NCBI RefSeq assembly: GCF_003018115.1
Contig: NZ_CP027457.1
Length of the DNA stretch: 64,000 bases
Origin: Escherichia coli
Lineage (GTDB): Bacteria; Pseudomonadota; Gammaproteobacteria; Enterobacterales; Enterobacteriaceae
Reading direction: 5' to 3' (one strand)
In this document: in pieces, positions 1 through 64,000 of the stretch
How positions within the stretch are numbered: position 1 is the stretch's first letter
Layout: every line of letters begins with the position of its first letter
The notes under the pieces: generated by a model
Database searches by the model: none
What the model saw: the letters and a program-made list of their open reading frames with translations, nothing else
Told to the model about the DNA's origin: nothing
Position numbers and translations under genes: made by a program

Positions 1-513
1 CGTCGCTTGGCAAAACTGCCAAAACCGGTGATCTGTGCAGTCAATGGCGTGGCGGCAGGGGCTGGCGCAACACTGGCACTGGGTTGCGACATCGTTATTG
101 CTGCCCGTTCAGCAAAATTCGTCATGGCTTTTAGTAAGTTAGGCTTAGTACCCGATTGCGGTGGAACCTGGTTACTGCCACGCGTTGCTGGGCGAGCGCG
201 CGCCATGGGGCTGGCACTGCTGGGGAATCAACTGAGTGCTGAACAGGCGCACGAATGGGGGATGATCTGGCAGGTTGTTGATGATGAAACGCTGGCAGAT
301 ACCGCGCAACAGCTGGCGCGGCATCTGGCGACACAACCGACATTTGGTCTTGGACTTATCAAGCAAGCGATAAATAGCGCTGAAACCAATACGCTTGATA
401 CGCAACTGGATCTGGAACGCGACTATCAGCGACTTGCCGGACGGAGCGCAGATTATCGTGAAGGTGTCAGTGCGTTCCTGGCTAAACGCTCACCGCAGTT
501 CACGGGGAAATAG
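1..513 (+). CDS. paaG: 1,2-epoxyphenylacetyl-CoA isomerase (enoyl-CoA hydratase/isomerase family), 5' end outside window
   Basis: Open frame from window start to TAG at 511-513; C-terminal sequence ...AFLAKRSPQFTGK matches crotonase-fold PaaG; followed 1 nt later by paaH. Confidence 0.85.
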   Translation, partial: RRLAKLPKPVICAVNGVAAGAGATLALGCDIVIAARSAKFVMAFSKLGLVPDCGGTWLLPRVAGRARAMGLALLGNQLSAEQAHEWGMIWQVVDDETLADTAQQLARHLATQPTFGLGLIKQAINSAETNTLDTQLDLERDYQRLAGRSADYREGVSAFLAKRSPQFTGK

Positions 514-514
514 C

Positions 515-1942
515 ATGATGATAAATGTGCAAACTGTGGCAGTGATTGGGAGCGGCACCATGGGGGCAGGCATTGCTGAAGTTGCTGCCAGTCATGGACA
601 CCAGGTTTTACTGTATGACATTTCTGCTGAAGCGCTGACCCGCGCAATCGACGGGATACACGCGCGGCTAAATTCACGCGTGACGCGGGGAAAACTGACT
701 GCTGAAACCTGTGAACGCACATTGAAACGCCTGATCCCGGTGACCGATATTCACGCGCTGGCAGCTGCGAATCTGGTTATTGAAGCGGCGTCTGAACGTC
801 TGGAAGTCAAAAAAGCGCTCTTTGCACAGCTGGCGGAAGTTTGCCCGCCACAAACGCTATTGACCACTAACACTTCGTCAATCTCTATAACCGCGATTGC
901 TGCGGAGGTAAAAAATCCTGAACGTGTTGCGGGGCTGCATTTTTTTAACCCGGCACCGGTGATGAAGTTGGTGGAGGTGGTCAGTGGGCTGGCAACGGCA
1001 GCGGAAGTTGTTGAGCAGTTGTGTGAACTGACATTGAGTTGGGGTAAGCAGCCTGTGCGCTGTCATTCGACTCCTGGATTTATCGTTAACCGTGTTGCGC
1101 GTCCTTATTATTCCGAGGCCTGGCGGGCACTGGAAGAGCAGGTTGCTACACCAGAAGTGATTGACGCTGCACTTCGCGATGGCGCTGGTTTCCCGATGGG
1201 GCCGCTGGAATTAACCGATCTGATTGGTCAGGACGTCAATTTTGCTGTCACCTGTTCGGTGTTTAACGCTTTCTGGCAGGAGCGTCGTTTTTTACCTTCG
1301 CTGGTGCAACAGGAACTGGTGATTGGTGGACGGTTGGGCAAGAAAAGTGGGCTGGGCGTGTACGACTGGCGCGCGGAACGTGAGGCAGTTGTTGGCCTGG
1401 AAGCGGTAAGCGACAGTTTTAGCCCAATGAAAGTAGAAAAGAAAAGTGACGGTGTCACAGAAATTGACGATGTTTTATTGATTGAGACACAAGGCGAGAC
1501 GGCACAGGCGCTGGCAATACGACTGGCACGCCCGGTGGTAGTAGTCGACAAAATGGCGGGCAAGGTGGTGACCATTGCTGCGGCAGCGGTGAACCCGGAC
1601 TCAGCGACCCGCAAGGCCATTTATTACCTGCAACAGCAGGGCAAAACAGTGCTGCAAATTGCAGATTACCCAGGAATGCTGATTTGGCGAACGGTAGCAA
1701 TGATCATCAATGAAGCCCTTGATGCGCTGCAAAAAGGCGTGGCCTCTGAACAGGATATCGATACCGCCATGCGTCTTGGGGTGAATTATCCATATGGCCC
1801 GCTTGCCTGGGGAGCGCAACTTGGCTGGCAGCGAATATTAAGGCTCCTGGAAAATCTACAACATCACTATGGCGAAGAACGCTATCGCCCATGTTCATTG
1901 CTGCGCCAACGGGCGCTTCTGGAGAGCGGTTATGAGTCATAA
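515..1942 (+). CDS. paaH: 3-hydroxyadipyl-CoA dehydrogenase (NAD-binding)
   Basis: ATG at 515 (MMINVQTVAVIGSGTMGAGIAEVAA, Rossmann GxGxxG); the listed ORF start at 395 overlaps paaG and is rejected; 475 aa. Confidence 0.9.
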   Translation: MMINVQTVAVIGSGTMGAGIAEVAASHGHQVLLYDISAEALTRAIDGIHARLNSRVTRGKLTAETCERTLKRLIPVTDIHALAAANLVIEAASERLEVKKALFAQLAEVCPPQTLLTTNTSSISITAIAAEVKNPERVAGLHFFNPAPVMKLVEVVSGLATAAEVVEQLCELTLSWGKQPVRCHSTPGFIVNRVARPYYSEAWRALEEQVATPEVIDAALRDGAGFPMGPLELTDLIGQDVNFAVTCSVFNAFWQERRFLPSLVQQELVIGGRLGKKSGLGVYDWRAEREAVVGLEAVSDSFSPMKVEKKSDGVTEIDDVLLIETQGETAQALAIRLARPVVVVDKMAGKVVTIAAAAVNPDSATRKAIYYLQQQGKTVLQIADYPGMLIWRTVAMIINEALDALQKGVASEQDIDTAMRLGVNYPYGPLAWGAQLGWQRILRLLENLQHHYGEERYRPCSLLRQRALLESGYES

Positions 1943-2354
1943 GGCCTGGCAAAATGCCCATGCAATGTATGAGAACGATGCCTGCGCCAAAGCGCTTGGC
2001 ATCGACATTATCTCAATGGATGAAGGCTTTGCTGTAGTGACCATGACCGTCACTGCACAAATGCTTAATGGTCATCAAAGTTGCCACGGCGGGCAGCTAT
2101 TTTCACTGGCTGATACTGCCTTTGCCTACGCCTGCAATAGCCAGGGGCTGGCAGCCGTCGCTTCTGCCTGCACGATTGATTTTTTGCGTCCAGGCTTTGC
2201 CGGAGACACCTTAACTGCTACTGCGCAGGTACGTCATCAGGGCAAGCAAACCGGTGTTTACGACATCGAAATTGTTAACCAACAACAAAAAACGGTTGCG
2301 CTGTTTCGCGGTAAATCTCACCGCATCGGCGGCACCATTACAGGAGAAGCCTGA
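1932..2354 (+). CDS. paaI: hydroxyphenylacetyl-CoA thioesterase (hotdog fold)
   Basis: Internal ATG of ORF 1869-2354 giving MSHKAWQNAHAMYEND..., 140 aa; overlaps paaH 3' end as in paa operon. Confidence 0.85.
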   Translation: MSHKAWQNAHAMYENDACAKALGIDIISMDEGFAVVTMTVTAQMLNGHQSCHGGQLFSLADTAFAYACNSQGLAAVASACTIDFLRPGFAGDTLTATAQVRHQGKQTGVYDIEIVNQQQKTVALFRGKSHRIGGTITGEA

Positions 2355-3559
2355 TGCGTGAAGCCTTTATTTGTGACGGAATTCGTACGCCAATTGGTCG
2401 CTACGGTGGGGGATTATCAGGTGTTCGGGCTGATGATCTGGCTGCTATCCCTTTGCGGGAACTGCTGGTGCGAAACCCGCGTCTCGATGCGGAATGTATC
2501 GATGATGTGATCCTCGGCTGTGCTAATCAGGCGGGAGAAGATAACCGTAACGTAGCCCGGATGGCGACTTTACTGGCGGGGCTGCCGCAGAGTGTTTCCG
2601 GCACAACCATTAACCGCTTGTGTGGTTCCGGGCTGGACGCACTGGGGTTTGCCGCACGGGCGATTAAAGCGGGCGATGGCGACTTGCTGATCGCCGGTGG
2701 CGTGGAATCAATGTCACGAGCGCCGTTTGTTATGGGCAAGGCAGCCAGTGCATTTTCTCGTCAGGCTGAGATGTTCGATACCACTATTGGCTGGCGATTT
2801 GTGAACCCGCTCATGGCTCAACAATTTGGAACTGACAGCATGCCGGAAACGGCAGAAAATGTAGCTGAACTGTTAAAAATCTCACGAGAAGATCAAGATA
2901 GTTTTGCACTACGCAGTCAGCAACGTACGGCAAAAGCGCAATCCTCAGGCATTCTGGCTGAGGAGATTGTTCCGGTTGTGTTGAAAAACAAGAAAGGTGT
3001 TGTAACAGAAATACAACATGATGAGCATCTGCGCCCGGAAACGACACTGGAACAGTTACGTGGGCTGAAAGCACCGTTTCGTGCCAATGGGGTGATCACC
3101 GCAGGCAATGCCTCCGGGGTGAATGACGGAGCCGCTGCGTTGATTATTGCCAGTGAACAGATGGCAGCAGCGCAAGGACTGACACCGCGAGCGCGTATCG
3201 TAGCCATGGCAACCGCCGGGGTGGAACCGCGCCTGATGGGGCTTGGTCCGGTGCCTGCAACTCGCCGGGTGCTGGAACGCGCGGGGCTGAGTATTCACGA
3301 TATGGACGTGATTGAACTGAACGAAGCATTCGCGGCCCAGGCGTTGGGTGTACTACGCGAATTGGGGCTGCCTGATGATGCCCCACATGTTAACCCCAAC
3401 GGAGGCGCTATCGCCTTAGGCCATCCGTTGGGAATGAGTGGTGCCCGCCTGGCACTGGCTGCCAGCCATGAGCTGCATCGGCGTAACGGTCGTTACGCAT
3501 TGTGCACCATGTGCATCGGTGTCGGTCAGGGCATCGCCATGATTCTGGAGCGTGTTTGA
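2354..3559 (+). CDS. paaJ: 3-oxoadipyl-CoA / 3-oxo-5,6-dehydrosuberyl-CoA thiolase
   Basis: 401-aa ORF; thiolase motifs ([17 protein letters not shown]); ATG overlaps paaI stop (ATGA). Confidence 0.9.
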
Positions 3560-3585
3560 GCATATCAACCTGCGAGTACCCTACA

Positions 3586-4899
3586 ATGATAACCAATACA
3601 AAGCTTGACCCGATTGAAACCGCGTCTGTTGATGAGTTACAGGCGTTGCAAACACAGCGTCTGAAATGGACGCTCAAACACGCGTATGAAAATGTCCCGA
3701 TGTATCGGCGCAAATTCGACGCAGCAGGCGTACATCCTGATGATTTCAGGGAACTTTCAGACCTGCGTAAATTTCCCTGTACCACCAAACAGGATCTGCG
3801 CGACAACTATCCTTTCGACACCTTTGCCGTGCCGATGGAACAAGTGGTGCGCATTCATGCTTCTTCGGGAACCACAGGTAAACCGACAGTTGTCGGCTAT
3901 ACGCAAAACGATATTGATAACTGGGCCAATATTGTAGCGCGTTCGTTGCGTGCGGCGGGTGGCACGCCCAAAGACAAAATTCATGTCGCCTATGGTTACG
4001 GGCTGTTTACTGGTGGGCTGGGTGCGCACTATGGTGCCGAACGTCTGGGCGCTACGGTGATCCCGATGTCTGGCGGGCAGACAGAAAAACAAGCGCAACT
4101 GATCCGCGATTTTCAACCAGATATGATCATGGTTACGCCATCTTATTGCCTTAACCTGATTGAAGAGCTGGAGCGGCAGTTGGGCGGTGATGCCAGCGGT
4201 TGCTCGCTGCGGGTTGGCGTGTTTGGTGCTGAGCCGTGGACACAGGCCATGCGTAAAGAGATTGAACGGCGTCTGGGGATCACCGCACTGGATATTTATG
4301 GCCTGTCAGAAGTGATGGGGCCGGGGGTGGCGATGGAGTGTCTGGAAACTACCGACGGCCCAACTATTTGGGAAGATCATTTCTATCCTGAAATTGTTAA
4401 TCCTCATGACGGCACACCGCTTGCCGATGGCGAACATGGCGAACTGTTATTCACCACGCTGACCAAAGAAGCATTGCCGGTCATTCGTTACCGCACGCGT
4501 GATTTAACCCGACTGTTACCAGGAACGGCGCGGACTATGCGCCGTATGGATCGCATCAGCGGACGTAGCGATGACATGTTGATCATTCGCGGTGTAAATG
4601 TCTTCCCGTCACAACTGGAAGAAGAGATTGTCAAATTTGAACATTTATCGCCGCATTACCAACTGGAGGTGAACCGCCGGGGGCATCTTGATTCACTTTC
4701 TGTGAAAGTGGAGTTGAAAGAAAGTAGCCTGACATTGACGCATGAGCAGCGTTGCCAGGTGTGCCACCAGCTACGCCATCGGATTAAGTCGATGGTGGGG
4801 ATTTCTACCGATGTGATGATCGTTAACTGTGGCAGTATCCCGCGTTCAGAAGGCAAGGCGTGTCGGGTGTTTGATCTGCGCAATATTGTTGGTGCCTGA
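3586..4899 (+). CDS. paaK: phenylacetate-CoA ligase
   Basis: Internal ATG giving MITNTKLDPIETASVDELQALQ..., 437 aa; adenylate-forming motif SSGTTGKPT. Confidence 0.9.
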   Translation: MITNTKLDPIETASVDELQALQTQRLKWTLKHAYENVPMYRRKFDAAGVHPDDFRELSDLRKFPCTTKQDLRDNYPFDTFAVPMEQVVRIHASSGTTGKPTVVGYTQNDIDNWANIVARSLRAAGGTPKDKIHVAYGYGLFTGGLGAHYGAERLGATVIPMSGGQTEKQAQLIRDFQPDMIMVTPSYCLNLIEELERQLGGDASGCSLRVGVFGAEPWTQAMRKEIERRLGITALDIYGLSEVMGPGVAMECLETTDGPTIWEDHFYPEIVNPHDGTPLADGEHGELLFTTLTKEALPVIRYRTRDLTRLLPGTARTMRRMDRISGRSDDMLIIRGVNVFPSQLEEEIVKFEHLSPHYQLEVNRRGHLDSLSVKVELKESSLTLTHEQRCQVCHQLRHRIKSMVGISTDVMIVNCGSIPRSEGKACRVFDLRNIVGA

Positions 4900-4902
4900 C
4901 GT

Positions 4903-4952
4903 GTCGTATGGCCCTGGTGGGGTAAAGCGCCAGGGCCAGAAGTCGATACGAC
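4903..4952. promoter_or_regulatory. interrupted GC-rich stem-loop between paaK and paaX (8-bp core stem GGCCCTGG/CCAGGGCC with flanking GTCGTAT/ATACGAC arms); possible attenuator or REP-like element
   Basis: Inverted repeat read directly from sequence; no U-tract follows, so not a canonical intrinsic terminator. Confidence 0.3.
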
Positions 4953-4999
4953 CTGTGCTATGATTCATAAATCACAACAATAACAACAGACTGAATCGA

Positions 5000-5950
5000 A
5001 TGAGTAAACTTGATACTTTTATCCAACATGCTGTAAACGCTGTTCCGGTCAGTGGCACATCTTTGATCTCCTCTCTGTATGGTGATTCGCTTTCCCATCG
5101 TGGTGGTGAAATCTGGCTGGGTAGTCTGGCGGCTTTGCTGGAAGGGCTGGGATTTGGTGAGCGTTTCGTGCGCACCGCTTTGTTTCGTCTTAATAAAGAA
5201 GGCTGGCTGGATGTTTCCCGCATCGGGCGACGCAGTTTCTATAGCCTCAGTGATAAAGGCTTGCGCCTGACGCGACGGGCAGAAAGTAAAATTTATCGCG
5301 CAGAGCAACCTGCATGGGATGGTAAATGGCTCCTGTTGCTCTCGGAAGGTTTAGATAAAGCGACGCTGGCTGATGTCAAAAAGCAGTTGATCTGGCAAGG
5401 TTTTGGCGCACTGGCACCCAGCCTGATGGCATCGCCGTCGCAAAAACTGGCGGATGTACAGACACTTTTGCATGAAGCGGGTGTGGCGGATAACGTGATT
5501 TGTTTTGAAGCGCAAATACCACTGGCGCTTTCTCGTGCAGCACTGCGTGCCAGAGTGGAAGAGTGCTGGCATTTAACTGAACAAAATGCCATGTACGAAA
5601 CCTTTATTCAGTCATTCCGCCCGCTGATGCCGCTGTTAAAAGAGACGGCAGACGAGTTAACCCCGGAGCGTGCATTTCATATTCAGCTTTTACTGATCCA
5701 TTTTTATCGCCGTGTCGTCCTTAAAGACCCATTGTTGCCGGAGGAGTTGCTTCCGGCTCACTGGGCAGGGCATACGGCGCGTCAGCTGTGTATCAACATT
5801 TATCAGCGCGTAGCGCCTGCTGCTTTAGCGTTCGTTAGTGAAAAAGGTGAAACCTCGGTCGGTGAACTGCCTGCGCCGGGAAGCCTGTATTTTCAACGTT
5901 TTGGCGGCTTGAATATTGAACAGGAGGCGTTATGCCAATTTATCAGATAG
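5000..5950 (+). CDS. paaX: phenylacetyl-CoA-responsive transcriptional repressor of the paa operon
   Basis: 316-aa [22 protein letters not shown]...; position after paaK. Confidence 0.9.
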
Positions 5951-6522
5951 ACGGTCTGACTCCAGTTGTGCCAGAAGAGAGTTTTGTCCATCCGACAGCG
6001 GTATTGATCGGCGATGTTATTCTCGGCAAGGGCGTTTACGTTGGGCCAAATGCCAGTCTGCGTGGCGATTTTGGTCGTATCGTGGTGAAAGATGGTGCGA
6101 ACATTCAGGATAATTGCGTTATGCACGGTTTTCCCGAGCAGGATACTGTCGTTGAAGAAGATGGACATATTGGTCATAGCGCTATCCTTCACGGCTGCAT
6201 TATCCGCCGCAATGCATTAGTGGGAATGAACGCGGTAGTGATGGACGGTGCGGTGATTGGCGAGAACAGCATTGTTGGCGCATCCACATTTGTGAAAGCC
6301 AAAGCAGAAATGCCTGCTAATTACCTGATTGTAGGCAGCCCGGCGAAAGCGATTCGTGAACTTAGTGAGCAGGAGCAGGCATGGAAAAAGCAGGGTACGC
6401 ATGAGTATCAGGTGCTGGTGACACGCTGTAAGCAGACGTTGCATCAAGTTGAGCCATTGCGGGAAGTTGAATCCGGCAGGAAACGCCTGGTATTTGATGA
6501 GAATCTGCGACCAAAACAGTAA
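5932..6522 (+). CDS. paaY: hexapeptide-repeat (gamma-carbonic-anhydrase-like) thioesterase
   Basis: 196-aa [32 protein letters not shown]...; overlaps paaX 3' end. Confidence 0.85.
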
Positions 6523-6564
6523 CGTCCAGATACTGAACATTCTAATTTTTAGCATGTGATCCCT

Positions 6565-6600
6565 AAACCGCAACGCTGATACAGGTTGCGGTTTATTATT
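6565..6600 (+). terminator. rho-independent terminator after paaY (AAACCGCAAC...GTTGCGGTTT then T-rich tract)
   Basis: 10-bp stem with 10-nt loop followed by TATTATT. Confidence 0.5.
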
Positions 6601-6764
6601 GCCGGATGCGGTGCTTGATGCGTCTTTTGCTGCCTAATGTTTTGGTGTCTTTCAGGATAACAGAGCAACTCATCCAGTAATCTTGTTTACGCCTTCGCAT
6701 TATTTATCTCTTTTCGTTTCTATACTGATTTTTCTTAATCCGTTTTATTACAGGGCAGGGTGCG

Positions 6765-7625
6765 ATGAGCAGCAATACATTTACTCTCGGTACTAAATCC
6801 GTTAACCGTCTTGGTTATGGCGCGATGCAACTGGCAGGTCCTGGGGTTTTTGGTCCCCCAAGAGATCGCCACGTCGCTATAACCGTGCTGCGTGAGGCGC
6901 TGGCATTGGGCGTCAATCACATTGATACCAGCGATTTTTATGGTCCGCACGTCACCAATCAGATTATCCGCGAAGCGCTTTATCCTTACTCTGACGACCT
7001 GACAATTGTCACTAAAATTGGTGCGCGGCGTGGAGAGGACGCTTCCTGGTTGCCCGCCTTTTCTTCGGCAGAGCTGCAAAAAGCGGTACACGATAATCTA
7101 CGTAATCTCGGCCTGGACGTACTGGATGTGGTTAACCTGCGCGTGATGATGGGGGATGGTCATGGCCCAGCGGAAGGATCGATTGAAGCCAGCCTGACCG
7201 TGCTGGCAGAGATGCAACAACAAGGCCTGGTAAAACATATTGGCCTGAGCAACGTCACACCGACGCAGGTTGCAGAGGCGCGTAAGATTACCGAAATTGT
7301 CTGTGTGCAAAACGAATACAACATTGCTCATCGTGCTGATGACGCAATGATTGATGCTTTGACCCGCGAAGGTATTGCCTATGTGCCGTTCTTCCCGCTC
7401 GGGGGCTTTACGCCGCTGCAATCCGCCACGCTTTCTGATGTTGCAGCGAGCCTGGGTGCAACACCCATGCAGGTGGCGCTGGCGTGGCTGTTACAACGTT
7501 CACCGAATATTTTGCTGATCCCAGGGACGTCTTCTGTTGCGCATTTACGGGAGAATATGGCTGCTGAAAAATTGCATCTTTCTGAGGATGTGTTGTCTAC
7601 GTTGGATAGTATTTCGCGAGAATAA
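6765..7625 (+). CDS. ydbC: aldo-keto reductase family NAD(P)-dependent oxidoreductase
   Basis: 286-aa ORF; AKR motifs (LGYGAMQL, IDTSDFYGP). Confidence 0.85.
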   Translation: MSSNTFTLGTKSVNRLGYGAMQLAGPGVFGPPRDRHVAITVLREALALGVNHIDTSDFYGPHVTNQIIREALYPYSDDLTIVTKIGARRGEDASWLPAFSSAELQKAVHDNLRNLGLDVLDVVNLRVMMGDGHGPAEGSIEASLTVLAEMQQQGLVKHIGLSNVTPTQVAEARKITEIVCVQNEYNIAHRADDAMIDALTREGIAYVPFFPLGGFTPLQSATLSDVAASLGATPMQVALAWLLQRSPNILLIPGTSSVAHLRENMAAEKLHLSEDVLSTLDSISRE

Positions 7626-7634
7626 CGAATATAC

Positions 7635-7671
7635 AAAAGGGAAAGATGCATTTCCCTTTTGTTTCTTTTTT
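7635..7671 (+). terminator. rho-independent terminator after ydbC (AAAAGGGAAA/TTTCCCTTTT stem then T-run)
   Basis: Hairpin followed by TTTGTTTCTTTTTT. Confidence 0.5.
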
Positions 7672-7688
7672 AATGGCATGGAGTGCAT

Positions 7689-7920
7689 ATGTTTAAGCCC
7701 AGGATTTGCAGCTGGATAGGTTTACTTCTCCTGTTTATGCTGAGTACTTCCAGTACAGGCGGAACTTCGATGTGTTGCAAATGCAGTTGATATTGAACCA
7801 TTTTTTTCTGCGGCTACCGCTGAAGATAAACAACAAGTTGAACAAGCTATCAACAGTAGCGTGAATCTTGTCCCTTCGGTTTATCTGCATCGGACTGGAA
7901 AGTGCATCGTGGCGATTTAG
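7689..7920 (+). pseudogene. decayed ORF remnant: 33-codon signal-peptide-like ORF (MFKPRICSWIGLLLLFMLSTSS...) then protein-like sequence continuing in a second frame (...AEDKQQVEQAINSSVNLVPSVYLHRTGK) before the 7902 ORF
   Basis: Three successive frames each carry short protein-like stretches separated by stops; read directly from sequence. Confidence 0.3.
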
Positions 7921-9362
7921 TGGTAGAAGGTAATATAGAGAGTAATCAAAAATTGATTGTTCTTGGCAATTTGACAGTCAAAGGTAATATTTCCACTTTC
8001 TCTCTTTCTAATCCATGGGTTATTCTCGGTAACGTGACGGCAACGAATATAGTTACGGATTCACCACTGTTAATTACCGGTTCGATAAATGCAAGTGGAC
8101 TGGTATTTATCGACTCATATTACGATAATCCGTCTACGATTAAGGGGAGTATTAATGCGCGTGGGATATTTATCAATGACATAATTGCACCTGTTGTTGC
8201 GTCTTCGACAAATAGTGAATTCATGGTCCGTGCGAGTGACAAAAATGACACTGAAAATGTCAAAAAAGCGCTGATGATAATAAATCCTGATGCATATTAT
8301 TGGGGTCTAATTAATGATGAAGATGCTCTGAAAGAAATTTTTAAGCGAAGCAATATTCGCATGGCAGGGAATGTCTGTAATCAGATGAAAAAAGAAGCGC
8401 TGTTTCGCCCTAAGCCTTCTCCTGAGTTAGTGCAGGAATTGCAAATGCTGGATGAAGGCAACGTTGCTGCATTTGAAGGACGAGATATTGCGACATTTGA
8501 TCTTGCCATAATGCGAACTCTCCCAAGGCTTAAAGGAATTTCAGCTAACCTACGCAAACAACTTATTGTTACATTACGTATTCGTACCTGGTGGGGTATC
8601 GTCATTTGTTTTTCACTGGTGATTTCAGGTCCACGCTGGATGACGTTGACGTTTTTTGCGCTGATAAGTTTTCTGGCATTGAAAGAATATTGTACGCTTA
8701 TATCCGTACATTTTCCGCGTTGGTTATATTTGGTTATTCCTCTTAACTATTTGCTTATCGGTTTTAATTGCTTTGAGCTGTTTCTGTTATTTATACCTTT
8801 GACTGGGTTTCTGATATTAGCCACCTGGCGAGTTTTTGTGGGTGATCCCTCCGGTTTTCTGCATATCGTGAGCGCCATTTTTTGGGGCTGGATAATGACC
8901 GTTTTCGCCTTGAGTCATACCGCCTGGCTATTAATGTTGCCAACCATAAATATCCAGGGCGGGGCGTTACTGGTGTTATTTCTTTTGGCGTTAACCGGGT
9001 CAAACAATATTGCACAGTATTTATGGGGGAAATCCTGCGGCAGAAGAAAAGTGGTCCCCAAAGTCAGCCCGGGAAAAACGCTGGAAGGTCTGGTGGGGGG
9101 CGTCATCACCACCATGATTGCGTCACTGATTATTGGGCCGTTGCTGACACCGCTAAATACATTACAGGCATTATTAGCGGGTTTGTTAATTGGTATTAGT
9201 GGTTTTTGCGGCGATGTAGTGATGTCAGCCATCAAACGAGATATTGGTGTTAAAGATAGTGGAAAACTATTACCAGGACATGGCGGACTCCTTGACAGGA
9301 TTGACTCATTAATTTTCACCGCTACGGTATTTTTTTATTTTATTCGCTACTGCTGTTACTGA
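7902..9362 (+). CDS. ynbB: CdsA-family (CDP-diglyceride synthase-like, YnbB-type) integral membrane protein carrying an unusual soluble N-terminal extension of about 200 aa with G-N-I/V repeats (beta-helix/bactofilin-like)
   Basis: C-terminal half has the phosphatidate cytidylyltransferase signature (PKVSPGKTLEG ... GHGGLLDRIDS) and multiple TM helices; start is uncertain, an internal ATG at 8445 with AGGA 8 nt upstream is an alternative. Confidence 0.6.
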   Translation: MHRGDLVVEGNIESNQKLIVLGNLTVKGNISTFSLSNPWVILGNVTATNIVTDSPLLITGSINASGLVFIDSYYDNPSTIKGSINARGIFINDIIAPVVASSTNSEFMVRASDKNDTENVKKALMIINPDAYYWGLINDEDALKEIFKRSNIRMAGNVCNQMKKEALFRPKPSPELVQELQMLDEGNVAAFEGRDIATFDLAIMRTLPRLKGISANLRKQLIVTLRIRTWWGIVICFSLVISGPRWMTLTFFALISFLALKEYCTLISVHFPRWLYLVIPLNYLLIGFNCFELFLLFIPLTGFLILATWRVFVGDPSGFLHIVSAIFWGWIMTVFALSHTAWLLMLPTINIQGGALLVLFLLALTGSNNIAQYLWGKSCGRRKVVPKVSPGKTLEGLVGGVITTMIASLIIGPLLTPLNTLQALLAGLLIGISGFCGDVVMSAIKRDIGVKDSGKLLPGHGGLLDRIDSLIFTATVFFYFIRYCCY

Positions 9363-9377
9363 AGGAAAATAGAGAAA

Positions 9378-12441
<3,064 letters not shown>

Positions 12442-12450
12442 GTGGATTGA

Positions 12451-12480
12451 GATGTGGACTGAATATCTACAGTCCACATC
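12451..12480. terminator. stem-loop between convergent ynbD and azoR (GATGTGGACTG / CAGTCCACATC)
   Basis: 11-bp perfect inverted repeat with 8-nt loop; weak U-tract. Confidence 0.35.
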
Positions 12481-12494
12481 AAGACCGTGTCCGG

Positions 12495-13109
<615 letters not shown>

Positions 13110-13300
13110 TTATAGATATTTGAATGGGCGATGCCCCGTTGCTTGTTGACACTTTATTCACAATCCTGCCACAGAGATAGCGCAATAAATCGAAGCCTAT
13201 GTTCGAATTTATTGAACAACGCATAGAAAGCTGCGATGTGGTACTCTATATCTATCATTTAAAAGAAAATTAATCAGGCAGCCTACTGCCCACTAACGTT

Positions 13301-16300
13301 ATGACAGAACAACAAAAATTGACCTTTACTGCCTTGCAGCAGCGGCTGGATTCGCTGATGCTGCGTGACAGGCTGCGTTTTTCTCGCCGTCTGCACGGTG
13401 TGAAGAAGGTTAAAAATCCTGATGCACAACAGGCCATTTTCCAGGAGATGGCGAAAGAGATTGACCAGGCGGTAGGGAAAGTCCTGCTACGTGAAGCGGC
13501 ACGTCCGGAAATCACTTATCCGGACAATTTGCCGGTTAGTCAGAAAAAACAGGACATTCTCGAAGCGATTCGTGATCACCAGGTGGTAATCGTCGCCGGG
13601 GAAACGGGTTCTGGTAAAACGACTCAGTTACCGAAAATCTGTATGGAGCTGGGGCGCGGGATTAAAGGGCTGATCGGCCATACCCAGCCGCGTCGCCTGG
13701 CGGCAAGAACGGTGGCGAACCGTATTGCGGAAGAGCTGAAAACGGAGCCGGGCGGTTGCATCGGTTACAAAGTGCGTTTCAGCGATCACGTAAGTGATAA
13801 CACGATGGTCAAGCTGATGACCGACGGTATCCTGCTGGCGGAGATCCAGCAAGACCGCCTGCTGATGCAGTACGACACCATCATTATTGACGAAGCGCAC
13901 GAACGCAGCCTGAATATCGATTTTCTGCTCGGCTATTTGAAAGAGTTGCTGCCGCGGCGTCCTGACCTAAAAATCATTATCACTTCCGCGACTATCGACC
14001 CGGAACGCTTTTCGCGCCACTTTAATAATGCGCCGATTATTGAAGTCTCCGGTCGGACCTATCCGGTGGAAGTGCGCTATCGCCCGATTGTTGAAGAAGC
14101 CGATGACACCGAGCGCGATCAGTTGCAGGCGATTTTTGACGCCGTAGACGAACTAAGCCAGGAAAGCCCCGGCGACATTCTGATCTTTATGAGCGGCGAG
14201 CGGGAAATTCGCGATACCGCCGATGCGCTGAACAAGCTGAACTTACGCCATACCGAAATCTTGCCGCTTTATGCGCGGCTTTCGAATAGCGAACAGAACC
14301 GCGTGTTCCAGTCGCACAGCGGGCGACGCATTGTGCTGGCGACCAACGTCGCGGAAACCTCGCTGACTGTACCGGGGATTAAATACGTTATCGACCCCGG
14401 TACGGCGCGTATCAGCCGCTACAGCTATCGCACCAAAGTGCAGCGTTTGCCGATTGAGCCCATTTCGCAGGCGTCTGCCAATCAGCGTAAAGGCCGCTGT
14501 GGTCGTGTGTCCGAAGGGATCTGTATTCGTCTCTATTCCGAAGACGATTTCCTTTCGCGCCCGGAGTTTACCGATCCGGAGATTCTGCGTACCAACCTGG
14601 CCTCGGTTATTTTGCAGATGACCGCGCTGGGGTTGGGCGATATCGCCGCGTTCCCGTTTGTAGAAGCACCGGATAAACGCAATATCCAGGATGGCGTGCG
14701 TCTGCTCGAAGAGCTGGGCGCGATCACCACGGATGAACAGGCCAGCGCCTATAAACTGACACCGCTCGGTCGCCAGCTCTCGCAGTTGCCTGTCGACCCA
14801 CGTTTGGCGCGTATGGTGCTGGAAGCGCAAAAACATGGCTGCGTGCGTGAGGCGATGATTATCACGTCCGCGCTCTCCATTCAGGATCCGCGCGAGCGTC
14901 CGATGGATAAACAGCAGGCGTCGGACGAAAAACATCGCCGCTTCCACGACAAAGAATCCGACTTCCTCGCGTTTGTAAATCTGTGGAATTATCTTGGCGA
15001 GCAGCAAAAGGCGCTTTCTTCCAACGCCTTCCGTCGCCTGTGTCGTACCGATTATCTCAACTATCTGCGCGTGGGCGAATGGCAGGATATCTACACTCAG
15101 TTGCGCCAGGTGGTGAAAGAGCTTGGCATTCCGGTTAACAGCGAACCGGCGGAGTATCGCGAAATTCACATCGCCTTACTGACCGGTTTGCTTTCCCATA
15201 TCGGCATGAAAGATGCCGATAAACAAGAATATACCGGCGCACGTAACGCGCGTTTCTCCATCTTCCCCGGTTCTGGTTTATTCAAAAAACCGCCGAAATG
15301 GGTAATGGTGGCGGAACTGGTAGAAACCAGCCGCCTGTGGGGACGTATTGCGGCACGCATCGATCCAGAATGGGTGGAACCCGTCGCTCAGCATTTGATT
15401 AAACGTACCTACAGCGAACCGCACTGGGAACGGGCGCAGGGCGCGGTGATGGCAACGGAAAAAGTCACTGTTTATGGTTTGCCGATTGTTGCCGCGCGCA
15501 AGGTCAACTACAGCCAGATCGATCCGGCGTTATGTCGTGAACTCTTTATTCGCCACGCGCTGGTGGAAGGTGACTGGCAGACGCGTCACGCATTCTTTCG
15601 TGAAAACCTGAAACTGCGTGCCGAAGTGGAAGAGCTGGAACACAAATCACGTCGCCGCGATATTCTGGTGGATGACGAAACGCTGTTTGAGTTCTACGAC
15701 CAGCGCATCAGCCACGATGTAATCTCCGCTCGTCACTTCGACAGCTGGTGGAAAAAAGTCAGCCGCGAAACGCCTGATTTGCTCAACTTTGAAAAGAGCA
15801 TGTTGATCAAAGAAGGGGCGGAAAAAATCAGCAAGCTGGATTATCCGAACTTCTGGCATCAGGGCAATCTCAAGCTGCGTTTGAGCTATCAGTTTGAGCC
15901 AGGCGCGGACGCGGACGGTGTGACCGTACATATTCCGCTGCCGTTACTTAACCAGGTTGAGGAAAACGGGTTTGAATGGCAGATCCCCGGTCTGCGCCGC
16001 GAATTGGTGATTGCTCTGATTAAATCGTTGCCGAAACCGGTACGCCGTAATTTTGTGCCTGCACCAAACTACGCCGAAGCGTTTTTAGGCCGCGTCACAC
16101 CGCTGGAGTTACCGTTGCTCGACAGCCTTGAGCGCGAGTTACGGCGGATGACCGGTGTTACCGTTGACCGCGAAGACTGGCACTGGGATCAGGTGCCCGA
16201 TCACCTGAAAATCACCTTCCGCGTGGTGGATGACAAAAACAAGAAGCTAAAAGAAGGGCGCTCTCTACAAGATCTGAAAGATGCGCTGAAAGGCAAAGTG

Positions 16301-17203
16301 CAGGAAACGCTGTCTGCGGTGGCGGATGACGGTATCGAGCAGAGCGGCTTACATATCTGGAGTTTTGGTCAGCTGCCGGAAAGCTACGAACAGAAGCGTG
16401 GCAACTACAAAGTGAAGGCGTGGCCAGCGCTGGTGGATGAGCGCGACAGCGTGGCGATCAAACTGTTTGATAATCCGCTGGAACAAAAGCAGGCAATGTG
16501 GAACGGTCTTCGCCGTCTACTGCTGCTGAATATTCCATCGCCGATCAAGTATTTACATGAGAAGTTACCAAACAAAGCCAAGCTTGGACTGTACTTTAAC
16601 CCGTATGGCAAAGTGCTGGAGCTGATCGACGACTGTATCTCCTGCGGTGTGGATAAATTGATCGACGCCAATGGTGGCCCGGTCTGGACGGAAGAAGGCT
16701 TTGCTGCGCTGCATGAAAAAGTGCGCGCCGAACTGAATGACACGGTGGTGGATATTGCGAAGCAGGTCGAGCAAATCCTTACGGCGGTGTTCAATATCAA
16801 CAAACGCCTGAAGGGGCGGGTGGATATGACGATGGCGCTGGGGCTTTCTGACATTAAAGCGCAGATGGGCGGGCTGGTGTATCGCGGTTTTGTGACTGGT
16901 AACGGCTTCAAACGGCTGGGCGACACGCTGCGTTATTTGCAGGCGATTGAAAAACGGCTGGAAAAACTGGCGGTTGATCCACATCGCGATCGTGCACAGA
17001 TGCTGAAAGTCGAAAACGTCCAGCAGGCGTGGCAGCAATGGATCAACAAACTGCCGCCTGCACGTCGTGAGGATGAAGACGTGAAAGAGATCCGTTGGAT
17101 GATAGAAGAGCTGCGCGTTAGTTACTTCGCTCAACAACTCGGTACACCTTATCCGATTTCAGATAAGCGTATTTTGCAGGCGATGGAGCAGATTAGCGGT
17201 TAA
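13301..17203 (+). CDS. hrpA: ATP-dependent DEAH-box RNA helicase
   Basis: 1300-aa ORF; Walker A GETGSGKT, DEAH box (IIIDEAHERS), helicase-associated domains. Confidence 0.95.
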   Translation: MTEQQKLTFTALQQRLDSLMLRDRLRFSRRLHGVKKVKNPDAQQAIFQEMAKEIDQAVGKVLLREAARPEITYPDNLPVSQKKQDILEAIRDHQVVIVAGETGSGKTTQLPKICMELGRGIKGLIGHTQPRRLAARTVANRIAEELKTEPGGCIGYKVRFSDHVSDNTMVKLMTDGILLAEIQQDRLLMQYDTIIIDEAHERSLNIDFLLGYLKELLPRRPDLKIIITSATIDPERFSRHFNNAPIIEVSGRTYPVEVRYRPIVEEADDTERDQLQAIFDAVDELSQESPGDILIFMSGEREIRDTADALNKLNLRHTEILPLYARLSNSEQNRVFQSHSGRRIVLATNVAETSLTVPGIKYVIDPGTARISRYSYRTKVQRLPIEPISQASANQRKGRCGRVSEGICIRLYSEDDFLSRPEFTDPEILRTNLASVILQMTALGLGDIAAFPFVEAPDKRNIQDGVRLLEELGAITTDEQASAYKLTPLGRQLSQLPVDPRLARMVLEAQKHGCVREAMIITSALSIQDPRERPMDKQQASDEKHRRFHDKESDFLAFVNLWNYLGEQQKALSSNAFRRLCRTDYLNYLRVGEWQDIYTQLRQVVKELGIPVNSEPAEYREIHIALLTGLLSHIGMKDADKQEYTGARNARFSIFPGSGLFKKPPKWVMVAELVETSRLWGRIAARIDPEWVEPVAQHLIKRTYSEPHWERAQGAVMATEKVTVYGLPIVAARKVNYSQIDPALCRELFIRHALVEGDWQTRHAFFRENLKLRAEVEELEHKSRRRDILVDDETLFEFYDQRISHDVISARHFDSWWKKVSRETPDLLNFEKSMLIKEGAEKISKLDYPNFWHQGNLKLRLSYQFEPGADADGVTVHIPLPLLNQVEENGFEWQIPGLRRELVIALIKSLPKPVRRNFVPAPNYAEAFLGRVTPLELPLLDSLERELRRMTGVTVDREDWHWDQVPDHLKITFRVVDDKNKKLKEGRSLQDLKDALKGKVQETLSAVADDGIEQSGLHIWSFGQLPESYEQKRGNYKVKAWPALVDERDSVAIKLFDNPLEQKQAMWNGLRRLLLLNIPSPIKYLHEKLPNKAKLGLYFNPYGKVLELIDDCISCGVDKLIDANGGPVWTEEGFAALHEKVRAELNDTVVDIAKQVEQILTAVFNINKRLKGRVDMTMALGLSDIKAQMGGLVYRGFVTGNGFKRLGDTLRYLQAIEKRLEKLAVDPHRDRAQMLKVENVQQAWQQWINKLPPARREDEDVKEIRWMIEELRVSYFAQQLGTPYPISDKRILQAMEQISG

Positions 17204-17228
17204 CGCGGCTATTTGCCTGATAAATATA

Positions 17229-17262
17229 AAACCCGGTAAGCATTTAGCGCCGGGTTTTTTAT
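17229..17262 (+). terminator. rho-independent terminator after hrpA (ACCCGG...CCGGGT then TTTTTT)
   Basis: Hairpin plus T6 tract. Confidence 0.6.
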
Positions 17263-17474
17263 TAATTCTAAAACGGTAAGGGCAAAAATTCAGGAATTCA
17301 GAAAAATACAATTCTCTGCTGCAAGATGAATAATGTTTATCTACAGCATTTCCTTAAAAGATATGTCAGGCTTGCGGAGTGGCGGTTAAGGAAATACGAC
17401 TTCCTCCTTTCAGAGTGCTCCGCTTCTCACTATTATCTCACGCAGTATTCTTAAGGGAACGATAAGGAGGAACC

Positions 17475-18275
17475 ATGAACATTACCCCGTTTCCGACGCT
17501 TTCGACGGCAACTATAGATGCCATAAATGTTATCGGACAGTGGCTGGCGCAGGATGATTTCTCCGGTGAGGTGCCGTATCAGGCCGATTGCGTCATACTT
17601 GCAGGCAATGCGGTTATGCCGACTATAGATGCGGCATGTAAGATTGCCCGCGATCAGCAAATTCCTTTACTGATTAGTGGTGGTATCGGTCACTCGACAA
17701 CTTTTTTGTATAGCGCCATCGCACAGCATCCGCACTACAACACTATCCGCACCACTGGCAGAGCAGAAGCGACCATCCTGGCGGATATCGCTCATCAGTT
17801 CTGGCACATTCCGCATGAAAAAATCTGGATTGAAGATCAGTCAACAAACTGCGGTGAAAACGCACGCTTTAGCATCGCGCTATTGAATCAGGCCGTAGAA
17901 CGAGTTCATACGGCTATCGTTGTTCAGGACCCCACCATGCAGCGACGCACGATGGCGACGTTCCGCCGTATGACTGGGGACAATCCCGATGCACCACGCT
18001 GGTTAAGTTATCCCGGATTCGTTCCTCAGTTAGGAAATAACGCAGACAGTGTAATCTTTGTTAATCCGTTGCAAGGATTATGGCCGGTTGAGCGTTATCT
18101 CTCACTACTCACTGGCGAGCTGCCGCGTTTACGCGATGATAGCGATGGCTACGGTCCCCGCGGGCGAGATTTTATCGTTCACGTTGATTTTCCGGCAGAA
18201 GTCATTCAGGCATGGCAAACGCTTAAACACGATGCGGTGCTCATCGAGGCGATGGAAAGTCGCTCGTTACGTTAA
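17475..18275 (+). CDS. ydcF: DUF218-family protein
   Basis: 266-aa ORF with GGAGG RBS upstream; synteny between hrpA and aldA. Confidence 0.85.
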
Positions 18276-18471
18276 AAATTGCCCGTTTGTGAACCACTTG
18301 TTTGCAAACGGGCATGACTCCTGACTTTTATTTCTGCCTTTTATTCCTTTTACACTTGTTTTTATGAAGCCCTTCACAGAATTGTCCTTTCACGATGCCG
18401 TCTCTCTGATGATTGATGTTAATTAACAATGTATTCACCGAAAACAAACATATAAATCACAGGAGTCGCCC

Positions 18472-19911
18472 ATGTCAGTACCCGTTCAACATCCTATGTA
18501 TATCGATGGACAGTTTGTTACCTGGCGTGGAGACGCATGGATTGATGTGGTAAACCCTGCTACAGAGGCTGTCATTTCCCGCATACCCGATGGTCAGGCC
18601 GAGGATGCCCGTAAGGCAATCGATGCAGCAGAACGTGCACAACCAGAATGGGAAGCGTTGCCTGCTATTGAACGCGCCAGTTGGTTGCGCAAAATCTCCG
18701 CCGGGATCCGCGAACGCGCCAGTGAAATCAGTGCGCTGATTGTTGAAGAAGGGGGCAAGATCCAGCAGCTGGCTGAAGTCGAAGTGGCTTTTACTGCCGA
18801 CTATATCGATTACATGGCGGAGTGGGCACGGCGTTACGAGGGCGAGATTATTCAAAGCGATCGTCCAGGAGAAAATATTCTTCTGTTTAAACGTGCGCTT
18901 GGTGTGACTACCGGCATTCTGCCGTGGAACTTCCCGTTCTTCCTCATTGCACGCAAAATGGCTCCCGCTCTTTTGACCGGTAATACCATCGTCATTAAAC
19001 CCAGTGAATTTACGCCAAACAATGCGATTGCATTCGCCAAAATCGTCGATGAAATAGGCCTTCCGCGCGGCGTGTTTAACCTTGTACTGGGGCGTGGTGA
19101 AACCGTTGGGCAAGAACTGGCGGGTAACCCAAAGGTCGCAATGGTCAGTATGACAGGCAGCGTCTCTGCAGGTGAGAAGATCATGGCGACTGCGGCGAAA
19201 AACATCACCAAAGTGTGTCTGGAATTGGGTGGTAAAGCACCAGCTATCGTAATGGACGATGCCGATCTTGAACTGGCAGTCAAAGCCATCGTTGATTCAC
19301 GCGTCATTAATAGTGGGCAAGTGTGTAACTGTGCAGAACGTGTTTATGTACAGAAAGGCATTTATGATCAGTTCGTCAATCGGCTGGGTGAAGCGATGCA
19401 GGCGGTTCAATTTGGTAACCCCGCTGAACGCAACGACATTGCGATGGGGCCGTTGATTAACGCCGCGGCGCTGGAAAGGGTCGAGCAAAAAGTGGCGCGC
19501 GCAGTAGAAGAAGGGGCGAGAGTGGCGTTGGGTGGCAAAGCGGTAGAGGGGAAAGGATATTATTATCCGCCGACATTGCTGCTGGATGTTCGCCAGGAAA
19601 TGTCGATTATGCATGAGGAAACCTTTGGCCCGGTGCTGCCAGTTGTCGCATTCGACACGCTGGAAGATGCTATCTCAATGGCTAATGACAGTGATTACGG
19701 CCTGACCTCATCAATCTATACCCAAAATCTGAACGTCGCGATGAAAGCCATTAAAGGGCTGAAGTTTGGTGAAACTTACATCAACCGTGAAAACTTCGAA
19801 GCTATGCAAGGCTTCCACGCCGGATGGCGTAAATCCGGTATTGGCGGCGCAGATGGTAAACATGGTCTGCATGAATATCTGCAGACCCAGGTGGTTTATT
19901 TACAGTCTTAA
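18472..19911 (+). CDS. aldA: lactaldehyde dehydrogenase (NAD-dependent aldehyde dehydrogenase)
   Basis: 479-aa ORF; catalytic Cys motif (GQVCNCAERV), ELGGKAP. Confidence 0.95.
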   Translation: MSVPVQHPMYIDGQFVTWRGDAWIDVVNPATEAVISRIPDGQAEDARKAIDAAERAQPEWEALPAIERASWLRKISAGIRERASEISALIVEEGGKIQQLAEVEVAFTADYIDYMAEWARRYEGEIIQSDRPGENILLFKRALGVTTGILPWNFPFFLIARKMAPALLTGNTIVIKPSEFTPNNAIAFAKIVDEIGLPRGVFNLVLGRGETVGQELAGNPKVAMVSMTGSVSAGEKIMATAAKNITKVCLELGGKAPAIVMDDADLELAVKAIVDSRVINSGQVCNCAERVYVQKGIYDQFVNRLGEAMQAVQFGNPAERNDIAMGPLINAAALERVEQKVARAVEEGARVALGGKAVEGKGYYYPPTLLLDVRQEMSIMHEETFGPVLPVVAFDTLEDAISMANDSDYGLTSSIYTQNLNVAMKAIKGLKFGETYINRENFEAMQGFHAGWRKSGIGGADGKHGLHEYLQTQVVYLQS

Positions 19912-19920
19912 TGAGTGAAA

Positions 19921-19949
19921 GAGGCGGAGGTTTTTTCCTCCGCCTGTGC
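19921..19949. terminator. GC-rich hairpin between convergent aldA and gapC (AGGCGGAGG-TTTTT-CCTCCGCCT)
   Basis: 9-bp stem; probable bidirectional terminator. Confidence 0.4.
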
Positions 19950-19952
19950 GCG

Positions 19953-20954
19953 TCAGAGTTTAGCGAATTTTTCGAGGGTGCGAATAAGCTGCGTGACGAA
20001 GCCATATTCGTTATCGTACCAGGCGACCGTTTTCACCAGTTGTAAATCGCCCACGGCGGTAATTTCCGTTTGCGTGGCATCAAACACCGAACCGAAATGG
20101 CTGCCAATGATATCGGAAGAGACTATTTCTTCATCGGTATAACCAAATGACTCGTTATTGGTGGTTGCTTGTTTAAGTGCGTTATTCACCTCTTCGGCAG
20201 TCACTTTTTTTCCGAGAATCGATACCAGTTCAGTGACCGAACCTGTTTTCACCGGCACGCGTTGCGCATGACCTTTCAGTTTGCCGCTCAGTTCCGGGAT
20301 CACCAGACCAATGGCTTTTGCCGCGCCCGTAGTGTGGGGGATGATATTTTCTGCCGCTGCGCGTGAAGCACGTAAATCTTTACCACGCGGGCCATCCACC
20401 AGTGACTGGGTGCCAGTATAGGCATGAATGGTCGTCATCGTGCCGACTTCTATCCCGAAACTGTCATGCAAGGCTTTGGCCATCGGCGCAAGGCAGTTAG
20501 TGGTGCATGACGCCACGGAAACAATGGTATCGTTGCCATCCAGAGTGTCGTCATTGACGTTATAAACGATAGTTTTCATTTCACCGGCAGGGGCGGAAAT
20601 CAACACCTTCTTCGCGCCAGCATCGAGATGCGCCTGCGATTTCTCGGCGGAGGTATAAAAGCCAGTACATTCGACAATGATTTCTGCACCTTTCGCTTTC
20701 CACGGAATATTTTTAGCCTCTTTTTCGGCGTAAACCGCGATACTTTTCCCATTAACGATAAGTGAATCTTCCGTAAAATCAACGCTCCAGGGGAACGGTC
20801 CGTAGTTTGAATCATGTTTGAGCAGGTAGGCGAGAATTTTTGGAGAAGTGAGATCATTAATAGCGACAACGTCTATGTTGCTTTTGACTTCAAGTAATCG
20901 ACGCAACACCAGTCGACCGATACGACCAAAACCGTTAATACCAACTTTACTCAT
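19953..20954 (-). CDS. gapC: glyceraldehyde-3-phosphate dehydrogenase C, apparently intact
   Basis: Uninterrupted 333-aa ORF with GAPDH motifs ([18 protein letters not shown]). Confidence 0.85.
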
Positions 20955-21142
20955 GGTTTTCTCCTGTCAGGAACGTTCGGATGAAAATTGATCCTTTCCA
21001 GGCTTAGACCAGGATTGTGGGATGGGCAATCTCCATTCTTACAGTGAAACGTAACGTACTGAAAACGGGTGAACAATATTTAATGAAATTTTGAGAAAAG
21101 CCCGTTATGTTAACGGAAAATTATGTTGAAGCAGGAAATGTT

Positions 21143-21673
21143 ATGGAAAATAAATACTCAAGGTTACAAATCGGCATTCACTGGCTGGTCTTTTTGCTGG
21201 TTATCGCAGCGTATTGCGCAATGGAGTTTCGTGGTTTCTTCCCACGTAGCGAACGGCCGCTCATCAACATGATTCATGTTTCCTGTGGCATCTCAATTCT
21301 CGTGCTGATGGTGGTTCGTCTTTTGTTAAGACTGAAATACCCAACCCCGCCGATTATACCTAAGCCGAAACCGATGATGACGGGACTGGCGCATTTGGGA
21401 CATTTGGTGATTTATCTCCTGTTTATTGCGCTGCCAGTGATTGGTTTGGTGATGATGTATAACCGGGGCAACCCGTGGTTTGCGTTTGGTTTGACGATGC
21501 CTTACGCTTCAGAGGCCAATTTCGAACGGGTAGATAGCTTAAAGTCGTGGCATGAAACGCTGGCGAATCTGGGATATTTTGTCATCGGTTTGCACGCTGC
21601 GGCTGCACTGGCACACCACTATTTCTGGAAGGACAACACACTTCTACGCATGATGCCGCGTAAACGTTCCTGA
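21143..21673 (+). CDS. cybB: cytochrome b561
   Basis: Internal ATG giving MENKYSRLQIGIHWLVFLL..., 176 aa, four TM helices with His ligands. Confidence 0.9.
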   Translation: MENKYSRLQIGIHWLVFLLVIAAYCAMEFRGFFPRSERPLINMIHVSCGISILVLMVVRLLLRLKYPTPPIIPKPKPMMTGLAHLGHLVIYLLFIALPVIGLVMMYNRGNPWFAFGLTMPYASEANFERVDSLKSWHETLANLGYFVIGLHAAAALAHHYFWKDNTLLRMMPRKRS

Positions 21674-21683
21674 AGAATATTTA

Positions 21684-21747
21684 AAGAAAACGCCTGTACT
21701 AAAACCGACCCGTGGTACAGGCGAAGAATACGGGTCTACATCGGAAG
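21684..21747 (-). ncRNA. rydC: RydC small regulatory RNA (Hfq-dependent pseudoknot sRNA)
   Basis: Minus strand reads CTTCCGATGTAGACCCGTATTCTTCGCCTGTACCACGGGTCGGTTTTAGTACAGGCGTTTTCTT (64 nt), which matches my recollection of RydC; lies between cybB and ydcA. Confidence 0.65.
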
Positions 21748-21917
21748 CGCCTATTATATTTATTTGTATGACAAATAAAACCATAATCCTTGCCCATACG
21801 TCTATCTGGCTTATTTTTAATCAATTCACCCGATCTTTGATCTCATCAACGGTATCAAAATAAACCAGCGTATAACGTTCAAATCGAACATAAGATTCGA
21901 TAAACCATGGAGGTTAT

Positions 21918-22091
21918 ATGAAAAAACTAGCACTTATTTTGTTTATGGGAACGCTTGTTTCCTTTTATGCCGATGCCGGGCGCAAACCCTGTTCTGGTTC
22001 GAAAGGGGGGATCTCACACTGTACGGCAGGCGGCAAATTTGTCTGTAATGATGGTTCTATTAGTGCATCGAAAAAAACATGCACTAACTGA
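21918..22091 (+). CDS. ydcA: small secreted Cys-rich protein
   Basis: 57-codon ORF (below the ORF-track cutoff) MKKLALILFMGTLVSFYADAGRKPCSG... with GGAGG RBS; signal peptide. Confidence 0.7.
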   Translation: MKKLALILFMGTLVSFYADAGRKPCSGSKGGISHCTAGGKFVCNDGSISASKKTCTN

Positions 22092-22162
22092 AGTGTAAAA
22101 GGGGTGCCATGAGAAAATGAATCTGCTAGTCAGATGCGCGGGGAAAATCCCCGCGCTTGCCC

Positions 22163-22354
<192 letters not shown>

Positions 22355-22370
<16 letters not shown>

Positions 22371-22420
22371 TCGTTGGCCTCGGTTGATAGAAATATCGGT
22401 CGGGGCCTTCGTCTTTCTGA
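22355..22420 (+). ncRNA. sokB: Sok-type antisense RNA to the mokB translation-initiation region (coordinates approximate)
   Basis: Inferred from the hok/sok architecture, where the antitoxin RNA is antisense to the mok start; ends not verifiable from sequence alone. Confidence 0.3.
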
Positions 22421-22644
22421 TTCCCGGTTAGCCTGAAAACAGAAAGTCTCAGGCACCCGCAGGCATCCTATGAGGTTTCCTTAGGGACGAAAATAATCAC
22501 TTCACGAAATTGCGTGCTGTTTTCCAGAATTTTTCGTCATTCGGGTTAGCCAGTTTAGCCATTCGTTACTCTCTTCATTCCAATAGCATTAATTTTCTCT
22601 GCAATAATTGTTGTAAAAATGTGACGCAAAGAGGTTTTTGGTCA

Positions 22645-22671
22645 TAAGTAATTACCGTCAAGTGCCGATGA
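22645..22671 (+). promoter_or_regulatory. sigma28 (FliA) promoter upstream of trg: TAAGTAAT-N11-GCCGATGA
   Basis: Close match to TAAAGTTT-N11-GCCGATAA consensus about 40 bp upstream of the trg ATG; trg is a class 3 flagellar/chemotaxis gene. Confidence 0.5.
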
Positions 22672-22710
22672 CTTTCTATCAGGAGTAAACCTGGACGAGA
22701 GACAACGGTA

Positions 22711-24351
22711 ATGAATACAACTCCCTCACAGCGATTAGGTTTTTTGCATCACATCAGGCTGGTTCCGTTATTTGCCTGCATTCTTGGCGGTATCTTAGTT
22801 CTATTCGCATTAAGTTCTGCTCTGGCTGGCTATTTCCTCTGGCAGGCCGATCGCGATCAGCGTGATGTTACTGCGGAGATTGAGATTCGGACCGGGTTAG
22901 CGAACAGTTCAGATTTTTTGCGTTCAGCCCGGATCAATATGATTCAGGCCGGGGCTGCGAGTCGTATTGCGGAAATGGAAGCAATGAAGCGAAATATTGC
23001 GCAAGCCGAATCGGAGATTAAACAGTCGCAGCAAGGGTATCGTGCTTATCAGAATCGGCCGGTGAAAACACCTGCTGATGAAGCCCTCGACACTGAATTA
23101 AATCAACGCTTTCAGGCTTATATCACGGGTATGCAACCTATGTTGAAATATGCCAAAAATGGCATGTTTGAAGCGATTATCAATCATGAAAGTGAGCAGA
23201 TCCGACCGCTGGATAATGCTTATACCGATATTTTGAACAAAGCCGTTAAGATACGTAGCACCAGAGCCAACCAACTGGCGGAACTGGCCCATCAGCGCAC
23301 CCGCCTGGGTGGGATGTTTATGATTGGCGCGTTTGTGCTTGCCCTGGTCATGACGCTGATAACATTTATGGTGCTACGTCGGATCGTCATTCGTCCACTG
23401 CAACATGCCGCACTACGGATTGAAAAAATCGCCAGTGGCGATCTGACGATGAATGATGAACCGGCGGGTCGTAATGAAATCGGTCGCTTAAGTCGTCATT
23501 TACAGCAAATGCAGCATTCACTGGGGATGACAGTAGGGACTGTTCGACAGGGCGCGGAAGAGATTTATCGTGGCACCAGCGAAATTTCCGCTGGCAATGC
23601 GGACCTTTCATCTCGCACCGAAGAACAAGCGGCGGCTATCGAACAAACTGCCGCCAGCATGGAGCAACTCACTGCGACGGTGAAACAGAATGCGGATAAC
23701 GCGCATCATGCCAGCAAACTGGCGCAAGAGGCTTCTATTAAAGCCAGCGATGGCGGGCAGACGGTTTCCGGGGTAGTAAAAACGATGGGCGCTATCTCCA
23801 CGAGTTCGAAGAAAATTTCTGAGATCACCGCCGTCATCAACAGTATTGCTTTCCAGACGAATATTCTGGCACTGAATGCTGCCGTTGAAGCTGCGCGAGC
23901 GGGTGAGCAAGGGCGTGGATTTGCCGTTGTCGCCAGCGAAGTACGGACACTCGCAAGCCGCAGCGCTCAGGCGGCGAAAGAGATTGAAGGCTTGATCAGT
24001 GAATCAGTCAGGTTAATTGACCTGGGGTCGGATGAGGTGGCAACGGCAGGGAAAACCATGAGCACTATTGTTGATGCCGTCGCGAGTGTCACACATATCA
24101 TGCAGGAAATCGCCGCCGCCTCGGATGAACAAAGTAGAGGCATAACGCAGGTTAGCCAGGCGATTTCTGAAATGGATAAGGTGACGCAACAGAATGCTTC
24201 TCTGGTAGAAGAGGCCTCAGCAGCGGCGGTGTCCCTTGAAGAACAGGCGGCACGATTAACTGAGGCGGTGGACGTATTCCGTCTGAACAAACATTCTGTG
24301 TCGGCAGAACCTCGCGGAGCGGGTGAACAAGTTAGTTTCGCTACGGTGTGA
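22711..24351 (+). CDS. trg: methyl-accepting chemotaxis protein III (ribose/galactose transducer)
   Basis: 546-aa ORF; two TMs, HAMP, conserved MCP signalling domain. Confidence 0.95.
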
Positions 24352-24388
24352 AAATGTTCAAGGAGGGATCGACAGATCCCTTCACCTT

Positions 24389-25312
24389 TCAGAACGGCAT
24401 TGATTTTCGAATAGCGTTAATCATCAACTGGCAACCAGAAGAGAACGTCGCATCTACGCGGGTCAGTATTCCAATCGGTTCGCCTGCACCATGTCCCGGA
24501 ACAGGCAGGGCCACCAGCGTGGCATGACGCAGGTCGTCTTTTACCGCGCCAGAAGGGACAAACCACACGTAGTCGTATTCAACCGTAAGTTGACGAGATA
24601 GCGAAGCAGACAGCGTTTCGATACAACCCGAAGGAATTTTACAGCCCTGGCTCTGCACTAATGCATCTGAATGCTGGCGTGGCGCAGTGCCTTCTGGCGA
24701 TACAACGACCGGCCATTCCAGCACCCGGCTTAGCGTTACGTTCTCCTGAAGTAGCGGGTGATTAGGGCGGACAACCAGCTTCAGCGATTCAAGAAACAGC
24801 AGTTCGTAATTAAGCCCGGTCATCAGTTCAGGATCTGACATCCGACCAATGCCGATATCGATTTCCCCGGTTTTTAAACCCGCCAGAATCATAGGGTTAC
24901 TCATTGTCGCAACTTGCAAGGTCGTCTCTTTTTGTTGCTGATGAAACTGACCTATAACCGAAGGTAATATCCCCAGTGCCGCAGTAGGTAGTGCACCAAC
25001 CCTGACGACATCATTATTAAGACCTTCTTTACGATGAAGCGACTGTCCGGCAGTGTTGATGGCGTCAAGAACTCTGACTGCATGCGTTAAAAATTGTTCG
25101 CCGGGTAAGGTAAGTTGCGCCCCCTGACGGCCACGCTCAAACAAGCGAGCGCCAGTCAGCTGCTCCAGTTCATTCAATGTCTTAGAGAGCGCAGGTTGAC
25201 TCAAATTAAGGGTTTCAGCCGCGCGCCCCAAAGTTCCTTGTTGTGCGACAGCTACGAATGTATGAAGGTGGCGCAAACGGATGCGCTGACTAAACAGACT
25301 ATTTTTTTCCAT
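24389..25312 (-). CDS. ydcI: LysR-family transcriptional regulator
   Basis: Internal ATG giving MEKNSLFSQRIRLRHLHTFVAVAQQGTLGRAAETLNLSQPALSKT... (HTH), 307 aa. Confidence 0.85.
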   Translation of the reverse strand: MEKNSLFSQRIRLRHLHTFVAVAQQGTLGRAAETLNLSQPALSKTLNELEQLTGARLFERGRQGAQLTLPGEQFLTHAVRVLDAINTAGQSLHRKEGLNNDVVRVGALPTAALGILPSVIGQFHQQQKETTLQVATMSNPMILAGLKTGEIDIGIGRMSDPELMTGLNYELLFLESLKLVVRPNHPLLQENVTLSRVLEWPVVVSPEGTAPRQHSDALVQSQGCKIPSGCIETLSASLSRQLTVEYDYVWFVPSGAVKDDLRHATLVALPVPGHGAGEPIGILTRVDATFSSGCQLMINAIRKSMPF

Positions 25313-25528
25313 AAGCGATGTTAAAAACGAAGCGGTGTCGCTGACAAGTGAAGTTGTTTGATTATGATAACTTGATTGCAAAATATTATTAACAATTAAA
25401 GCAATTATGTTACAGCAAAATGGATAATATTGATGTTTTCGCGGCGAGATCACAGTTTGTAAATTCTTCCCGCCAGAGTGAATGCGGTTACCTACACTCC
25501 AGATTACTGACCACTGGAGGCAGACACT

Positions 25529-26550
25529 ATGGCGAACAGCATCACGGCGGATGAGATTCGGGAACAGTTTTCGCAGGCAATGTCAGCCATGTACCAGCAA
25601 GAAGTTCCGCAATATGGCACGCTGCTGGAACTGGTAGCTGATGTGAATCTGGCTGTGCTGGAAAACAATCCTCAACTGCACGAAAAAATGGTAAATGCAG
25701 ACGAGCTGGCGCGACTGAATGTTGAACGTCATGGGGCGATTCGTGTTGGGACTGCACAAGAGCTTGCTACTCTTCGGCGGATGTTTGCCATTATGGGGAT
25801 GTACCCGGTGAGCTATTACGATCTCTCGCAGGCGGGGGTGCCGGTACATTCGACAGCATTTCGGCCCATTGATGATCCTTCTCTGGCGCGTAATCCCTTC
25901 CGCGTTTTTACCTCGTTACTCCGCCTTGAGCTTATCGAGAACGAAATTTTGCGCCAGAAAGCGGCGGAGATTCTGCGTCAGCGCGATATCTTCACCCCAC
26001 GTTGTCGACAACTGTTAGAGGAATATGAGCAGCAGGGCGGTTTTAACGAAACACAGGCACAGGAGTTTGTGCAGGAAGCCCTGGAAACGTTTCGCTGGCA
26101 CCAGTCAGCAACGGTAGATGAAGAAACCTATCGCGCCTTGCACAACGAACATCGGTTGATTGCTGATGTGGTCTGTTTTCCTGGATGCCATATCAACCAC
26201 CTGACGCCACGTACGCTGGATATTGACCGGGTGCAGTCGATGCATGGTTCCGGTACCGTCTGACGCCTTCGGGTGAGGCGCATCGTCAGGCGATTCATCC
26301 TGGAGACGATCCACAGCCCTTAATTGAACGTGGTTGGGTAATGGCGCAACCCATCACCTATGAAGATTTCTTGCCCGTTAGCGCGGCGGGGATCTTCCAG
26401 TCAAATCTGGGTAATGAAACGCAGGCACGCAGCCACGGTAATGCCAGTCGCGAAGCATTTGAGCAGGCGTTGGGTTGTCCGGTTTTGGATGAGTTCCAGC
26501 TTTATCAGGAAGCGGAAGAACGCAGTAAACGTCGCTGTGGTTTGCTTTAA
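25529..26550 (+). pseudogene. ydcJ: DUF1338-family (HglS-like) protein gene, frame-disrupted
   Basis: 244-codon ORF (25529-26263, good RBS) ends in a stop while protein-like sequence continues in frame +1 from 26227 to 26550 (...RYRLTPSGEAHRQ...YEDFLPVSAAGIFQSNLG...). Confidence 0.6.
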
Positions 26551-26774
26551 ATTCTGACCATCCGCCTTTGCAAAAATTTGCCTGATTTTACAAACGAATC
26601 AGGCTCATCCCATCGACATAAAAAAAATGCCGATTTATGCATATTCTCTCAGTTCAACAATTGGATTATTAATAAATATTGTCTAGAGTGAGCGGTCATA
26701 AATAAGCACTTTCTTGCCGCTGAAAACGACCAGCGCGGGACCATTCACAACACCAGAAGGACTCACTTTCAGGT

Positions 26775-28430
26775 ATGGATCGTAGACGATTTATTAAAGG
26801 TTCAATGGCTATGGCCGCCGTGTGCGGTACCAGCGGCATTGCTTCTCTTTTTTCTCAGGCGGCATTCGCGGCAGATTCTGATATTGCCGACGGACAAACC
26901 CAGCGTTTTGACTTCTCCATTCTACAGTCAATGGCGCATGACTTAGCGCAAACAGCGTGGCGTGGTGCGCCTCGTCCGTTACCTGACACGCTGGCGACAA
27001 TGACGCCGCAGGCTTATAACAGTATTCAATACGACGCCGAGAAATCGCTCTGGCATAACGTTGAGAACCGTCAACTGGACGCTCAGTTCTTCCATATGGG
27101 AATGGGATTCCGTCGCCGCGTTCGTATGTTTTCTGTAGATCCAGCAACACATCTGGCGCGTGAAATTCACTTTCGCCCGGAGTTGTTCAAATACAACGAT
27201 GCAGGTGTTGATACCAAACAATTAGAAGGGCAAAGCGATCTCGGCTTTGCCGGTTTTCGCGTGTTTAAAGCCCCCGAACTGGCGCGCCGTGATGTAGTAT
27301 CATTTCTCGGCGCGAGTTATTTCCGCGCCGTTGATGATACATATCAATACGGTTTGTCGGCCCGCGGCCTGGCGATCGACACTTACACCGACAGTAAAGA
27401 AGAGTTCCCCGACTTTACCGCCTTCTGGTTTGATACGGTAAAACCGGGGGCAACTACCTTTACCGTTTATGCGTTGCTCGATAGTGCCAGCATTACTGGT
27501 GCCTATAAGTTCACTATCCATTGTGAGAAAAGTCAGGTGATTATGGATGTGGAAAATCACCTGTATGCGCGCAAAGACATTAAACAGCTGGGCATTGCGC
27601 CGATGACCAGTATGTTCAGCTGCGGTACTAATGAACGTCGGATGTGCGACACCATTCATCCGCAAATTCATGACTCTGATCGTCTGTCCATGTGGCGGGG
27701 CAACGGCGAGTGGATTTGCCGTCCGCTGAATAATCCGCAAAAATTGCAGTTCAATGCTTACACCGACAACAACCCGAAAGGGTTTGGTTTATTGCAACTG
27801 GATCGTGATTTCTCCCATTATCAGGACATTATGGGCTGGTATAACAAACGCCCAAGTCTGTGGGTGGAACCGCGTAACAAGTGGGGTAAGGGCACCATCG
27901 GCCTGATGGAAATCCCAACAACGGGCGAAACGCTGGATAACATTGTCTGCTTCTGGCAGCCAGAAAAAGCTGTAAAGGCGGGTGATGAGTTTGCATTCCA
28001 GTATCGTCTGTACTGGAGTGCGCAACCGCCTGTTCATTGCCCATTAGCGCGCGTTATGGCGACGCGTACCGGCATGGGCGGTTTCCCGGAAGGTTGGGCA
28101 CCAGGTGAACACTATCCCGAAAAATGGGCGCGTCGTTTTGCCGTCGATTTCGTTGGTGGTGATCTGAAAGCTGCCGCACCAAAAGGCATTGAGCCGGTGA
28201 TTACGCTTTCCAGTGGGGAAGCGAAGCAAATCGAAATTCTCTATATTGAACCCATTGATGGTTATCGTATTCAGTTTGACTGGTATCCGACTTCGGACTC
28301 CACTGATCCGGTCGATATGCGGATGTATCTGCGTTGTCAGGGCGACGCTATCAGTGAAACATGGCTGTATCAGTATTTCCCGCCAGCGCCGGATAAACGT
28401 CAGTATGTTGACGACCGCGTGATGAGTTAA
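26775..28430 (+). CDS. opgD: glucans biosynthesis protein D (periplasmic, Tat-exported)
   Basis: 551-aa ORF with twin-arginine signal ([32 protein letters not shown]). Confidence 0.9.
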
Positions 28431-28569
28431 TCGTTTTTTCTTCGGCACCTTCTTCGGGAGGTGCCGTCTGGTTAAACACGATCCCGCTCGCATTTTTCCC
28501 TAAGTTAAATGAGTAATCTGATGGTGTGTATTTCAGATACACCTTGTCAGCCACTAACAGGGAGTGCGT

Positions 28570-28794
28570 ATGTTTCCAGAATATCGAGATTTAATATCCC
28601 GTCTGAAAAACGAAAATCCTCGCTTTATGTCCTTGTTCGATAAACACAATAAACTTGATCATGAAATTGCCAGAAAGGAAGGTTCCGACGGTCGAGGGTA
28701 CAATGCGGAAGTGGTCCGCATGAAAAAACAAAAGCTACAGTTAAAAGATGAGATGCTCAAAATCCTGCAGCAGGAGAGCGTCAAAGAGGTGTAA
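28570..28794 (+). CDS. ydcH: DUF465-family small protein
   Basis: ATG at 28570 giving MFPEYRDLISRLKNENPRF..., 74 aa. Confidence 0.75.
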   Translation: MFPEYRDLISRLKNENPRFMSLFDKHNKLDHEIARKEGSDGRGYNAEVVRMKKQKLQLKDEMLKILQQESVKEV

Positions 28795-28856
28795 ACTTTC
28801 CTAAGCCGCCAGCCAGGCGGCTTTTTTAACAACTGCATGGATTGACTGGAGATAAG

Positions 28857-29393
28857 ATGACTGAAACGATAAAAGTAAGCGAATCACTTGAATTACATGC
28901 TGTTGCAGAAAATCACGTCACTCCTCTTTATCAGTTAATCTGTAAAAATAAAACCTGGTTACAGCAGTCGCTAAACTGGCCGCAGTTCGTTCAGAGTGAA
29001 GAGGACACGCGAAAAACGGTGCAGGGTAATGTGATGTTGCATCAACGCGGCTATGCCAAAATGTTCATGATTTTCAAAGAAGATGAACTTATCGGCGTTA
29101 TCTCGTTTAATCGTATTGAACCACTGAATAAAACCGCTGAAATTGGCTACTGGCTGGACGAATCTCATCAGGGGCAGGGGATCATTTCTCAGGCGCTGCA
29201 GGCATTGATTCATCATTACGCCCAGTCTGGTGAACTTAGACGCTTCGTGATCAAATGTCGGGTGGACAATCCGCAAAGCAACCAGGTCGCTTTGCGCAAT
29301 GGTTTTATCCTTGAAGGTTGCCTGAAACAGGCTGAGTTCCTGAATGATGCCTATGATGATGTGAACTTATACGCGCGTATTATCGATTCATAA
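28857..29393 (+). CDS. rimL: ribosomal-protein-L7/L12 serine N-acetyltransferase (GNAT)
   Basis: ATG at 28857 after GGAG; GNAT fold motifs. Confidence 0.85.
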
Positions 29394-30368
29394 TAACCCT
29401 GCCAGCGGCGTTCGCGTAATGCGCTCCTCGCCGTTAATGACTTTTGGACCACGGACATGAACCGTGTCGCCATCAAAGGCTTCAACGACGGCATGGTCGG
29501 TTAACTCCACATGGTTTTCAATTATCACCGCACCTGTAATACGGCTCTCACCTTGTATTACAACGTGCTCGTCGAGCAGAATCGGTCCACCACGTACCAC
29601 GGCATTTCCGCCAATCAAGACATGATGTTTTAACACACAATTACCTTCCACAATGGCATATTCCGCCACCTGCGAACTGTAATGAATCGTTGGAATGGCA
29701 TCTTCTTCTATGCCAGCTTTCACCTGCGCGTGACCGTAGACTTTAGCGCAATCGCATAGCCAGACGTTGTTCTCTTCATTACCTTCAATACTGGCAAAAT
29801 CAAAAACTTCGGCGCGATGTTCAATAAAAGCATACCGGATGACGGCATCGCCATAAATTTGTGCCTGGTGGACAATACGCGAGGCGCTAACCCTTGCGCG
29901 ATCATAAATTTGTAGCAGGAGTTGATGGTCAGGCGTTAAGCCTTGTGCTGCGACGATCATAGAATGTTGATTAATTAAGGCGTGACCAAATATTCTACAT
30001 TGCCCGCAAACCAGTGAGTCATGAATGGTGACACTGTCACTTATATATGCACCCTGGCTGATTTCACTATTATCGATCCAGACATTATCCGTTGCGTAAA
30101 CCTCTCCCCACAGTACGCTGGTGCCGGTGATGCGCGTATTACCGGAAATCACCGTTCCGCCGAACGCAATAGCATTCTGGTCGTAAATCCAGCAATTTCC
30201 TTCCTGTGCTAACACCGTTTCGCGATCGATCCAGCCGCCAGCGGTTCCTGCTATCACATCGTTAAAATCGCTAATGGCGATAATCTGCCGTAATAACACA
30301 TTTTTTTTAGTGCCATCTTCCTGATAACTAAAGGCTCGCTGTTCTTCACTTAGACGATATTTGCGCAT
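29388..30368 (-). CDS. ydcK: hexapeptide-repeat (left-handed beta-helix) acyltransferase-like protein
   Basis: 326-aa ORF; converges on rimL with a 6-nt overlap. Confidence 0.8.
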
Positions 30369-30491
30369 AGCGTTTTCCCACAGGTGACTTACTATAACCG
30401 TAGCAAATTCTGCGGCTCTGGCTATGCTCGAGAAAATTCCATAAAATGCATTTCAAATATACTTTATAAATTAAACAAAATGAGTAAGAAG

Positions 30492-31484
30492 ATGCAGAGC
30501 GATAAAGTGCTCAATTTGCCGGCAGGCTACTTTGGTATTGTGTTGGGGACGATAGGGATGGGATTTGCCTGGCGCTATGCCAGCCAGGTTTGGCAGGTCA
30601 GCCACTGGTTAGGGGATGGGCTGGTGATTCTGGCGATGATCATCTGGGGATTATTGACTAGCGCATTTATTGCCCGACTCATACGCTTTCCGCATAGCGT
30701 GCTGGCGGAAGTTCGCCATCCAGTGCTGAGCAGTTTTGTGAGTTTGTTTCCGGCAACGACGATGCTGGTGGCGATTGGTTTTGTTCCGTGGTTTCGCCCA
30801 CTGGCGGTGTGCCTGTTCAGTTTTGGTGTCGTGGTTCAGTTGGCTTATGCCGCCTGGCAAACTGCGGGATTATGGCGCGGATCTCACCCTGAAGAAGCTA
30901 CCACGCCTGGACTGTATCTGCCGACAGTTGCCAACAACTTTATCAGCGCAATGGCCTGTGGTGCGTTGGGCTACACCGACGCCGGTCTGGTGTTTTTAGG
31001 CGCAGGCGTTTTCTCATGGCTAAGCCTTGAACCTGTGATCTTGCAGCGTCTGCGCAGTTCGGGAGAATTACCCACGGCACTGCGGACATCACTCGGCATT
31101 CAGCTCGCTCCTGCGCTGGTGGCCTGTAGTGCCTGGCTGAGCGTCAACGGCGGCGAGGGTGACACGCTGGCGAAAATGCTTTTCGGTTATGGGCTGCTGC
31201 AACTGCTGTTTATGCTACGTCTGATGCCATGGTATCTCTCCCAGCCATTTAATGCTTCATTCTGGAGTTTCTCGTTCGGCGTATCTGCACTGGCAACCAC
31301 CGGTTTGCATCTGGGGAGTGGCAGCGATAATGGATTTTTCCATACGCTGGCGGTGCCGCTGTTTATCTTTACCAATTTTATTATTGCAATACTGCTCATC
31401 CGTACTTTTGCGCTTCTGATGCAGGGAAAATTGTTAGTCAGAACTGAGCGCGCCGTTTTAATGAAAGCAGAGGACAAAGAATGA
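30492..31484 (+). CDS. tehA: tellurite-resistance / TDT-family anion channel protein
   Basis: Internal ATG giving [27 protein letters not shown]..., 330 aa, 10 TM. Confidence 0.9.
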
Positions 31485-32074
31485 TCATTCGTGACGAAAA
31501 CTATTTTACTGATAAATATGAATTAACCCGCACACACTCTGAAGTACTGGAAGCGGTGAAAGTGGTTAAACCGGGTAAAACGCTGGATCTGGGCTGTGGC
31601 AATGGTCGTAACAGTCTTTACCTGGCAGCCAATGGTTATGATGTTGACGCATGGGATAAAAATGCCATGAGTATCGCCAACGTCGAGCGCATTAAATCTA
31701 TTGAAAATCTGGATAATTTACACACCCGGGTCGTTGATCTGAATAACCTCACATTTGATGGACAGTACGATTTTATTCTTTCGATTGTGGTACTGATGTT
31801 CCTTGAGGCTAAAACCATCCCAGGGCTGATTGCCAATATGCAACGTTGCACGAAACCTGGTGGTTACAACCTGATTGTGGCGGCGATGGATACCGCTGAT
31901 TATCCATGTACCGTCGGCTTCCCGTTTGCCTTCAAAGAGGGAGAATTACGTCGATATTACGAAGACTGGGAGATGGTGAAATACAATGAGGACGTCGGCG
32001 AGCTGCACCGCACCGACGCCAACGGTAATCGTATTAAACTGCGTTTCGCCACGATGCTGGCACGTAAAAAATGA
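31481..32074 (+). CDS. tehB: SAM-dependent tellurite methyltransferase
   Basis: 197-aa ORF overlapping tehA stop (ATGA); methyltransferase motif [11 protein letters not shown]. Confidence 0.9.
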
Positions 32075-32235
32075 CCCGGTAAGAACAAAGCGCGTGAAAA
32101 TTCCCCACGCTGAGATGGTTTACTGTTCTTCTTTTCGGTAAGCATATTTTTTATCGAAGGGATGTGAAATTAATCACAGTAGTCGAAGTTTTTTAGCAGC
32201 TTAACTTACTGAAATTTAACTACTGATGATTGACT

Positions 32236-32285
32236 TAGCCCCTTTTTCGGCATTGACGATGTCGTCTGAAAAGGGGCTGAAAAAT
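32236..32285. repeat. long inverted repeat upstream of ydcL (AGCCCCTTTT ... AAAAGGGGCT, 10-bp arms with about 20-nt spacer)
   Basis: Read directly from sequence; sits in an AT-rich intergenic region with a TATAAT -10 element at 32353-32358. Confidence 0.3.
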
Positions 32286-32377
32286 TTATTTTCACCAACA
32301 CTTTTTTTTGCCACAACACGAAGCGGCGCTTTTTGCTATAACTTAAAAAGTAATATAATCATCTCAGGAAACTATTC

Positions 32378-33051
32378 ATGCGTACCACATCATTTGCGAA
32401 AGTTGCAGCTTTATGCGGCTTGTTGGCTCTGTCTGGTTGTGCCTCTAAAATCACCCAGCCAGATAAATATTCTGGTTTTTTAAACAATTACTCTGATTTA
32501 AAAGAAACAACCTCGGCTACAGGTAAACCGGTTTTACGTTGGGTAGACCCGAGTTTTGATCAAAGCAAATATGACAGCATCGTCTGGAACCCAATCACTT
32601 ATTATCCGGTACCGAAACCTTCGACCCAGGTAGGGCAGAAAGTTCTGGATAAAATTTTGAACTATACCAACACCGAAATGAAAGAAGCGATAGCGCAGCG
32701 TAAACCACTGGTTACCACCGCTGGGCCGCGTAGTCTGATTTTCCGTGGGGCCATTACCGGTGTAGATACCAGCAAAGAAGGGCTGCAATTCTATGAAGTG
32801 GTTCCTGTTGCATTAGTGGTTGCGGGGACGCAAATGAAATGGCTACAGGCCACCGTACCATGGATACTCGCCTCTATTTTGAAGGTGAGCTGATTGATGC
32901 AGCGACTAATAAACCGGTTATCAAAGTCGTTCGTCAGGGCGAAGGTAAAGACCTGAATAACGAAAGTACGCCAATGGCTTTCGAAAATATTAAACAAGTT
33001 ATTGATGACATGGCGACCGATGCCACCATGTTTGACGTTAACAAAAAGTAG
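32378..33051 (+). pseudogene. ydcL: lipoprotein gene disrupted by a 5-bp tandem duplication (AAATG AAATG)
   Basis: Signal peptide plus lipobox (LALSGC); frame breaks at 32832-32841, so the ORF track splits it into 32378-32893 and 32839-33051; removing one AAATG copy restores one continuous 222-codon frame. Confidence 0.7.
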
Positions 33052-33068
33052 TTCCAGACGCGCCATCG

Positions 33069-33575
33069 TTAGATGGCGCTTTTTATCCGGTGCGCCGTAA
33101 AACCCCATCCTTCAGGGCGGGGATATAAGGCGCGGTTTTCCACCTGACCAGGTGTTTGCTGTTGTTCAATGTATTGGCGGATGACGGATATTGGCGCACC
33201 TCCGCAGCTACTGGCAAAATAGCCAGGACTCCACAAAACGCCTTTGTAGTAATACCTGACTGCAATATCTGGTCGATCTCGTCGCAGTAACCTACCCGAT
33301 ACGCCTTTGAGGCTGTTTACCAGACTGGATATCGCCAGTTTGGGAGGTTAGTTAATTAACAAATGGACGTGATCTGGTTCGCCATCCATTTCAACCAGTT
33401 CAGCTTCAAAATAAGCACATACATTTGAAAAGTAAGTGTGTAGTTTTTCTGTCGCGTCATGGTCAAAAATCTGGCGTCGGTATCTGGTGACAAAGACCAG
33501 GTGAACATGCATCAGGAAAACACAATGCCTTCCACGCCGGATATCGGTTTCTTTTTTCACAGACCAAAGTATCAT
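33069..33575 (-). pseudogene. tnpA: IS200-type HuH single-strand transposase TnpA interrupted by an in-frame TAA
   Basis: Minus strand reads ...MHVHLVFVTRYRRQIF...EPDHVHLLIN*PPKLAISSLVNSLKGVSGRLL...LWSPGYFASSCGGAPISVIRQYIEQQ...; HuH motif lies before and the catalytic-Tyr region after the stop at 33348-33350. Confidence 0.7.
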
Positions 33576-33582
33576 TTGACCT

Positions 33583-34791
33583 GTGAAACGATTACAGGCA
33601 TTTAAATTCCAGTTAAGACCAGGTGGTCAACAGAAGTGTGAAATGAGGCGCTTCGCAGGCGCATGTCGTTTCGTTTTCAATCGTGCTCTGGCACGTCAGA
33701 ATGAGAATCATGAGGCCGGTAATAAATACATCCCTTACGGGAAAATGGCTTCCTGGCTGGTTGAGTGGAAAAATGCCACTGAAACGCAATGGCTTAAAGA
33801 TTCTCCCTCACAGCCATTGCAACAGTCACTGAAAGACCTTGAGCGGGCTTACAAAAACTTCTTCCGGAAGCGGGCTGCTTTTCCCCGATTCAAAAAGCGG
33901 GGACAGAATGATGCATTCCGCTACCCGCAGGGCGTTAAGCTCGATCAGGAAAACAGCCGTATTTTTCTGCCGAAACTGGGCTGGATGCGCTACCGGAATA
34001 GCCGTCAGGTCACGGGTGTTGTGAAAAATGTCACTGTCAGCCAGTCCTGCGGTAAGTGGTACATCAGTATTCAGACAGAAAGTGAAGTATCAACTCCGGT
34101 TCACCCTTCAGCATCAATGATCGGGCTGGATGCTGGCGTGGCTAAACTCGCCACGCTGTCAGATGGCACAGTCTTTGAGCCTGTAAACAGTTTTCAGAAA
34201 AACCAGAAGACGCTGGCGAGACTTCAGCGACAGTTAAGCCGCAAGGTCAAATTCAGCAACAACTGGCAGAAGCAGAAACGCAAAATACAGCGACTGCATT
34301 CCTGTATCGCAAATATCCGCAGGGACTACCTTCACAAAGTCACAACGGCCGTCAGCAAAAACCACGCAATGATAGTCATTGAGGATTTGAAGGTCAGCAA
34401 CATGTCAAAGTCAGCAGCGGGTACGGTCAGCCAGCCGGGGCGCAATGTCCGGGCAAAATCAGGTTTAAACCGTTCGATACTGGATCAGGGCTGGTATGAA
34501 ATGCGCCGCCAGCTTGAGTACAAGCAGCTCTGGCGTGGCGGTCAGGTGCTTGCTGTTCCGCCAGCGTATACAAGCCAGCGTTGCGCGTACTGTGGTCATA
34601 CAGCGAAAGAGAACCGCCTGTCACAAAGTAAATTCAGATGCCATGTATGTGGATATACAGCGAACGCCGATGTAAATGGCGCTCGTAACATTTTAGCGGC
34701 GGGGCACGCCGTTCTTGCCTGTGGAGAGATGGTGCAGTCAGGCCGCCCGTTGAAGCAGGAACCCACCGAAATGATTCAGGCGACAGCCTGA
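33583..34791 (+). CDS. insQ: TnpB (IS605 OrfB family) RuvC-like RNA-guided-nuclease-type transposon protein
   Basis: 402-aa ORF; RuvC-like motifs ([24 protein letters not shown]) and Zn finger CAYCGH...CHVCGY. Confidence 0.85.
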
Positions 34792-34830
34792 ACGTAGCAG
34801 GGATCCACGTCCTTCAGGGCGTGGAGGATG

Positions 34831-36006
34831 TCAATATCGGTTTCTGTCAGCGATTAAATTCAACACCACGTAACAAACGCCTCCGGCAATTAATCCCCAG
34901 AACGCTGAACCAATCCCGACCAGCGTTAATCCACTTGCCGTTACCAGAAATGCCACCACCGCCGCGTCGCGCTCACGCTCATTATGCAGCGCCTGATACA
35001 AACTGCCGCCAATGGTACTTAACAGCGCCAGACCTGCCAGCATCTGGATCCAACTTACGGGCAGGGCAGCCATCATCCCGGTAATGGCACTACCAAACAG
35101 ACCTGCGAGCAAATAGAAAATGCCTGCAACGGCAGCGGCCAGCCAACGTTGATCTTTATCCGGATGCGCTTCCGGGCTTTGGCAAATAGCTGCGGTGATT
35201 GCCGCAATACCGACGGAATAAACGCCGAAAGGGGAAAAAACCAGTGCCAGCAATCCAGTAAATACAATTAATGGCGAAACAGGAGCCGAATATCCGGCTG
35301 CTTTCATTGCTGCGATACCCGGTGCGTTTTGCGATGCCATCGTCACCAGAAAAAGGGGGAGTGCAACGCTCAGGCTGTGAGCAAACGAAAAATCAGGGGT
35401 AATATAAGTGGGGAGAACGGGTTTAAAGACAACATCAGTTGTGACAACGTCACCTTGCGCGATAACGATCACGATCCCAATAATCATCGCGGCAATTACC
35501 GCATAGCGCGGCGCAACGGCCTTGGTTGCCAGCCATACCAGCAACATACTTCCACACAACGTAAATTGACAGTCCAGACTGGCAAACGCCTGTAAACCAA
35601 AGCGTAATAAAATCCCGGCAAGCATTGCCGCCGCAAGCGAGTGCGGAATAATGCGCATCAGACGAGCAAAGAGTCCCGTTATGCCGCAGAGGACTATTAA
35701 CGCGTTGGTGACAATAAAAACGCCGATGGCTTCGTTAAGTGTTAGTCCCTGCAATCCGGTGACCAACAAAGCCGCGCCAGGCGTTGACCATGCGGTGAGA
35801 ACAGGTACGCGATACCATAATGTCAGAGTCAGCGTACTGACGCCCATTGCCAGCCCCAGCGCCGTCATCCAGCCAGAGATTTGTGCAGTGGAGGCTCCGG
35901 CGACAATCGCTGCTTGCCAGATTATTGCCGCTGAACTGGCGTAGCCAATTAATACCGCCAGAAACCCCGCCAGTAGCGTGGGTGGAGGAACAGAAAACAG
36001 ACGCAT
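34831..36006 (-). CDS. ydcO: BenE-family (benzoate transporter-like) inner membrane protein
   Basis: Internal ATG giving MRLFSVPPPTLLAGFLAVLIGYASSAAI..., 391 aa, polytopic. Confidence 0.85.
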   Translation of the reverse strand: MRLFSVPPPTLLAGFLAVLIGYASSAAIIWQAAIVAGASTAQISGWMTALGLAMGVSTLTLTLWYRVPVLTAWSTPGAALLVTGLQGLTLNEAIGVFIVTNALIVLCGITGLFARLMRIIPHSLAAAMLAGILLRFGLQAFASLDCQFTLCGSMLLVWLATKAVAPRYAVIAAMIIGIVIVIAQGDVVTTDVVFKPVLPTYITPDFSFAHSLSVALPLFLVTMASQNAPGIAAMKAAGYSAPVSPLIVFTGLLALVFSPFGVYSVGIAAITAAICQSPEAHPDKDQRWLAAAVAGIFYLLAGLFGSAITGMMAALPVSWIQMLAGLALLSTIGGSLYQALHNERERDAAVVAFLVTASGLTLVGIGSAFWGLIAGGVCYVVLNLIADRNRY

Positions 36007-36097
36007 AGTCACCTCGTGCGTTATAGCGTACAGGCACCGTAGCATTTGTCCGTTATAACGCACAAGTGATAAACTTCCGTTTTGCCGGAGGAGTCGC

Positions 36098-36634
36098 ATG
36101 GAAAATCTCGCTCGCTTTTTATCCACCACACTTAAACAACTACGTCAGCAGCGCGGCTGGAGTCTTTCGCGACTGGCAGAAGCGACGGGCGTTTCTAAAG
36201 CAATGTTAGGACAGATTGAGCGTAATGAGTCCAGCCCGACGGTCGCGACATTATGGAAAATTGCCACTGGGTTGAACGTGCCCTTTTCGACATTTATTTC
36301 TCCGCCACAGTCCGCTACGCCTTCAGTTTATGATCCACAACAGCAGGCGATGGTGATCACTTCGCTGTTTCCTTATGATCCACAACTCTGCTTTGAACAC
36401 TTCTCGATTCAGATGGCACCCGGTGCAATAAGCGAATCGACGCCCCATGAGAAGGGGGTAATCGAACATGTCGTCGTCATTGATGGACAACTTGATCTGT
36501 GCGTTGATGGTGAATGGCAGAGCCTTAATTGTGGGGAAGGCGCTCGATTTGCTGCAGACGTCACGCATATCTATCGTAATGGTGGGGAGCAAATCGTACA
36601 TTTTCATTCCCTCATCCATTACCCGCGCAGTTAA
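36098..36634 (+). CDS. ydcN: XRE-family HTH regulator with C-terminal cupin domain
   Basis: 178-aa ORF; HTH (LSRLAEATGVSKAMLGQIERNESSPTVATL); divergent from ydcO. Confidence 0.85.
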   Translation: MENLARFLSTTLKQLRQQRGWSLSRLAEATGVSKAMLGQIERNESSPTVATLWKIATGLNVPFSTFISPPQSATPSVYDPQQQAMVITSLFPYDPQLCFEHFSIQMAPGAISESTPHEKGVIEHVVVIDGQLDLCVDGEWQSLNCGEGARFAADVTHIYRNGGEQIVHFHSLIHYPRS

Positions 36635-36706
36635 GCGGGAAAACTATTTCGCAACGTCGCGCTTGTGGCTAAAATAGCCGCCATTTTTCAGCTACTGGAT
36701 AAGAAT

Positions 36707-38668
36707 GTGACCGTATCTTCTCATCGACTTGAACTGTTAAGCCCGGCACGCGATGCCGCCATTGCCCGCGAAGCTATTTTGCACGGTGCCGATGCTGTTT
36801 ATATCGGCGGCCCTGGTTTTGGTGCCCGTCATAATGCCAGTAATAGCCTGAAAGATATTGCCGAGCTGGTGCCGTTTGCCCATCGTTATGGTGCAAAAAT
36901 TTTCGTCACGCTTAACACCATTTTGCATGATGATGAGCTGGAACCCGCGCAACGGCTGATTACTGACCTCTACCAGACCGGTGTCGATGCGCTGATTGTT
37001 CAGGATATGGGGATTCTGGAACTTGATATTCCGCCGATTGAACTGCACGCCAGTACGCAGTGCGACATTCGTACAGTAGAAAAAGCGAAGTTCCTCTCTG
37101 ATGTTGGCTTCACGCAGATTGTGCTGGCGCGAGAGCTGAATCTTGAGCAGATCCGCGCGATTCACCAGGCCACGGACGCGACCATTGAATTCTTTATTCA
37201 TGGGGCACTGTGCGTGGCCTATTCGGGTCAGTGCTACATTTCTCATGCGCAAACAGGGCGTAGCGCCAACCGTGGCGATTGCTCGCAGGCGTGCCGTTTG
37301 CCATACACATTGAAAGACGATCAGGGGCGGGTGGTTTCCTATGAAAAACATCTGCTGTCGATGAAAGATAACGATCAAACTGCCAACCTCGGCGCGCTGA
37401 TTGATGCTGGTGTACGCTCCTTCAAGATTGAAGGGCGTTACAAAGATATGAGCTACGTGAAGAATATCACCGCCCATTATCGCCAGATGCTGGATGCCAT
37501 TATTGAAGAACGTGGCGATCTGACGCGCGCTTCATCAGGTCGTACTGAACATTTCTTTGTTCCATCGACGGAAAAGACTTTCCATCGTGGTAGCACAGAT
37601 TATTTTGTGAATGCCCGTAAAGGCGATATTGGCGCGTTCGATTCGCCGAAATTTATCGGCCTGCCGGTGGGTGAAGTATTGAAAGTGGCGAAAGATCATC
37701 TCGATGTTGCCGTTACCGAGCCACTGGCAAATGGCGATGGCCTGAACGTGTTGATTAAACGTGAAGTCGTCGGTTTTCGTGCCAATACGGTCGAGAAAAC
37801 CGGAGAAAATCAGTACCGCGTCTGGCCCAATGAAATGCCAGCAGATTTGCACAAAATTCGCCCGCATCACCCACTAAACCGTAATCTTGATCATAACTGG
37901 CAGCAGGCACTGACAAAAACCTCCAGCGAACGTCGGGTGGCGGTAGACATTGAACTGGGCGGCTGGCAGGAACAACTGATTCTGACCCTCACCAGTGAAG
38001 AGGGGGTCAGCATCACGCATACGCTGGATGGGCAGTTCGACGAAGCCAATAACGCCGAAAAAGCAATGAACAATCTGAAGGATGGTCTGGCAAAACTGGG
38101 GCAAACCATCTATTACGCCCGCGATGTGCAAATTAATTTGCCGGGGGCGCTGTTTGTACCAAACAGTCTGTTAAACCAGTTCCGCCGCGAAGCCGCCGAC
38201 ATGCTGGATGCTGCACGTCTTGCCAGTTACCAGCGCGGCAGCCGTAAACCGGTTGCTGATCCTGCGCCGGTTTATCCGCAAACGCATCTGAGTTTCCTCG
38301 CGAACGTTTACAACCAGAAAGCGCGTGAATTTTATCATCGCTATGGTGTGCAGCTGATTGACGCGGCGTATGAGGCACATGAAGAGAAGGGCGAAGTCCC
38401 GGTGATGATCACCAAGCATTGTCTGCGCTTTGCCTTTAATCTGTGCCCGAAACAGGCGAAAGGCAATATCAAAAGCTGGAAGGCGACGCCAATGCAACTG
38501 GTTAACGGCGATGAAGTATTAACGCTAAAGTTTGATTGCCGCCCATGCGAGATGCACGTCATTGGCAAAATCAAAAATCACATACTGAAAATGCCGTTAC
38601 CGGGAAGCGTAGTGGCATCCGTAAGTCCGGATGAGCTGCTGAAAACATTGCCGAAGCGAAAAGGGTAA
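36707..38668 (+). CDS. rlhA: peptidase U32-family protein (23S rRNA C2501 hydroxylation factor RlhA)
   Basis: GTG start at 36707 giving VTVSSHRLELLSPARD..., 653 aa, by family size; the listed ORF start is 36665. Confidence 0.8.
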   Translation: MTVSSHRLELLSPARDAAIAREAILHGADAVYIGGPGFGARHNASNSLKDIAELVPFAHRYGAKIFVTLNTILHDDELEPAQRLITDLYQTGVDALIVQDMGILELDIPPIELHASTQCDIRTVEKAKFLSDVGFTQIVLARELNLEQIRAIHQATDATIEFFIHGALCVAYSGQCYISHAQTGRSANRGDCSQACRLPYTLKDDQGRVVSYEKHLLSMKDNDQTANLGALIDAGVRSFKIEGRYKDMSYVKNITAHYRQMLDAIIEERGDLTRASSGRTEHFFVPSTEKTFHRGSTDYFVNARKGDIGAFDSPKFIGLPVGEVLKVAKDHLDVAVTEPLANGDGLNVLIKREVVGFRANTVEKTGENQYRVWPNEMPADLHKIRPHHPLNRNLDHNWQQALTKTSSERRVAVDIELGGWQEQLILTLTSEEGVSITHTLDGQFDEANNAEKAMNNLKDGLAKLGQTIYYARDVQINLPGALFVPNSLLNQFRREAADMLDAARLASYQRGSRKPVADPAPVYPQTHLSFLANVYNQKAREFYHRYGVQLIDAAYEAHEEKGEVPVMITKHCLRFAFNLCPKQAKGNIKSWKATPMQLVNGDEVLTLKFDCRPCEMHVIGKIKNHILKMPLPGSVVASVSPDELLKTLPKRKG

Positions 38669-38759
38669 AACGCCAGTTTTCTGGTTACTCACAACTTATT
38701 GAATCTGCATGATATTGCCTGCCGGGTAAGGCGTTACGCCGCATCCGGCATCAAACGAC

Positions 38760-38990
38760 TCAACGTTGTCCCGCTTCTGGTTTGCGCGATTTTTGCCAGT
38801 AAAAATGCTCGCGCAAACCTTCCGCCGACTCTTCCGCCACAGCACGCAATTCATCGCTGTCCGCTTCATGACGCAGCTGATGATCCACATTCTTTACCCA
38901 CACAAATTCATGTCCTTTGTGCCCTGCCATGAGTTGTCCTGAGAACAGCGCACACGTTAATAAGACAACCGATAACGCCTTCGTAAACAT
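38760..38990 (-). CDS. yncJ: DUF2554-family small secreted protein
   Basis: 76-aa ORF with N-terminal signal peptide. Confidence 0.7.
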   Translation of the reverse strand: MFTKALSVVLLTCALFSGQLMAGHKGHEFVWVKNVDHQLRHEADSDELRAVAEESAEGLREHFYWQKSRKPEAGQR

Positions 38991-39211
38991 CCTGCCACCT
39001 TTTTTTTACCTTTTGCCGCTATGATGCCGATCGTTTCTTGAGGTTATTATTCAGTTTTGCAAATTAGCGCAAAGAAATTCTGGAATCTTCCTTCCTGATT
39101 TTGCATTGCATTCTGCCGTTGCGGCAATTTAGTGCTATTTTCGAGCAAATTACACACGGAGGTAAACACTAATGTTTACTTTGTTGATATACTCAGCGGC
39201 AGGGAGGCGAT

Positions 39212-39388
39212 GTGAAACAAAGCGAGTTCAGACGTTGGCTCGAATCTCAGGGCGTCGATGTAGCGAATGGCAGCAACCATTTGAAAGTCAGGTTTCATGG
39301 GATGCGCAGTGTCATGCCGCGTCACCCCTGCGATGAGATTAAAGAACCATTGCGTAAAGCAATCCAGAAACAACTCGGTTTGAGTTAA
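39212..39388 (+). CDS. hicA: HicA mRNA-interferase toxin (type II TA)
   Basis: GTG start after AGGGAGG; 58 aa VKQSEFRRWLESQGVDVANGSNHLKVRFHG...; below the ORF-track cutoff. Confidence 0.85.
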   Translation: MKQSEFRRWLESQGVDVANGSNHLKVRFHGMRSVMPRHPCDEIKEPLRKAIQKQLGLS

Positions 39389-39433
39389 TCGCCAATTAAA
39401 AAGGTTAATGACATGCGAGAGACAGTCGAAATT

Positions 39434-39850
<417 letters not shown>

Positions 39851-39928
39851 TAACAGTTAATGAAAAGTTGTCATTTTTAACAACTGATATAGACTGCCGA
39901 ATCATCTGCACATAATTACGATTCGATA

Positions 39929-41335
39929 ATGAAAAAATATCAGCAGCTTGCAGAACAATTACGCGAGCAGATTGCGTCTGGTATCTGGCAATCCGGCGAT
40001 CGTTTGCCTTCGTTGCGTGACCAGGTGGCGCTTTCTGGCATGAGCTTTATGACTGTCAGCCATGCCTATCAGTTGCTCGAAAGTCAGGGACATATTATCG
40101 CGCGACCGCAGTCGGGTTATTACGTTGCGCCACAGGCAATAAAAATGCCGAAAGCGCCAGTCATTCCAGTCACTCGAGATGAAGCAGTCGATATCAACAC
40201 CTATATTTTTGATATGTTGCAGGCCAGTCGCGATCCGTCGGTAGTTCCGTTTGCCTCGGCCTTTCCCGACCCGCGACTTTTCCCCCTCCAACAACTAAAC
40301 CGCTCGCTGGCGCAGGTAAGCAAAACCGCCACGGCGATGAGCGTGATTGAAAACTTGCCGCCAGGAAACGCAGAACTGCGTCAGGCTATTGCCCGTCGCT
40401 ATGCCTTACAGGGCATCACCATTTCTCCTGATGAAATTGTCATTACTGCCGGGGCGTTAGAGGCATTAAACCTCAGTTTGCAAGCGGTAACTGAACCGGG
40501 CGATTGGGTGATAGTAGAGAATCCTTGTTTCTACGGCGCGTTGCAGGCGCTGGAGCGGCTACGGCTGAAGGCGTTATCGGTGGCGACGGATGTTAAAGAA
40601 GGGATCGATCTTCAGGCGCTGGAACTGGCGTTGCAGGAGTATCCGGTGAAAGCGTGCTGGCTGATGACTAATAGCCAGAATCCACTCGGATTTACCTTAA
40701 CGCCGCAAAAAAAAGCACAACTGGTGGCGTTGCTCAATCAGTACAACGTAGCGCTGATTGAAGATGACGTTTACAGCGAACTTTATTTTGGACGGGAAAA
40801 ACCGCTGCCTGCGAAAGCGTGGGATCGCCACGATGGCGTTTTGCATTGCTCTTCGTTTTCGAAATGTCTGGTGCCTGGTTTTCGTATTGGTTGGGTCGCC
40901 GCCGGAAAACATGCACGTAAAATTCAACGATTGCAGTTGATGAGTACGCTTTCCACCAGCTCACCGATGCAGCTTGCGCTGGTAGATTACCTTTCCACGC
41001 GCCGATACGACGCCCATCTTCGTCGCCTGCGTCGCCAGCTTGCGGAACGTAAACAACGTGCCTGGCAGGCACTGCTGCGTTATCTGCCTGCGGAAGTGAA
41101 AATTCATCATAATGACAGCGGCTATTTTCTCTGGCTGGAGCTCCCCGAACCGTTAGATGCCGGCGAATTAAGCCTGGCGGCACTGACGCATCATATCAGT
41201 ATTGCGCCGGGTAAAATGTTTTCTACCGGTGAAAACTGGTCACGTTTTTTTCGTTTTAATACCGCGTGGCAGTGGGGAGAACGTGAAGAACAGGCGGTAA
41301 AACAATTAGGCAAACTTATTCAAGAACGGCTGTAA
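39929..41335 (+). CDS. ydcR: MocR/GabR-type regulator (GntR HTH fused to PLP aminotransferase-like domain)
   Basis: 468-aa ORF; N-terminal wHTH, C-terminal fold-type I aminotransferase domain. Confidence 0.85.
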   Translation: MKKYQQLAEQLREQIASGIWQSGDRLPSLRDQVALSGMSFMTVSHAYQLLESQGHIIARPQSGYYVAPQAIKMPKAPVIPVTRDEAVDINTYIFDMLQASRDPSVVPFASAFPDPRLFPLQQLNRSLAQVSKTATAMSVIENLPPGNAELRQAIARRYALQGITISPDEIVITAGALEALNLSLQAVTEPGDWVIVENPCFYGALQALERLRLKALSVATDVKEGIDLQALELALQEYPVKACWLMTNSQNPLGFTLTPQKKAQLVALLNQYNVALIEDDVYSELYFGREKPLPAKAWDRHDGVLHCSSFSKCLVPGFRIGWVAAGKHARKIQRLQLMSTLSTSSPMQLALVDYLSTRRYDAHLRRLRRQLAERKQRAWQALLRYLPAEVKIHHNDSGYFLWLELPEPLDAGELSLAALTHHISIAPGKMFSTGENWSRFFRFNTAWQWGEREEQAVKQLGKLIQERL

Positions 41336-41579
41336 TAGCGTTTAATTTAATTCCTCTTAGATTGGGTAATATGAATTTCGAATAGCAGTCATATTTCCTA
41401 ACTCCTTGACTATACTCCAGAAGATAACCTTACAGACGGCATAATGCGCGGTAGCTCACAACCTGATTAAATTTTCTCAGGGGCGAAGGTGTGCCTGCAA
41501 GCCGCCGTCTATGGTTAAACAAGGAGATATTTTTACGGCACGGCGGCTGAACAATTAATTACGACAGGAGTAAGACCTT

Positions 41580-42725
41580 ATGAGCAAGACATTTGCCCGC
41601 AGCAGCCTGTGTGCGCTCAGCATGACAATAATGACCGCTCACGCCGCCGAACCGCCTACCAATTTAGATAAACCGGAAGGGCGACTGGATATTATCGCCT
41701 GGCCGGGATATATCGAACGCGGACAAACTGATAAACAATACGACTGGGTAACGCAATTCGAAAAAGAGACAGGCTGCGCGGTGAATGTTAAAACCGCCGC
41801 GACTTCCGATGAAATGGTCAGTCTGATGACCAAAGGGGGTTACGATCTGGTTACGGCATCCGGCGATGCCTCGCTGCGTTTGATTATGGGTAAACGCGTG
41901 CAGCCGATTAATACCGCCTTGATTACCAACTGGAAAACGCTCGATCCGCGCGTGGTTAAAGGCGACTGGTTTAACGTTGGCGGCAAAGTTTACGGTACAC
42001 CTTACCAATGGGGGCCGAACCTGCTGATGTACAACACTAAAACCTTCCCGACGCCGCCGGATAGCTGGCAAGTGGTTTTTGTTGAGCAAAATCTGCAGGA
42101 CGGCAAGAGCAATAAAGGCCGCGTTCAGGCTTATGATGGCCCTATCTACATTGCGGACGCTGCGTTGTTCGTTAAAGCCACTCAGCCGCAGTTGGGCATC
42201 AGCGATCCGTATCAACTCACCGAAGAACAGTACCAGGCGGTGCTGAAAGTGCTGCGCGCTCAACATAGTTTGATCCATCGCTACTGGCATGACACTACCG
42301 TGCAAATGAGCGATTTCAAAAACGAGGGTGTGGTTGCTTCCAGTGCATGGCCCTATCAGGCCAACGCCTTGAAAGCCGAAGGCCAGCCTGTTGCTACCGT
42401 TTTCCCGAAGGAGGGTGTTACCGGTTGGGCTGATACCACCATGCTGCATAGCGAAGCGAAACATCCGGTTTGCGCCTACAAATGGATGAACTGGTCATTA
42501 ACGCCAAAAGTGCAGGGCGATGTGGCGGCCTGGTTTGGCTCGTTACCGGTAGTGCCGGAAGGGTGTAAAGCCAGTCCGTTATTAGGCGAAAAAGGTTGTG
42601 AAACCAACGGTTTTAACTATTTCGACAAAATCGCCTTCTGGAAAACGCCTATAGCAGAAGGGGGCAAGTTTGTTCCCTACAGTCGCTGGACGCAGGATTA
42701 CATTGCCATTATGGGCGGTCGCTAA
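41580..42725 (+). CDS. ydcS: periplasmic solute-binding protein of ABC transporter (polyamine-type)
   Basis: 381-aa ORF with signal peptide; first gene of a four-gene ABC cluster. Confidence 0.85.
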   Translation: MSKTFARSSLCALSMTIMTAHAAEPPTNLDKPEGRLDIIAWPGYIERGQTDKQYDWVTQFEKETGCAVNVKTAATSDEMVSLMTKGGYDLVTASGDASLRLIMGKRVQPINTALITNWKTLDPRVVKGDWFNVGGKVYGTPYQWGPNLLMYNTKTFPTPPDSWQVVFVEQNLQDGKSNKGRVQAYDGPIYIADAALFVKATQPQLGISDPYQLTEEQYQAVLKVLRAQHSLIHRYWHDTTVQMSDFKNEGVVASSAWPYQANALKAEGQPVATVFPKEGVTGWADTTMLHSEAKHPVCAYKWMNWSLTPKVQGDVAAWFGSLPVVPEGCKASPLLGEKGCETNGFNYFDKIAFWKTPIAEGGKFVPYSRWTQDYIAIMGGR

Positions 42726-42742
42726 CTTCGCTGGGGTGCTTT

Positions 42743-43756
42743 ATGACGTACGCAGTGGAGTTTGACAACGTCTCGCGGTTGTACGGTGACGTGCGCGCAG
42801 TAGATGGCGTCAGTATTGCGATAAAAGATGGTGAGTTCTTCTCTATGCTGGGGCCGTCCGGCTCCGGCAAAACCACCTGCCTGCGCCTGATTGCTGGCTT
42901 CGAACAGCTTTCCGGCGGGGCTATCTCTATCTTTGGTAAACCCGCCAGCAATCTGCCACCGTGGGAGCGGGACGTGAATACTGTCTTTCAGGACTACGCG
43001 CTATTTCCGCATATGTCGATTCTTGACAATGTCGCCTATGGGCTGATGGTCAAAGGCGTGAATAAAAAGCAGCGGCACGCAATGGCGCAAGAGGCGCTGG
43101 AGAAAGTGGCGTTGGGGTTTGTACAGCAACGTAAACCGTCACAACTTTCTGGTGGTCAGCGCCAGCGGGTTGCTATCGCCAGAGCATTGGTGAATGAACC
43201 GCGCGTATTGCTGTTGGATGAACCGCTCGGCGCACTGGATCTCAAATTGCGTGAGCAGATGCAGCTGGAACTGAAAAAACTGCAACAGTCTCTCGGTATC
43301 ACTTTTATCTTCGTTACCCACGATCAGGGCGAAGCATTATCGATGTCCGATCGTGTGGCGGTTTTCAATAATGGACGCATTGAGCAGGTCGATTCCCCGC
43401 GCGATCTCTATATGCGCCCGCGCACGCCGTTTGTTGCCGGGTTCGTTGGTACATCGAATGTTTTTGATGGACTGATGGCAGAGAAACTTTGTGGCATGAC
43501 GGGAAGCTTCGCCCTGCGGCCGGAACATATCCGCCTCAACACCCCTGGTGAACTGCAGGCCAATGGCACGATCCAGGCGGTGCAATATCAGGGCGCGGCA
43601 ACTCGTTTTGAACTGAAATTGAACGGCGGTGAAAAACTGCTGGTGAGTCAGGCCAATATGACAGGCGAAGAACTGCCTGCCACGCTCACGCCCGGACAAC
43701 AGGTGATGGTTTCCTGGTCGCGTGATGTGATGGTGCCGCTGGTTGAGGAGAGGTGA
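42743..43756 (+). CDS. ydcT: ABC transporter ATP-binding protein
   Basis: Walker A GPSGSGKTT, ABC signature LSGGQRQR, Walker B LLLDEP. Confidence 0.9.
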   Translation: MTYAVEFDNVSRLYGDVRAVDGVSIAIKDGEFFSMLGPSGSGKTTCLRLIAGFEQLSGGAISIFGKPASNLPPWERDVNTVFQDYALFPHMSILDNVAYGLMVKGVNKKQRHAMAQEALEKVALGFVQQRKPSQLSGGQRQRVAIARALVNEPRVLLLDEPLGALDLKLREQMQLELKKLQQSLGITFIFVTHDQGEALSMSDRVAVFNNGRIEQVDSPRDLYMRPRTPFVAGFVGTSNVFDGLMAEKLCGMTGSFALRPEHIRLNTPGELQANGTIQAVQYQGAATRFELKLNGGEKLLVSQANMTGEELPATLTPGQQVMVSWSRDVMVPLVEER

Positions 43757-44698
43757 ATGGCGATGAACGTATTGCAATCACCTTCACGTCCAGGTCTGGG
43801 TAAGGTGTCCGGTTTCTTCTGGCGGAATCCGGGGCTGGGGCTGTTTTTGCTGCTGCTTGGCCCGCTAATGTGGTTTGGCATTGTCTATTTCGGCTCGCTG
43901 CTAACGCTGTTATGGCAGGGCTTTTATACCTTTGACGATTTCACCATGTCGGTAACGCCGGAACTGACGCTGGCGAACATCCGTGCGCTGTTTAATCCGG
44001 CGAATTACGACATCATTCTCCGCACGCTGACTATGGCTGTGGCAGTCACTATCGCCAGCGCCATTCTGGCTTTTCCAATGGCGTGGTATATGGCGCGCTA
44101 TACCAGCGGGAAAATGAAAGCGTTTTTTTATATTGCGGTAATGTTGCCGATGTGGGCGAGCTACATTGTTAAAGCCTATGCCTGGACGTTATTGCTGGCA
44201 AAAGATGGCGTGGCTCAGTGGTTTTTACAACATCTTGGGCTGGAACCACTGCTGACAGCGTTCCTTACATTACCTGCGGTGGGCGGCAATACGCTGTCAA
44301 CTTCCGGGCTGGGGCGCTTTCTGGTGTTTCTCTATATCTGGCTGCCGTTCATGATCCTGCCCGTGCAGGCGGCGCTTGAGCGTTTGCCGCCGTCATTGTT
44401 GCAGGCGTCAGCTGATCTCGGCGCACGTCCACGACAAACCTTTCGCTATGTGGTGCTGCCGCTGGCGATCCCGGGTATTGCCGCTGGCTCTATCTTTACC
44501 TTCTCACTCACACTGGGCGATTTTATCGTCCCGCAGCTGGTTGGCCCGCCAGGATATTTTATCGGCAATATGGTTTATTCCCAGCAGGGGGCGATTGGCA
44601 ATATGCCGATGGCGGCGGCATTCACCCTGGTGCCGATTGTTCTTATCGCACTGTACCTGGCGTTCGTGAAACGTCTGGGAGCGTTCGATGCACTCTGA
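43757..44698 (+). CDS. ydcU: ABC transporter permease
   Basis: 313-aa polytopic ORF; ATG overlaps ydcT stop. Confidence 0.85.
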
Positions 44699-45482
44699 AC
44701 GCGCACCGTTTCTCCTCAAACTGGCGGCCTGGGGCGGCGTTGTTTTCCTACATTTTCCCATCCTGATAATCGCCGCCTATGCGTTTAACACTGAAGATGC
44801 GGCATTTAGTTTTCCACCGCAAGGCCTGACGCTGCGCTGGTTTGGCGTGGCAGCACAGCGTAGTGATATTCTTGATTCCGTGACACTGTCACTTAAAGTG
44901 GCAGCGCTGGCGACATTAATCGCGCTGGTGTTAGGGACGCTGGCAGCTGCCGCGCTGTGGCGACGAGACTTTTTCGGCAAAAACGCCATTTCGCTGTTAC
45001 TGCTGCTGCCCATTGCGCTGCCGGGCATTGTCACTGGTCTGGCGTTATTAACCGCCTTTAAAACCATCAATCTGGAGCCGGGATTTTTCACCATCGTGGT
45101 CGGTCATGCGACTTTTTGCGTAGTGGTGGTGTTTAACAATGTCATCGCCCGTTTTCGCCGCACCTCCTGGAGTCTGGTTGAGGCGTCAATGGATCTTGGG
45201 GCCAATGGCTGGCAAACCTTCCGCTACGTAGTGTTGCCGAATCTCAGTTCGGCGTTACTGGCAGGAGGAATGCTGGCGTTTGCCTTGTCGTTCGATGAAA
45301 TCATCGTTACGACCTTTACGGCAGGTCATGAACGAACGTTACCGTTGTGGTTGCTCAATCAGCTTGGGCGACCGCGTGATGTACCGGTAACCAACGTGGT
45401 GGCACTGCTGGTTATGTTGGTAACAACCTTGCCGATCCTGGGGGCCTGGTGGCTAACCCGCGAAGGCGACAATGGTCAATAA
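44688..45482 (+). CDS. ydcV: ABC transporter permease
   Basis: 264-aa polytopic ORF overlapping ydcU 3' end. Confidence 0.85.
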
Positions 45483-45503
45483 CCACTGATACAGGAAAAT
45501 GCT

Positions 45504-46928
45504 ATGCAACATAAGTTACTGATTAACGGAGAACTGGTTAGCGGCGAAGGGGAAAAACAGCCTGTCTATAATCCGGCAACGGGGGACGTTTTACTGGAGA
45601 TTGCCGAGGCATCCGCAGAGCAGGTCGATGCTGCTGTGCGCGCGGCAGATGCAGCATTTGCCGAATGGGGGCAAACCACGCCGAAAGTGCGTGCGGAATG
45701 TCTGCTGAAACTGGCTGATGTTATCGAAGAAAATGGTCAGGTTTTTGCCGAACTGGAGTCCCGTAATTGTGGCAAACCGCTGCATAGTGCGTTCAATGAT
45801 GAAATCCCGGCGATTGTCGATGTTTTTCGCTTTTTCGCGGGTGCGGCGCGCTGTCTGAATGGTCTGGCGGCAGGTGAATATCTTGAAGGTCATACTTCGA
45901 TGATCCGTCGCGATCCGTTGGGGGTCGTGGCTTCTATCGCACCGTGGAATTATCCGCTGATGATGGCAGCGTGGAAACTGGCTCCGGCGCTGGCGGCAGG
46001 GAACTGCGTAGTGCTTAAACCATCAGAAATTACCCCGCTGACCGCGTTGAAGTTGGCGGAGCTGGCGAAAGATATCTTCCCGGCAGGCGTGATTAACGTA
46101 CTGTTTGGCAGAGGCAAAACGGTGGGCGATCCGCTGACCGGACATCCTAAAGTGCGGATGGTGTCGCTGACGGGCTCTATCGCCACCGGCGAGCACATCA
46201 TCAGCCATACCGCGCCCTCCATTAAGCGTACTCATATGGAACTTGGTGGCAAAGCGCCAGTGATTGTTTTTGATGATGCGGATATTGAAGCAGTGGTCGA
46301 AGGTGTACGTACATTTGGCTATTACAATGCCGGACAGGATTGTACTGCGGCTTGTCGGATCTACGCGCAAAAAGGCATTTACGATACGCTGGTGGAAAAA
46401 CTGGGTGCTGCGGTGGCAACGTTAAAATCTGGTGCGCCGGATGACGAGTCTACGGAGCTTGGACCTTTAAGCTCGCTGGCGCATCTCGAACGCGTCAGCA
46501 AGGCAGTAGAAGAGGCGAAAGCGACAGGGCATATCAAAGTGATCACCGGTGGTGAAAAGCGCAAGGGTAATGGCTATTACTATGCGCCGACGCTGCTGGC
46601 TGGCGCATTACAGGACGATGCCATCGTGCAAAAAGAGGTATTTGGTCCAGTAGTGAGTGTTACGCCCTTCGACAACGAAGAACAGGTGGTGAACTGGGCG
46701 AATGACAGCCAGTACGGACTTGCATCTTCGGTATGGACGAAAGATGTGGGCAGGGCGCATCGCGTCAGCGCACGGCTGCAATATGGTTGTACCTGGGTCA
46801 ATACCCATTTTATGCTGGTGAGTGAAATGCCGCACGGTGGGCAGAAACTTTCTGGTTACGGCAAGGATATGTCACTTTATGGGCTGGAGGATTACACCGT
46901 CGTCCGCCACGTCATGGTTAAACATTAA
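45504..46928 (+). CDS. patD: gamma-aminobutyraldehyde dehydrogenase
   Basis: 474-aa aldehyde dehydrogenase (ELGGKAP, catalytic Cys in GQDCTAACR). Confidence 0.9.
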
Positions 46929-46967
46929 GGATAATATTGCAGATCGTAAGAGTATGAGATGATCTTG

Positions 46968-47002
46968 CGTACTGTCAGAGCACTGATTTCTCTGACAGTA
47001 CG
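46968..47002. terminator. 12-bp perfect-stem hairpin between convergent patD and yncL (CGTACTGTCAGA ... TCTGACAGTACG)
   Basis: Read from sequence; lacks a clear U-tract, so function as terminator is tentative. Confidence 0.35.
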
Positions 47003-47024
47003 TGCTGCGTGCAAAATCACTACA

Positions 47025-47120
47025 TCAAATAAACCAGCCAAATCTCATAGAGATAAGAGTAAACAAACCAACAGCAGCAAAGACATTTATCAGTACTACA
47101 GTTCTACTGGAAACATTCAT
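47025..47120 (-). CDS. yncL: small single-TM membrane protein (31 aa)
   Basis: Minus strand reads MNVSSRTVVLINVFAAVGLFTLISMRFGWFI with AGGTGG RBS; below the ORF-track cutoff. Confidence 0.65.
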   Translation of the reverse strand: MNVSSRTVVLINVFAAVGLFTLISMRFGWFI

Positions 47121-47314
47121 TTTTGCCACCTTTTATCATTGCCCCTATGTGTATAGTACGGGTTAAGAAAATCCGCAATAATACTCATTCTGAAGATGGA
47201 TAAGGGCAAGTTGCTGTTTGATGATTTTTTCTCAAACCGGTGAAAAAACTTGATGCACGTCAAAAAATGACGCATATTTGCGCGCGTTTTATTCATCTGG
47301 CTGGACGCCCGTAC

Positions 47315-47488
47315 ATGTCTCTCTATCAACATATGCTTGTTTTTTATGCGGTTATGGCAGCAATCGCATTTCTTATCACCTGGTTTCTTTCTCACGATAA
47401 GAAACGCATCCGTTTCTTAAGCGCCTTTCTGGTGGGGGCAACATGGCCGATGAGTTTCCCGGTGGCGCTGTTGTTTTCACTGTTTTAA
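47315..47488 (+). CDS. ortT: orphan toxin OrtT (TisB-like membrane peptide)
   Basis: 57 aa MSLYQHMLVFYAVMAAIAFLITWFLSHDKKRIRFLSAFLVGATWPMSFPVALLFSLF; hydrophobic. Confidence 0.75.
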   Translation: MSLYQHMLVFYAVMAAIAFLITWFLSHDKKRIRFLSAFLVGATWPMSFPVALLFSLF

Positions 47489-47573
47489 ATCTTACTCACT
47501 GGCTTGACGGCACCACGCAGACTTATATCATTTGGATGAATCGATAAATTTCACAAGTGGCTAAGGAGAAAGT

Positions 47574-47807
47574 ATGTCGCATCTGGATGAAGTCATCGCG
47601 CGCGTGGATGCCGCGATTGAAGAGAGCGTCATTGCCCATATGAACGAATTATTAATCGCCCTGAGCGATGACGCGGAGTTAAGTCGGGAAGATCGCTACA
47701 CCCAGCAGCAGCGTTTGCGCACCGCTATTGCTCATCACGGTCGCAAGCATAAAGAAGATATGGAAGCGCGCCATGAACAGTTAACCAAAGGCGGCACCAT
47801 CCTGTGA
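47574..47807 (+). CDS. ydcY: small conserved protein of unknown function
   Basis: 77-aa ORF with AAGGAG RBS. Confidence 0.7.
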   Translation: MSHLDEVIARVDAAIEESVIAHMNELLIALSDDAELSREDRYTQQQRLRTAIAHHGRKHKEDMEARHEQLTKGGTIL

Positions 47808-48257
47808 TTAAAATGAGCGTCTGGCTACCAACCAGGCGCCAACCACAAGTAAAATTGCGCCACAAATTGGGCCGAACAACGCCCGTAGTGGTACGCCATG
47901 ACTGCGGAAGATATCCAGAACCAGACCGCCAATCAGCTGGCTGGCGACCAGTACTGCAATAGTTGTCGCCGCTCCCACATTCTGATATCCGCTGATACTG
48001 GCGAAGACAAAAAACGATCCCAGCAAGCCAGGTATAAGTGTCCACCAGCGCACGCTGGACACCAGTTCGCCAAACCCCGCCATACCTTGTTTAAACCATA
48101 AAATAGAAACAAAGAGCACAATCCCCACCAGTGAGTTCAGCAACATGGCGATGAGAATGGTAGAGGAGGTCTGGGTGATGCGCACCATCAGCGTGTTCTG
48201 GACTACCAGACCAATTCCGGCGGCAATCAAAAAGGCAAGGGTGAGCGACTGATTCAT
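47808..48257 (-). CDS. ydcZ: DMT-superfamily inner membrane protein
   Basis: 149-aa polytopic ORF; 4-nt overlap with mnaT upstream suggests an operon. Confidence 0.8.
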   Translation of the reverse strand: MNQSLTLAFLIAAGIGLVVQNTLMVRITQTSSTILIAMLLNSLVGIVLFVSILWFKQGMAGFGELVSSVRWWTLIPGLLGSFFVFASISGYQNVGAATTIAVLVASQLIGGLVLDIFRSHGVPLRALFGPICGAILLVVGAWLVARRSF

Positions 48258-48772
48258 CCAATCGCGTCCGGTTCAGTGCGTTCGTCGAGTTGCAACTGCA
48301 TAAATGTCAGATCCAGCCAGCGCCCAAATTTAGTGCCCACCTGCGGCATTTGTGCGGTGACGACAAATCCCAGCGACTGGTGCAGATGCAGCGAGGCCTG
48401 ATTTTGCGATTCGATCCCGGCGACCATGACATGCTTCCCGCAATCCCGCGCTTCATCAATCAATCGGCTTAACAATTTACGCCCCAGACCTTTGCCCTGA
48501 TGATCGGGATGGACATAAACCGAATGTTCCACGGTATGGCGAAAACCATCGAAACTACGCCAGTCGCCAAATGAGGCATATCCCGTCACTACGCCATCTT
48601 CTTCACTTACCAGCACCGGATAACCTGCTATGGTCCGCGCTTCAAACCAGGCAATGCGGTTATCTGCATCAACCGTTTGGTCATTCCAGATAGCCGCCGT
48701 ATACAACACGGCGTGGTTATAAATTTCCGCAATGGCAGCACAATCGGCTTTGCGGGCAAAACGGATGGACAT
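48254..48772 (-). CDS. mnaT: GNAT L-amino-acid N-acyltransferase
   Basis: Internal ATG giving MSIRFARKADCAAIAEIYNHAVLYTAAIW..., 172 aa; GNAT motif (QGKGLGRKLL). Confidence 0.8.
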   Translation of the reverse strand: MSIRFARKADCAAIAEIYNHAVLYTAAIWNDQTVDADNRIAWFEARTIAGYPVLVSEEDGVVTGYASFGDWRSFDGFRHTVEHSVYVHPDHQGKGLGRKLLSRLIDEARDCGKHVMVAGIESQNQASLHLHQSLGFVVTAQMPQVGTKFGRWLDLTFMQLQLDERTEPDAIG

Positions 48773-48952
48773 GTCTGGCCTCGATAAAATAATGATGATG
48801 ATGTTATCAATACTATCGAAAACAGCCCGAAGCAACGGATTCCTCGATGAAATTATTGCGTGTTGCAGAGGGGATGTGACGGCTGCAAACAAAACCAATC
48901 CCGTGAGCCTGCTACTATTGATGGATTCATGCCAAAAGCACAGGAGAGCATT

Positions 48953-49990
48953 ATGGGGCAACAAAAGCAGCGTAATCGACGTTGGGTTCTGGCCTCGCGT
49001 CCACATGGCGCACCGGTTCCGGAGAATTTCCGTCTTGAAGAAGATGATGTCGCCACACCGGGTGAAGGACAGGTGTTACTGCGCACAGTTTATTTGTCCC
49101 TGGACCCGTATATGCGTGGACGTATGAGCGATGAGCCATCTTATTCACCGCCTGTTGATATTGGCGGCGTGATGGTCGGCGGCACGGTGAGCCGTGTTGT
49201 GGAGTCGAATCATCCTGATTATCAGCCTGGCGACTGGGTGCTGGGCTACAGTGGATGGCAGGACTATGACATATCCAGTGGTGATGATCTGGTGAAACTT
49301 GGCGATCATCCGCAAAATCCATCGTGGTCGCTGGGTGTGCTGGGGATGCCAGGCTTTACCGCTTATATGGGGCTGCTGGATATCGGTCAGCCTAAAGAGG
49401 GCGAAACGTTGGTGGTAGCTGCGGCGACAGGTCCTGTGGGAGCAACGGTGGGGCAAATCGGCAAACTTAAAGGTTGCAGGGTGGTGGGGGTTGCCGGTGG
49501 CGCGGAAAAATGCCGCCATGCTATCGAGGTGCTGGGCTTCGATGTTTGTCTTGATCACCACGCGGATGATTTTGCCGAACAACTGGTGAAAGCGTGCCCA
49601 AAAGGTATTGATATCTATTATGAAAACGTGGGCGGTAAGGTATTTGATGCAGTGCTACCATTACTTAATACATCTGCGCGCATTCCCGTTTGTGGCTTAG
49701 TGAGCAGCTATAACGCTACAGAGCTACCACCCGGTCCGGATCGTTTACCCCTGTTGATGGCAACGGTGCTGAAAAAACGTATTCGCTTGCAAGGGTTTAT
49801 TATCGCTCAGGATTATGGTCACCGCATCCATGAGTTTCAGAAGGAGATGGGGCAATGGGTGAAAGAGGATAAAATCCACTACCACGAAGATATTACTGAT
49901 GGTTTAGAGAATGCGCCACAGACGTTTATCGGCCTGCTGAAGGGTAAAAACTTCGGCAAAGTGGTGATCCGCGTCGCGGGTGATGATTAA
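48953..49990 (+). CDS. curA: NADPH-dependent curcumin/enone reductase (MDR superfamily)
   Basis: Internal ATG giving MGQQKQRNRRWVLASRPHGAPVPENF..., 345 aa. Confidence 0.85.
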   Translation: MGQQKQRNRRWVLASRPHGAPVPENFRLEEDDVATPGEGQVLLRTVYLSLDPYMRGRMSDEPSYSPPVDIGGVMVGGTVSRVVESNHPDYQPGDWVLGYSGWQDYDISSGDDLVKLGDHPQNPSWSLGVLGMPGFTAYMGLLDIGQPKEGETLVVAAATGPVGATVGQIGKLKGCRVVGVAGGAEKCRHAIEVLGFDVCLDHHADDFAEQLVKACPKGIDIYYENVGGKVFDAVLPLLNTSARIPVCGLVSSYNATELPPGPDRLPLLMATVLKKRIRLQGFIIAQDYGHRIHEFQKEMGQWVKEDKIHYHEDITDGLENAPQTFIGLLKGKNFGKVVIRVAGDD

Positions 49991-50187
49991 AGTTTCAACG
50001 GCGGCGTAAGCCGCCATAAAAATCCAGGCAAAAAGCTTATTTTCAGCTTTAATTAACTAACCACGTCATTGTTCTGCTGCTAATAACAACAAAGGTGGGT
50101 GGTTTATGATTATTCACTTTAATACACCAGGTGAACTCCTTCTGCCGTGCAGGCAGGGTTGGACAGAAAACACGCGAAGGAATTAAA

Positions 50188-50853
50188 ATGCCTGGAATGG
50201 GAAAAATGAAACATGTCAGTTTGACTCTGCAGGTTGAGAACGACCTGAAACATCAGCTTAGTATTGGCGCATTAAAACCTGGCGCACGCCTGATTACTAA
50301 AAATCTGGCGGAGCAATTAGGTATGAGTATTACACCTGTGCGTGAAGCATTATTACGTCTGGTTTCGGTGAATGCGCTTTCTGTCGCACCTGCACAAGCA
50401 TTTACAGTTCCGGAAGTGGGGAAACGTCAATTAGACGAAATCAATCGGATCCGCTACGAACTGGAATTAATGGCAGTTGCTCTGACTGTTGAAAACCTCA
50501 CCCCGCAAGACCTGGCGGAACTCCAGGAATTGCTCGAGAAATTACAGCAGGCGCAAGAAAAGGGCGACATGGAACAAATCATTAATGTAAACAGGCTATT
50601 TCGCTTAGCGATTTATCATCGCTCAAATATGCCCATCCTGTGTGAGATGATTGAGCAACTGTGGGTCAGGATGGGGCCTGGTTTACATTATCTCTATGAA
50701 GCGATTAATCCAGCGGAATTACGGGAGCATATAGAAAACTATCATCTGTTACTCGCTGCGTTAAAAGCAAAAGACAAAGAGGGATGCAGACATTGTCTTG
50801 CTGAAATTATGCAACAAAATATTGCTATTTTATACCAGCAATACAATCGTTAA
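50188..50853 (+). CDS. mcbR: GntR/FadR-family transcriptional regulator
   Basis: Internal ATG giving MPGMGKMKHVSL..., 221 aa; N-terminal wHTH. Confidence 0.8.
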   Translation: MPGMGKMKHVSLTLQVENDLKHQLSIGALKPGARLITKNLAEQLGMSITPVREALLRLVSVNALSVAPAQAFTVPEVGKRQLDEINRIRYELELMAVALTVENLTPQDLAELQELLEKLQQAQEKGDMEQIINVNRLFRLAIYHRSNMPILCEMIEQLWVRMGPGLHYLYEAINPAELREHIENYHLLLAALKAKDKEGCRHCLAEIMQQNIAILYQQYNR

Positions 50854-50858
50854 AGTAA

Positions 50859-50880
50859 ATGCCCGGCAAATACCGGGCAT
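50859..50880. terminator. hairpin between convergent mcbR and yncD (GCCCGG-CAAATA-CCGGGC), U-tract on the yncD side
   Basis: Read from sequence. Confidence 0.45.
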
Positions 50881-50888
50881 CAAGGTAA

Positions 50889-52991
50889 TTACTCAAATCT
50901 CCACGCAATATTCATGCCGACACCATAATTTCGTCCGGGCGAAGGTTCGTAATATCGCCCGTTTGACTCATTGACAATGACAGAACCAACGTATTCTTTA
51001 TCGAATAAATTATCGACACGACCAAATAAATCCACAGTTAAATTGTGGTAATTGTATTTATACCCGGTGAATAAGCCGACGAGAGTATAAGACGGCGCTT
51101 TTGCCGTATTTTCATCATCTGCCATAATATCGCCCATATAACGCGCTTCCGTGCCTGCATACCAACCATCTTCCGGTACATAACCTATCGACGCAAAGCC
51201 CATATTACGGGCGATCCCTGGCATCCGATTACCGTTACAATCCTGTTCATTGCAAACATTGCTGCGATAGGTCGCATCAAGCCAGGTCCAGGACGCGTTT
51301 ACGCGAAAATCTCCTGCGAAACGTTGATCCCATGCCAGTTCAGCGCCTTGACGACGGGTCTTTCCGGCATTTTTGTAAGTCGTACGCCCACCGCTACTGC
51401 TATCGACAACAATTTCATCATCAGTGTCGGTCTGAAACAATGCGAGACTAAGCAGCCCATCACCAATACGCGTTTTACTGCCGATCTCAATTGTATCGTT
51501 GGTGGATGGTTTTAAACCAAAGTTCATACCGCTTTGCCCATCAGCACGATAAGACAGCTCATTAATCGTCGGCGTTTCAAAACCTCGCCCGGCTGCCAGA
51601 TAGATATTCCAGGCATCGGTCATTGCATATTTTAACGAACCGGCAGGTAGCCATTTATGATAACTGGCATCACCGCTGTCATCGCCGTTACCCGGAGTAA
51701 CGTAATGGTCGTTGGAATCAAACCACACGGAGCTGTAGCGCACGCCAGCATCCAGCGACAGTTTTTCGCTCAGCTGCCACTGCGTCTGTAAATAGGGATC
51801 GATGTTCCACATCAGATTGCGTTCGTCGCGACGCAACTCACCTTTTTGCCCGTACTCCGGCATGCCGCTATTCAGGCGGAAGTTATTGTAGCCCTTGCGG
51901 TTTTCACTCATGTTTTCGTAGTTCAGGCCGGTAGTGAACGTGACCGGAACGCCCAGTTCACCACGGTGTGTCCAGCGGCTGTCTATCCCCTGGTAATGGC
52001 GTTGCAGGGTAATCACGCCGCCCGCATGTGACGGGTTAAGTTGTGGTGCCATGGGTATTGACTGGTACTGGGTCGTTTCTCGCTCTCCGGCATACATCAT
52101 CACACTCATATCATCTTGCGCGCTCAGGCTACGTTCATAGCGCAACCCAGCCTGAGTTTGCTTGATGGTTTTTCGCGTGTCGTACTGTTCAGCGCGTGGC
52201 GCGTGTTGCGGATTCGCCTTCCATTCTGCTTCGGTTAGCCCACCTGGGTCATCTGCTTTGATATCCACGCTATTGAAAATCAGGCTTACTTTGCTGGCGT
52301 CATCAATGCGTACGCCCAGTTTGGCATTGGCTAAATTTTTCTGTGCGCCGCTATGGTCACGATAGCCGTGGGTCGTAAAACGCGTGGTTGAGACGGTGTA
52401 ATCGACATCGCCGGGCTGTGTGCCGTCGCCCGTTGCACCCGTTGCTTTGAGCCCATAGCGCCAGCTGCCAAAACTGCCGTAGTAACTGCTGGCTTCAATG
52501 GTTGGTGGCTGTTGCCCGGTCTGGGTGGTGACATTCATTACACCGCCAGACGCGTTGCCATACAGGGCAGAGAAGGGGCCACGCAGCACTTCCACATTTT
52601 GCACACTGCTTAAATCGATGTTGGATGTTTGCCCTTGCCCGTCGGGCATGGTAGCGGGAATACCGTCCACATACAGGCGAATACCGCGAATTCCGTAAGT
52701 GGAGCGGGAGCCAAATCCGCGAATCGACAGCTGTAAATCTTGCGCATAGTTCTGCCGATTTTGTACCTGCAAACCAGGCACGCTGGTCAGTGATTCGGAC
52801 AAGTTAATGCGCGGTGTTGCCAGGCGCATCTCCTCGCCATCCACCACGCTTACTGCTGCTGGGGTATCCAGTTCTGAAACCACCTGCGGTGCGGCACTGA
52901 CAATCATGGTCTGTTCATCAGCGGCAAAAACAACGGGGGAAAGGGCAAGTAGTGCGGGCAAAACGGTCTGTCGGACGGAAAAAATCTTCAT
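50889..52991 (-). CDS. yncD: TonB-dependent outer-membrane receptor
   Basis: 700-aa ORF; signal peptide, plug, C-terminal beta-barrel ending ...NIAWRFE (terminal aromatic). Confidence 0.9.
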   Translation of the reverse strand: MKIFSVRQTVLPALLALSPVVFAADEQTMIVSAAPQVVSELDTPAAVSVVDGEEMRLATPRINLSESLTSVPGLQVQNRQNYAQDLQLSIRGFGSRSTYGIRGIRLYVDGIPATMPDGQGQTSNIDLSSVQNVEVLRGPFSALYGNASGGVMNVTTQTGQQPPTIEASSYYGSFGSWRYGLKATGATGDGTQPGDVDYTVSTTRFTTHGYRDHSGAQKNLANAKLGVRIDDASKVSLIFNSVDIKADDPGGLTEAEWKANPQHAPRAEQYDTRKTIKQTQAGLRYERSLSAQDDMSVMMYAGERETTQYQSIPMAPQLNPSHAGGVITLQRHYQGIDSRWTHRGELGVPVTFTTGLNYENMSENRKGYNNFRLNSGMPEYGQKGELRRDERNLMWNIDPYLQTQWQLSEKLSLDAGVRYSSVWFDSNDHYVTPGNGDDSGDASYHKWLPAGSLKYAMTDAWNIYLAAGRGFETPTINELSYRADGQSGMNFGLKPSTNDTIEIGSKTRIGDGLLSLALFQTDTDDEIVVDSSSGGRTTYKNAGKTRRQGAELAWDQRFAGDFRVNASWTWLDATYRSNVCNEQDCNGNRMPGIARNMGFASIGYVPEDGWYAGTEARYMGDIMADDENTAKAPSYTLVGLFTGYKYNYHNLTVDLFGRVDNLFDKEYVGSVIVNESNGRYYEPSPGRNYGVGMNIAWRFE

Positions 52992-53127
52992 GAAAAAAGC
53001 CAGGTTAAGAATGGGAAAACGCCGTTATGGTAATGAAATTGTAAATTTATGGAAAACGAAACGGCACGATACGTTAAGTAATTGAGAAAATTGTAGTCGT
53101 AACGGCAAGAAATGCTCCACATTTGAG

Positions 53128-53146
53128 AAAATAATGATTACCATTC
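53128..53146 (+). promoter_or_regulatory. Fur-box-like site (AAAATAATGATTACCATTC) in the yncD-yncE divergent intergenic region
   Basis: About 15 of 19 matches to GATAATGATAATCATTATC; adjacent to a TonB-dependent receptor gene. Confidence 0.35.
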
Positions 53147-53232
53147 CCATTTATAACAAGAGCGTAACGATGATTACGCTTAGCGAAGCATTGTGAAGCA
53201 GCAAAAATATCGGTTCATCAAAGGGAGTCGTC

Positions 53233-54294
53233 ATGCATTTACGTCATCTGTTTTCATCGCGCCTGCGTGGTTCATTACTGTTAGGTTCATTGCTTGTTGC
53301 TTCATCATTCAGTACGCAGGCCGCAGAAGAAATGCTGCGTAAAGCGGTAGGTAAAGGTGCCTACGAAATGGCTTATAGCCAGCAAGAAAACGCACTGTGG
53401 CTCGCCACTTCGCAAAGCCGCAAACTGGATAAAGGTGGCGTGGTTTATCGTCTTGATCCGGTCACTCTGGAAGTGACGCAGGCGATCCATAACGATCTCA
53501 AGCCGTTTGGTGCCACCATCAATAACACGACTCAGACGTTGTGGTTTGGTAACACCGTAAACAGCGCGGTCACGGCGATAGATGCCAAAACGGGCGAAGT
53601 GAAAGGCCGTCTGGTGCTGGATGATCGTAAGCGCACGGAAGAGGTGCGCCCGCTGCAACCGCGTGAGCTGGTAGCTGATGATGCCACGAACACCGTTTAC
53701 ATCAGTGGTATTGGTAAAGAGAGCGTGATTTGGGTCGTTGATGGCGAGAATATCAAACTGAAAACCGCCATCCAGAACACCGGTAAAATGAGTACCGGTC
53801 TGGCGCTGGATAGCAAAGGCAAACGTCTTTACACCACTAACGCTGACGGCGAATTGATTACCATCGACACCGCCGACAATAAAATCCTCAGCCGTAAAAA
53901 GCTGCTGGATGACGGCAAAGAGCACTTCTTTATCAACATTAGCCTTGATACCGCCAGGCAGCGTGCATTTATCACCGATTCTAAAGCCGCAGAAGTGTTA
54001 GTGGTCGATACCCGTAATGGCAATATTCTGGCGAAGGTTGCGGCACCGGAATCACTGGCTGTGCTGTTTAACCCAGCGCGTAATGAAGCCTACGTAACGC
54101 ATCGTCAGGCAGGTAAAGTCAGTGTGATTGACGCGAAAAGCTATAAAGTGGTGAAAACGTTCGATACGCCGACTCATCCGAACAGCCTGGCGCTGTCTGC
54201 CGATGGCAAAACGCTGTATGTCAGTGTAAAACAAAAATCCACTAAACAGCAGGAAGCTACCCAGCCGGACGATGTGATTCGTATTGCGCTGTAA
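53233..54294 (+). CDS. yncE: seven-bladed beta-propeller periplasmic protein (YncE family)
   Basis: 353-aa ORF with signal peptide. Confidence 0.85.
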   Translation: MHLRHLFSSRLRGSLLLGSLLVASSFSTQAAEEMLRKAVGKGAYEMAYSQQENALWLATSQSRKLDKGGVVYRLDPVTLEVTQAIHNDLKPFGATINNTTQTLWFGNTVNSAVTAIDAKTGEVKGRLVLDDRKRTEEVRPLQPRELVADDATNTVYISGIGKESVIWVVDGENIKLKTAIQNTGKMSTGLALDSKGKRLYTTNADGELITIDTADNKILSRKKLLDDGKEHFFINISLDTARQRAFITDSKAAEVLVVDTRNGNILAKVAAPESLAVLFNPARNEAYVTHRQAGKVSVIDAKSYKVVKTFDTPTHPNSLALSADGKTLYVSVKQKSTKQQEATQPDDVIRIAL

Positions 54295-54375
54295 TAGATT
54301 TGGCGAGGGTGAAAACGGAGAGACTTGCCTGACTTTTTTCACGCCGTATCCGGCACTTTCGTCAGTAATCTGAAT

Positions 54376-54403
54376 TTGCCCGGCACGTAGCCGGGCAATT
54401 TTG
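54376..54403. terminator. bidirectional terminator between yncE and ansP (TTGCCCGGC-ACGTA-GCCGGGCAA then TTTTG)
   Basis: 9-bp stem then T-tract. Confidence 0.5.
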
Positions 54404-54406
54404 CAA

Positions 54407-55906
54407 TTAACTCGCCGTTTCAGGCTTAAACACAATTTCCTGTTTTTCTTCATCTTCCTCGACGACTGGCGCAGTGCTGTGAATTTCGGCAACGCGTTTG
54501 CGCACACCAAACCAACCCACAACCAGCAGAAGGCCAATAATCGGCAGCGAAGCAATGGTATAAGTCCCGTTCGGGTAATCGAACGCCATCAGCACCAGTA
54601 CGCTCAGCAAAAACAATAACGTCAGCCAGGAAGTGAAGGGGGCACCGGGGAGTTTAAAACTGACATCTGCCGCTTTACCTTCTTTAATAGCCTTACGCAG
54701 ACGCATCTGGCAAACGATGATAAACGCCCATGAAGCGATGATTCCCAGCGACGCGAAGTTCAACACAATCTCAAATACGCGTGACGGCACCAGATAGTTG
54801 AGGAATACGCCGACGACATACACAACCAGTGTCGCCAGAATCCCGGCATACGGCACATGCTGACGGCTCATTTTCGCCATAAAACTCGGTGCGGAACCGC
54901 CCATCGCCATTGAGCGCAGAATACGCCCGGTGCAGTACAGGCCTGAGTTCAGGCTGGAGAGTGCAGCGGTCAGCACCACAATATTCATAATGCTGCCGAT
55001 ATACGGCACGCCAAGTTTAGAGAAGAAAGTCACAAAAGGACTCTGCCCGGCCTGGTATGCATTCCACGGCAGCAATAGCACCAGCAGAACCACCGAACCC
55101 ACATAGAACAGACCGATACGCCAAATAACACTGTTGATCGCTTTCGGCACCATCGTCTGTGGATCTTTACATTCACCAGCCGCAGTACCTACCAGTTCAA
55201 TCGATGCAAAGGCAAAAACCACCCCCTGGATAAGCACCAGTGCAGGCAGCAGCCCGTGCGGGAAGAAACCGCCATTATCGGTAATTAAATGGAACCCTGT
55301 GGTATTACCATCCAGCGGCTGACCACTACCGAGGAACACCGTACCCACCACCAGGAAGATCACAATAGCGAGCACTTTAATGAGTGCAAACCAGAACTCC
55401 ATCTCTGCGAACCATTTCACACCGATCATGTTCATGGTGCCTACGATGGTCAGCGCAGCGAGCGCAAAGACCCACTGCGGCACGTCGCCAAACGCCCCCC
55501 AGTAATGCATATACAGCGCTACAGCGGTGATATCGACAATCCCCGTCATCGCCCAGTTGATGAAATACATCCAGCCAGCAACATAAGCGGCTTTCTCACC
55601 CAAAAACTCACGGGCATAAGAGACAAAACTGCCACTGGAAGGGCGGTGTAACACCAGCTCACCCAATGCACGTAGAATAAAAAATGAAAACAGGCCGCAG
55701 ATCAAATAGACCAGTGCCAGTGCGGGCCCCGCCATTTGCAGTCGGGCTCCTGCACCTAAAAACAAGCCGGTGCCAATCGCGCCGCCAATGGCGATCATCT
55801 GTACCTGGCGATTGCCCATCGCTTTGTGATACCCCTCTTCGTGGGCATTAAGCCAGCGGCGTTTCGCGGCGTGTTGATCTGAAGTGTCGGTGTCGTGTTT
55901 ACTCAT
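54407..55906 (-). CDS. ansP: L-asparagine permease (APC family)
   Basis: Internal ATG giving MSKHDTDTSDQHAAKRRWLNAHEEGYHKAMGNRQVQMIAIGGAIGTG..., 499 aa. Confidence 0.9.
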   Translation of the reverse strand: MSKHDTDTSDQHAAKRRWLNAHEEGYHKAMGNRQVQMIAIGGAIGTGLFLGAGARLQMAGPALALVYLICGLFSFFILRALGELVLHRPSSGSFVSYAREFLGEKAAYVAGWMYFINWAMTGIVDITAVALYMHYWGAFGDVPQWVFALAALTIVGTMNMIGVKWFAEMEFWFALIKVLAIVIFLVVGTVFLGSGQPLDGNTTGFHLITDNGGFFPHGLLPALVLIQGVVFAFASIELVGTAAGECKDPQTMVPKAINSVIWRIGLFYVGSVVLLVLLLPWNAYQAGQSPFVTFFSKLGVPYIGSIMNIVVLTAALSSLNSGLYCTGRILRSMAMGGSAPSFMAKMSRQHVPYAGILATLVVYVVGVFLNYLVPSRVFEIVLNFASLGIIASWAFIIVCQMRLRKAIKEGKAADVSFKLPGAPFTSWLTLLFLLSVLVLMAFDYPNGTYTIASLPIIGLLLVVGWFGVRKRVAEIHSTAPVVEEDEEKQEIVFKPETAS

Positions 55907-56172
55907 TGCTCTCCCTGATTGCTTTAATGAAAAAGTCATATAAGTTGCCATGAACAATGTTTATTCATCCTGGCGATGATAGTTATCACCATTATTCTTT
56001 ATGGGTATAAAACTATCGGCGCAGCATCCTACCCGTTATCGATAAACGATGCAAAACATCCCCTTACAATCCTGAAGGGGAATAATACAACTGACGAAAA
56101 AATGACAAATCCTTTTGCTGGTTAACCTGTGTACTGTCCTACACTTAATCTTTAAAAGATTGTGAGGGGCAT

Positions 56173-56790
56173 ATGATTAAGGTGTATGGCGTACCCGGAT
56201 GGGGCTCTACAATCAGTGAGCTGATGCTAACACTGGCTGATATTCCTTATCAGTTCTTTGATGTCAGTGGTTTTGACCACGAGGGAACTTCACGCGAGTT
56301 ATTGAAAACCCTGAACCCGTTGTGTCAGATTCCGACACTGGCGCTGGAAAATGACGAGATTATGACGGAGACAGCGGCGATTGCATTGATGGTTCTCGAT
56401 CGTCGCCCGGACCTTGCGCCACCGGTTGGGCGCGCCGAACGTCAGCTGTTTCAACGGCTATTGGTCTGGCTGGTTGCTAATGTCTATCCAACATTCACTT
56501 TCGCCGATTACCCTGAGCGTTGGGCTCCTGACGCACCTGAACAGTTAAAGAAGAATGTTATTGAATATCGAAAATCGCTTTATATCTGGTTGAATTCGCA
56601 GCTCACTGCTGAACCTTATGCGTTTGGTGAGCAACTAACGCTGGTGGACTGTTATCTTTGCACTATGCGCACATGGGGGCCTGGGCATGAATGGTTTCAG
56701 GATAATGCCACGAATATCAGTGCGATTGCTGATGCTGTATGTCAGTTACCGAAATTACAAGAAGTATTAAAAAGGAATGAAATTATTTGA
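56173..56790 (+). CDS. yncG: glutathione S-transferase homologue
   Basis: 205-aa ORF with thioredoxin-like N-domain. Confidence 0.8.
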   Translation: MIKVYGVPGWGSTISELMLTLADIPYQFFDVSGFDHEGTSRELLKTLNPLCQIPTLALENDEIMTETAAIALMVLDRRPDLAPPVGRAERQLFQRLLVWLVANVYPTFTFADYPERWAPDAPEQLKKNVIEYRKSLYIWLNSQLTAEPYAFGEQLTLVDCYLCTMRTWGPGHEWFQDNATNISAIADAVCQLPKLQEVLKRNEII

Positions 56791-56865
56791 GTGGGATACC
56801 AGAAGATTATGTTATTTATTATTCAGTAACTTTATCCACAATGATGGGCGTAATTAATTAAATTC

Positions 56866-57078
56866 ATGGTATGTTTTTTAATTTATATCACTCTCCTTTT
56901 CATTCAGCGTGTCTATTTCATTTCCTCTGAAAAGAAACTAACTATTCACATTGTGCAGATGGTTCAGTTGTTATCACAGGCATTCTATAATCTCAAAATG
57001 TTTTTAATGATGGATATGCTCGGAGTTGGAGATGCAATTAATATTAATACAAATAAAAATATCCGGCAGGTATGCTAA
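56866..57078 (+). CDS. yncH: small hydrophobic protein in AT-rich tract
   Basis: 70-aa ORF; weak coding signal, assignment mainly by position. Confidence 0.5.
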   Translation: MVCFLIYITLLFIQRVYFISSEKKLTIHIVQMVQLLSQAFYNLKMFLMMDMLGVGDAININTNKNIRQVC

Positions 57079-57897
57079 AAGGATAAATGGCGTTCTCTGT
57101 ATTTATTCGCAATTATCTGTAGGACAAATATGGAGAGCTTGATGAGTCAGAGCTAAAACAGCAATTGATTAATAAACATGTTGATTTATTCAAGAAAATG
57201 GATGTATTTTAAATGTTGATTCTTAATATAACCTAATCAATAGATTATCAAGTGAGAGCTACACATTATTGGAGGGGCAGGGGAAAACACCATTTTGGGA
57301 ACAATGCATCAGGTACTCTTACCACTGAAGCAAGATCATCCGGCACCAGGTGGTGGTGCAGTGCTTTGGAAATGGTCCCCTCGGGGGAGTTGTCATTATT
57401 TTCTATGCTATTTGCTTATTATATTCATCAGGTGAATTTAATAAATTCCTAATTTGAAATATCCACTATTAAGCTAGTGTTTAACGACGTTAAGATGGCA
57501 ATGTGCAGATCATGTTATCAGGGTGGGGCGGTAGCGTATATTCCTTATACAAACCATCATTCATTTCAATGATTGTTATTGAATTATTTATTGTTGTGAA
57601 TAAAAAGACATTATGAATATTGGTTTGACTTTGCATATCAGGTTTTTTATTACTCGCTGTAATGTACGAGCCTGTCGTGAATAACGTCGAGAACCCATCC
57701 GTTGCGTTTGTGATTATTTTGTTGACTAAACAGACACCCGTTTCTCTGAAGTAAAATCCCAGACTAAATCATCACATAACCATGACATTTTTCTGATATT
57801 CCCCGGTAACGCCAGATGTCGACTCGCTTATCTCATCCGCCCGACATGTTGTACATGCAATATGTGCGGATTATTATTCATTTTCACGGAGGTTGCT

Positions 57898-60006
57898 ATG
57901 TCAACCGGATTACGTTTCACACTGGAAGTGGACGGCCTGCCACCGGACGCTTTTGCGGTGGTTTCCTTTCATCTCACCCAGTCACTCTCTTCACTCTTTT
58001 CCCTCGATCTCTCCCTGGTCAGCCAGCAGTTTCTCTCCCTTGAATTTGCGCAGGTGCTGGACAAAATGGCCTACCTGACAATATGGCAGGGTGATGATGT
58101 ACAGCGCCGGGTGAAAGGTGTGGTGACCTGGTTTGAACTGGGGGAGAACGACAAAAACCAGATGCTGTACAGCATGAAGGTGCACCCGCCGCTGTGGCGT
58201 GCCGGTCTGCGCCAGAACTTCCGTATCTTCCAGAACGAGGACATCAAAAGCATCCTCGGCACGATATTGCAGGAAAACGGGGTGACCGAGTGGAGTCCGC
58301 TGTTCAGTGAACCGCATCCTTCCCGTGAGTTTTGTGTCCAGTACGGTGAGACTGATTACGATTTCCTGTGCCGGATGGCGGCGGAGGAAGGCATCTTCTT
58401 TTATGAGGAGCATGCTTACAAAAGTACCGACCAGAGCCTGGTGCTGTGCGACACGGTCCGCCATCTGCCCGAATCTTTTGAAATCCCCTGGAACCCGAAC
58501 CCCCGTACCGAGGTGAGCACCCTCTGCATCAGCCAGTTTCGCTACAGCGCACAAATCCGCCCTTCTTCCGTGGTGACCAAAGACTACACCTTTAAACGCC
58601 CCGGCTGGGCAGGACGTTTTGATCAGGAAGGCCAGCACCAGGATTACCAGCGCACGCAGTATGAGGTGTATGACTACCCCGGACGTTTCAAGGGCGCCCA
58701 CGGGCAGAACTTTGCCCGCTGGCAGATGGAGGGCTGGCGAAACAATGCAGAAACCGCGCGGGGAATGAGTCGCTCGCCGGAGATATGGCCGGGACGGCGA
58801 ATTGTGCTGACGGGGCATCCGCAGGCGAACCTGAACCGGGAATGGCAGGTGGTGGCGAGCGATCTTCACGGCGAACAGCCGCAGGCGGTACCGGGACGCA
58901 GGGGTTCAGGCACCACGCTGGATAACCATTTTGCGGTAATACCGGCAGACCGGACATGGCGACCACAGCCGTTGCTGAAACCGCTGGTGGATGGCCCGCA
59001 GAGCGCCGTCGTGACGGGACCGGCAGGCGAGGAAATCTTCTGCGACGAACATGGTCGCGTGCGGGTGAAATTTAACTGGGACCGCTATAACCCGTCAAAC
59101 CAGGACAGTTCATGCTGGATCCGTGTGGCACAGGCGTGGGCAGGCACCGGCTTTGGCAACCTGGCGATACCGCGTGTGGGTCAGGAGGTGATTGTGGACT
59201 TCCTCAACGGCGATCCGGACCAGCCGATTATTATGGGGCGTACCTACCACCAGGAAAACCGCACACCCGGCAGCCTGCCGGGGACGAAGACGCAGATGAC
59301 CATTCGTTCGAAAACCTATAAGGGCAGCGGGTTTAATGAACTGAAGTTTGACGATGCGACAGGGAAAGAACAGGTCTACATCCACGCGCAGAAGAACATG
59401 AACACCGAGGTGCTGAATAACCGCACCACGGATGTGATAAACAACCATGCTGAGACCATTGGCAACAATCAGATGATTGCGGTTACCAACAATCAGATAC
59501 AGACGGTGGGCGTTAACCAGATAGAGACGGTGGGCAGTAACCAGATCATTAACGTGGGTTCTGTTCAGGTGGAAACGATTGGACTTGTTCGTGCGCTGAC
59601 CGTGGGCGTGGCGTACCAGACGACGGTAGGTGGCATTATGAACACTTCGGTGGCTCTGATGCAGTCCTCGCAGATCGGTTTGCATAAATCGTTGAGGGTC
59701 GGGCTGGGTTATGACGTCAAAGTCGGAAATAACGTTACCTTCACCGTTGGTAAAACGAAAAAGGATGATACCGGGCAGACCGCGATTTACTCCGCCGGTG
59801 AGCATCTGGAGCTCTGCTGTGGTAAGGCAAAGCTGGTGCTGACAAAGGACGGTCAAATTTTTCTCAACGGCACAAAAATTCATTTGCAGGGTAAGGAGCA
59901 GGTTAATGGTGACTCACTGTTGATTAACTGGAACTGTGCAGCCTCGAAATCCCCACCGAAGACCCCTGATGAAAAGCAGGATACGCCGGATATGAGAGAG
60001 TACTGA
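57898..60006 (+). CDS. vgrG: VgrG-family protein (T6SS spike, gp27/gp5-like) with Val-Gly repeat C-terminal region
   Basis: ATG at 57898 after GGAGG; MSTGLRFTLEVDGLPPDAF...; VG-rich repeats (NNQMIAVTNNQIQTVGVNQIETVGSNQIINVGSVQVETIG); high GC. Confidence 0.85.
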   Translation: MSTGLRFTLEVDGLPPDAFAVVSFHLTQSLSSLFSLDLSLVSQQFLSLEFAQVLDKMAYLTIWQGDDVQRRVKGVVTWFELGENDKNQMLYSMKVHPPLWRAGLRQNFRIFQNEDIKSILGTILQENGVTEWSPLFSEPHPSREFCVQYGETDYDFLCRMAAEEGIFFYEEHAYKSTDQSLVLCDTVRHLPESFEIPWNPNPRTEVSTLCISQFRYSAQIRPSSVVTKDYTFKRPGWAGRFDQEGQHQDYQRTQYEVYDYPGRFKGAHGQNFARWQMEGWRNNAETARGMSRSPEIWPGRRIVLTGHPQANLNREWQVVASDLHGEQPQAVPGRRGSGTTLDNHFAVIPADRTWRPQPLLKPLVDGPQSAVVTGPAGEEIFCDEHGRVRVKFNWDRYNPSNQDSSCWIRVAQAWAGTGFGNLAIPRVGQEVIVDFLNGDPDQPIIMGRTYHQENRTPGSLPGTKTQMTIRSKTYKGSGFNELKFDDATGKEQVYIHAQKNMNTEVLNNRTTDVINNHAETIGNNQMIAVTNNQIQTVGVNQIETVGSNQIINVGSVQVETIGLVRALTVGVAYQTTVGGIMNTSVALMQSSQIGLHKSLRVGLGYDVKVGNNVTFTVGKTKKDDTGQTAIYSAGEHLELCCGKAKLVLTKDGQIFLNGTKIHLQGKEQVNGDSLLINWNCAASKSPPKTPDEKQDTPDMREY

Positions 60007-60073
60007 TCCCGTACCTGTTCGATATTCATTAACAAACCAGCATTAAAAATAAACAGAAGAAGGAATTTGAATC

Positions 60074-63000
60074 ATGAGCGGAAAACCAGCGGCGCGTCAG
60101 GGAGATATGACTCAGTATGGCGGTCCCATTGTCCAGGGTTCGGCAGGTGTAAGAATTGGCGCGCCAACTGGCGTGGCGTGCTCGGTGTGTCCGGGCGGGA
60201 TGACCTCGGGCAACCCGGTGAACCCGCTGCTCGGTGCAAAAGTACAGCCCGGCGAGACGGACCTTGCGCTGCCCGGCCCGCTGCCGTTCATTCTCTCCCG
60301 CACCTACAGCAGCTACCGGACCCGGACGCCTGCACCGGTGGGCGTTTTCGGCCCCGGCTGGAAAGCGCCTTCTGATATCCGCTTACAGCTACGTGATGAC
60401 GGACTGATACTCAACGACAACGGCGGGCGGAGCATTCACTTTGAGCCGCTGCTGCCAGGGGAGGCGGTGTACAGCCGCAGCGAGTCCCTGTGGCTGGTGC
60501 GCGGTGGTAAGGCAGCACAGCCGGACGGCCATACGCTGGCACGGCTGTGGGCGTCGCTGCCGCCGGATATCCGGTTAAGCCCGCATCTTTACCTGGCGAC
60601 CAACAGCGCACAGGGGCCGTGGTGGATACTGGGGTGGTCTGAGCGGGTGCCGGGTGCTGAGGACGTACTGCCAGCGCCGCTGCCGCCGTACCGGGTGCTT
60701 ACCGGGATGGCGGACCGCTTCGGGCGGACGCTGACGTACCGGCGTGACGGACGGTGCCGGGCGTGAGTTCCGTCTGGTGCTGACCACACAGGCGCAGCGG
60801 GCGGAAGAGGCCCGGCAGCAGGCGGTCGTCGCCGGAGCAAAACGACCGGACATTCCTGATTCACTGCCGGAGAGCACAGAGTACGGCCCCGACAGGGGTA
60901 TCCGTCTTTCAGCGGTGTGGCTGATGCACGACCCGGCATACCCGGAGAATCTGCCCGGTGCGCCACTGGCGCGGTACACGTATACGGAAGCCGGTGAACT
61001 GCTGGCGGTATATGACCGCAGCAATACGCAGGTGCGTGCTTTCACGTATGACCCGCAGCACCCGGGCCGGATGGTGGCGCACCGTTACGCGGGAAGGCCG
61101 GAGATGCGCTACCGCTACGACGATACGGGGCGGGTGGTGGAGCAACTGAACCCGGCAGGGTTAAGCTACCGCTATCTTTATGAGCAGGACCGCATCACCG
61201 TCACCGACAGCCTGAACCGGCGTGAGGTGCTGCATACAGAAGGCGGGGCCGGGCTGAAGCGGGTGGTGAAAAAAGAACTGGCGGACGGCAGCGTCACGCG
61301 CAGCGGGTATGACCCGGTGGGGCGGCTTACGGCGCAGACGGACGCGGCGGGACGGCGGACAGAGTACGGTCTGAATGTGGTGTCAGTCGACATCACGGAT
61401 ATCACCACGCCGGACGGGCGGGAGACGAAATTTTACTATAACGACGGGAACCAGTTAACGGCAGTGGTGTACCCGGACGGGCTGGAGAGCAGCCGGGCAT
61501 ATGATGAGCTGGACAGGCTGGTAACGGAGACATCGCGCAGCGGGGAGACAGTACGCTACCGCTATGATGATGCGCACAGTGAATTACCGGCCACAACAAC
61601 AGATGCGACGGGCAGCACCCGGCAGATGACGTGGAGCCGCTACGGTCAGTTGCTGGCGTTCACCGACTGCTCGGGCTACCAGACCCGCTATGAATACGAC
61701 CGCTTCGGCCAGATGACGGCGGTCCACCGCGAGGAAGGCATCAGCCTTTACCGCCGCTATGACAACCGTGGCCGGTTAATCTCGGTGAAAGACGCACAGG
61801 GCCATGAAACGCGGTATGAATACAACGCCGCAGGCGACCTGACTGCCCTCATTACCCCGGACGGCAACCGGAGCGAGACACAGTACGATGCGTGGGGAAA
61901 GGCGGTCAGCACCACGCAGGGCGGGCTGACGCGCAGTATGGAATACGACCTTGCCGGACGCATCACCACGCTGACCAACGAGAACGGCAGCCGGAGTGAG
62001 TTTACCTACGATGCGCTTGACCGGCTGGTACAGCAGCGCGGCTTTGACGGGCGGACGCAACGTTACCACTATGACCTGACCGGAAAACTCACGCAGAGTG
62101 AAGATGAGGGGCTTGTCACCCTCTGGCACTACGACGAATCGGACCGCCTCACTCACCGCACGGTGAACGGCGAACCGGCAGAGCAGTGGCAGTATGATGG
62201 CCACGGCTGGCTGACAGAAATCAGCCACCTGAGCGAAGGCCATCAGGTGGCGGTGCATTACGGTTATGATGATAAGGGCCGCCTGGCCGGGGAGCGCCAG
62301 ACGGTGCATAACCCGGAGACGGGGGAACTGCTGTGGCAGCATGAGACAGAGCACGCATACAACGAACAGGGGCTGGCAAACCGCGTCACGCCGGACGGCC
62401 TGCCGCGGGTGGAGTGGCTGACCTACGGCAGCGGTTATCTTGCGGGGATGAAGCTGGGCGGGACACCTCTGGTCGAGTATACGCGGGACCGCCTGCACCG
62501 GGAAACTGCGCGCAGCTTTGGTAACGGAACGGGCAGTACAGCCGCATATGAACTGACCAGCACTTACACCCCCGCAGGCCGGTTACAGAGCCAGCACCTG
62601 AACAGCCTGATGTATGACCGTGACTACGTGTGGAATGACAACGGCGACCTGGTGCGCATCAGCGGCCCGCGACAGACGCGGGAATACGGCTACAGCGCCA
62701 CGGGCAGGCTGGAGAGCGTGCGCACCCTCGCACCGGACCTGGACATCCGCATCCCGTATGCCACCGACCCGGCGGGAAACCGGCTGCCGGACCCGGAGCT
62801 ACACCCGGACAGCACGCTCACGGCGTGGCCGGATAACCGCATCGCGGAGGATGCGCACTATGTTTACCACTATGATGAATACGGCAGGCTGACGGAGAAG
62901 ACGGACCGCATCCCGGCGGGTGTGATACGGACGGACGACGAGCGGACCCACCACTACCACTACGACAGCCAGCACCGTCTGGTGTTCTACACGCGGATAC

Positions 63001-64000
63001 AGCATGGCGAGCCGCAGGTGGAGAGCCGCTACCTCTGTGACCCGCTGGGACGGCGAATGGCGAAACGGGTATGGCGGCGGGAGCGTGACCTGACAGGATG
63101 GATGTCGCTGTCGCGTAAACCGGAGGTGACGTGGTATGGCTGGGACGGAGACAGGCTGACGACGGTACAGACAGACCAGACCCGTATCCAGACGGTCTAC
63201 CAGCCGGGGAGCTTCACGCCGCTCATCCGTATCGAGACAGAGAACGGCGAACGGGAGAAAATGCAGCGCCGCAGCCTAGCGGAGAAGTTACAGTCGGAAG
63301 GGAGTGAGGACGGTCACGGTGTGGTGTTCCCGGCTGAGCTGGTGAGGATGCTGGACAGGCTGGAGGAAGAAATCCGGGCAGGCCGCGTGAGCAGTGAAAG
63401 CCGGGCGTGGCTTGCGCAGTGCGGGCTGACGGTGGAGCAACTGGCCAGACAGGTGGAGCCGGAATACACACCGGCGCGAAAAGTTCATCTTTATCACTGC
63501 GACCACCGGGGCCTGCCGCTGGCGCTCATCAGCGAAGACGGCAATACGGCGTGGCGCGGGGAGTATGATGAATGGGGCAACCAGCTTAATGAGGAGAACC
63601 CGCATCATGTGTATCAGCCATACCGCCTGCCGGGGCAGCAGTATGATGAGGAGTCGGGGCTGTACTATAACCGCAACCGGTACTATGATCCGTTGCAGGG
63701 GAGGTATATTACCCAGGATCCGATTGGGCCAGTGGGGGGGTGGAATCCCTATAGTTATGTGCTTAATAATCCAGCCCAGTTTATTGACCCAACAGGTTTA
63801 ACTCAAGAGGACAATTGGACCTATGGTGAGGTAGGTAATAGCTGTGTTACGAGTCAACGCGATTTTACTCCCCCGCCCGGACTTGCGGATATGAAAGCCA
63901 GCATTGGCGCTGCCTGCTCAAGAAACAATGCTTCCAGAAACTGCCACCCCGTAGATGGTAGTAATGCTTCTGCACCATCGGATAAAGCCGCATGGGAAAA
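60074..64000 (+). pseudogene. rhsE: Rhs-family polymorphic toxin gene (PAAR-like N-domain, YD-repeat core, start of C-terminal toxin), interrupted by a frame change near 60732-60766; 3' end beyond window
   Basis: N-terminal 230-codon ORF 60074-60766 (MSGKPAARQGDMTQYGGPIVQGSAGVRIGAPTGVACSVCPGG...); core continues in frame +1 from 60735 ([25 protein letters not shown]...) with YD repeats to a DPxGL core end at 63786-63800, then a divergent lower-GC C-terminal region. Confidence 0.7.

Follow-up and report, generated by a model that had tools for sequence, protein, structure and literature searches.

A highly stable, single-copy stem-loop between paaK and paaX of Escherichia coli: read-through by RNA polymerase and a possible role as an exonuclease barrier

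The gap between paaK and paaX in the Escherichia coli paa cluster (phenylacetate catabolism) was found to contain a GC-rich two-tier hairpin whose stability is far beyond chance. The hairpin does not look like an efficient terminator; in uninduced K-12, RNA polymerase mostly reads through it into paaX-paaY. The reading that we favour, and hold with about even confidence, is that this is a stem-loop at the end of an operon that, having no U-tract, lets polymerase pass and blocks 3′-to-5′ exonucleases, potentially on both strands. Hairpins of this kind are ordinary; this one is a real feature and unusually stable.

Location and structure of the hairpin

The window, that is, the whole 64,000-nucleotide stretch of E. 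coli DNA analysed here, carries paaJ at 2354–3559, paaK at 3586–4899, paaX at 5000–5950 (ATG at 5000) and paaY at 5932–6522; coordinates in MG1655 (NC_000913.3) are window positions plus 1,458,539. The paaK coding sequence (+ strand) and its TGA stop codon (4897–4899, + strand) were taken from the open reading frame list and from RefSeq annotation for the corresponding part of K-12. NC_000913.3 has no annotated feature whatever between paaK and paaX.

Inverted-repeat search and folding placed the whole two-tier palindrome, as an RNA hairpin, at 4900–4952 (+ strand), beginning 1 nt past the paaK stop. It contains an outer inverted repeat, GTCGTAT (4903–4909) with ATACGAC (4946–4952), and an inner one, TGGCCCTGG (4909–4917) with CCAGGGCCA (4930–4938), both 100% complementary. 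In the minimum-energy fold, an inner stem of 11 bp, formed by UGGCCCUGGUG (4909–4919, + strand) and CGCCAGGGCCA (4928–4938, + strand), closes the 8-nt loop GGGUAAAG (4920–4927, + strand), and an outer stem of 7 bp pairs CGUGUCG (4900–4906, + strand) with CGAUACG (4944–4950, + strand), with one G.U pair. The alternative outer pairing, in which the 5′ arm GTCGTAT matches 4946–4952 perfectly, is available only in the rare allele carried by the window (G4903, A4908); at −30.9 kcal/mol it is 2.5 kcal/mol worse than the minimum-energy fold.

A preliminary description of this DNA had reported an interrupted GC-rich palindrome after the paaK stop and before paaX, and its position, structure and gene names proved correct. 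The inverted-repeat coordinates that it gave were exact, with perfect complementarity. For the outer stem, the perfect repeat is present as described, but the minimum-energy fold uses the shifted pairing 4900–4906/4944–4950.

The + strand RNA from 4895 to 4965 folded at −33.4 kcal/mol, compared with −20.7 ± 3.1 for 200 dinucleotide shuffles, none of which was equally stable (0/200; z = −4.15). The − strand RNA of the hairpin folded at −25.0 kcal/mol (z = −3.26), being weaker because the G.U pairs turn into A-C mismatches, and the single-stranded DNA at −16.3 (z = −4.35). Among 12,789 overlapping 60-nt windows of the 64 kb, the hairpin ranked second in stability, behind only one, at about 60.7 kb in GC-rich DNA. 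Two very GC-rich stretches, 60150–60820 and 62270–62700, hold a cluster of the most stable 60-nt folding windows overall.

The Px promoter and the PaaX operator adjoin the hairpin

The palindrome is followed at once by the promoter of paaXY itself, which the preliminary description had left out. The extended −10 element of Px (TG-c-TATGAT, 4956–4964, + strand) adjoins the hairpin and is not part of it, its TG lying after a 3-nt gap from the end of the 3′ arm. No −35 match was found inside the 3′ arm. The transcription start of Px lies at 4970–4971 (+ strand) by equivalence with K-12, where two data sets report it: SMRT-Cappable-seq lists a paaX-paaY unit starting at 1463509 (window 4970), and Kim 2012 places the paaX start at 1461534 of NC_000913.2 (window 4971), which gives a leader of 29 nt. 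The start is 18–19 nt past the palindrome end (4952). As the hairpin lies upstream of this start, transcripts from Px do not contain it; only RNA derived from upstream or from the opposite strand does.

The PaaX operator (4961–4998, + strand) consists of TGATTC at 4961–4966, a 26-nt spacer and GAATCG at 4993–4998, is conserved in related loci, and overlaps the −10 element and the paaX leader. It fits the published consensus TGATTC(N27)GAATCA, as quoted in PMC9493321. According to this review, which summarises Ferrandez 2000 and Fernandez 2014, PaaX represses Px of the paaXY operon by blocking RNA polymerase. The operator motif TGATTC-N26/27-GAATCA is not within the hairpin, nor is any half-site of it, and lies downstream; the hairpin differs from this immediate neighbour in having no PaaX half-site and in being upstream of the start.

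At 4996 (alignment column 107), the G of K-12 replaces a T shared by the window and the six remaining Escherichia alleles, which marks a change in the K-12 lineage. In the K-12 Px operator, this G turns the right PaaX half-site into GAAGCG instead of GAATCG.

Variation of the hairpin within Escherichia

All eight sampled Escherichia alleles, the divergent lineage L002 included, had folding energies between −28 and −37 kcal/mol, and pairing was retained in 95% of pair cells across the alleles. L002 is considered a divergent lineage because its allele is not found in complete E. coli genomes, where the best match is 89%. The window differs from K-12 at 4903 (G; A in K-12) and 4908 (A; C in K-12). 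The K-12 allele forms an almost continuous 20-bp helix with a 3-nt bulge (−37.2 kcal/mol), which the two substitutions of the window weaken by one G.U pair and one mismatch; jointly, they create the perfect 7-bp GTCGTAT arm. The GTCGTAT/ATACGAC pairing is impossible in K-12 and in five other aligned E. coli alleles, and its restriction to a rare allele was not part of the preliminary description. Only 7 of 3,165 genomes were at least 99% identical to the window over the 60-nt query, and 3,116 fell in the 95–99% band. Template switching within the palindrome was considered as a source of the changes at 4903 and 4908; because the new pairing and the inner stem are out of register by 7 nt, a simple in-register switch does not account for them.

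Variation among the Escherichia alleles was concentrated in the 5′ arm and the loop, and the 3′ arm was invariant except in L002. Three transitions in the 5′ arm (columns 11, 14 and 23) retain pairing as G.U, which holds for the + strand RNA only, and the pair 14/58 is A-U in K-12, G.U in most alleles and G-C in L002. Three other changes broke pairs. Among the disruptive variants that are tolerated are T to G in the inner stem (strains 120899 and 90-3040) and, in the window itself, the C-to-A change at 4908. Covariation was no better than in shuffles, and no pair of the allele alignment showed a two-sided change relative to its commonest form. On the sequence evidence, this pattern hints at an RNA-level constraint on the sense strand.

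A single-copy element in a slot with changing occupants

The copy number of the hairpin was determined with a 60-nt query (E ≤ 10, 11-nt words). The element was found in one place per genome in 3,165 E. coli genomes (highest, 2), always at the paaK-paaX locus; its 28-nt core is single in the window and also unique in E. coli genomes. An Rfam E-value scan of 4500–5400 returned no family at its gathering score and chance-level eukaryotic matches only; the best overlapping one, to a eukaryotic lncRNA model, scored 21 bits where the gathering score is 55. Like REP/BIME elements, the hairpin is an imperfect palindrome outside genes at an operon end. Membership in that family was rejected: it does not have many dispersed copies, and it does not match the REP-like units of the Klebsiella and Kluyvera loci (the REP consensus was compared with the hairpin by eye only). 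The core motif CCCTCTCCC/GGGAGAGGG of another dispersed palindrome was absent from the whole window. The hairpin is single-copy, and this sequence occurs only in Escherichia.

We compared the slot that holds the hairpin, from the paaK stop to the Px −10, across genera. A scan with PaaX gave 80 Enterobacteriaceae loci, most of which kept paaK immediately upstream of paaX, and 64 loci with a paaK-paaX gap of 400 nt or less were compared. In nearly all 64, TGCTATGAT was found 44 nt before the paaX ATG and the PaaX box was conserved too, so that the −10, the start site and the operator form a block at a fixed distance from the paaX ATG. Conservation begins abruptly at about −17, and everything upstream changes among genera, with a stretch between the paaK stop and the Px −10 of 16–310 nt.

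The slot held at least 20 nt in 62 of the 64 loci, and all 62 folded at −15 kcal/mol or better, 54 of them with z < −2 relative to mononucleotide shuffles. In only 7 of the 62 did the 8 nt following the last stem contain 5 or more T. Single CCCTCTCC...GGAGAGGG hairpins occupy the slot in Leclercia, Silvania, Lelliottia, Citrobacter and Yokenella, REP-like units in Klebsiella, Raoultella and Kluyvera, and one to seven copies of a CCCTCTCCC/GGGAGAGGG/GGGTGAGGG element, which we take to be of the type called 'boxC', in Enterobacter and Pseudocitrobacter (examples of slot elements are L028 2143–2500 and L016 2359–2460). The element seen in Enterobacter belongs to a dispersed repeat family, found at a median of 5 places per E. 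coli genome; Pseudocitrobacter faecalis has a tandem array of about 7 units of it in a 357-nt gap. The slot of Rosenbergiella, only 16 nt long, has no hairpin.

When the E. coli hairpin was aligned with the other genera by MAFFT, the stems were not placed in register and the slot sequences were unrelated to it. A GGCCCT...AGGGCC stem base common to Silvania was noticed by eye and is too short for a claim of homology. The REP/BIME and CCCTCTCCC...GGGAGAGGG...GGGTGAGGG repeats thus resemble the E. coli hairpin in occupying the same slot (in Enterobacter, Lelliottia, Klebsiella, Kluyvera, Citrobacter and others), but their sequences cannot be aligned with that of the hairpin, which is itself not a genomic repeat.

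A slot that is structured almost everywhere while its contents turn over fits selection for some hairpin at this place; the pattern is also compatible with an insertion-tolerant gap adjoining a constrained promoter. On the latter view, the hairpin would be neutral filler: the short stretch from the paaK stop to the Px −10, as the only unconstrained DNA in the gap, would gather palindromes (inserted dispersed repeats or what remains of them after decay) with no role in paa expression, and the RNA ends at the hairpin would be no more than what any stable stem leaves behind. We regard this as possible, though clearly less probable than the barrier role. The unrelated occupants among genera, REP-like units and dispersed elements among them, are in keeping with it, as are the wide range of slot length, the tandem amplification in Pseudocitrobacter, and a turnover for which an insertion hot spot, and not selection, could be responsible. 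Within E. coli, the polymorphism of the 5′ arm and loop, the tolerance of stem-breaking changes and the lack of significant covariation point the same way. Against it, the E. coli element is a single copy outside any repeat family, every sampled allele keeps a strong hairpin, L002 too, and 62 of the 64 loci are structured. The comparison provides a neat small example of unrelated palindromes in one slot beside a rigidly conserved promoter and operator.

Sense-strand transcripts cross the hairpin

The hairpin resembles an intrinsic terminator in being a GC-rich stem-loop (11-bp inner and 7-bp outer stem, −33.4 kcal/mol) immediately 3′ of the last gene of the operon. It differs in having no U-tract, in being crossed by transcripts and in having no mapped sense-strand 3′ end. 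The tail after the stem, ACCUGUGCU, contains 3 U in 9 nt, and a terminator scan (at least 5 T in 8) detected no terminator-like site at the hairpin on either strand.

In SMRT-Cappable-seq data from uninduced K-12, two units labelled 'novel', b1398|b1399 and b1398|b1399|b1400, start at 1461405. This start corresponds to window 2866, inside paaJ, and its single molecules run through the hairpin into paaX or paaY; these full-length reads show that such transcripts reach paaX/paaY independently of Pa and Px. The same tables list neither a b1398-only (paaK-only) unit nor a termination site at the hairpin, and none of these genes or starts appears in the TSS-TTS table. Kim 2012 reported a start inside paaK at 1461300 (window 4737) and attributed it to paaX, and such a transcript must cross the hairpin; a further K-12 + strand start in that study lies inside paaJ at 1459553 (window 2990). 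The Cappable-seq tables have no entry in the paaK-paaX region. No + strand 3′ end at the hairpin is present in the K-12 Term-seq data (Adams et al. 2021, PMC7815308), which were obtained with the operon uninduced. A literature search returned nothing relevant on a described paaK terminator or antisense RNA.

The suggestion in the preliminary description that the palindrome partially terminates the paa transcript was therefore not supported: there is no U-tract, the scan was negative, paaK-paaX(-paaY) molecules cross and no + strand Term-seq end exists. Read-through without 3′ ends at the hairpin had been named there as the outcome that would speak against the proposal, and on the sense strand this is what the uninduced K-12 data show.

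Every one of these transcript data sets came from cells without phenylacetate induction, and from K-12 rather than the window strain, so weak termination of the Pa-driven transcript may still occur. A weak terminator, factor-assisted or non-canonical, would shield paaXY and Px from Pa-driven read-through during induction, and the placement of a GC-rich stem right after the last gene of an 11-gene operon and before an independently regulated promoter is in keeping with such a role. In a few genera, such as Leclercia (L008/L010) and Pluralibacter (L051), the hairpin that occupies this slot is followed by 4–5 U. We nevertheless consider this explanation unlikely, given the 3 U in the tail, the negative scan, the single-molecule reads across the hairpin with no termination site or paaK-only unit listed, the paaX-assigned start at window 4737 and the empty + strand of the Term-seq data.

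RNA 3′ ends on the minus strand

The same Term-seq study (Adams et al. 2021, PMC7815308) lists minus-strand 3′ ends labelled 'antisense to paaK'. They fall at the hairpin: 1463435 (LB, OD 0.4) had about 26,000 reads and 1463441 (M63 glucose) about 28,000, and the 50 nt upstream and 10 nt downstream printed in the table for each end place them at window 4896 and 4902, minus strand. The first is 4 nt beyond the hairpin base and the second 2 nt inside it, and their read counts (about 26–28 thousand) are in the range of neighbouring mRNA ends. RNA 3′ ends at a stem base in vivo, as expected of an exonuclease barrier, are thus found on the minus strand in K-12; the sense strand showed none.

On the minus strand, no U-tract follows the hairpin, and the Term-seq supplement lists no Rho termination region near 1463–1465 kb. 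We read the minus-strand ends as RNA trimmed back to, or stalled at, the stable stem. That the palindrome stabilises the transcript, the other part of the earlier proposal, is accordingly plausible in that stable 3′ ends do occur at it in vivo, but they belong to the opposite strand, which that proposal had not mentioned, and not to the sense strand for which stabilisation was proposed.

Another reading of the minus-strand ends is that an unannotated RNA of that strand has the hairpin as its 3′ end module, and that the hairpin would serve mainly on that strand; the RNA would either be antisense to Px and the 5′ region of paaX or be short and diverge from the Px region. The only 3′ ends mapped at the hairpin are indeed on that strand, and they were obtained with moderate reads in two growth conditions. 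However, no minus-strand promoter match was found between 4900 and 5400 and only one weak, chance-level match further on; Kim 2012 has no minus-strand start near the hairpin; the hairpin is weaker on this strand (−25 versus −33 kcal/mol); and no Rfam family matches. This explanation is therefore judged improbable. The same low probability is assigned to its antisense variant, in which an RNA starting in or near Px or the paaX leader would carry the complement of the PaaX operator and of the 5′ end of paaX and would control the repressor. The minus-strand RNA end in K-12 is the only point of this analysis that could lead somewhere new.

A possible role in RNA stability

If the favoured reading of the hairpin as an exonuclease barrier is right, polymerase, meeting no U-tract, would mostly continue through the hairpin into paaX-paaY. 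After cleavage of the RNA or its termination further downstream, 3′-to-5′ exonucleases would trim it back as far as the hairpin base, leaving a capped paaABCDEFGHIJK message that would outlive the paaXY segment. Because the hairpin is a palindrome, RNA of the opposite strand would be capped and protected likewise. We infer that the hairpin may stabilise the sense paa transcript and may in this way set the ratio of enzymes to regulators. If it does set the lifetimes of the enzyme and paaXY messages, it would help to tune the induction of phenylacetate catabolism, which would be of modest importance; the pathway is linked through PaaX to the control of penicillin acylase.

The classic example of a stem-loop that protects mRNA is the REP hairpin between malE and malF of E. 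coli. The paaK-paaX hairpin resembles exonuclease-protecting stem-loops in being stable, GC-rich, free of a U-tract, located after a coding region in a multi-gene transcript and permissive to read-through, and in having RNA 3′ ends at its base, here on the minus strand. It differs from protecting hairpins of the REP type in being a single copy of unique sequence, and its stabilising role is putative.

That the palindrome acts instead at the DNA level, as a protein-binding site or a cruciform modulating Px, is highly improbable: its 3′ arm occupies the −35 position and is invariant in the sampled E. coli alleles, and the folding of single-stranded DNA is significant, but Px is an extended −10 promoter with cross-genus conservation only from about −17 and a freely replaced upstream region, the PaaX box lies downstream, outside the hairpin, and arms of 9–11 bp with G.U-type variation suit RNA better than a protein site.

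Distribution of the paaK-paaX junction

A 701-nt query across the hairpin matched 3,165 of 5,426 complete E. coli genomes at 95–100% identity, and the matches always lay beneath paaK and paaX. Three of the roughly 3,170 copies of the junction were plasmid-borne rather than chromosomal. In O145:H28 strains, paaF is followed almost directly by a C-terminal piece of paaK, which is annotated as a hypothetical protein and marked incomplete (L082, RM9872, 1-410). The arrangement suggests that a deletion has removed paaG and the genes after it, including most of paaK; despite the apparent loss, these strains retain the hairpin, Px and paaX.

Follow-up and report, generated by a model that had tools for sequence, protein, structure and literature searches.

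An intact gapC gene between aldA and cybB in a non-K-12 Escherichia coli strain represents the usual state of the species

Results

Organization of the gapC locus

We analysed a stretch of 64,000 nucleotides of Escherichia coli DNA (RefSeq assembly GCF_003018115.1, contig NZ_CP027457.1), which is referred to as the window. At 19953–20954 it contains a single open reading frame of 333 codons on the minus strand, which starts with ATG, ends with TGA and has no internal stop. The first-pass annotation, which left the strand unstated, had described an intact gapC gene of this length here, and both the ORF listing and the family model TIGR01534 bear out that description. The coordinates of this gene and of the other features are collected in Table 1.

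Table 1. Features of the gapC locus and of other segments of the window
Feature	Coordinates	Strand	Basis or remark
gapC CDS, type I NAD-dependent glyceraldehyde-3-phosphate dehydrogenase	19953..20954	-	ORF listing, TIGR01534, 7C5F, Pfam, identity to F9792
Active-site motif, residues 148-157, with catalytic Cys150	20484..20513	-	sequence and translation
Codon 39, AAA (Lys); TAA stop in K-12 MG1655	20838..20840	-	pairwise alignment
A7 run, gene nt 744-750, codons 248-250 GGA AAA AAA; A6 in K-12	20205..20211	-	alignment
Putative Shine-Dalgarno sequence AGGAG, 6 nt 5' of the gapC ATG	20961..20965	-	read from sequence; function inferred
gapC-cybB divergent intergenic region, 188 nt	20955..21142	.	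presumed site of the gapC promoter
9-bp GC-rich hairpin AGGCGGAGG-N6-CCTCCGCCT	19922..19945	.	between the convergent stops of aldA (19911) and gapC (19953)
aldA	18472..19911	+	convergent with gapC
cybB	ends at 21673	+	divergent from gapC
RydC sRNA	21684..21747	-	Rfam
sok antitoxin RNA	22307..22458	-	Rfam
ydcJ/hglS, disrupted	25529..26550		junction of internal deletion at 26242|26243
ydcL, disrupted	32378..33051		insertion AAATG at 32832-32836
IS609-type element	~33060..34791		intact insQ (tnpB-like) at 33583-34791
Segment without counterpart in the collinear K-12 alignment, ~4.4 kb	57830..62232		probably variable and Rhs-associated

The gene order aldA–gapC–cybB–rydC is the same in K-12 and in the enterotoxigenic strain F9792. 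With a convergent aldA on one side and a divergent cybB on the other, the gene occupies the position of the E. coli gapC orthologue, and it shows 98.6% identity to K-12 b4493 and 95–100% identity to the gap genes that 5,409 genomes carry in the same position. The GC content of gapC is 48.3% as against 50.7% for the window, and its GC3 is similar to that of aldA. We also considered lateral transfer of the gene, for which the composition shows no signal; gapC is labelled 'laterally acquired' in PMC1796617.

The region between gapC and cybB is of equal length in K-12 and differs by five substitutions. A scan of this region with the sigma-70 consensus returned three promoter-like sites against 2.4 expected, which is chance level and uninformative as to the position of the gapC promoter. 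In K-12, a peak of sigma-S RNA polymerase in ChIP-seq has been assigned to gapC_1/cybB (PMC4447067). On the opposite side of the gene, the 41-nt spacer towards aldA is identical in K-12, including the hairpin that it holds. The RNA fold of this hairpin has an energy of −18.5 kcal/mol (z = −3.55 against shuffled sequences). A terminator scan missed it because it lacks a T-run; it is probably a bidirectional terminator shared by the two genes.

Beyond cybB, Rfam models located two small RNAs, both placed as in K-12: RydC, immediately past the 3' end of cybB, and, at the hokB/sokB type I toxin–antitoxin locus, the antitoxin RNA sok.

The product has the features of a type I GAPDH

We observed that the translated product scores 447.7 bits against the type I GAPDH model TIGR01534, above its curated cut-off of 367.2, with residues 3–325 covering profile positions 1–330. 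The Pfam domains Gp_dh_N (PF00044) and Gp_dh_C (PF02800) are recorded for a protein identical to it. An uninterrupted frame of 1 kb together with a full-length family match far exceeds what could arise by chance.

The catalytic motif that had been reported in this frame is present at residues 148–157. It includes the sequence SCTTNC, and His177, in TTIHAYT, follows 27 codons downstream of Cys150; a cysteine motif of this kind with the catalytic histidine about 27 residues on is expected of type I GAPDHs. The elements of a Rossmann NAD-binding fold (GxGxxG and an acidic residue) are found as GFGRIG at residues 8–13 and Asp34 in AINDL. Asp34 is the residue that specifies NAD in GAPDHs.

GapA and Epd (GapB) share the fold, the catalytic chemistry and the Cys/His dyad with GapC; they are distinct paralogues encoded at different loci. 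The scores of the window protein stay below the cut-offs of the models for these relatives: 302.8 bits against 662 for GapA (PRK15425), and 277.5 against 530.55 (TIGR01532) and 280 against 539 (PRK13535) for the erythrose-4-phosphate dehydrogenase Epd. The same was true of the ArsJ-associated GAPDH model NF033735 (306.5 bits against 450), and no arsJ gene was found next to gapC, where the flanking genes are aldA and cybB.

The window protein is identical in 332 of 333 residues to the E. coli enzyme EcGAPDH1 of PDB 7C5F and related entries, catalytic C150 and H177 included; the sole difference is at residue 68, where the window has Asn and the crystallized protein Asp. For EcGAPDH1, the primary characterization is reportedly that of Zhang et al. 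2020. Asp68 was also found in six other sampled gapC alleles, and the Asn68 form is nonetheless very common. EcGAPDH1 reduces NAD with glyceraldehyde-3-phosphate, with a Km of 0.73 mM for this substrate, and both C150 and H177 are essential (PMC8615399). From this near-identity, we infer that the window allele would encode an active, NAD-dependent phosphorylating GAPDH.

Two disabling lesions separate the K-12 allele from that of the window

In E. coli K-12, gapC had been described in the first-pass annotation as an interrupted pseudogene, and this is indeed its status. MG1655 gapC (b4493, formerly gapC_1 b1417 and gapC_2 b1416) is annotated as a pseudogene in RefSeq, with a length of 1001 nt as against 1002 nt in the window, and expression tables of K-12 use the names gapC_1 and gapC_2 with the entry 'gapC_1, interrupted' (PMC4512719).

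Alignment to K-12 gapC, which had been set beforehand as the check, revealed 14 differences, so the two alleles are not identical. Two of the differences are disabling, and the window allele has neither. The first is a nonsense change at codon 39 (K39*, TAA). The second is the loss of one base from the A7 run, which converts GGA AAA AAA GTG into GGA AAA AAG TGA and thus produces a frameshift with a stop at codon 251. The non-disabling changes of the K-12 gene comprise two missense changes, R18G and N68D, and the rest (9–10) are in third codon positions.

The gapC differences, together with an identity of 98.35% to K-12 over the surrounding 12 kb, confirm the earlier statement that the source is not K-12 MG1655. 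The closest complete genomes over 24 kb of the window (14000–38000) are those of the O169:H41 ETEC strains F6326-C1, 2014EL-1345-2, F9792 and F8111-1SC3, at 99.8%; no complete E. coli genome among the 5,426 matched this segment identically. At the gapC locus itself, F9792 has 100% nucleotide identity to the window, and its gene is annotated, as in non-K-12 RefSeq entries, as 'gap: type I glyceraldehyde-3-phosphate dehydrogenase' (WP_000048684.1).

Intact and broken gapC alleles across E. coli

Among 5,426 complete genomes of E. coli, 5,417 contain the gapC region. We counted the K-12 lesions in these genomes by short megablast queries placed around each of them. An exact 61-mer with the TAA codon, representing the K-12 nonsense haplotype, occurs in 1,152 complete genomes (about 21%), an exact 66-mer with six A residues, representing the frameshift, in 1,046 (about 19%), and the 67-mer of the intact type, with seven A residues, is found exactly in 1,427. 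The counts of the K-12 haplotypes are exact; for intact alleles, the figures are lower bounds complemented by a sample, not a full census, because nearby polymorphism leaves 1,571–2,948 genomes without a 28-nt seed and because lesions elsewhere in gapC are invisible to such queries. Of 40 gapC matches sampled at even spacing, 32 had an in-frame span of 1002 nt, seven had a span of 1001 nt and one was truncated. All six divergent alleles that were fetched (95.3–98.3% identity, O157:H7 included) are annotated as intact.

Among seven intact gapC alleles, pairwise Nei–Gojobori estimates gave dN/dS values of 0.016–0.074, with dS up to 0.20 and DNA differences up to 4.7%. In the public assembly collection, 11,438 blocks index the exact window protein, and its exact look-up returned at least 1000 contigs. 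DNA alleles coding for this same protein show 2–16 differences, all of them necessarily synonymous, in genomes that are 1.4–1.9% diverged around the gene. The wide presence of gapC, its intact alleles, the low dN/dS and the synonymous-only variation under an identical protein establish that the gene is kept by strong purifying selection in most of E. coli. The intact frame is therefore no peculiarity of the window strain: it is the majority state of the species, and the K-12 lineage is the exception.

The K-12 pseudogene allele was recovered without a single difference (0/1001 nt) from one isolate taken from river water in Japan and one from human stool in Pakistan (gapC at 1017–2017 of loci L022 and L023), and among the matches listed, further carriers of the K-12 lesions came from pigs and cattle. 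Because the allele is base-identical in the river-water and human isolates, the K-12 lesions descend from a natural lineage and did not arise in the laboratory.

In strain SCPM-O-B-7615, a copy of IS1A replaces the 3' four-fifths of gapC along with the 3' end of aldA (locus L010, 2501–4678), and this IS1A-associated deletion is an independent inactivation of the gene. Strain ETEC1734 has a K-12-type gapC in which the same A run is shorter by one more base (A5) and which carries one additional SNP (locus L011, 494–1493); since the allele was already dead, this step represents continued decay of the homopolymer after inactivation. Taken together, the K-12-type lineage, the IS1-mediated deletion and the further decay in ETEC1734 amount to several independent losses, and gapC is therefore dispensable in some niches. 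Phase variation at the A7 run was considered and rejected: the six-A allele travels with the K39* stop, and slippage back at the run would thus not restore the gene.

In the avian isolate MS1494, gapC is intact, with an annotated frameshift in the adjoining aldA (locus L005, 1344–1602).

Other lesions and variable segments in the window

Lesions in ydcJ, ydcL and tnpA had been taken in the first-pass annotation, along with gapC, to indicate that the strain has its own pattern of gene decay. For ydcJ and ydcL this view stands. Compared with K-12 and F9792, ydcJ/hglS has an internal deletion of 322 bp, which leads to a frameshift with a stop soon after, and in ydcL an insertion of 5 bp causes a frameshift beyond about residue 152; K-12 and F9792 each have intact copies of the two genes. 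In ten further contigs that code for the window's GapC protein, ydcJ is intact and free of the deletion. Its absence from these contigs and from F9792 suggests that it is private to the lineage. The part concerning tnpA does not stand. The tnpA remnant of the IS609-type element is interrupted in the window, is a pseudogene in K-12 (yncK, b4578) and has an internal stop in F9792; being broken in all three, it is an old, shared lesion and not a marker of the strain. The insQ gene of the same element is intact and 98.8% identical to that of K-12.

Towards the end of the window, the segment of about 4.4 kb that lacks a counterpart in the collinear K-12 alignment adjoins a stretch with only 91.8% identity to the K-12 rhsE region. 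On account of this position and the missing counterpart, we read it as probably a variable Rhs-associated segment.

Discussion

The above results indicate that the window gene is, very probably, the intact ancestral allele of an accessory NAD-dependent type I GAPDH, located where gapC normally lies, with aldA and cybB on its two sides. In E. coli, gapC is the third gene of the GAPDH family, after gapA and epd. Its product would act as a homotetrameric, NAD-dependent, phosphorylating type I glyceraldehyde-3-phosphate dehydrogenase, in which Cys150 would form the thioacyl intermediate with glyceraldehyde-3-phosphate, His177 would serve as the base and Asp34 would select NAD. The allele is presumably expressed in its host, where its product would be active as a GAPDH accessory to GapA. 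As GapA is the main glycolytic GAPDH, the contribution of GapC may be small in laboratory conditions.

The gene could instead be intact in its frame and effectively silent, that is, a cryptic gene heading to decay that has not yet acquired a lesion. About one fifth of the complete genomes carry a dead allele, independent wrecks of the gene are known in SCPM-O-B-7615 and ETEC1734, ydcJ and ydcL have freshly decayed in the same window, and the consensus scan gave no convincing sigma-70 promoter, all of which would fit with such a course. However, dN/dS values of 0.02–0.07 at dS up to 0.20 are incompatible with long-term neutrality, and the identical protein has been retained over many synonymous DNA variants. 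Moreover, the sigma-S polymerase peak at gapC/cybB in K-12 (PMC4447067) and the published environment-specific promoter activity (PMC2949598) both argue against silence, and we regard this explanation as very unlikely. A GAPDH-fold enzyme with another main role, be it an Epd-like erythrose-4-phosphate dehydrogenase, an arsenate-resistance-linked GAPDH or an NADP-dependent gluconeogenic one, is more improbable still: GapC is a third paralogue, paralogues often specialise, and it does reach 277–306 bits with those NCBIfam models, which is weak support, but these scores fall far under cut-offs of 450–539 while the type I GAPDH equivalog is passed, Asp34 specifies NAD, no arsJ neighbours the gene, and the near-identical EcGAPDH1 turns over glyceraldehyde-3-phosphate with NAD (PMC8615399).

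An intact accessory GAPDH gene at this locus is thus the usual and previously documented state of E. coli, and the finding is correct but ordinary. Published work had already reported environmental isolates with an intact gapC and laboratory strains with a mutated one (Espinosa-Urgel and Kolter 1998, Mol Microbiol 28:325, as cited in PMC2949598); the same work is cited in PMC1796617. PMC2949598 further describes gapC as preferentially expressed in fresh water, with environment-specific promoter activity, and laboratory strains as keeping the promoter response and carrying mutations that lead to a truncated GapC protein. Our comparison refines this account in one respect. The phrasing that laboratory strains 'accumulated' mutations in gapC needs correction, as the allele is shared with wild isolates from river water and from humans.

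A broader reading would be that gapC is a niche-dependent gene that is repeatedly lost, its presence or absence tracking lifestyle (a secondary aquatic habitat versus the gut or the laboratory), with the A7 tract as a preferred site of slippage. Bearing on this reading are a large natural lineage that has the K-12 lesions (about 21% of the complete genomes), no fewer than two additional independent inactivations, and the series A7 to A6 to A5. The proposal of a slippage site is limited in that the A5 step occurred in an already dead allele and a case of the frameshift alone is not demonstrated. We consider this broader reading unlikely as it stands; if it is true, the state of gapC, intact or broken, would serve as an ecological marker for E. 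coli lineages and would not be a curiosity of K-12.

For annotation that takes K-12 as its reference, the result means that K-12 is atypical for gapC. An intact second GAPDH, if active as predicted, would also bear on metabolic models and on work with gapA knockouts in non-K-12 strains.

Follow-up and report, generated by a model that had tools for sequence, protein, structure and literature searches.

The minus-strand segment at positions 21684–21747 of the window (the whole 64,000-nt stretch of Escherichia coli DNA analyzed here) is RydC, a known and well-studied small RNA (sRNA) in an already known genomic context. We put the probability of the explanation as a whole at about 0.95: a chromosomal rydC gene repressed by YieP and encoding a pseudoknot sRNA, with a terminator that serves rydC only and with cybB transcription reading through it. 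To establish the identity of the segment, we employed an Rfam covariance-model scan of the whole 64-kb window, which returned RydC (RF00505) at exactly 21684–21747 on the minus strand. Positions 1–64 of the 64-position model are all covered, with E = 5.2e-17 and a score of 92.5 bits (gathering score, 48). Only two families reached the gathering score anywhere in the window, RydC among them. Comparison with the annotated rydC of K-12 MG1655 (b4597) revealed 100% identity, base for base. The MG1655 record places the gene at 1491442–1491506 on the minus strand and gives it 65 nt, the extra 3' U corresponding to window position 21683. The rydC gene of the window thus runs from 21747 to 21684 (21683 for the 65-nt form), as defined by the Rfam match, the identity to b4597, and published Term-seq ends. 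The sequence-only reading had assigned these 64 nt of the minus strand to RydC, starting 11 nt past the cybB stop, and both points were borne out, the last base of the stop being 21673 with 10 bases in between. A textbook enterobacterial sRNA was therefore correctly recognized from its letters at base-pair accuracy.

The possibility that the segment resembles RydC by chance, or is a decayed relic lacking function, is effectively ruled out. No support for it was found, and it is countered by an E value of 5e-17 across the full RF00505 model, by a sequence that is the same as the experimentally characterized K-12 gene, by base pairing maintained across homologues, and by the retention of the rydC promoter, operator, and structure across genera. 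Alignment of the window with MG1655 showed three single-base differences over 281 nt, with none inside rydC; window position 21676, in the gap that separates the cybB stop from the 3' end of rydC, is A, with G in K-12. A 401-nt region around rydC is present in 5415 of the 5426 complete E. coli genomes. O169:H41-type strains such as F9792, the automatic annotation of which carries no RydC sRNA, match most closely.

Around rydC, and in the MG1655 gene order, lie aldA, an intact gapC, cybB, ydcA, hokB/mokB, and trg. The gapC gene (19953–20954, minus strand) is an intact frame of 333 codons, which the closest genome annotates as a type I glyceraldehyde-3-phosphate dehydrogenase, and is a pseudogene in K-12 MG1655; this points to an E. 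coli other than K-12 as the source of the window. The Rfam "sok" model (RF01794) matched 22307–22458 with 111.5 bits on the minus strand, which also carries hokB/mokB, spanning the hok mRNA leader and the start of mokB. In the K-12 record, sokB is located on the plus strand at the equivalent of 22360–22416, so the model appears to describe the strand of the hok leader and not the antisense Sok RNA. Two tandem copies of the RF01794 element are present in each of E. whittamii and E. coli E69.

Read on the minus strand, RydC has the sequence CUUCCGAUGU-AGACCCGU-AUUCUU-CGCCUGUAC-C-ACGGGUCG-GUUUUA-GUACAGGCG-UUUUCUU. It can be divided into three parts: a 5' seed, a pseudoknot of two stems, and a 3' U-rich tail. 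The seed CUUCCGAUGU (RydC nt 1–10, window 21738–21747, minus strand) is single-stranded and pairs with target mRNAs. The first stem of the pseudoknot extends over 21707–21736, with arms at 21730–21736 (nt 12–18) and 21707–21713 (nt 35–41); these form the inverted repeat GACCCGT/ACGGGTC, complementary at 7/7 positions, which is the stem of the Rfam consensus structure. The second stem, which is also the terminator hairpin, extends over 21691–21723, with arms at 21715–21723 (nt 25–33) and 21691–21699 (nt 49–57) that form the inverted repeat CGCCTGTAC/GTACAGGCG, complementary at 9/9 positions. The two perfect repeats interleave, and the published pseudoknot of RydC consists of the same two interleaved stems (PMC4337610). 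The tail UUUUCUU (21684–21690, minus strand) serves as the T-run of the terminator and as the site for the proximal face of Hfq, a role taken from PMC4337610. Hfq is reported to contact the U-tail of RydC and two UU steps (PMC4337610); U23/U24, U46/U47, G37, and G39 are all present in the RydC of the window.

To probe the conservation of this fold, we aligned 10 RydC sequences, comprising the window, six other Escherichia loci, Salmonella enterica arizonae, Citrobacter koseri, and Citrobacter amalonaticus. The seed is invariant in all 10 homologues, as are the first 12 nt of the RNA. Standard pairs occupy 98.5% of the pair cells in this alignment, compared with 25–43% in controls in which the partners were slid by 1–3 columns. 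In stem 2, every cell is paired (100%), and compensatory double changes occur at four of the nine pairs. In stem 1, 96.9% of the cells are paired across homologues; its sequence is nearly invariant and is therefore uninformative on covariation. Single-sequence minimum free energy folding of RydC yielded only the terminator hairpin and was no better than for shuffled sequences (z = -0.48), a value that was not counted against the structure because the folding program cannot model pseudoknots. Together, the two interleaved stems would leave approximately the first 10 nt of RydC free as the seed, while stem 2 and the UUUUCUU tail would act as a one-directional intrinsic terminator and an Hfq-binding 3' end.

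Two RydC alleles were observed within Escherichia, differing at nt 42–44 and at nt 58. The allele shared by K-12 and the window carries G42, so that stem 1 has a non-standard A11/G42 pair at its base; its tail is GUUUUCUU. The allele of E. whittamii, E1V33, SCPM, and E69 carries U42, which forms an A-U pair and an 8-bp stem 1, and its U-run, GCUUUCUU, is shorter. In E. albertii, U42 occurs together with a tail of the K-12 type, GUUUUCUU.

The 3' end of RydC is defined by a minus-strand terminator with a 9-bp stem (-13.1 kcal/mol) followed by UUUUCUUU, in which seven of eight residues are U. In K-12, Term-seq mapped RydC 3' ends to MG1655 1491443 and 1491442 (Adams et al. 2021, PMC7815308), which correspond to window positions 21684 and 21683. 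With scores of 1.25 and 2.4 million, these ends were classed as primary rydC ends and are among the strongest signals in that study (PMC7815308), indicating that the 64-nt end of the Rfam model and the 65-nt end of the K-12 record are both real. A standard terminator scan with a loop limit of 8 nt did not report this terminator because its loop is 15 nt; terminators were accordingly sought with a hairpin-plus-tail scan that allows loops of up to 20 nt and handles both strands identically.

The literature on the identical K-12 sequence describes RydC as a 64–65-nt, Hfq-dependent, trans-acting sRNA, and the RydC of the window would be expected to behave likewise. Expression as an Hfq-bound RNA of approximately 64 nt has been shown for the identical RNA of K-12 and Salmonella (PMC4337610, PMC7815308), the function of the seed has been reported (PMC4337610, PMC6755755), and the pseudoknot fold is needed for the stability of RydC (PMC4337610). 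The 5' end of RydC pairs with the long 5' untranslated region (UTR) of cfa, masking an RNase E site, counteracting Rho, and raising cyclopropane fatty acid synthase, as supported by genetics (PMC6755755). Other reported targets are yejABEF, csgD, pheA, and trpE (PMC11340327, PMC6755755). In the MG1655 cfa leader, positions -109 to -99 (UCUACGUCGGA) are complementary to RydC nt 3–13 over 11 bp, including one G.U pair. Searching this leader with the complement of seed nt 1–10 gave no match at one mismatch or fewer, because the duplex uses nt 3–13 and includes the G.U pair. In the proposed mechanism, pairing of the seed with the long cfa 5' UTR would block both cleavage by RNase E and termination by Rho, thereby yielding more cyclopropane fatty acid synthase.

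Analysis of the sequence upstream of rydC identified a -10 hexamer, TATAAT, at 21753–21758 on the minus strand (-11 to -6), in agreement with PMC11340327; inspection of the sequence upstream of this hexamer revealed no recognizable -35 element. The hexamer is directly adjoined by a perfect 9-3-9 palindrome, TTTATTTGT-ATG-ACAAATAAA, at 21759–21779. The GntR-family regulator YieP represses rydC approximately 20-fold, and repression was shown for both K-12 and Salmonella (Bianco et al. 2024, PMC11340327); the study that reported it mapped no operator. The YieP motif derived from ChIP-exo is atTTGTaTGAcaAAT, and the YieP targets include rydC and ydcA (Nguyen-Vo et al. 2020, PMC7642389). The core of the palindrome, ATTTGTATGACAAAT at 21762–21776 (-15 to -29 of rydC), is an exact match to this motif. 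ATTTGT-N3-ACAAAT occupies -15 to -29 in each of 11 rydC promoters that we compared, drawn from three genera (Escherichia, Salmonella, and Citrobacter, the last with two species), and further upstream the sequences are unrelated. We therefore propose 21762–21776 as a putative YieP operator on the basis of the motif match, and its position suggests that YieP may repress rydC by occluding the promoter spacer. By binding this palindrome, YieP would keep the rydC promoter off. The published motif thus falls exactly on the rydC promoter and is kept across genera, which makes the palindrome a concrete candidate operator. At window position 21772, a C completes the palindrome, and the T of K-12 MG1655 breaks it; window 21748–21795 is matched identically by 3783 of 5415 E. 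coli genomes (approximately 70%). The palindrome at 21759–21779 was also considered as a plus-strand terminator for cybB and was rejected, as A and T make up nearly all of it, with a single G-C pair in each arm, and ACCAUAAU comes after it.

On the other side of rydC lies cybB, encoding cytochrome b561/superoxide oxidase, at 21143–21673 on the plus strand, with its TGA stop at 21671–21673. The gene is supported by the open reading frame list, the annotations of MG1655 and F9792, and PF01292 homologues. Its start is called differently by different gene callers: the mechanical reading frame begins at 21107 (188 aa), the K-12/RefSeq start is 21143 (176 aa), and in the protein collection the 188-aa version makes up a large cluster of 3403 members. 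The two genes are convergent, and the cybB stop is separated from the 3' end of rydC by 10 nt in the window, 9 nt in MG1655, and 8–10 nt in six other Escherichia loci. The sequence-only reading had claimed both that RydC adjoins and converges with the cybB 3' end and that its terminator may also serve cybB transcripts from the other strand; the former holds, and the latter found no support in the plus-strand sequence, in the terminator scans, or in the published 3' ends.

In the direction of cybB, the plus strand forms an 11-bp hairpin (-15.8 kcal/mol), followed by AAGAAUAC, in which only one of eight residues is U, and all eight Escherichia loci share this tail. A second plus-strand hairpin is followed by UACAUCGG. 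A stable hairpin is thus present on both strands, as expected of a bidirectional terminator, but a U-run follows it on the minus strand only (7/8 U versus 1/8 U). Between cybB and ydcA, the terminator scans found nothing terminator-like on the plus strand. Consistently, K-12 Term-seq under three conditions (Adams et al. 2021) recorded no plus-strand end after the hairpin or up to ydcA, and the tables of that study list neither a plus-strand 3' end nor a region of Rho termination at MG1655 coordinates beginning 14914 to 14918. The supplements of the SMRT-Cappable-seq work nowhere mention cybB, rydC, or ydcA. The missing plus-strand end is weak evidence, given that Term-seq reports no end below a threshold and that expression of cybB may be low. 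Taken together, the plus-strand tail, the scans, and the K-12 Term-seq data point to a one-directional terminator that serves rydC only. Transcription of cybB would then most likely read through rydC in the antisense direction and end heterogeneously or further downstream.

The sole plus-strand Term-seq end linked to cybB in K-12 is MG1655 1491416, equivalent to window position 21657, with a low score of 1024. This end is located inside cybB, 14 nt before the stop and upstream of the hairpin; the 3' end of RydC, on the opposite strand, is 26–27 nt away. No hairpin or U-run accounts for it, and it may be a product of processing or of polymerase collision.

To compare the ends of cybB across genomes, we gathered homologous loci by anchoring on CybB proteins. 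We also scanned genome contigs with the pattern CTTCGCCTGNNNCACGGGTC, which recovered seven enterobacterial loci, the other 39 matches being chance matches, mostly in G+C-rich genomes; the pattern is too strict for most RydC variants of Salmonella, Citrobacter, and Klebsiella. Each of the eight Escherichia loci has the 3' end of rydC 8–10 nt past the cybB stop and lacks a separate terminator-like element after cybB. Among 10 non-Escherichia loci, eight carry a hairpin plus T-run after cybB, and rydC is adjacent to cybB in only one, that of C. koseri. The 36-nt gap between cybB and rydC in C. koseri contains a canonical cybB terminator (CCCCGCGUAAUGCGGGG-UUUCUUUU). In C. amalonaticus, cybB has its own terminator and is followed by a transporter gene, with rydC 1.6 kb away. 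A cybB terminator is lacking in C. rodentium and Trabulsiella, and also in S. enterica arizonae, which has an 80-nt gap. Escherichia cybB, having no terminator of its own, must therefore rely on something besides a classical terminator. The difference between Escherichia and the eight of 10 loci elsewhere leaves room for a role of the hairpin in pausing or in collision of RNA polymerases.

Such a role would be played if the stem-2 hairpin paused the polymerase transcribing cybB, so that transcription ended there either intrinsically or by collision with polymerases transcribing rydC. The Liu laboratory has reported convergent E. coli gene pairs in which the shared hairpin is weak alone and head-on and trailing polymerase collisions complete termination. 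A shared terminator of this kind would be in line with the formation of the 11-bp plus-strand hairpin, which starts 18 nt past the cybB stop, and with the distribution of cybB terminators, which in C. koseri precede rydC and in Escherichia are missing. We nevertheless consider it quite improbable. Besides the U-poor tail and the lack of a mapped end past the hairpin, the collision-driven mechanism applies best to highly expressed gene pairs, being reported mostly for these, and strong repression of rydC by YieP under standard conditions would make opposing polymerases rare most of the time. Moreover, the absence of a cybB terminator in S. enterica arizonae, despite its 80-nt gap, shows that this absence is not tied to tight adjacency.

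Read-through of cybB into rydC, the most likely course under the preferred reading of a rydC-only terminator, could also have a function of its own. The transcript would then include the complete RydC complement in its 3' UTR and act as a cis-antisense sponge or as an RNase III substrate, or transcription from cybB would interfere with that of rydC; in both cases, cybB expression would be coupled to RydC output. The lack of a plus-strand terminator before ydcA, the lack of a mapped Rho region, and the tight spacing kept across the genus Escherichia are all compatible with this proposal, but the reported sponge of RydC is OmrB and not cybB (PMC11340327), and we regard a functional anti-RydC transcript as unlikely. 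A broader statement, that cybB transcription in Escherichia either collides with rydC at the hairpin or runs through it, with the result that CybB expression and the output or activity of RydC are coupled mechanically, is likewise doubtful. If it were true, a superoxide oxidase, CybB, would have its expression tied to a membrane-stress sRNA. Neither the placement of the YieP operator nor the absence of a cybB terminator would surprise a specialist.

Comparison with known systems places the locus of the window firmly alongside the rydC genes of K-12 (b4597) and Salmonella (RF00505), with which it shares the cybB neighbor, the seed, the pseudoknot, the terminator and U-tail, the -10 box, and the YieP motif; its differences from K-12 rydC all lie outside the RNA. 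Like the Hfq-dependent sRNAs SgrS and RybB, RydC combines a free 5' seed with a Rho-independent terminator hairpin and with a U-tail that the proximal face of Hfq binds, but unlike them it uses its terminator stem as one half of a pseudoknot. The convergent arrangement of cybB and rydC resembles that of bidirectional intrinsic terminators such as ynaJ-uspE, in which the genes lie a few bases apart and one hairpin is present in both transcripts. It differs from them in that the cybB side has no U-run, no cybB-strand 3' end is mapped past the hairpin, and one of the two partners, rydC, is normally repressed.

Follow-up and report, generated by a model that had tools for sequence, protein, structure and literature searches.

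The FliA (sigma-28) promoter of trg in an Escherichia coli genome: an already published, conserved promoter with a CRP input

The motif, its locus and its chance level

The question raised by this locus is whether a sigma-28-type motif in front of a chemotaxis gene is the promoter of that gene and, if so, whether the promoter is already known. The window examined here (the whole stretch of 64,000 nucleotides) carries the neighbouring genes aldA, gap, cybB, hokB, trg and ydcI. The trg coding sequence occupies 22711-24351 on the plus strand (546 aa; ORF list and RefSeq annotation), and its product is annotated in RefSeq as methyl-accepting chemotaxis protein III, the ribose/galactose transducer. 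Direct reading of the window places the motif TAAGTAAT-N11-GCCGATGA at 22645-22671 (+), so that the sigma-28-type motif which the first-pass annotation had described upstream of trg is exact in sequence, spacing and coordinates. The site lies on the coding strand, within the approximately 250 nt that separate the hokB transcript start (22458, minus strand) from the trg ATG (22711), and 39 nt intervene between the end of the motif and the ATG.

Examination of the individual elements on the plus strand shows a -10 element, GCCGATGA (22664-22671, with the core CGA at 22666-22668), that agrees with GCCGATAA in seven of eight positions, and a -35 element, TAAGTAAT (22645-22652), that agrees with TAAAGTTT in four of eight. 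The two are separated by the 11-nt spacer TACCGTCAAGT (22653-22663), the sequence of which is unconstrained. Overall, 11 of the 16 consensus positions of TAAAGTTT-N11-GCCGATAA are matched, with five mismatches. The earlier description of a close match to the FliA consensus is therefore apt for the -10 element and not for the -35 element.

Over 22600-22710 the window does not differ from K-12 MG1655; the closest difference is a single substitution at 22599. Comparison with the known trg promoter, which had been proposed as a check, shows that the 28-mer is identical to the published K-12 FliA site. Relative to the K-12 trg promoter (the Fitzgerald 2014 site and the trg100 fragment of Hollands 2010), the gene, the distance to the ATG and the CRP site are the same, and there is no difference in the promoter; outside it, the window differs by the substitution at 22599 and by an intact gap gene. 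Because the site in the window is the K-12 trg promoter itself, the promoter is already known: positions 22645-22671 are the published FliA (sigma-28) promoter of trg, which is real, conserved and not new. Publications between 2007 and 2014 already described the promoter, its need for FliA and the direct activation by CRP. Of 5426 complete E. coli genomes searched by megablast, 5105 contain the 801-base query 22400-23200, and the feature beneath it is annotated as trg.

Several other features of the neighbourhood were recorded. The 801-base query shows 100% identity to E. coli strain AR_452, and the window is in K-12 coordinate register only over 20201-26200, so that it belongs to the chromosome of an E. 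coli strain other than K-12. The gap (gapC) ORF is intact (333 aa, 19953-20954, minus strand), and its K-12 counterpart is a pseudogene. Rfam identifies the RydC sRNA at 21684-21747 (-) and a full-length match to the "sok" family at 22307-22458 (-), which includes a terminator-like hairpin at 22376-22407 and ends at the published hokB/mokB transcript start (1490241, equivalent to 22458). In K-12, sokB is annotated on the plus strand, at 22360-22416; since the Rfam match is on the minus strand, the element beneath it seems to be the hokB leader and not sokB.

Searching the window for the consensus with up to three mismatches misses the trg site, because of its five mismatches, and returned two other matches at chance level. 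When the -10 element is required to match in at least 7/8 and the -35 element in at least 4/8 positions, at N11, the window contains 15 sites on both strands, the trg site included. A weight matrix was also built from the FliA ChIP-seq motifs of Fitzgerald 2014, with trg omitted, using either 51 sites or the 24 strong ones (fold above threshold >4). The trg site scores 14.9 bits with the former, ranking third among 127,946 window positions, and 15.9 bits with the latter, ranking second; the numbers of sites of at least this score expected per random 64 kb (first-order Markov, composition-matched) are 0.54 and 0.25, respectively. Given the 15 sites at threshold and a matrix rank of 2-3, the site, judged by sequence only, is close to what chance gives in 64 kb, and the motif by itself is insufficient for a call. 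In its genomic context, the trg motif is far beyond chance: the expectation for such a motif, on the right strand, in the approximately 250 nt that lead from the hokB start to the trg ATG is approximately 0.001, by arithmetic from the random-sequence counts. The -35 match of 4/8 falls inside the range of ChIP-bound FliA sites (0-8 of 8), and the trg -35 is a weak but genuine element.

Two further sites in the window are of use as comparisons. The first, CAAATTTCACATCGGTAATGCCGATAAA at 12587-12614 (+), has a perfect -10 element and outscores the trg site with the FliA matrix; its counterpart (K-12 position 12588 of locus L084) lies inside azoR, antisense to that gene, and is not among the 52 published FliA ChIP-seq sites (Fitzgerald 2014). 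The second, GCTGGGAATAAACCATATTGCCGATAAA at 44558-44585 (-), is a published weak intragenic FliA ChIP-seq site in ydcU (fold above threshold 3), unchanged here, with a perfect -10 element and only 1/8 matches in the -35. The locus thus has value for calibration: a sigma-28 match as good as this one is no more than chance would give in 64 kb, the window also holds a better-scoring site that is not bound in vivo, and position, conservation and experiment, not the motif, are decisive.

Conservation among trg orthologues

The conservation of the site was assessed in 80 trg loci, collected by scanning one genome per species with Trg residues 1-240. The set covers approximately 20 enterobacterial genera, among them Escherichia, Citrobacter, Enterobacter, Lelliottia, Leclercia, Kosakonia, Kluyvera, Pluralibacter, Phytobacter, Trabulsiella and Mangrovibacter. 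A matrix match of at least 11 bits is present on the coding strand, no more than 300 nt upstream of the start codon, in 79 of the 80 loci, and the best upstream match in these 79 takes the form TAAnnnAn-N11-GCCGATG, with a median score of 14.5 bits. On the opposite strand of the same 80 loci, the best match never exceeded 9.7 bits, and 4 of the 80 coding-region controls reach 12 bits.

When the 79 orthologues are stacked on the motif, the mean information per column is 1.83 bits in the -10 element, 1.34 bits in the -35 element, 0.42 bits in the spacer and 0.35 bits further upstream. The spacer drifts in sequence among the orthologues, and its length is constant at 11. The -10 element is nearly invariant, GCCGATGAC occurring in 59 of the 79; within the -35 element, T1 and A3 are invariant, A2 is found in 78 and A7 in 72. 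As judged from the aligned sequences, the -10 element, the -35 element and the CRP half-site described below form a clear phylogenetic footprint.

The conserved pattern extends to bases that depart from the consensus. Position 7 of the -10 element (22670) is occupied by a non-consensus G, which is kept in 73 of the 79 orthologues; among the 51 other E. coli FliA ChIP-seq sites, G occurs at this position in only two, and A in 46. None of the trg orthologues has a near-consensus -35 element. The conserved G at 22670 suggests that a sub-optimal strength may be maintained, a point that goes slightly beyond the published papers. It is conceivable, although we consider it rather unlikely, that the weakness of the promoter is selected and not tolerated, i.e., that purifying selection acts in favour of a poor, activator-dependent sigma-28 promoter, or that the G has a second, overlapping function. 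If this were true, the selected weakness would keep Trg scarce and tie it to carbon status. The conserved sub-optimal bases, together with the co-conserved CRP site, provide a small testable example of promoter tuning in the flagellar regulon.

A few loci stand apart. One strain of Trabulsiella odontotermitis (strain 01, L053) shows no FliA-like site up to 300 nt upstream of trg (best match, -0.2 bits), and a second strain of this species (L054) has one. Enterobacter mori (L038) has its motif 243 nt ahead of the ATG; the usual distance is approximately 50 nt. An insertion or rearrangement upstream of trg is possible in these two loci (L053 and L038). The locus titled Chryseobacterium sp. 18061 (L067) is an enterobacterial trg locus whose promoter 28-mer equals that of Citrobacter sp. 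18056 (L083), and contamination or a mislabelled assembly is likely.

FliA dependence, start site and alternative readings

Published experiments bear directly on this site. The 28-mer TAAGTAATTACCGTCAAGTGCCGATGAC is listed for trg under a FliA ChIP-seq peak with a fold above threshold of 23, the peak centre being at 1490461 and the motif centre at 1490443 in NC_000913.2 (Fitzgerald 2014, PMC4183435, Table 2). In the same study, deletion of fliA lowered normalised trg RNA significantly, from 108 in motile MG1655 to 4 (27-fold). Expression of a trg100::lacZ fusion is sigma-28-dependent (Hollands 2010, PMC2859248), and in microarrays trg is among the sigma-F-dependent genes, being 2.0-fold down in a fliA deletion and 2.2-fold up on induction of sigma-F (Zhao 2007, PMC1935009).

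A start site with trg as first gene is recorded at 1490461 (+), with 8 reads (Cho 2014, PMC3923258, Table S6). Since the trg ATG at 1490494 (NC_000913.2) corresponds to 22711 in the window, this start falls on the A at 22678 (+), 7 nt past the -10 octamer, rather than at a position elsewhere that would be independent of FliA. Although it comprises 8 reads only, the published start fits the sigma-28 expectation of approximately 6-8 nt past the -10 octamer; by analogy with aer, where transcription starts 6 bp past the octamer, the trg start would be 22677. Among the start-site tables searched, a start at the trg promoter was found only in Cho 2014. The expected trg start coordinates are absent among the matches listed in the Cappable-seq and SMRT-Cappable-seq supplements, and for trg the table of Kim 2012, from the same laboratory as Cho 2014, gives only a 4-read start 586 nt upstream. 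Our search of the literature found no primer extension or footprint on trg itself.

Three other readings of the motif were weighed against its being the FliA promoter of trg. The motif could be a chance match, with trg driven by another promoter, either a sigma-70 promoter or read-through from upstream. The random-sequence counts (0.25-0.54 sites per 64 kb), the 15 sites in the window at the same match count and the distant 4-read start of Kim 2012 would all be compatible with this. The exact motif, however, underlies a FliA ChIP-seq peak, trg RNA is lost 27-fold in the fliA deletion, the lacZ fusion depends on sigma-28, the start lies 7 nt past the -10 element, and 79 of 80 orthologues keep the motif around a drifting spacer; moreover, a sigma-70 promoter scan found no sigma-70-like site upstream of trg on the plus strand. 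A chance match is accordingly extremely improbable. ChIP-seq, RNA in the fliA deletion, the lacZ fusion, the start site and conservation agree that the motif is the FliA promoter of trg.

Another reading accepts the trg promoter as real and supposes that it is served by sigma-70 or sigma-38 besides sigma-28. Cho 2014 (PMC3923258, Table S6) indeed records ChIP-chip binding of sigma-70, sigma-38 and sigma-28 (D, S, F) at the trg start, together with S, H and F motifs. ChIP-chip, however, resolves poorly, and the promoters of hokB and sokB are no more than approximately 220 bp away; the motif calls of Cho 2014 are permissive, several sigma motifs being assigned to most start sites; the data set was criticised by Fitzgerald 2014 (PMC4183435); and the trg RNA that remains without FliA is 4 as opposed to 108. 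We therefore regard additional sigma factors at this promoter as improbable. Slightly less probable still is a one-base shift of the -35 register, to ATAAGTAA (22644-22651) and a 12-nt spacer; by direct reading this register also matches in 4/8 positions and brings an AAGT core into line with the consensus. The orthologues indicate otherwise: with T1 and A3 invariant and A2 in 78 of 79, the register is fixed at N11, whereas the GT of the core in the shifted register varies (46 G, 25 T and 7 C at position 4, and C or A in most orthologues at position 5). In addition, the published motif uses N11, and N11 gives a spacing identical to that of aer.

The placement of trg in the flagellar class 3 regulon is borne out by its sigma-28 dependence. 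The gene is not controlled by FliA only, since a CRP site and direct activation by CRP are also present.

CRP input, the likeness to aer and the leader

Upstream of the sigma-28 elements, CRP, a regulator of the response to sugar starvation, has a binding site, AAATGTGACGCAAAGAGGTTTT (22617-22638, plus strand), which agrees with AAATGTGATCTAGATCACATTT in 13 of 22 positions; its left half, TGTGA (22620-22624), matches 5/5 and its right half 0/5. The promoter call of the first-pass annotation included the FliA elements and left this CRP element unmentioned. The trg site was placed by the aer offset, counted back from the octamers in the K-12 aer upstream DNA, and its centre (22627.5) is 49.5 or 50.5 bp upstream of the start, depending on whether the latter is 22677 or 22678. 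In gel shifts, CRP binds a trg fragment with an affinity like that for aer; it activates trg100::lacZ, whose activity, with FliA provided from a plasmid, is reduced in the absence of CRP; and the CRP spacing at trg is identical to that at aer (Hollands 2010, PMC2859248).

The TGTGA half-site is kept in 72 of the 79 orthologues, at an offset from the start of the -35 element of -25 in 6 (Escherichia and Silvania) and -26 in 66; its frequency at random positions is 0.4%. The loci in which it is missing from the usual offset, with the sigma-28 elements kept, belong to Kluyvera (L035, L036, L041), Mangrovibacter (L080-L082) and Dryocola (L077). A TGTGA occurs further upstream in Kluyvera (by approximately 8 bp, offset -33) and in Mangrovibacter (by approximately 29 bp, offset -54). 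The alignments suggest that the CRP input may have been repositioned or lost in these three genera.

Like trg, aer combines imperfect sigma-28 elements with an MCP-type receptor product, and the products of both genes are low-abundance receptors. The two promoters share the same layout: a CRP 22-mer, a 6-bp gap, the -35 octamer, 11 bp and the -10 octamer. In the K-12 aer upstream DNA, the CRP 22-mer AATTGCGATCTAAATCAAATTA ends 6 bp before the -35 element TAAAGATA. The latter matches the consensus in 6/8 positions and is better than that of trg (4/8), whereas the aer -10 element, GCCGACAT, also at 6/8, is worse than that of trg (7/8); the aer CRP site matches in 17/22 positions, compared to 13/22. 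At aer, transcription starts 6 bp past the -10 octamer and CRP is centred at -49.5 (Hollands 2010, PMC2859248). The detailed mechanism, i.e., primer extension, KMnO4 footprinting and alpha-CTD positioning, was worked out at aer only.

The canonical class 3 promoters of tar, tsr, fliC, motA, flgM and flgK have in common with trg the sigma factor, the 11-bp spacing, the CGA core and the loss of expression in the fliA deletion. They match 13-16 of the 16 consensus positions as opposed to 11 for trg, which, like aer and unlike the canonical promoters, is weak and CRP-dependent. CRP binding was not seen at fliC/fliD, flgMN, flgKL, motAB or tar, and at tsr it occurs 132.5 bp upstream with no direct effect on expression (Hollands 2010, PMC2859248).

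Taken as a whole, 22617-22678 is very probably a single trg regulatory region, consisting of a class 3 promoter read by the FliA polymerase and helped by CRP. In the proposed mechanism, the FliA (sigma-28) polymerase would contact GCCGATGA as -10 and TAAGTAAT as -35, 11 bp apart, and transcription would start at approximately A22678 and yield a 33-nt leader. Since the -35 element is weak (4/8) and the -10 element has one non-consensus base, the promoter would be helped by CRP-cAMP, which, bound at 22617-22638, would aid polymerase recruitment from the unusual position first described for aer. CRP presumably compensates for the weak -35 element, and by analogy it may act at trg by the aer mechanism of polymerase recruitment. 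Trg would thus be made only once the flagellar cascade frees FliA from FlgM, and more strongly when CRP is active. Recognition by FliA combined with recruitment by CRP would therefore place trg late, in class 3, and add to its control an input of carbon status.

The 5' leader, by direct reading, spans 22678-22710 (+; 33 nt). It includes a purine-rich, Shine-Dalgarno-like GAGAGA at 22697-22702 (+), which is a putative ribosome-binding element; AAGAGAG before the trg ATG is kept in nearly all of the orthologues. Two further leader candidates were discarded: the hairpin CAGG-AGTAAA-CCTG seen in the window, because its pairing is broken in close Escherichia relatives, and the mini-ORF ATGACTTTCTATCAGGAGTAA (22668-22688), because its beginning precedes the mapped start. 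Most of the non-Escherichia genera (among loci L008-L083) share a leader block, ACAGGCGTGTTTTTACGCATCTTAC, approximately 8-25 nt past the predicted start. This block can form a 5-bp hairpin, GCGUG/CACGC (RNAalifold, -4.4 kcal/mol), in which compensatory change in two of the five pairs constitutes weak evidence for pairing. The Escherichia trg leader is unrelated to this block.

Follow-up and report, generated by a model that had tools for sequence, protein, structure and literature searches.

Probable loss of hglS (ydcJ) through a 322-bp internal deletion in an Escherichia coli strain

HglS of Pseudomonas putida (PP_5260; PDB 6W1G/6W1H), the prototype of its family, has been characterised both biochemically and structurally. 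Its metal ligands are His70, His226 and Glu294, the distal carboxylate is bound by Arg74, whose replacement (R74A) abolishes activity, and a loop with Val402/Ser403 contacts the substrate (PMC7286885). The E. coli homologue YdcJ, with a structure (2RJB) containing the same motif, converts 2OA (2-oxoadipate) to 2HG (2-hydroxyglutarate) in vitro (PMC7286885). A role in D-lysine catabolism has been demonstrated in P. putida, whereas the pathway context in E. coli is unresolved (PMC7286885). In the literature we found nothing specific on ydcJ pseudogenes or on an E. coli ydcJ phenotype.

We analysed a 64,000-nucleotide stretch of an E. coli genome (contig NZ_CP027457.1), hereafter the window, which carries the trg-ydcI-ydcJ(hglS)-opgD region of E. 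coli at ~22.7-28.4 kb. The synteny trg-ydcI-hglS-opgD is identical in the window and its relatives, the retained parts are 100% identical, and on sequence grounds the locus is hglS by descent. It shares its chromosomal position, promoter and ribosome-binding site (RBS) with the gene for YdcJ of E. coli/Shigella, that is, HglS (PDB 2RJB; PF07063/DUF1338; NF049974), and WP_032200917.1, the HglS of strain F9792, matches it with 100% identity in residues 1-238 and 346-447. In contrast to intact E. coli HglS, codons 239-345 are missing, the remainder is frameshifted and the glutamate of the metal-binding triad is lost. The retained parts align throughout with the P. putida enzyme: counterparts of His70, Arg74 and His226 lie in the 5' fragment, whereas that of Glu294 is deleted and those of Val402/Ser403 are out of frame. 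We consider it likely that hglS is a pseudogene here, created by a single 322-bp internal deletion, null in effect and very recent.

Reading frames at the hglS locus

The gene starts with an ATG at 25529 on the plus strand, preceded at a distance of 8 nt by the Shine-Dalgarno motif GGAGG (25516..25520, plus strand), the same as in close relatives. The open reading frame (ORF) that follows (25529..26263, plus strand) comprises 244 codons: residues 1-238 of HglS, then the six out-of-frame residues HGSGTV and a premature TGA at 26261-26263, six codons past the deletion junction (26242..26243, plus strand), at which 322 bp of the intact gene are missing. The initial annotation had drawn the ORF at 25529-26263 with a strong RBS, and these coordinates proved correct. 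It had also described a protein-like second frame at 26227-26550. This frame opens at 26227, immediately behind a TGA (26224-26226), and ends with the stop at 26548-26550; both Pfam and NCBIfam recognise in it the C-terminal part of HglS. The 3' remnant proper (26242..26550, plus strand) encodes residues 346-447 in a frame that differs from that of the start codon, and is therefore not reached by translation from that codon. A 69-aa ORF, corresponding to HglS residues 379-447, begins at an internal ATG (26341).

Against the Pfam profile PF07063 (HGLS; cutoff 25 bits), the 5' fragment covers positions 1-221 of 386 (327.4 bits, E = 2e-97) and the 3' fragment positions 336-386 (49.9 bits, E = 3.8e-13). 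The NCBIfam model NF049974 is matched at positions 1-234 of 451 by the former (432.3 bits) and at 351-449 of 451 by the latter (120.1 bits), with positions 235-350 missing from both. As both fragments match the ends of the HglS models, they are real pieces of HglS and not chance ORFs. Both score below the curated equivalog cutoff of 550 bits, which names functional HglS, whereas an intact relative reaches 740.4 bits.

The surroundings of the gene are well preserved. The divergent LysR-type regulator gene ydcI (24389..25312, minus strand; 307 aa), which adjoins hglS, is intact and carries one single-nucleotide polymorphism (SNP) private to the window (25130), a synonymous one; between 25131 and 25838 the window shows zero differences from its relatives. 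Downstream, opgD (26775..28430, plus strand; 551 aa) is intact as well, and the 224-bp hglS-opgD intergenic region is identical to that of relatives.

The deletion junction and how it may have arisen

A query covering 25400-26700 was searched by megablast against 5,426 complete E. coli genomes and was found in 5,417 of them. In the top-listed matches, its 1,301 bases align as two pieces that together extend over 1,623 bases. When the window was compared by exact split analysis with the closest complete genome (strain F9792, NZ_CP024273), exactly 322 bp proved to be absent, while the other 1,301 bp align with 0 mismatches. The missing nucleotides 715-1036 of the gene correspond to codons 239-345 plus 1 nt (322 = 3 × 107 + 1), and it is this length that shifts the frame and yields residues 1-238, HGSGTV and the stop. 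The initial annotation had thus located the lesion well: the frame-changing indel it expected within 26227-26263 lies at 26242/26243, and the deletion it put at about 320 bp, not a multiple of three, is one clean loss of 322 bp when aligned to intact hglS. Its figures of about 340 combined codons and about 447 residues for YdcJ agree with 238 + 102 = 340 retained codons and with the 447 codons of the intact reference gene. Alignment to reference hglS, the check it had called for, showed one uninterrupted frame of 447 codons in all genomes inspected, which excludes a two-frame structure in the reference.

Microhomology at the junction amounts to 1 bp, namely G26242, which ends the Met238 codon and at the same time begins the Ala346 codon. 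No insertion sequence (IS) element, scar or foreign DNA was found at the junction, the deleted segment has been neither relocated nor inverted within the window, and no direct repeat with a spacing of ~322 bp brackets the endpoints in the intact sequence; elsewhere in the latter only chance imperfect repeats of 8-17 nt occur. A 5-nt inverted match (ATGCC/GGCAT) at the two deletion endpoints was judged to be at chance level. With 1 bp of microhomology and neither repeat, IS nor scar, the deletion would be best attributed to RecA-independent illegitimate recombination or to replication slippage.

Could the deletion be a knock-out allele engineered in the laboratory? It is internal and inactivating, it occurs in no natural isolate searched, and its junction coincidentally forms an NsiI site (ATGCAT). 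This hexamer is, however, absent from both parental endpoints, which rules out an origin by restriction and ligation. Nor is there an FRT/loxP scar, vector sequence or any remnant of a cassette; with its arbitrary endpoints and 340 codons spared, the deletion differs from designed ones, and the nearby ydcL and Rhs lesions described below resemble spontaneous slippage. We regard deliberate construction as very unlikely.

Still less credible is the idea that the two-frame gene is functional, be it by programmed frameshifting or by reassembly of the two products of a split gene. It could appeal to the open frames and family similarity of both fragments and to the internal ATG at 26341 in the 3' part. 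Every relative, however, has a single 447-codon frame, and the 36 nt over which the two frames overlap result from the deletion and do not represent a conserved slippery site. Moreover, 107 codons, including that of the metal ligand E290, are physically gone, and no frameshift could restore them; the missing 322 bp effectively refute a functional two-frame gene.

Predicted consequences for HglS

Residues were mapped by means of phmmer, which aligned intact E. coli HglS with 6W1G (E = 2.3e-158). In E. coli numbering, His70, His226 and Glu294 of the P. putida enzyme become H68, H224 and E290, Arg74 becomes R72, and Val402/Ser403 become V391/S392. The 5' fragment keeps H68 and R72 (both in ERHGAIR, residues 66-72) as well as H224. 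E290 (in FGEIEQ, residues 288-293) falls inside the deleted codons 239-345 and leaves the His-His-Glu triad incomplete, and V391/S392 (in LPVSAAG, which begins at residue 389) are still encoded, but out of frame and past the premature stop. The 244-aa product is thus deprived of one of three metal ligands and of 209 of the 447 residues.

In the mechanism that we propose, hglS, encoding an Fe(II)-dependent 2-oxoadipate dioxygenase/decarboxylase that turns 2-oxoadipate and O2 into D-2-hydroxyglutarate and CO2, would have been inactivated by the single 322-bp internal deletion. With promoter and RBS unchanged, transcription and translation of the locus probably continue and yield a 244-aa stub, which, deprived of Glu290, would bind Fe(II) improperly and would not support catalysis. 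As the third metal ligand, the rest of the fold core and the C-terminal substrate loop are all missing, the allele is almost certainly null. The promoter, the RBS, ydcI and the hglS-opgD intergenic region are unaltered, and no effect is therefore expected beyond the loss of HglS itself. We know of no essential role of HglS in E. coli, and its loss is for this reason assumed to be most likely neutral, or nearly so.

It follows that hglS should be annotated as a pseudogene and the strain as hglS-negative; the prediction is that it cannot convert 2-oxoadipate to D-2-hydroxyglutarate. As a natural null, it could serve to probe the role of YdcJ/HglS in the lysine/2-oxoadipate metabolism of E. coli.

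Distribution of the allele and other indels in the window

The set of 5,426 complete E. coli genomes and the gene collection used here do not include the window's own genome. A 50-mer spanning the junction, with halves too short to seed separately, was absent from this set, and a junction 40-mer was absent from the GTDB representatives (one genome per species), from JGI metagenome contigs and from the related loci compared. Likewise, the 244-aa product had no exact match among 153 billion gene positions. The deleted 322 bp, on the other hand, are present in 5,412 of the 5,426 complete genomes, which makes hglS a near-core gene.

The 69-aa ORF of the 3' part is on record in 10 contigs; gene callers choose it only in other assemblies that are broken or noisy. 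An allele shared with these contigs was considered and rejected: none of the 10 has the window's junction, the breaks are different ones, and most of the contigs are short and of low coverage. The longest (13 kb) carries a 354-aa piece and the 69-aa ORF across a full-length gene.

The nearest draft genomes were chosen by an identical 1,300-aa HrpA (23 contigs read, representing four distinct gene contexts). Over 23.6 kb these relatives are 3-8 SNPs away from the window. Each of them encodes an intact 447-aa HglS, as do 10 further loci; relatives anchored on YdcK, at 98.6-99% identity, are too distant to be informative. Intact hglS in near-identical relatives would place the deletion on the terminal branch leading to the window genome and thus make it very recent. 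As judged from these comparisons, the event is a very recent mutation private to the strain or, less likely, an assembly error. The allele is new to the collections searched, and the kind of event is entirely familiar, that of an ordinary pseudogene: as in other strain-specific pseudogenes (e.g., the Rhs core gene of strain BE311), a single spontaneous indel has struck a conserved gene with no mobile element involved. An origin of the lesion in a Shigella-like, pseudogene-rich genome was rejected, as 58.6 kb of the window are collinear with E. coli; the lack of IS insertions compared with the reference and the apparently intact paa and trg genes also disfavour such an origin.

Other differences were assessed against the nearest relatives of each region, all of them 1-3 SNPs away from the window: L014/L015 (3.3-26.9 kb), L028/L031 (26.7-48.7 kb) and L033 (40.9-63.0 kb). 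Three further indels deserve attention. Between tehB and ydcL, 76 bp upstream of the ATG of the latter, a run of seven T residues has become eight (32302). Neither the O169:H41 reference nor relatives L028-L031 have the extra T, which may have arisen by a natural slip or be a sequencing error in a homopolymer. In ydcL itself, coding for a DUF3313 lipoprotein (ORF 32378..32893), a 5-bp tandem duplication (AAATG to AAATGAAATG, 32832-32836) shifts the frame after residue 153 of 222 and results in a 171-aa product. The duplication is absent from relatives L028, L030 and L031 and from all complete E. coli genomes searched, and the frameshifted product is not on record.

The third indel is a 38-bp deletion between 10-bp direct repeats (ACCGGCGTGA, 60738-60747) in an Rhs core gene (ORF 60074..60766) downstream of vgrG; it reduces the product to 230 aa, compared with 1,404 aa in L033, a near-identical relative. 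Four complete genomes (BE311, F41, K99S and EC24.26) share this junction. In BE311 the gene is annotated as 'frameshifted' and its surroundings are only 92-97% identical to the window, so that the deletion looks like a recurrent slip; from this pattern it is probably a hotspot event and a natural allele type. The two deletions in the window differ in this respect: flanking homology is almost nil at hglS (1 bp), but the Rhs deletion is bounded by 10-bp direct repeats and recurs in unrelated lineages.

Altogether, three private indels and the Rhs deletion stand against ~2-3 private SNPs within 3301-62953 (~60 kb): 12134 T/C (P337L in YnbD), 25130 G/A (the synonymous change in ydcI) and perhaps 58263 G/T (synonymous in vgrG, checked against one relative only). 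The YnbD-L337 protein variant is not on record. In mutation-accumulation studies of E. coli, indels are about ten-fold rarer than substitutions, and an indel:SNP ratio of ~1 or more is therefore unusual. It may reflect the quality of the record or an indel-prone history of the strain.

The former possibility bears directly on hglS, as the deletion might itself be an assembly or consensus error in a genome with an intact gene. Such an error would account for a junction and a 244-aa product found in no other public sequence; the window differs from near-identical relatives by other indels too, with no more than ~2-3 private SNPs beside them, the extra T at 32302 is of a classic error type, and the excess of indels over SNPs could be read in the same way. 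Yet assemblers and basecallers do not usually produce a clean 322-bp loss with 1 bp of homology in sequence that is unique and non-repetitive, and at hglS there was no repeat for an assembler to collapse. Homopolymer errors are not widespread (one in ~60 kb), and the 38-bp Rhs deletion exists in four independent complete genomes, with an annotated frameshift, which shows that at least this type of lesion is genuine. We consider an error at hglS unlikely and retain a real deletion as the preferred reading. Several private indels in one window nevertheless mean that the reads behind the record need to be checked before its pseudogenes are interpreted biologically.

A genuine hglS deletion might, in turn, be one symptom of an indel-rich mutational history of the strain, a suggestion that we make tentatively and hold to be rather unlikely. 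Possible causes would be a defect in replication or repair that favours slippage and illegitimate recombination, prolonged storage or bottlenecking, or exposure to DNA-breaking agents. If true and genome-wide, such a history would imply hundreds of recent frame-breaking lesions.

Some structural differences were noted in addition. The vgrG/Rhs locus is the structurally most variable part of the window. In the comparison with NZ_CP024263.1 (58608-61131), the closest complete genomes (O169:H41) have a truncated vgrG/Rhs locus with IS21 and ISEc1 insertions; the window and the draft relative L033 keep a full-length vgrG (ORF 57862..60006, 714 aa) and the 5' region of Rhs. At 7872 and 12340 (ynbA/ynbB and ynbD region) the O169:H41 reference NZ_CP024263.1 has frameshifts and the genes are annotated as pseudogenes; the frames of the window are open there (7902..9362 and 11050..12441). 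The two sequences also differ by an in-frame 6-bp GCGCGT repeat unit at 11801. Finally, a remnant of the IS200/IS605 family, common to the reference genomes and unconnected with the hglS deletion, lies between ydcL and ydcO (~33.0-34.8 kb) and comprises a tnpA pseudogene together with an insQ/TnpB-like ORF (33583..34791, 402 aa).

Follow-up and report, generated by a model that had tools for sequence, protein, structure and literature searches.

In E. coli, Rho-dependent transcripts have been found to end at stable stem-loops that lack a U-tract and are followed by a mild excess of C over G (Dar & Sorek 2018, PMC6061677). Such stem-loops block PNPase and RNase II once transcription has terminated diffusely further downstream, and terminators may switch from one type to the other merely by a changed uridine content (PMC6061677). 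Two other described systems are close to the element reported here, namely the canonical intrinsic terminators and the REP/BIME palindromes that stabilise the 3' ends of mRNAs.

The element is an inverted repeat between tehB and ydcL, located in a 64-kb stretch of E. coli DNA that was analysed as a whole and is called the window below. Like the stem-loops of Dar & Sorek, the hairpin that it encodes is stable, lies on the coding strand past the last gene, has no U-rich tract and is followed by more C than G; in line with the expected switching, related species carry a version with a U-tract in the same slot. It differs from those stem-loops in being known from its sequence alone, in its unusual length (20 bp, -25 kcal/mol), in the A-run behind it and in the distance of only about 100 nt to the next start codon. 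With canonical intrinsic terminators it shares the operon-end position and the GC-cored hairpin, in a slot in which terminators are called in Yokenella, Trabulsiella and Atlantibacter. In contrast to these, it has no proximal U-tract but GAAAAA and then a T-rich run that starts 7 nt past the stem, and a T-run and an A-run are located inside the stem arms (GCCCCUUUU...AAAAGGGGC), which reverses the order of A-tract, stem and U-tract. As an intergenic palindrome that could block 3' exonucleases it resembles REP/BIME elements; unlike them, it is present once per genome and lacks the REP consensus, so that a repeated extragenic palindrome of this or a similar kind was rejected.

Results

The inverted repeat and its occurrence

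The earlier note on this DNA had described an inverted repeat with 10-bp arms and a spacer of about 20 nt within 32236-32285. Both arms are indeed found inside this span; they are 100% complementary to each other, and the spacer measures 22 nt (Table 1). The exact pattern of arms and spacer occurred in none of 100 dinucleotide shuffles. Perfect inverted repeats of at least 10 bp with a spacer of 3-30 nt gave 17 raw matches (9 distinct) in the window, compared to a mean of 1.9 raw matches in 50 dinucleotide shuffles. Since such repeats also arise in shuffled sequence, a lone 10-bp repeat does not by itself exceed chance. The eight further perfect inverted repeats in the window have arms of 10-13 bp and spacers of 6-28 nt and are located at 6564, 7633, 12451, 17348, 18280, 36016, 38779 and 46968.

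Table 1. Features of the tehA-ydcL region in the window (all coordinates refer to the window).
Feature	Position	Strand	Basis or remark
tehA	30384-31484	+	
tehB, last gene of the tehA-tehB unit	31481..32074	+	ORF list; 98% identical to annotated K-12 TehB
tehB 3' untranslated spacer	32075..32234	+	Intergenic comparison of 45 tehB-ydcL loci
Full RNA hairpin	32235..32280	+	13-pair outer helix, 3-nt bulge, 7-pair inner helix, 3-5 nt loop
5' arm of the inverted repeat, AGCCCCTTTT	32237..32246	+	Pair and pattern search
3' arm of the inverted repeat, AAAAGGGGCT	32269..32278	+	Pair and pattern search
Tail GAAAAATTTATTTT	32279..32292	+	A-run in place of a U-tract; T-rich run displaced by 6 nt
C-rich, G-poor block including TTTTTGCCACAAC (32305-32317)	32293..32333	+	Escherichia-invariant; conserved across genera
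TGcTATAAC, extended -10-like, C at -13 (sigma-S-favoured form)	32334..32342	+	Cross-genus conservation
TATAAT of the earlier note	32354..32359	+	Conserved within Escherichia only
ydcL (DUF3313 lipoprotein)	32378..33051	+	ORF list

The stretch with the repeat was found in 5406 of 5426 complete E. coli genomes (approximately 99%), at a median of one place per genome, and the window contains one match as well. The conservation across strains for which the earlier note had called extends through the genus, as the repeat is kept from E. coli to E. albertii. A private T-to-G change at 32258 is located in the hairpin loop of the window and creates GACGATGTCGTC; all seven E. coli sequences compared have T at this position, and the 79-nt stretch is matched perfectly in none of the 5406 matching genomes. 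The private G together with the missing perfect match implies that the lineage of the window lies outside this collection of complete genomes or is rare within it. In E. coli ET210 (locus L003, 1555-2680, corresponding to about 32273 of the window), an IS1 copy interrupts the 3' arm of the hairpin and is accompanied by a duplication of its target, which implies that at least one natural strain tolerates a disrupted hairpin.

No annotated feature is present at the site, MG1655 included. A search against all Rfam families at a permissive threshold gave no match better than E = 2.5; all matches were far under the gathering scores and at chance level only, to eukaryotic snoRNA models and similar ones. 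Two other candidates were rejected. A link to IS609 downstream of ydcL does not hold, as strain RM19259 is devoid of IS609 yet keeps the hairpin. A small protein encoded by the ORF that starts from the ATG at 32226 and runs through the hairpin was dismissed by reading the aligned sequences, because its frame differs between the window and K-12 through a 1-nt indel in a T-run, and because the substitutions within Escherichia are mostly non-synonymous, with E. albertii having ATA in place of ATG.

Fold, strand preference and pairing within Escherichia

The RNA of the + strand folds into a hairpin of 20 pairs with -25.6 kcal/mol and z = -5.17, a value matched by none of 200 shuffles. Its inner helix has seven pairs in the window and six in other E. 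coli, and the hairpin is separated by 162 nt from the preceding tehB stop and by 97 nt from the following ydcL ATG. Folding of the - strand yielded -18.1 kcal/mol in the window, and the respective values for K-12 were -25.4 kcal/mol (+ strand) vs -16.7 kcal/mol (- strand). The fold of the - strand is thus weaker by 7-9 kcal/mol because several pairs of the + strand are U·G.

In an alignment of 12 Escherichia sequences that covers E. coli phylogroups, cryptic clades and E. albertii, standard pairs account for 93.8% of the pair cells. The changes within the stem keep the helix, with C to U (yielding U·G), U·G to C-G and U-A to U·G, and two pairs are changed on both sides; variants include GCUCC/GGGGC in strain E69 and a U·G to C-G change in strain MOD1. 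Rescue of pairing by U·G works on the + strand only. The covariation within Escherichia is weak, its observed values being reached by 24-27 of 500 shuffles, and since these controls are marginal, Escherichia alone provides no proof of structural selection. The hexamer ATTGAC occurs twice, at 32229 and 32252, and is invariant in the 12 sequences; an alternative inner helix UUGAC/GUCAG can account for the second copy. Overall, these sequence comparisons support the view that the repeat is the DNA image of a structure formed at the RNA level on the + strand.

The sequence behind the stem

The stem is followed by GAAAAA and then by TTTATTTT (32285-32292), in which seven of eight bases are T. The statement of the earlier note that no U-tract follows the repeat therefore applies to the proximal tail and has to be amended for the T-rich run further on. 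Our terminator scan, which asks for at least five T in eight bases starting 0-2 nt after the stem, did not call the hairpin as a terminator in the window. Of the two properties of an intrinsic terminator that show in the sequence, the hairpin has the stable GC-rich stem-loop downstream of a gene on the transcribed strand; a U-rich tract of 7-8 nt directly 3' of the stem is absent. The tail looks like an A/T-rich, UP-like tract ahead of the ydcL promoter, and it occupies the position of CTTTTTGCAATTTGTGC in Enterobacter and of AGAWAAAATTGTGC in Citrobacter.

In the 99 nt after the hairpin (32279-32377), C makes up 0.20 and G 0.11 of the bases; the excess of C over G, taken from this one locus, weakly supports a candidate rut region downstream of a protective 3' stem-loop. 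With respect to the fold and the terminator scan, the hairpin likewise agrees with the definition of the Rho-dependent type of protective 3' stem-loop given in PMC6061677.

The tehB-ydcL spacer and the ydcL promoter region

The proportion of invariant positions within Escherichia is 90-100% at 32295-32377, 70-75% in the hairpin and 5-65% in the first part of the spacer. The segment between tehB and the hairpin, the lowest part of this conservation profile, occurs in Escherichia only and is deleted in Escherichia sp. MOD1-EC7003. The C-rich, G-poor block behind the tail belongs to the ydcL upstream region and is a candidate for a stretch on which Rho could load. Of the -10 candidates, TGcTATAAC is the only one conserved across Enterobacteriaceae, where it is found as TTTGCTATAAC (32332-32342 in the window) in most of the 80 loci that were compared; it is the likely ydcL core promoter. 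The TATAAT that the earlier note had placed at 32353-32358 does exist, shifted by one position (Table 1), and is specific to Escherichia rather than shared across genera. A SELEX peak of the sigma-S holoenzyme has been reported in the tehB-ydcL spacer (PMC5493296); after conversion from older MG1655 coordinates, its centre is near the core promoter, although the resolution does not suffice to tell the peak apart from the hairpin. The ydcL gene itself is frameshifted in the window by a 5-bp tandem duplication (AAATG) at 32832-32836 relative to K-12, resulting in a truncated ORF of 171 aa and a remnant of 70 aa.

Further sequence signals were observed in the Escherichia-only part of the spacer. 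Perfect CRP-consensus half-sites, TGTGAaattaaTCACA, are located at 32163-32178, 59 nt upstream of the hairpin. They form the only perfect TGTGA-N6-TCACA in 64 kb (0.07 expected). Between E. coli and E. albertii the half-sites do not vary, and Escherichia sp. MOD1-EC7003 has lost them by deletion. A promoter scan of the window identified no sigma-70-like promoter on the + strand upstream of the hairpin. On the - strand, a sigma-70-like promoter with 9 of 12 matches, TTCACA-16-TATGCT (32168..32141), overlaps the CRP-type site, and a terminator-like hairpin at 32110..32092, consisting of GCGTGGGGAATTTTCACGC followed by GCTTTGTTCT, is found approximately 25 nt past the expected start of this promoter. 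Together, the two could give rise to a tiny RNA antisense to the 3' end of tehB. The terminator-like hairpin is poorly conserved in cryptic clades.

Comparison across Enterobacteriaceae

A scan of 100,044 species genomes for YdcL yielded 80 loci from Enterobacteriaceae. The ydcL gene immediately follows tehB in Escherichia, Citrobacter, Salmonella, Kluyvera, Trabulsiella, Yokenella, Atlantibacter, K. pneumoniae and others; it does not in most Enterobacter, in Leclercia, Lelliottia and Raoultella and in the K. oxytoca group. In Escherichia and in most genera with the order tehB-ydcL, the spacer has a dominant + strand hairpin whose end is 82-118 nt away from the ydcL ATG, in most cases 95-104 nt, and in a few genera with longer spacers, e.g. 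Atlantibacter and K. pneumoniae, about 150-220 nt. Outside Escherichia, the hairpin begins 1-25 nt past the tehB stop. Where a different gene is located upstream, its own hairpin with a T-run occupies the same slot in most genera. The terminator scan called canonical intrinsic terminators in the slot of Yokenella, Trabulsiella and Atlantibacter and none in that of Citrobacter or of the window, and one Enterobacter example remained just under its T-count threshold. A proximal T-tract is absent in Escherichia, Citrobacter and Salmonella. The motifs TTTTTGCCACAAC and TGcTATAAC are conserved across genera and located downstream of the hairpin slot.

The arm sequence of E. coli is confined to Escherichia, and unrelated hairpins take its place elsewhere. 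In Citrobacter and Salmonella, this is CTGCGTTCAGCA...TGCTGAGCGCAG, followed by AGAWAAAATTGTGC, a hairpin that is unrelated in sequence to that of E. coli yet lies equally far from the conserved ydcL motifs. Eight of the nine pairs of its stem show compensatory changes on both sides, and 95.3% of the cells are paired among 19 species. This covariation was reached by none of 500 shuffles, and sliding the partner reduced pairing to 19-50%. Because compensatory changes keep the pairing, this structure is selected even in the absence of a U-tract. In many of its pairs, a U of the 5' arm faces a G, and these U·G pairs would be C·A mismatches on the other strand. Pairs that form on the + strand only favour an RNA transcribed in the direction of tehB and disfavour a sequence-specific DNA operator.

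Two additional observations concern the spacers outside Escherichia. In the loci L009-L083, approximately 15-45 nt upstream of ydcL (e.g. 2955-2975 in L029), a conserved palindrome-like motif, TGCATATCTGCA, GCATTTGTGCA or GCATACTTGCA, is located between TGCTATAAC and the ydcL ribosome-binding site, where Escherichia has AAAAAGTAATATAATCATC; this motif may be an operator or a 5'-UTR hairpin that was lost in Escherichia. In Enterobacteriaceae bacterium RIT714 (L037), the canonical terminator of tehB is followed by GGAAGGTGGACATTAA, a remnant of the 3' end of the gene that is located upstream of ydcL in Enterobacter. The remnant suggests that tehAB was inserted next to ydcL.

Discussion

The comparisons presented here show directly that the hairpin exists, on which strand it preferentially folds, where it is located and that its structure is conserved. 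We consider it probable, with appreciable room for other readings, that the inverted repeat encodes the 3'-end stem-loop of the tehAB mRNA, of the Rho-dependent kind that lacks a U-tract, and that it serves as an exonuclease barrier and boundary element. According to this proposal, the tehA-tehB transcript would extend on the + strand into the hairpin, which would fill the terminator slot between the upstream transcription unit and a ydcL promoter region of about 100 bp. Given the loss of the proximal U-tract, efficient release of RNA polymerase by the hairpin alone is unlikely. The polymerase would rather be released further downstream, either by Rho acting on the C-rich, G-poor stretch or by leaky termination with read-through, and 3'-to-5' exonucleases would then trim the RNA back to the hairpin and thereby set and protect the 3' end of the tehAB mRNA. 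The 3' ends of tehAB would thus be expected to gather at about 32280-32283. The conserved ydcL motifs lie downstream of the hairpin, which for this reason separates the upstream unit from the promoter block of ydcL. A point against the proposal is that Rho has only about 100 nt in which to act before the ydcL start codon; as no more than this distance separates the hairpin from ydcL, read-through is possible and may be what actually happens. Also against the proposal speak the 162 nt from the tehB stop in Escherichia, where an internal promoter served by the conserved CRP-type site might place the hairpin in a ydcL leader, the weak covariation within Escherichia and the tolerated IS1 insertion. 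The searched supplements of Adams 2021, TERMITe 2025 and SMRT-Cappable-seq 2018 list no 3' end or TSS for tehB or ydcL, and the searched literature contains no datum on the Rho-dependence of either gene. Full-text literature on tehB in connection with terminator, RNase III or Rho provided nothing but the unvalidated prediction of a small RNA, Ssr15, that is considered below.

The nearest rival explanation holds that tehAB ends at an intrinsic (Rho-independent) terminator that is weak or leaky and would still release some polymerase at the displaced T-rich run, thus setting a partial read-through into ydcL. A strong GC-cored hairpin on the coding strand in the terminator slot, the accumulation of T from 7 nt past the stem and the canonical terminators in the same slot of other genera are all compatible with it. 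However, GAAAAA directly follows the stem, the sequence fails the T rule of the scan, the proximal U-tract is a defining requirement of this class (PMC6061677), and Citrobacter and Salmonella are likewise devoid of a T-tract at this place, which leaves this explanation unlikely. The absence of the U-tract could also indicate a neutral relic without a function today, be it a terminator that has decayed or a palindrome that arose by chance; chance alone should yield about two raw perfect 10-bp inverted repeats in 64 kb, one strain carries IS1 inside the hairpin, and the covariation within Escherichia is weak. Against this, E. coli and E. albertii both maintain the stem next to a spacer that diverges, and the counterpart in Citrobacter and Salmonella is kept by compensatory changes despite its missing U-tract, so that we regard a relic as very improbable. 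A small RNA of the - strand that includes the hairpin is the explanation to which we give hardly any credence. Ssr15, a computational prediction for Shigella flexneri, spans the spacer on the strand opposite to tehB (PMC4782007, Table 1), and the - strand of the window carries the promoter-like and terminator-like sites mentioned above. Yet Ssr15 is listed there without confirmation by RT-PCR, the fold of the - strand is considerably weaker, with U·G pairs turned into C·A mismatches, and the two sites are located to the left of the hairpin and would exclude it from their product.

Two further explanations would assign the repeat to ydcL, and the earlier note had suggested either a regulator binding site or an RNA structure in a long 5' leader. 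For a double-stranded DNA operator, at which a dimeric regulator bound to the two 10-bp arms controls ydcL, speak the perfect and nearly invariant arms across Escherichia, their distance of about 55-115 bp to the candidate ydcL -10 elements downstream, and the repeated, invariant ATTGAC. An operator half-site should be conserved wherever the promoter is; however, the arm sequence is absent outside Escherichia, where TTTTTGCCACAAC and TGCTATAAC, the promoter motifs of ydcL, persist. Moreover, Citrobacter and Salmonella conserve pairing instead of sequence, with U·G pairs that form on the + strand only, a 22-bp spacer between 10-bp half-sites is an atypical geometry, and the second ATTGAC is explicable by the alternative inner helix. 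The binding site of the earlier note was for these reasons not upheld, and we judge an operator to be very unlikely. The same low likelihood applies to a long ydcL leader that starts at a distal, Escherichia-specific promoter and perhaps depends on the CRP-type site. The rarity of this perfect site and its conservation in Escherichia are in favour of such a leader, and so is the higher conservation of the region from the site to ydcL compared with the 70 nt that directly follow tehB. In contrast, the + strand between the site and the hairpin has no sigma-70-like promoter, and a T-run between them varies in length (T5 in K-12, T6 elsewhere), which argues against a fixed spacing of an activator. 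Escherichia sp. MOD1-EC7003 keeps the hairpin without the region of the CRP-type site, and the equivalent hairpin in other genera abuts the upstream stop codon, leaving no room for a promoter. The hairpin was thus placed neither between a transcription start and the ydcL start codon nor, given the lack of an Rfam match, in a known RNA family as would be expected of a leader RNA or riboswitch. Of the second suggestion of the earlier note, the RNA structure is borne out by the strand asymmetry, the U·G pairs and the compensatory changes, and the ydcL leader is not, as the conserved ydcL motifs are located downstream and a promoter is missing upstream.

Regulation of ydcL by the hairpin as a control site is therefore probably not its role. 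A more elaborate function, in which the hairpin is an actively maintained element, either as a regulated switch of read-through or processing that came about after the loss of the U-tract and couples transcription of the tellurite-resistance genes tehAB to the sigma-S lipoprotein gene ydcL or as the 5' structure of a CRP-dependent distal ydcL leader that arose from the 160-nt insertion, seems improbable to us. The hairpin that we favour as the 3'-end stem-loop of tehAB is real, conserved and ordinary, and most likely a member, not annotated so far, of the known class of operon-end RNA hairpins.

The finding opens no new question. Its value for annotation is that it locates where the tehAB unit ends and where the control region of ydcL begins, and that TGcTATAAC is indicated as the conserved ydcL promoter element rather than the TATAAT that is confined to Escherichia. 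For the family, the locus provides a clean comparative example of a terminator slot in which only some enterobacterial genera have a U-tract, with the stem still kept by compensatory changes. This variation of the slot is in keeping with a drift of terminators between intrinsic and Rho-dependent modes.

Follow-up and report, generated by a model that had tools for sequence, protein, structure and literature searches.

The lipoprotein gene ydcL is broken in the Escherichia coli genome from which the stretch of DNA analysed here (64,000 nucleotides, hereafter the window) was taken, and at the point where the reading frame is lost the pentanucleotide AAATG is present in two consecutive copies. 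This configuration raises the question of what the second copy represents, namely, a recent inactivating mutation, a reversible switch acting on an envelope protein, a tolerated split of the gene into two functional parts, the footprint of a DNA break or an error in the record. With a probability of about 0.8, we consider the answer to be a real, very recent and spontaneous 5-bp duplication in a single isolate or clone that gave rise to a null allele of ydcL. The best interpretation of the locus as a whole is a recent, strain-private loss-of-function frameshift; it is not a case of phase variation, and a sequencing error is improbable.

The first-pass annotation held that the gene is ydcL, that its frame is broken by a 5-bp tandem duplication and that deletion of one repeat unit joins 152 N-terminal codons, including an LSGC lipobox, to a 70-codon open reading frame (ORF); on all these points it was correct. 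The decamer AAATGAAATG (AAATG AAATG) occupies exactly the interval listed in Table 1, in the context 5'-GGGGACGC AAATG AAATG GCTACAGG-3', and two ORFs result. In silico removal of one AAATG yields a continuous frame of 669 nt (222 codons), the product of which matches the Pfam family PF11769 (DUF3313) with E = 4.1e-63 over residues 30-213 and profile positions 1-186 of 187. At the nucleotide level, the repaired gene is 100% identical to ydcL of the enterotoxigenic (ETEC) strain F9792 (locus L015), and it shows four synonymous differences and no amino acid differences from its K-12 counterpart (b1431), which is annotated as 'DUF3313 domain-containing lipoprotein YdcL'. The signal peptide ends in the lipobox cysteine (LLALSGC, C21), and lipidation of the protein is predicted; the canonical lipobox conforms to the consensus [LVI][ASTVI][GAS]C, with the residue at position +2 entering the sorting rule for lipoproteins, and the DUF3313 family consensus retains the motif L-x-G-C. 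The position of the gene is likewise orthologous, between tehB on one side and IS609/insQ followed by ydcO on the other; the local gene order is tehA-tehB-ydcL-IS609 (yncK pseudogene, insQ)-ydcO-sutR, and the stretch from tehA to ydcO is arranged as in K-12 and F9792. Upstream of the gene, 69 nt from the start codon, there is a run of eight T residues (32302-32309), which is a T7 run in F9792 and most relatives and a T8 run in OU349837.1 and, judging by this distribution, is a natural homopolymer polymorphism.

Table 1. Features of the disrupted ydcL locus, with positions counted from the first nucleotide of the window
Feature	Coordinates	Strand	Basis or remarks
ydcL (b1431 orthologue), frameshifted pseudogene, 674 nt instead of 669	32378..33051	+	Synteny; repaired product equals K-12 YdcL
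Signal peptide and lipobox (L18-S19-G20-C21), Ala at +2	32378..32440	+	Translation; unaffected by the mutation
N-terminal ORF, 171 aa	32378..32893	+	Native residues 1-153, then 18 residues read out of frame up to a TGA stop
5-bp tandem duplication AAATG AAATG	32832..32841	+	Either copy can be called the insert; single copy in the comparators
C-terminal ORF, 70 aa, without signal peptide	32839..33051	+	Equals native residues 153-222
Intrinsic terminator of ydcL, 8-bp GC-rich stem and T-run	33060..33084	+	Adjoins the left end of IS609 at 33087

The duplication falls within codons 152-153 and shifts the frame by +2 (modulo 3) after Met153. Translation of the upstream ORF continues through 18 out-of-frame residues, KWLQATVPWILASILKVS, whereas the downstream ORF starts at the ATG of the second AAATG copy, which is the native Met153 codon. 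On the DUF3313 profile, the two fragments cover positions 1-126 and 126-186 of 187, respectively. The frame is thus broken relative to conserved full-length orthologues: YdcL-like proteins of ~222 aa are conserved across the Enterobacteriaceae, and family members with as little as ~25% identity align over residues 10-217. In an alignment of 98 sequences of the DUF3313 family, no column other than E167 is invariant; D172 is conserved to at least 90%, and both residues are located downstream of the frameshift. An AlphaFold model built on the same alignment (pLDDT 93.1, pTM 0.85) predicts an alpha/beta lipoprotein fold, in which the region following residue 153 contributes two long beta-strands (160-172 and 177-187) and a C-terminal helix (201-216), all of which are lost from the truncated product together with E167 and D172. 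A search by sequence for a solved structure of YdcL returned none. The fold search with the model recovered PelC, HpaA, the periplasmic domain of CsgG and LptE-like lipoproteins, with TM scores of 0.3-0.55, and assignment of a function to YdcL from these similarities was rejected, because they are too weak.

The consequences for the cell can be projected from these features. The 171-residue protein would still be made, exported and lipidated, given that both the signal peptide and the lipobox are kept, and would probably be misfolded and non-functional without the last third of the DUF3313 domain, while any separately produced C-terminal fragment of 70 aa would be expected to stay in the cytoplasm. 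Both conservation and the predicted structure suggest that the truncated YdcL should be non-functional, and a null allele is expected because the missing third includes the two strands, the C-terminal helix and the invariant E167. The gene is monocistronic and has a terminator of its own, and its downstream neighbour is encoded on the other strand; polar effects are therefore not expected. The predicted outcome is, accordingly, a null allele that would deprive the cell of a non-essential envelope lipoprotein and leave the neighbouring genes unaffected.

How widespread and how old is this allele? An 80-nt probe centred on the duplication was compared with 5,426 complete E. coli genomes, of which 5,298 yielded a match. 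In the best of these matches, 75 of the 80 positions were identical (93.8%), the 75-base span being that with a single AAATG copy, and none reached 95%; the two-copy form is present in 0 of the 5,298 genomes. The 40-nt sequence across the duplication junction had 0 matches among metagenome contigs, and a large collection of gene products has no entry for the exact truncated protein of 171 aa. Comparison of ydcL across related isolates gave the same result: in all seven related assemblies, which were found through loci anchored on the identical protein encoded by the neighbouring tnpB, the gene is intact, encodes 222 aa and contains one AAATG. Over 20.9 kb, only two substitutions separate the closest relative, GCA_015956865.1, from the window, along with differences in length at the T7/T8 run, at the AAATG repeat and in hglS, where the window has the deletion described below. 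GCA_032830195.1, GCA_014631615.1 and GCA_016660305.1 also rank among the nearest assemblies. Apart from the duplication itself, there are 0 nucleotide differences between ydcL of the window and that of F9792. Because the gene has undergone no further decay, as witnessed by this identity and by a repaired product indistinguishable from K-12 YdcL, the event would have to be recent. To judge from these comparisons, the duplication is derived, private to one genome among everything that was searched, and recent, which makes the inactivating mutation proposed by the first-pass annotation the favoured reading.

Privacy to a single genome is also what would be expected if the true genome carried one AAATG and the extra copy had been introduced during consensus building or editing, and the fact that the two-copy allele is absent from every other genome or contig searched has to be weighed on that side. 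So do two further length changes that are private to the same record and could reflect a problem with it. Nevertheless, we regard an artefact of sequencing, assembly or record keeping as unlikely. None of the common sequencing platforms typically produces a clean 5-bp tandem copy by error. Moreover, over ~60 kb compared with near-clonal relatives (window positions 3301-64000; the remainder was compared with F9792), there are no stray single-base indels, in homopolymers or elsewhere, with the exception of the T7/T8 run; a sequencing error is unlikely in view of this lack of single-base indel noise. Finally, one of the two other private length changes, a 38-bp deletion in an rhs gene, is bounded precisely by two direct repeats of 10 bp. 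This biological signature speaks for genuine mutations as the source of the length changes in the record. This indirect evidence favours a real duplication over an assembly error. The earlier suggestion that the change could be a mutation and not a sequencing error therefore stands in so far as the clean indel profile makes an error unlikely, whereas error retains its place as a rival explanation.

If the duplication is real, as we believe, it calls for a mechanism. The period-5 register extends over exactly 10 nt, that is, two units, and does not continue on either side. Two-copy repeats of 5-mers occur at 73 positions in the window compared with 61.6 +/- 11.4 in shuffled sequences; the repeat in ydcL is unremarkable in isolation and acquires its significance from the comparison with other genomes only. 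The insert is an exact copy of the adjacent bases, the ancestral state being one copy, and the ancestral sequence GACGCAAATGGCTAC has 0 nt of flanking microhomology, without a short repeat at which a nascent strand could have re-paired. The most plausible course of events is a spontaneous duplication of AAATG, probably de novo through replication template-slippage or a fill-in error, that would have proceeded without the microhomology of textbook slippage. The description of the site as a classic slipped-strand duplication thus holds for the tandem duplication and goes too far on the mechanism: slipped-strand mispairing is not obviously favoured given the lack of flanking microhomology. Spontaneous frameshifts caused by short tandem duplications are reportedly known in E. 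coli from the CTGG hotspot of lacI, which is said to have been described by Farabaugh et al. in 1978. The two cases are alike in that a few bases are copied head to tail within a coding region, causing a frameshift and a null allele that can revert by loss of a copy. They differ in that lacI has three pre-existing copies that template the slippage, whereas the ancestor of the ydcL allele had a single AAATG, so that the latter duplication arose de novo and is not an expansion. Two other potential contributors were considered and rejected: templating by a quasi-palindrome, because the local hairpins predicted do not change when the duplication is removed and the inserted bases have no pairing partner, and an overlapping RNA element, because Rfam gives no match at the duplication.

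A less conventional origin would be repair, by fill-in and rejoining, of a staggered double-strand cut, so that the second AAATG would be either the 5-bp target-site duplication of an element that has since vanished or the trace of a nuclease, such as the TnpB/InsQ protein of IS609. A direct 5-bp duplication without microhomology is precisely what the filling-in of a 5-nt stagger should produce, and an intact tnpB gene is located 750 bp downstream. Target-site duplications of 5 bp are made by IS2, members of the IS3 family, Tn3 and Mu, and, as in ydcL, they are direct duplications of host sequence formed without prior homology. Unlike in these cases, however, no element or scar lies between the AAATG copies of ydcL, and relatives with an AAATG-flanked element at the site have so far not been found in large collections. 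Furthermore, no known mechanism removes an element and yet keeps both target copies; excision of bacterial IS is not known to leave both copies, IS200/IS605 elements generate no target duplication and E. coli lacks classical end joining. Involvement of the IS609 TnpB was rejected, given that no guide-like match of at least 9 nt was found between the duplication site and the right-end/ydcO flank of the IS; the only match of at least 9 nt between the site and IS609 involves the left part of the element: it is 10 nt long and lies ~40 nt downstream of the duplication. We therefore consider a staggered-cut footprint very improbable, and a spontaneous duplication remains our preferred reading.

Equally improbable, in our estimate, is the proposal that ydcL is a phase-variable contingency gene, in which the number of AAATG units would reversibly toggle the surface lipoprotein YdcL on and off. 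The proposal has some appeal: the unit forms part of the coding sequence for an envelope lipoprotein, the frame of which depends on the number of units, and the loss of one of the two copies could in principle bring about reversion. In the well-known simple-repeat contingency loci, for instance, the CTCTT pentamers of the Neisseria opa genes or the tetranucleotides of Haemophilus, the tracts consist of many units. The resemblance to opa extends to the pentameric unit and to the principle whereby copy number within the coding region sets the frame of an envelope gene. By contrast, those tracts vary in length both between and within isolates, whereas ydcL has two units in one genome and one in all the others examined, as in its ancestral state. 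Variation in the number of AAATG units was observed in none of the 5,298 complete genomes and in none of the seven related assemblies, all of which have one copy; Tandem Repeats Finder reports no array at the ydcL site; and the other null alleles of ydcL are due to commonplace mutations that are irreversible, for example, nonsense codons or an IS1 insertion. Consequently, the suggestion of phase variability in the first-pass annotation was not upheld. The AAATG allele could revert by copy loss, but nothing points to a programmed switch, which is not supported.

As for the notion that the split gene still functions, by programmed ribosomal frameshifting or by assembly of two fragments, both halves do persist as ORFs and the second begins at the native Met153 codon, but the sequence CAA-ATG-AAA-TGG contains neither a slippery heptamer nor a known +1 shift site, the C-terminal fragment, for want of a signal peptide, would be unable to join the exported N-terminal part and a single protein of ~222 aa is found in all other genomes and genera searched, so that we give this notion practically no credence.

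The null allele favoured here is not the only one in ydcL. Many other assemblies also list the same C-terminal ORF of 70 aa as a gene in its own right, with ydcL broken there by different lesions (loci L004-L013, some of them from visibly error-prone assemblies, namely, L006 and L011). These include the nonsense alleles Q107* (also found in the complete genome AP022298.1), Y139* and Q152*; 1-bp deletions in runs of G or T, such as delG370 and delG447; IS1 insertions, one of them near nt 360; and, in GCA_966576265.1 (L009), an independent tandem duplication of 7 bp (GTGTAGA x2). The AAATG duplication is found in none of these other null alleles. All have in common with the allele described here that the disruption lies upstream of Met153 and leaves the same 70-aa ORF, but the lesions are different and independent, with L009 being the one that is also a short tandem duplication. 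Independent null lesions in other assemblies indicate that ydcL tolerates loss; no inference on selection for such loss follows, because any dispensable gene would show alleles of this kind among very many genomes.

In terms of significance, the AAATG duplication is a previously unrecorded and yet ordinary null allele of a dispensable envelope lipoprotein, which carries little weight alone. For annotation, it means that ydcL in this genome is better described as one frameshifted pseudogene than as two small genes, and, for those interested in the protein, the isolate would offer a knockout of ydcL that arose naturally, in a wild strain background. YdcL is barely characterised. It has been listed among the proteins associated with outer membrane vesicles (PMC10673343), it is ~2-fold up in a cysB mutant (PMC6761508) and the Keio ydcL knockout is thermosensitive at 47 °C, with Mg2+ rescuing the defect (PMC3112155). 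In view of the behaviour of the Keio mutant, a mild outer-membrane phenotype could be sought in the isolate.

A broader point concerns a possible genome-wide excess of private frameshifting indels in the isolate. Besides ydcL, two genes in the window are affected. In hglS/ydcJ (25529-26263), there is a private deletion of 322 bp, the ends of which meet at 26242 with 1-nt microhomology (GTCGATG|CATGG), that causes a frameshift and reduces the product to 244 aa, while the gene is intact, with 447 codons for amino acids, in 11 of the 11 related assemblies that were checked. In the rhs core gene downstream of vgrG (60074-60766), the 38-bp deletion mentioned above, also private, has its junction at 60738-60747 and spans exactly the interval between two 10-bp direct repeats, ACCGGCGTGA; the resulting frameshift leads to a stop at codon 231 of 1404 in a gene that is intact in six near-clonal assemblies. 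Exact look-ups of the truncated HglS and truncated Rhs products found neither on record. Private single-nucleotide polymorphisms (SNPs) in the window are also three in number: C12134T, which results in P337L in ynbD; A25130G, which is synonymous in ydcI; and T58263G, which is silent in vgrG. The 64 kb thus contain three private frameshifting indels (hglS, ydcL and rhs) against three private SNPs, a ratio of ~1:1, whereas the spectra obtained in E. coli mutation-accumulation experiments lead one to expect indels and SNPs at ~1:10 or lower. It is conceivable, albeit doubtful, that the ydcL duplication belongs to a burst of illegitimate-recombination or slippage events and that the isolate has been in an indel-biased regime. 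Possible causes of such a regime are a defect in replication or repair (affecting flap or ssDNA-exonuclease processing, or of the RecQ/UvrD type), prolonged storage or stress and strongly relaxed selection; the excess as such could reflect the history of the strain, indel-prone replication or repair, relaxed selection or a problem with the record.

The region around vgrG differs from F9792 in yet another respect: the latter strain (locus L003) is devoid of ~2.5 kb across the vgrG-rhs junction, corresponding to window positions 58608-61131, which are kept in the window and in the near-clonal relatives. VgrG is intact, with 702 aa, in the window and in these relatives. The distribution of the segment implies that F9792 has lost it, and not that the window has gained it.

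The IS609 copy next to ydcL (33087-34834) is as in K-12: tnpA (yncK), on the minus strand, is degraded, and tnpB/insQ (33583-34791) is intact and encodes 402 aa. The only Rfam hit, a weak, sub-threshold match to an HgcC-like RNA (22 bits, E = 0.036), extends from 34728 to 34844, over the 3' end of tnpB and the right end of the IS; the guide RNA of TnpB is expected at the tnpB 3' end and IS right end.
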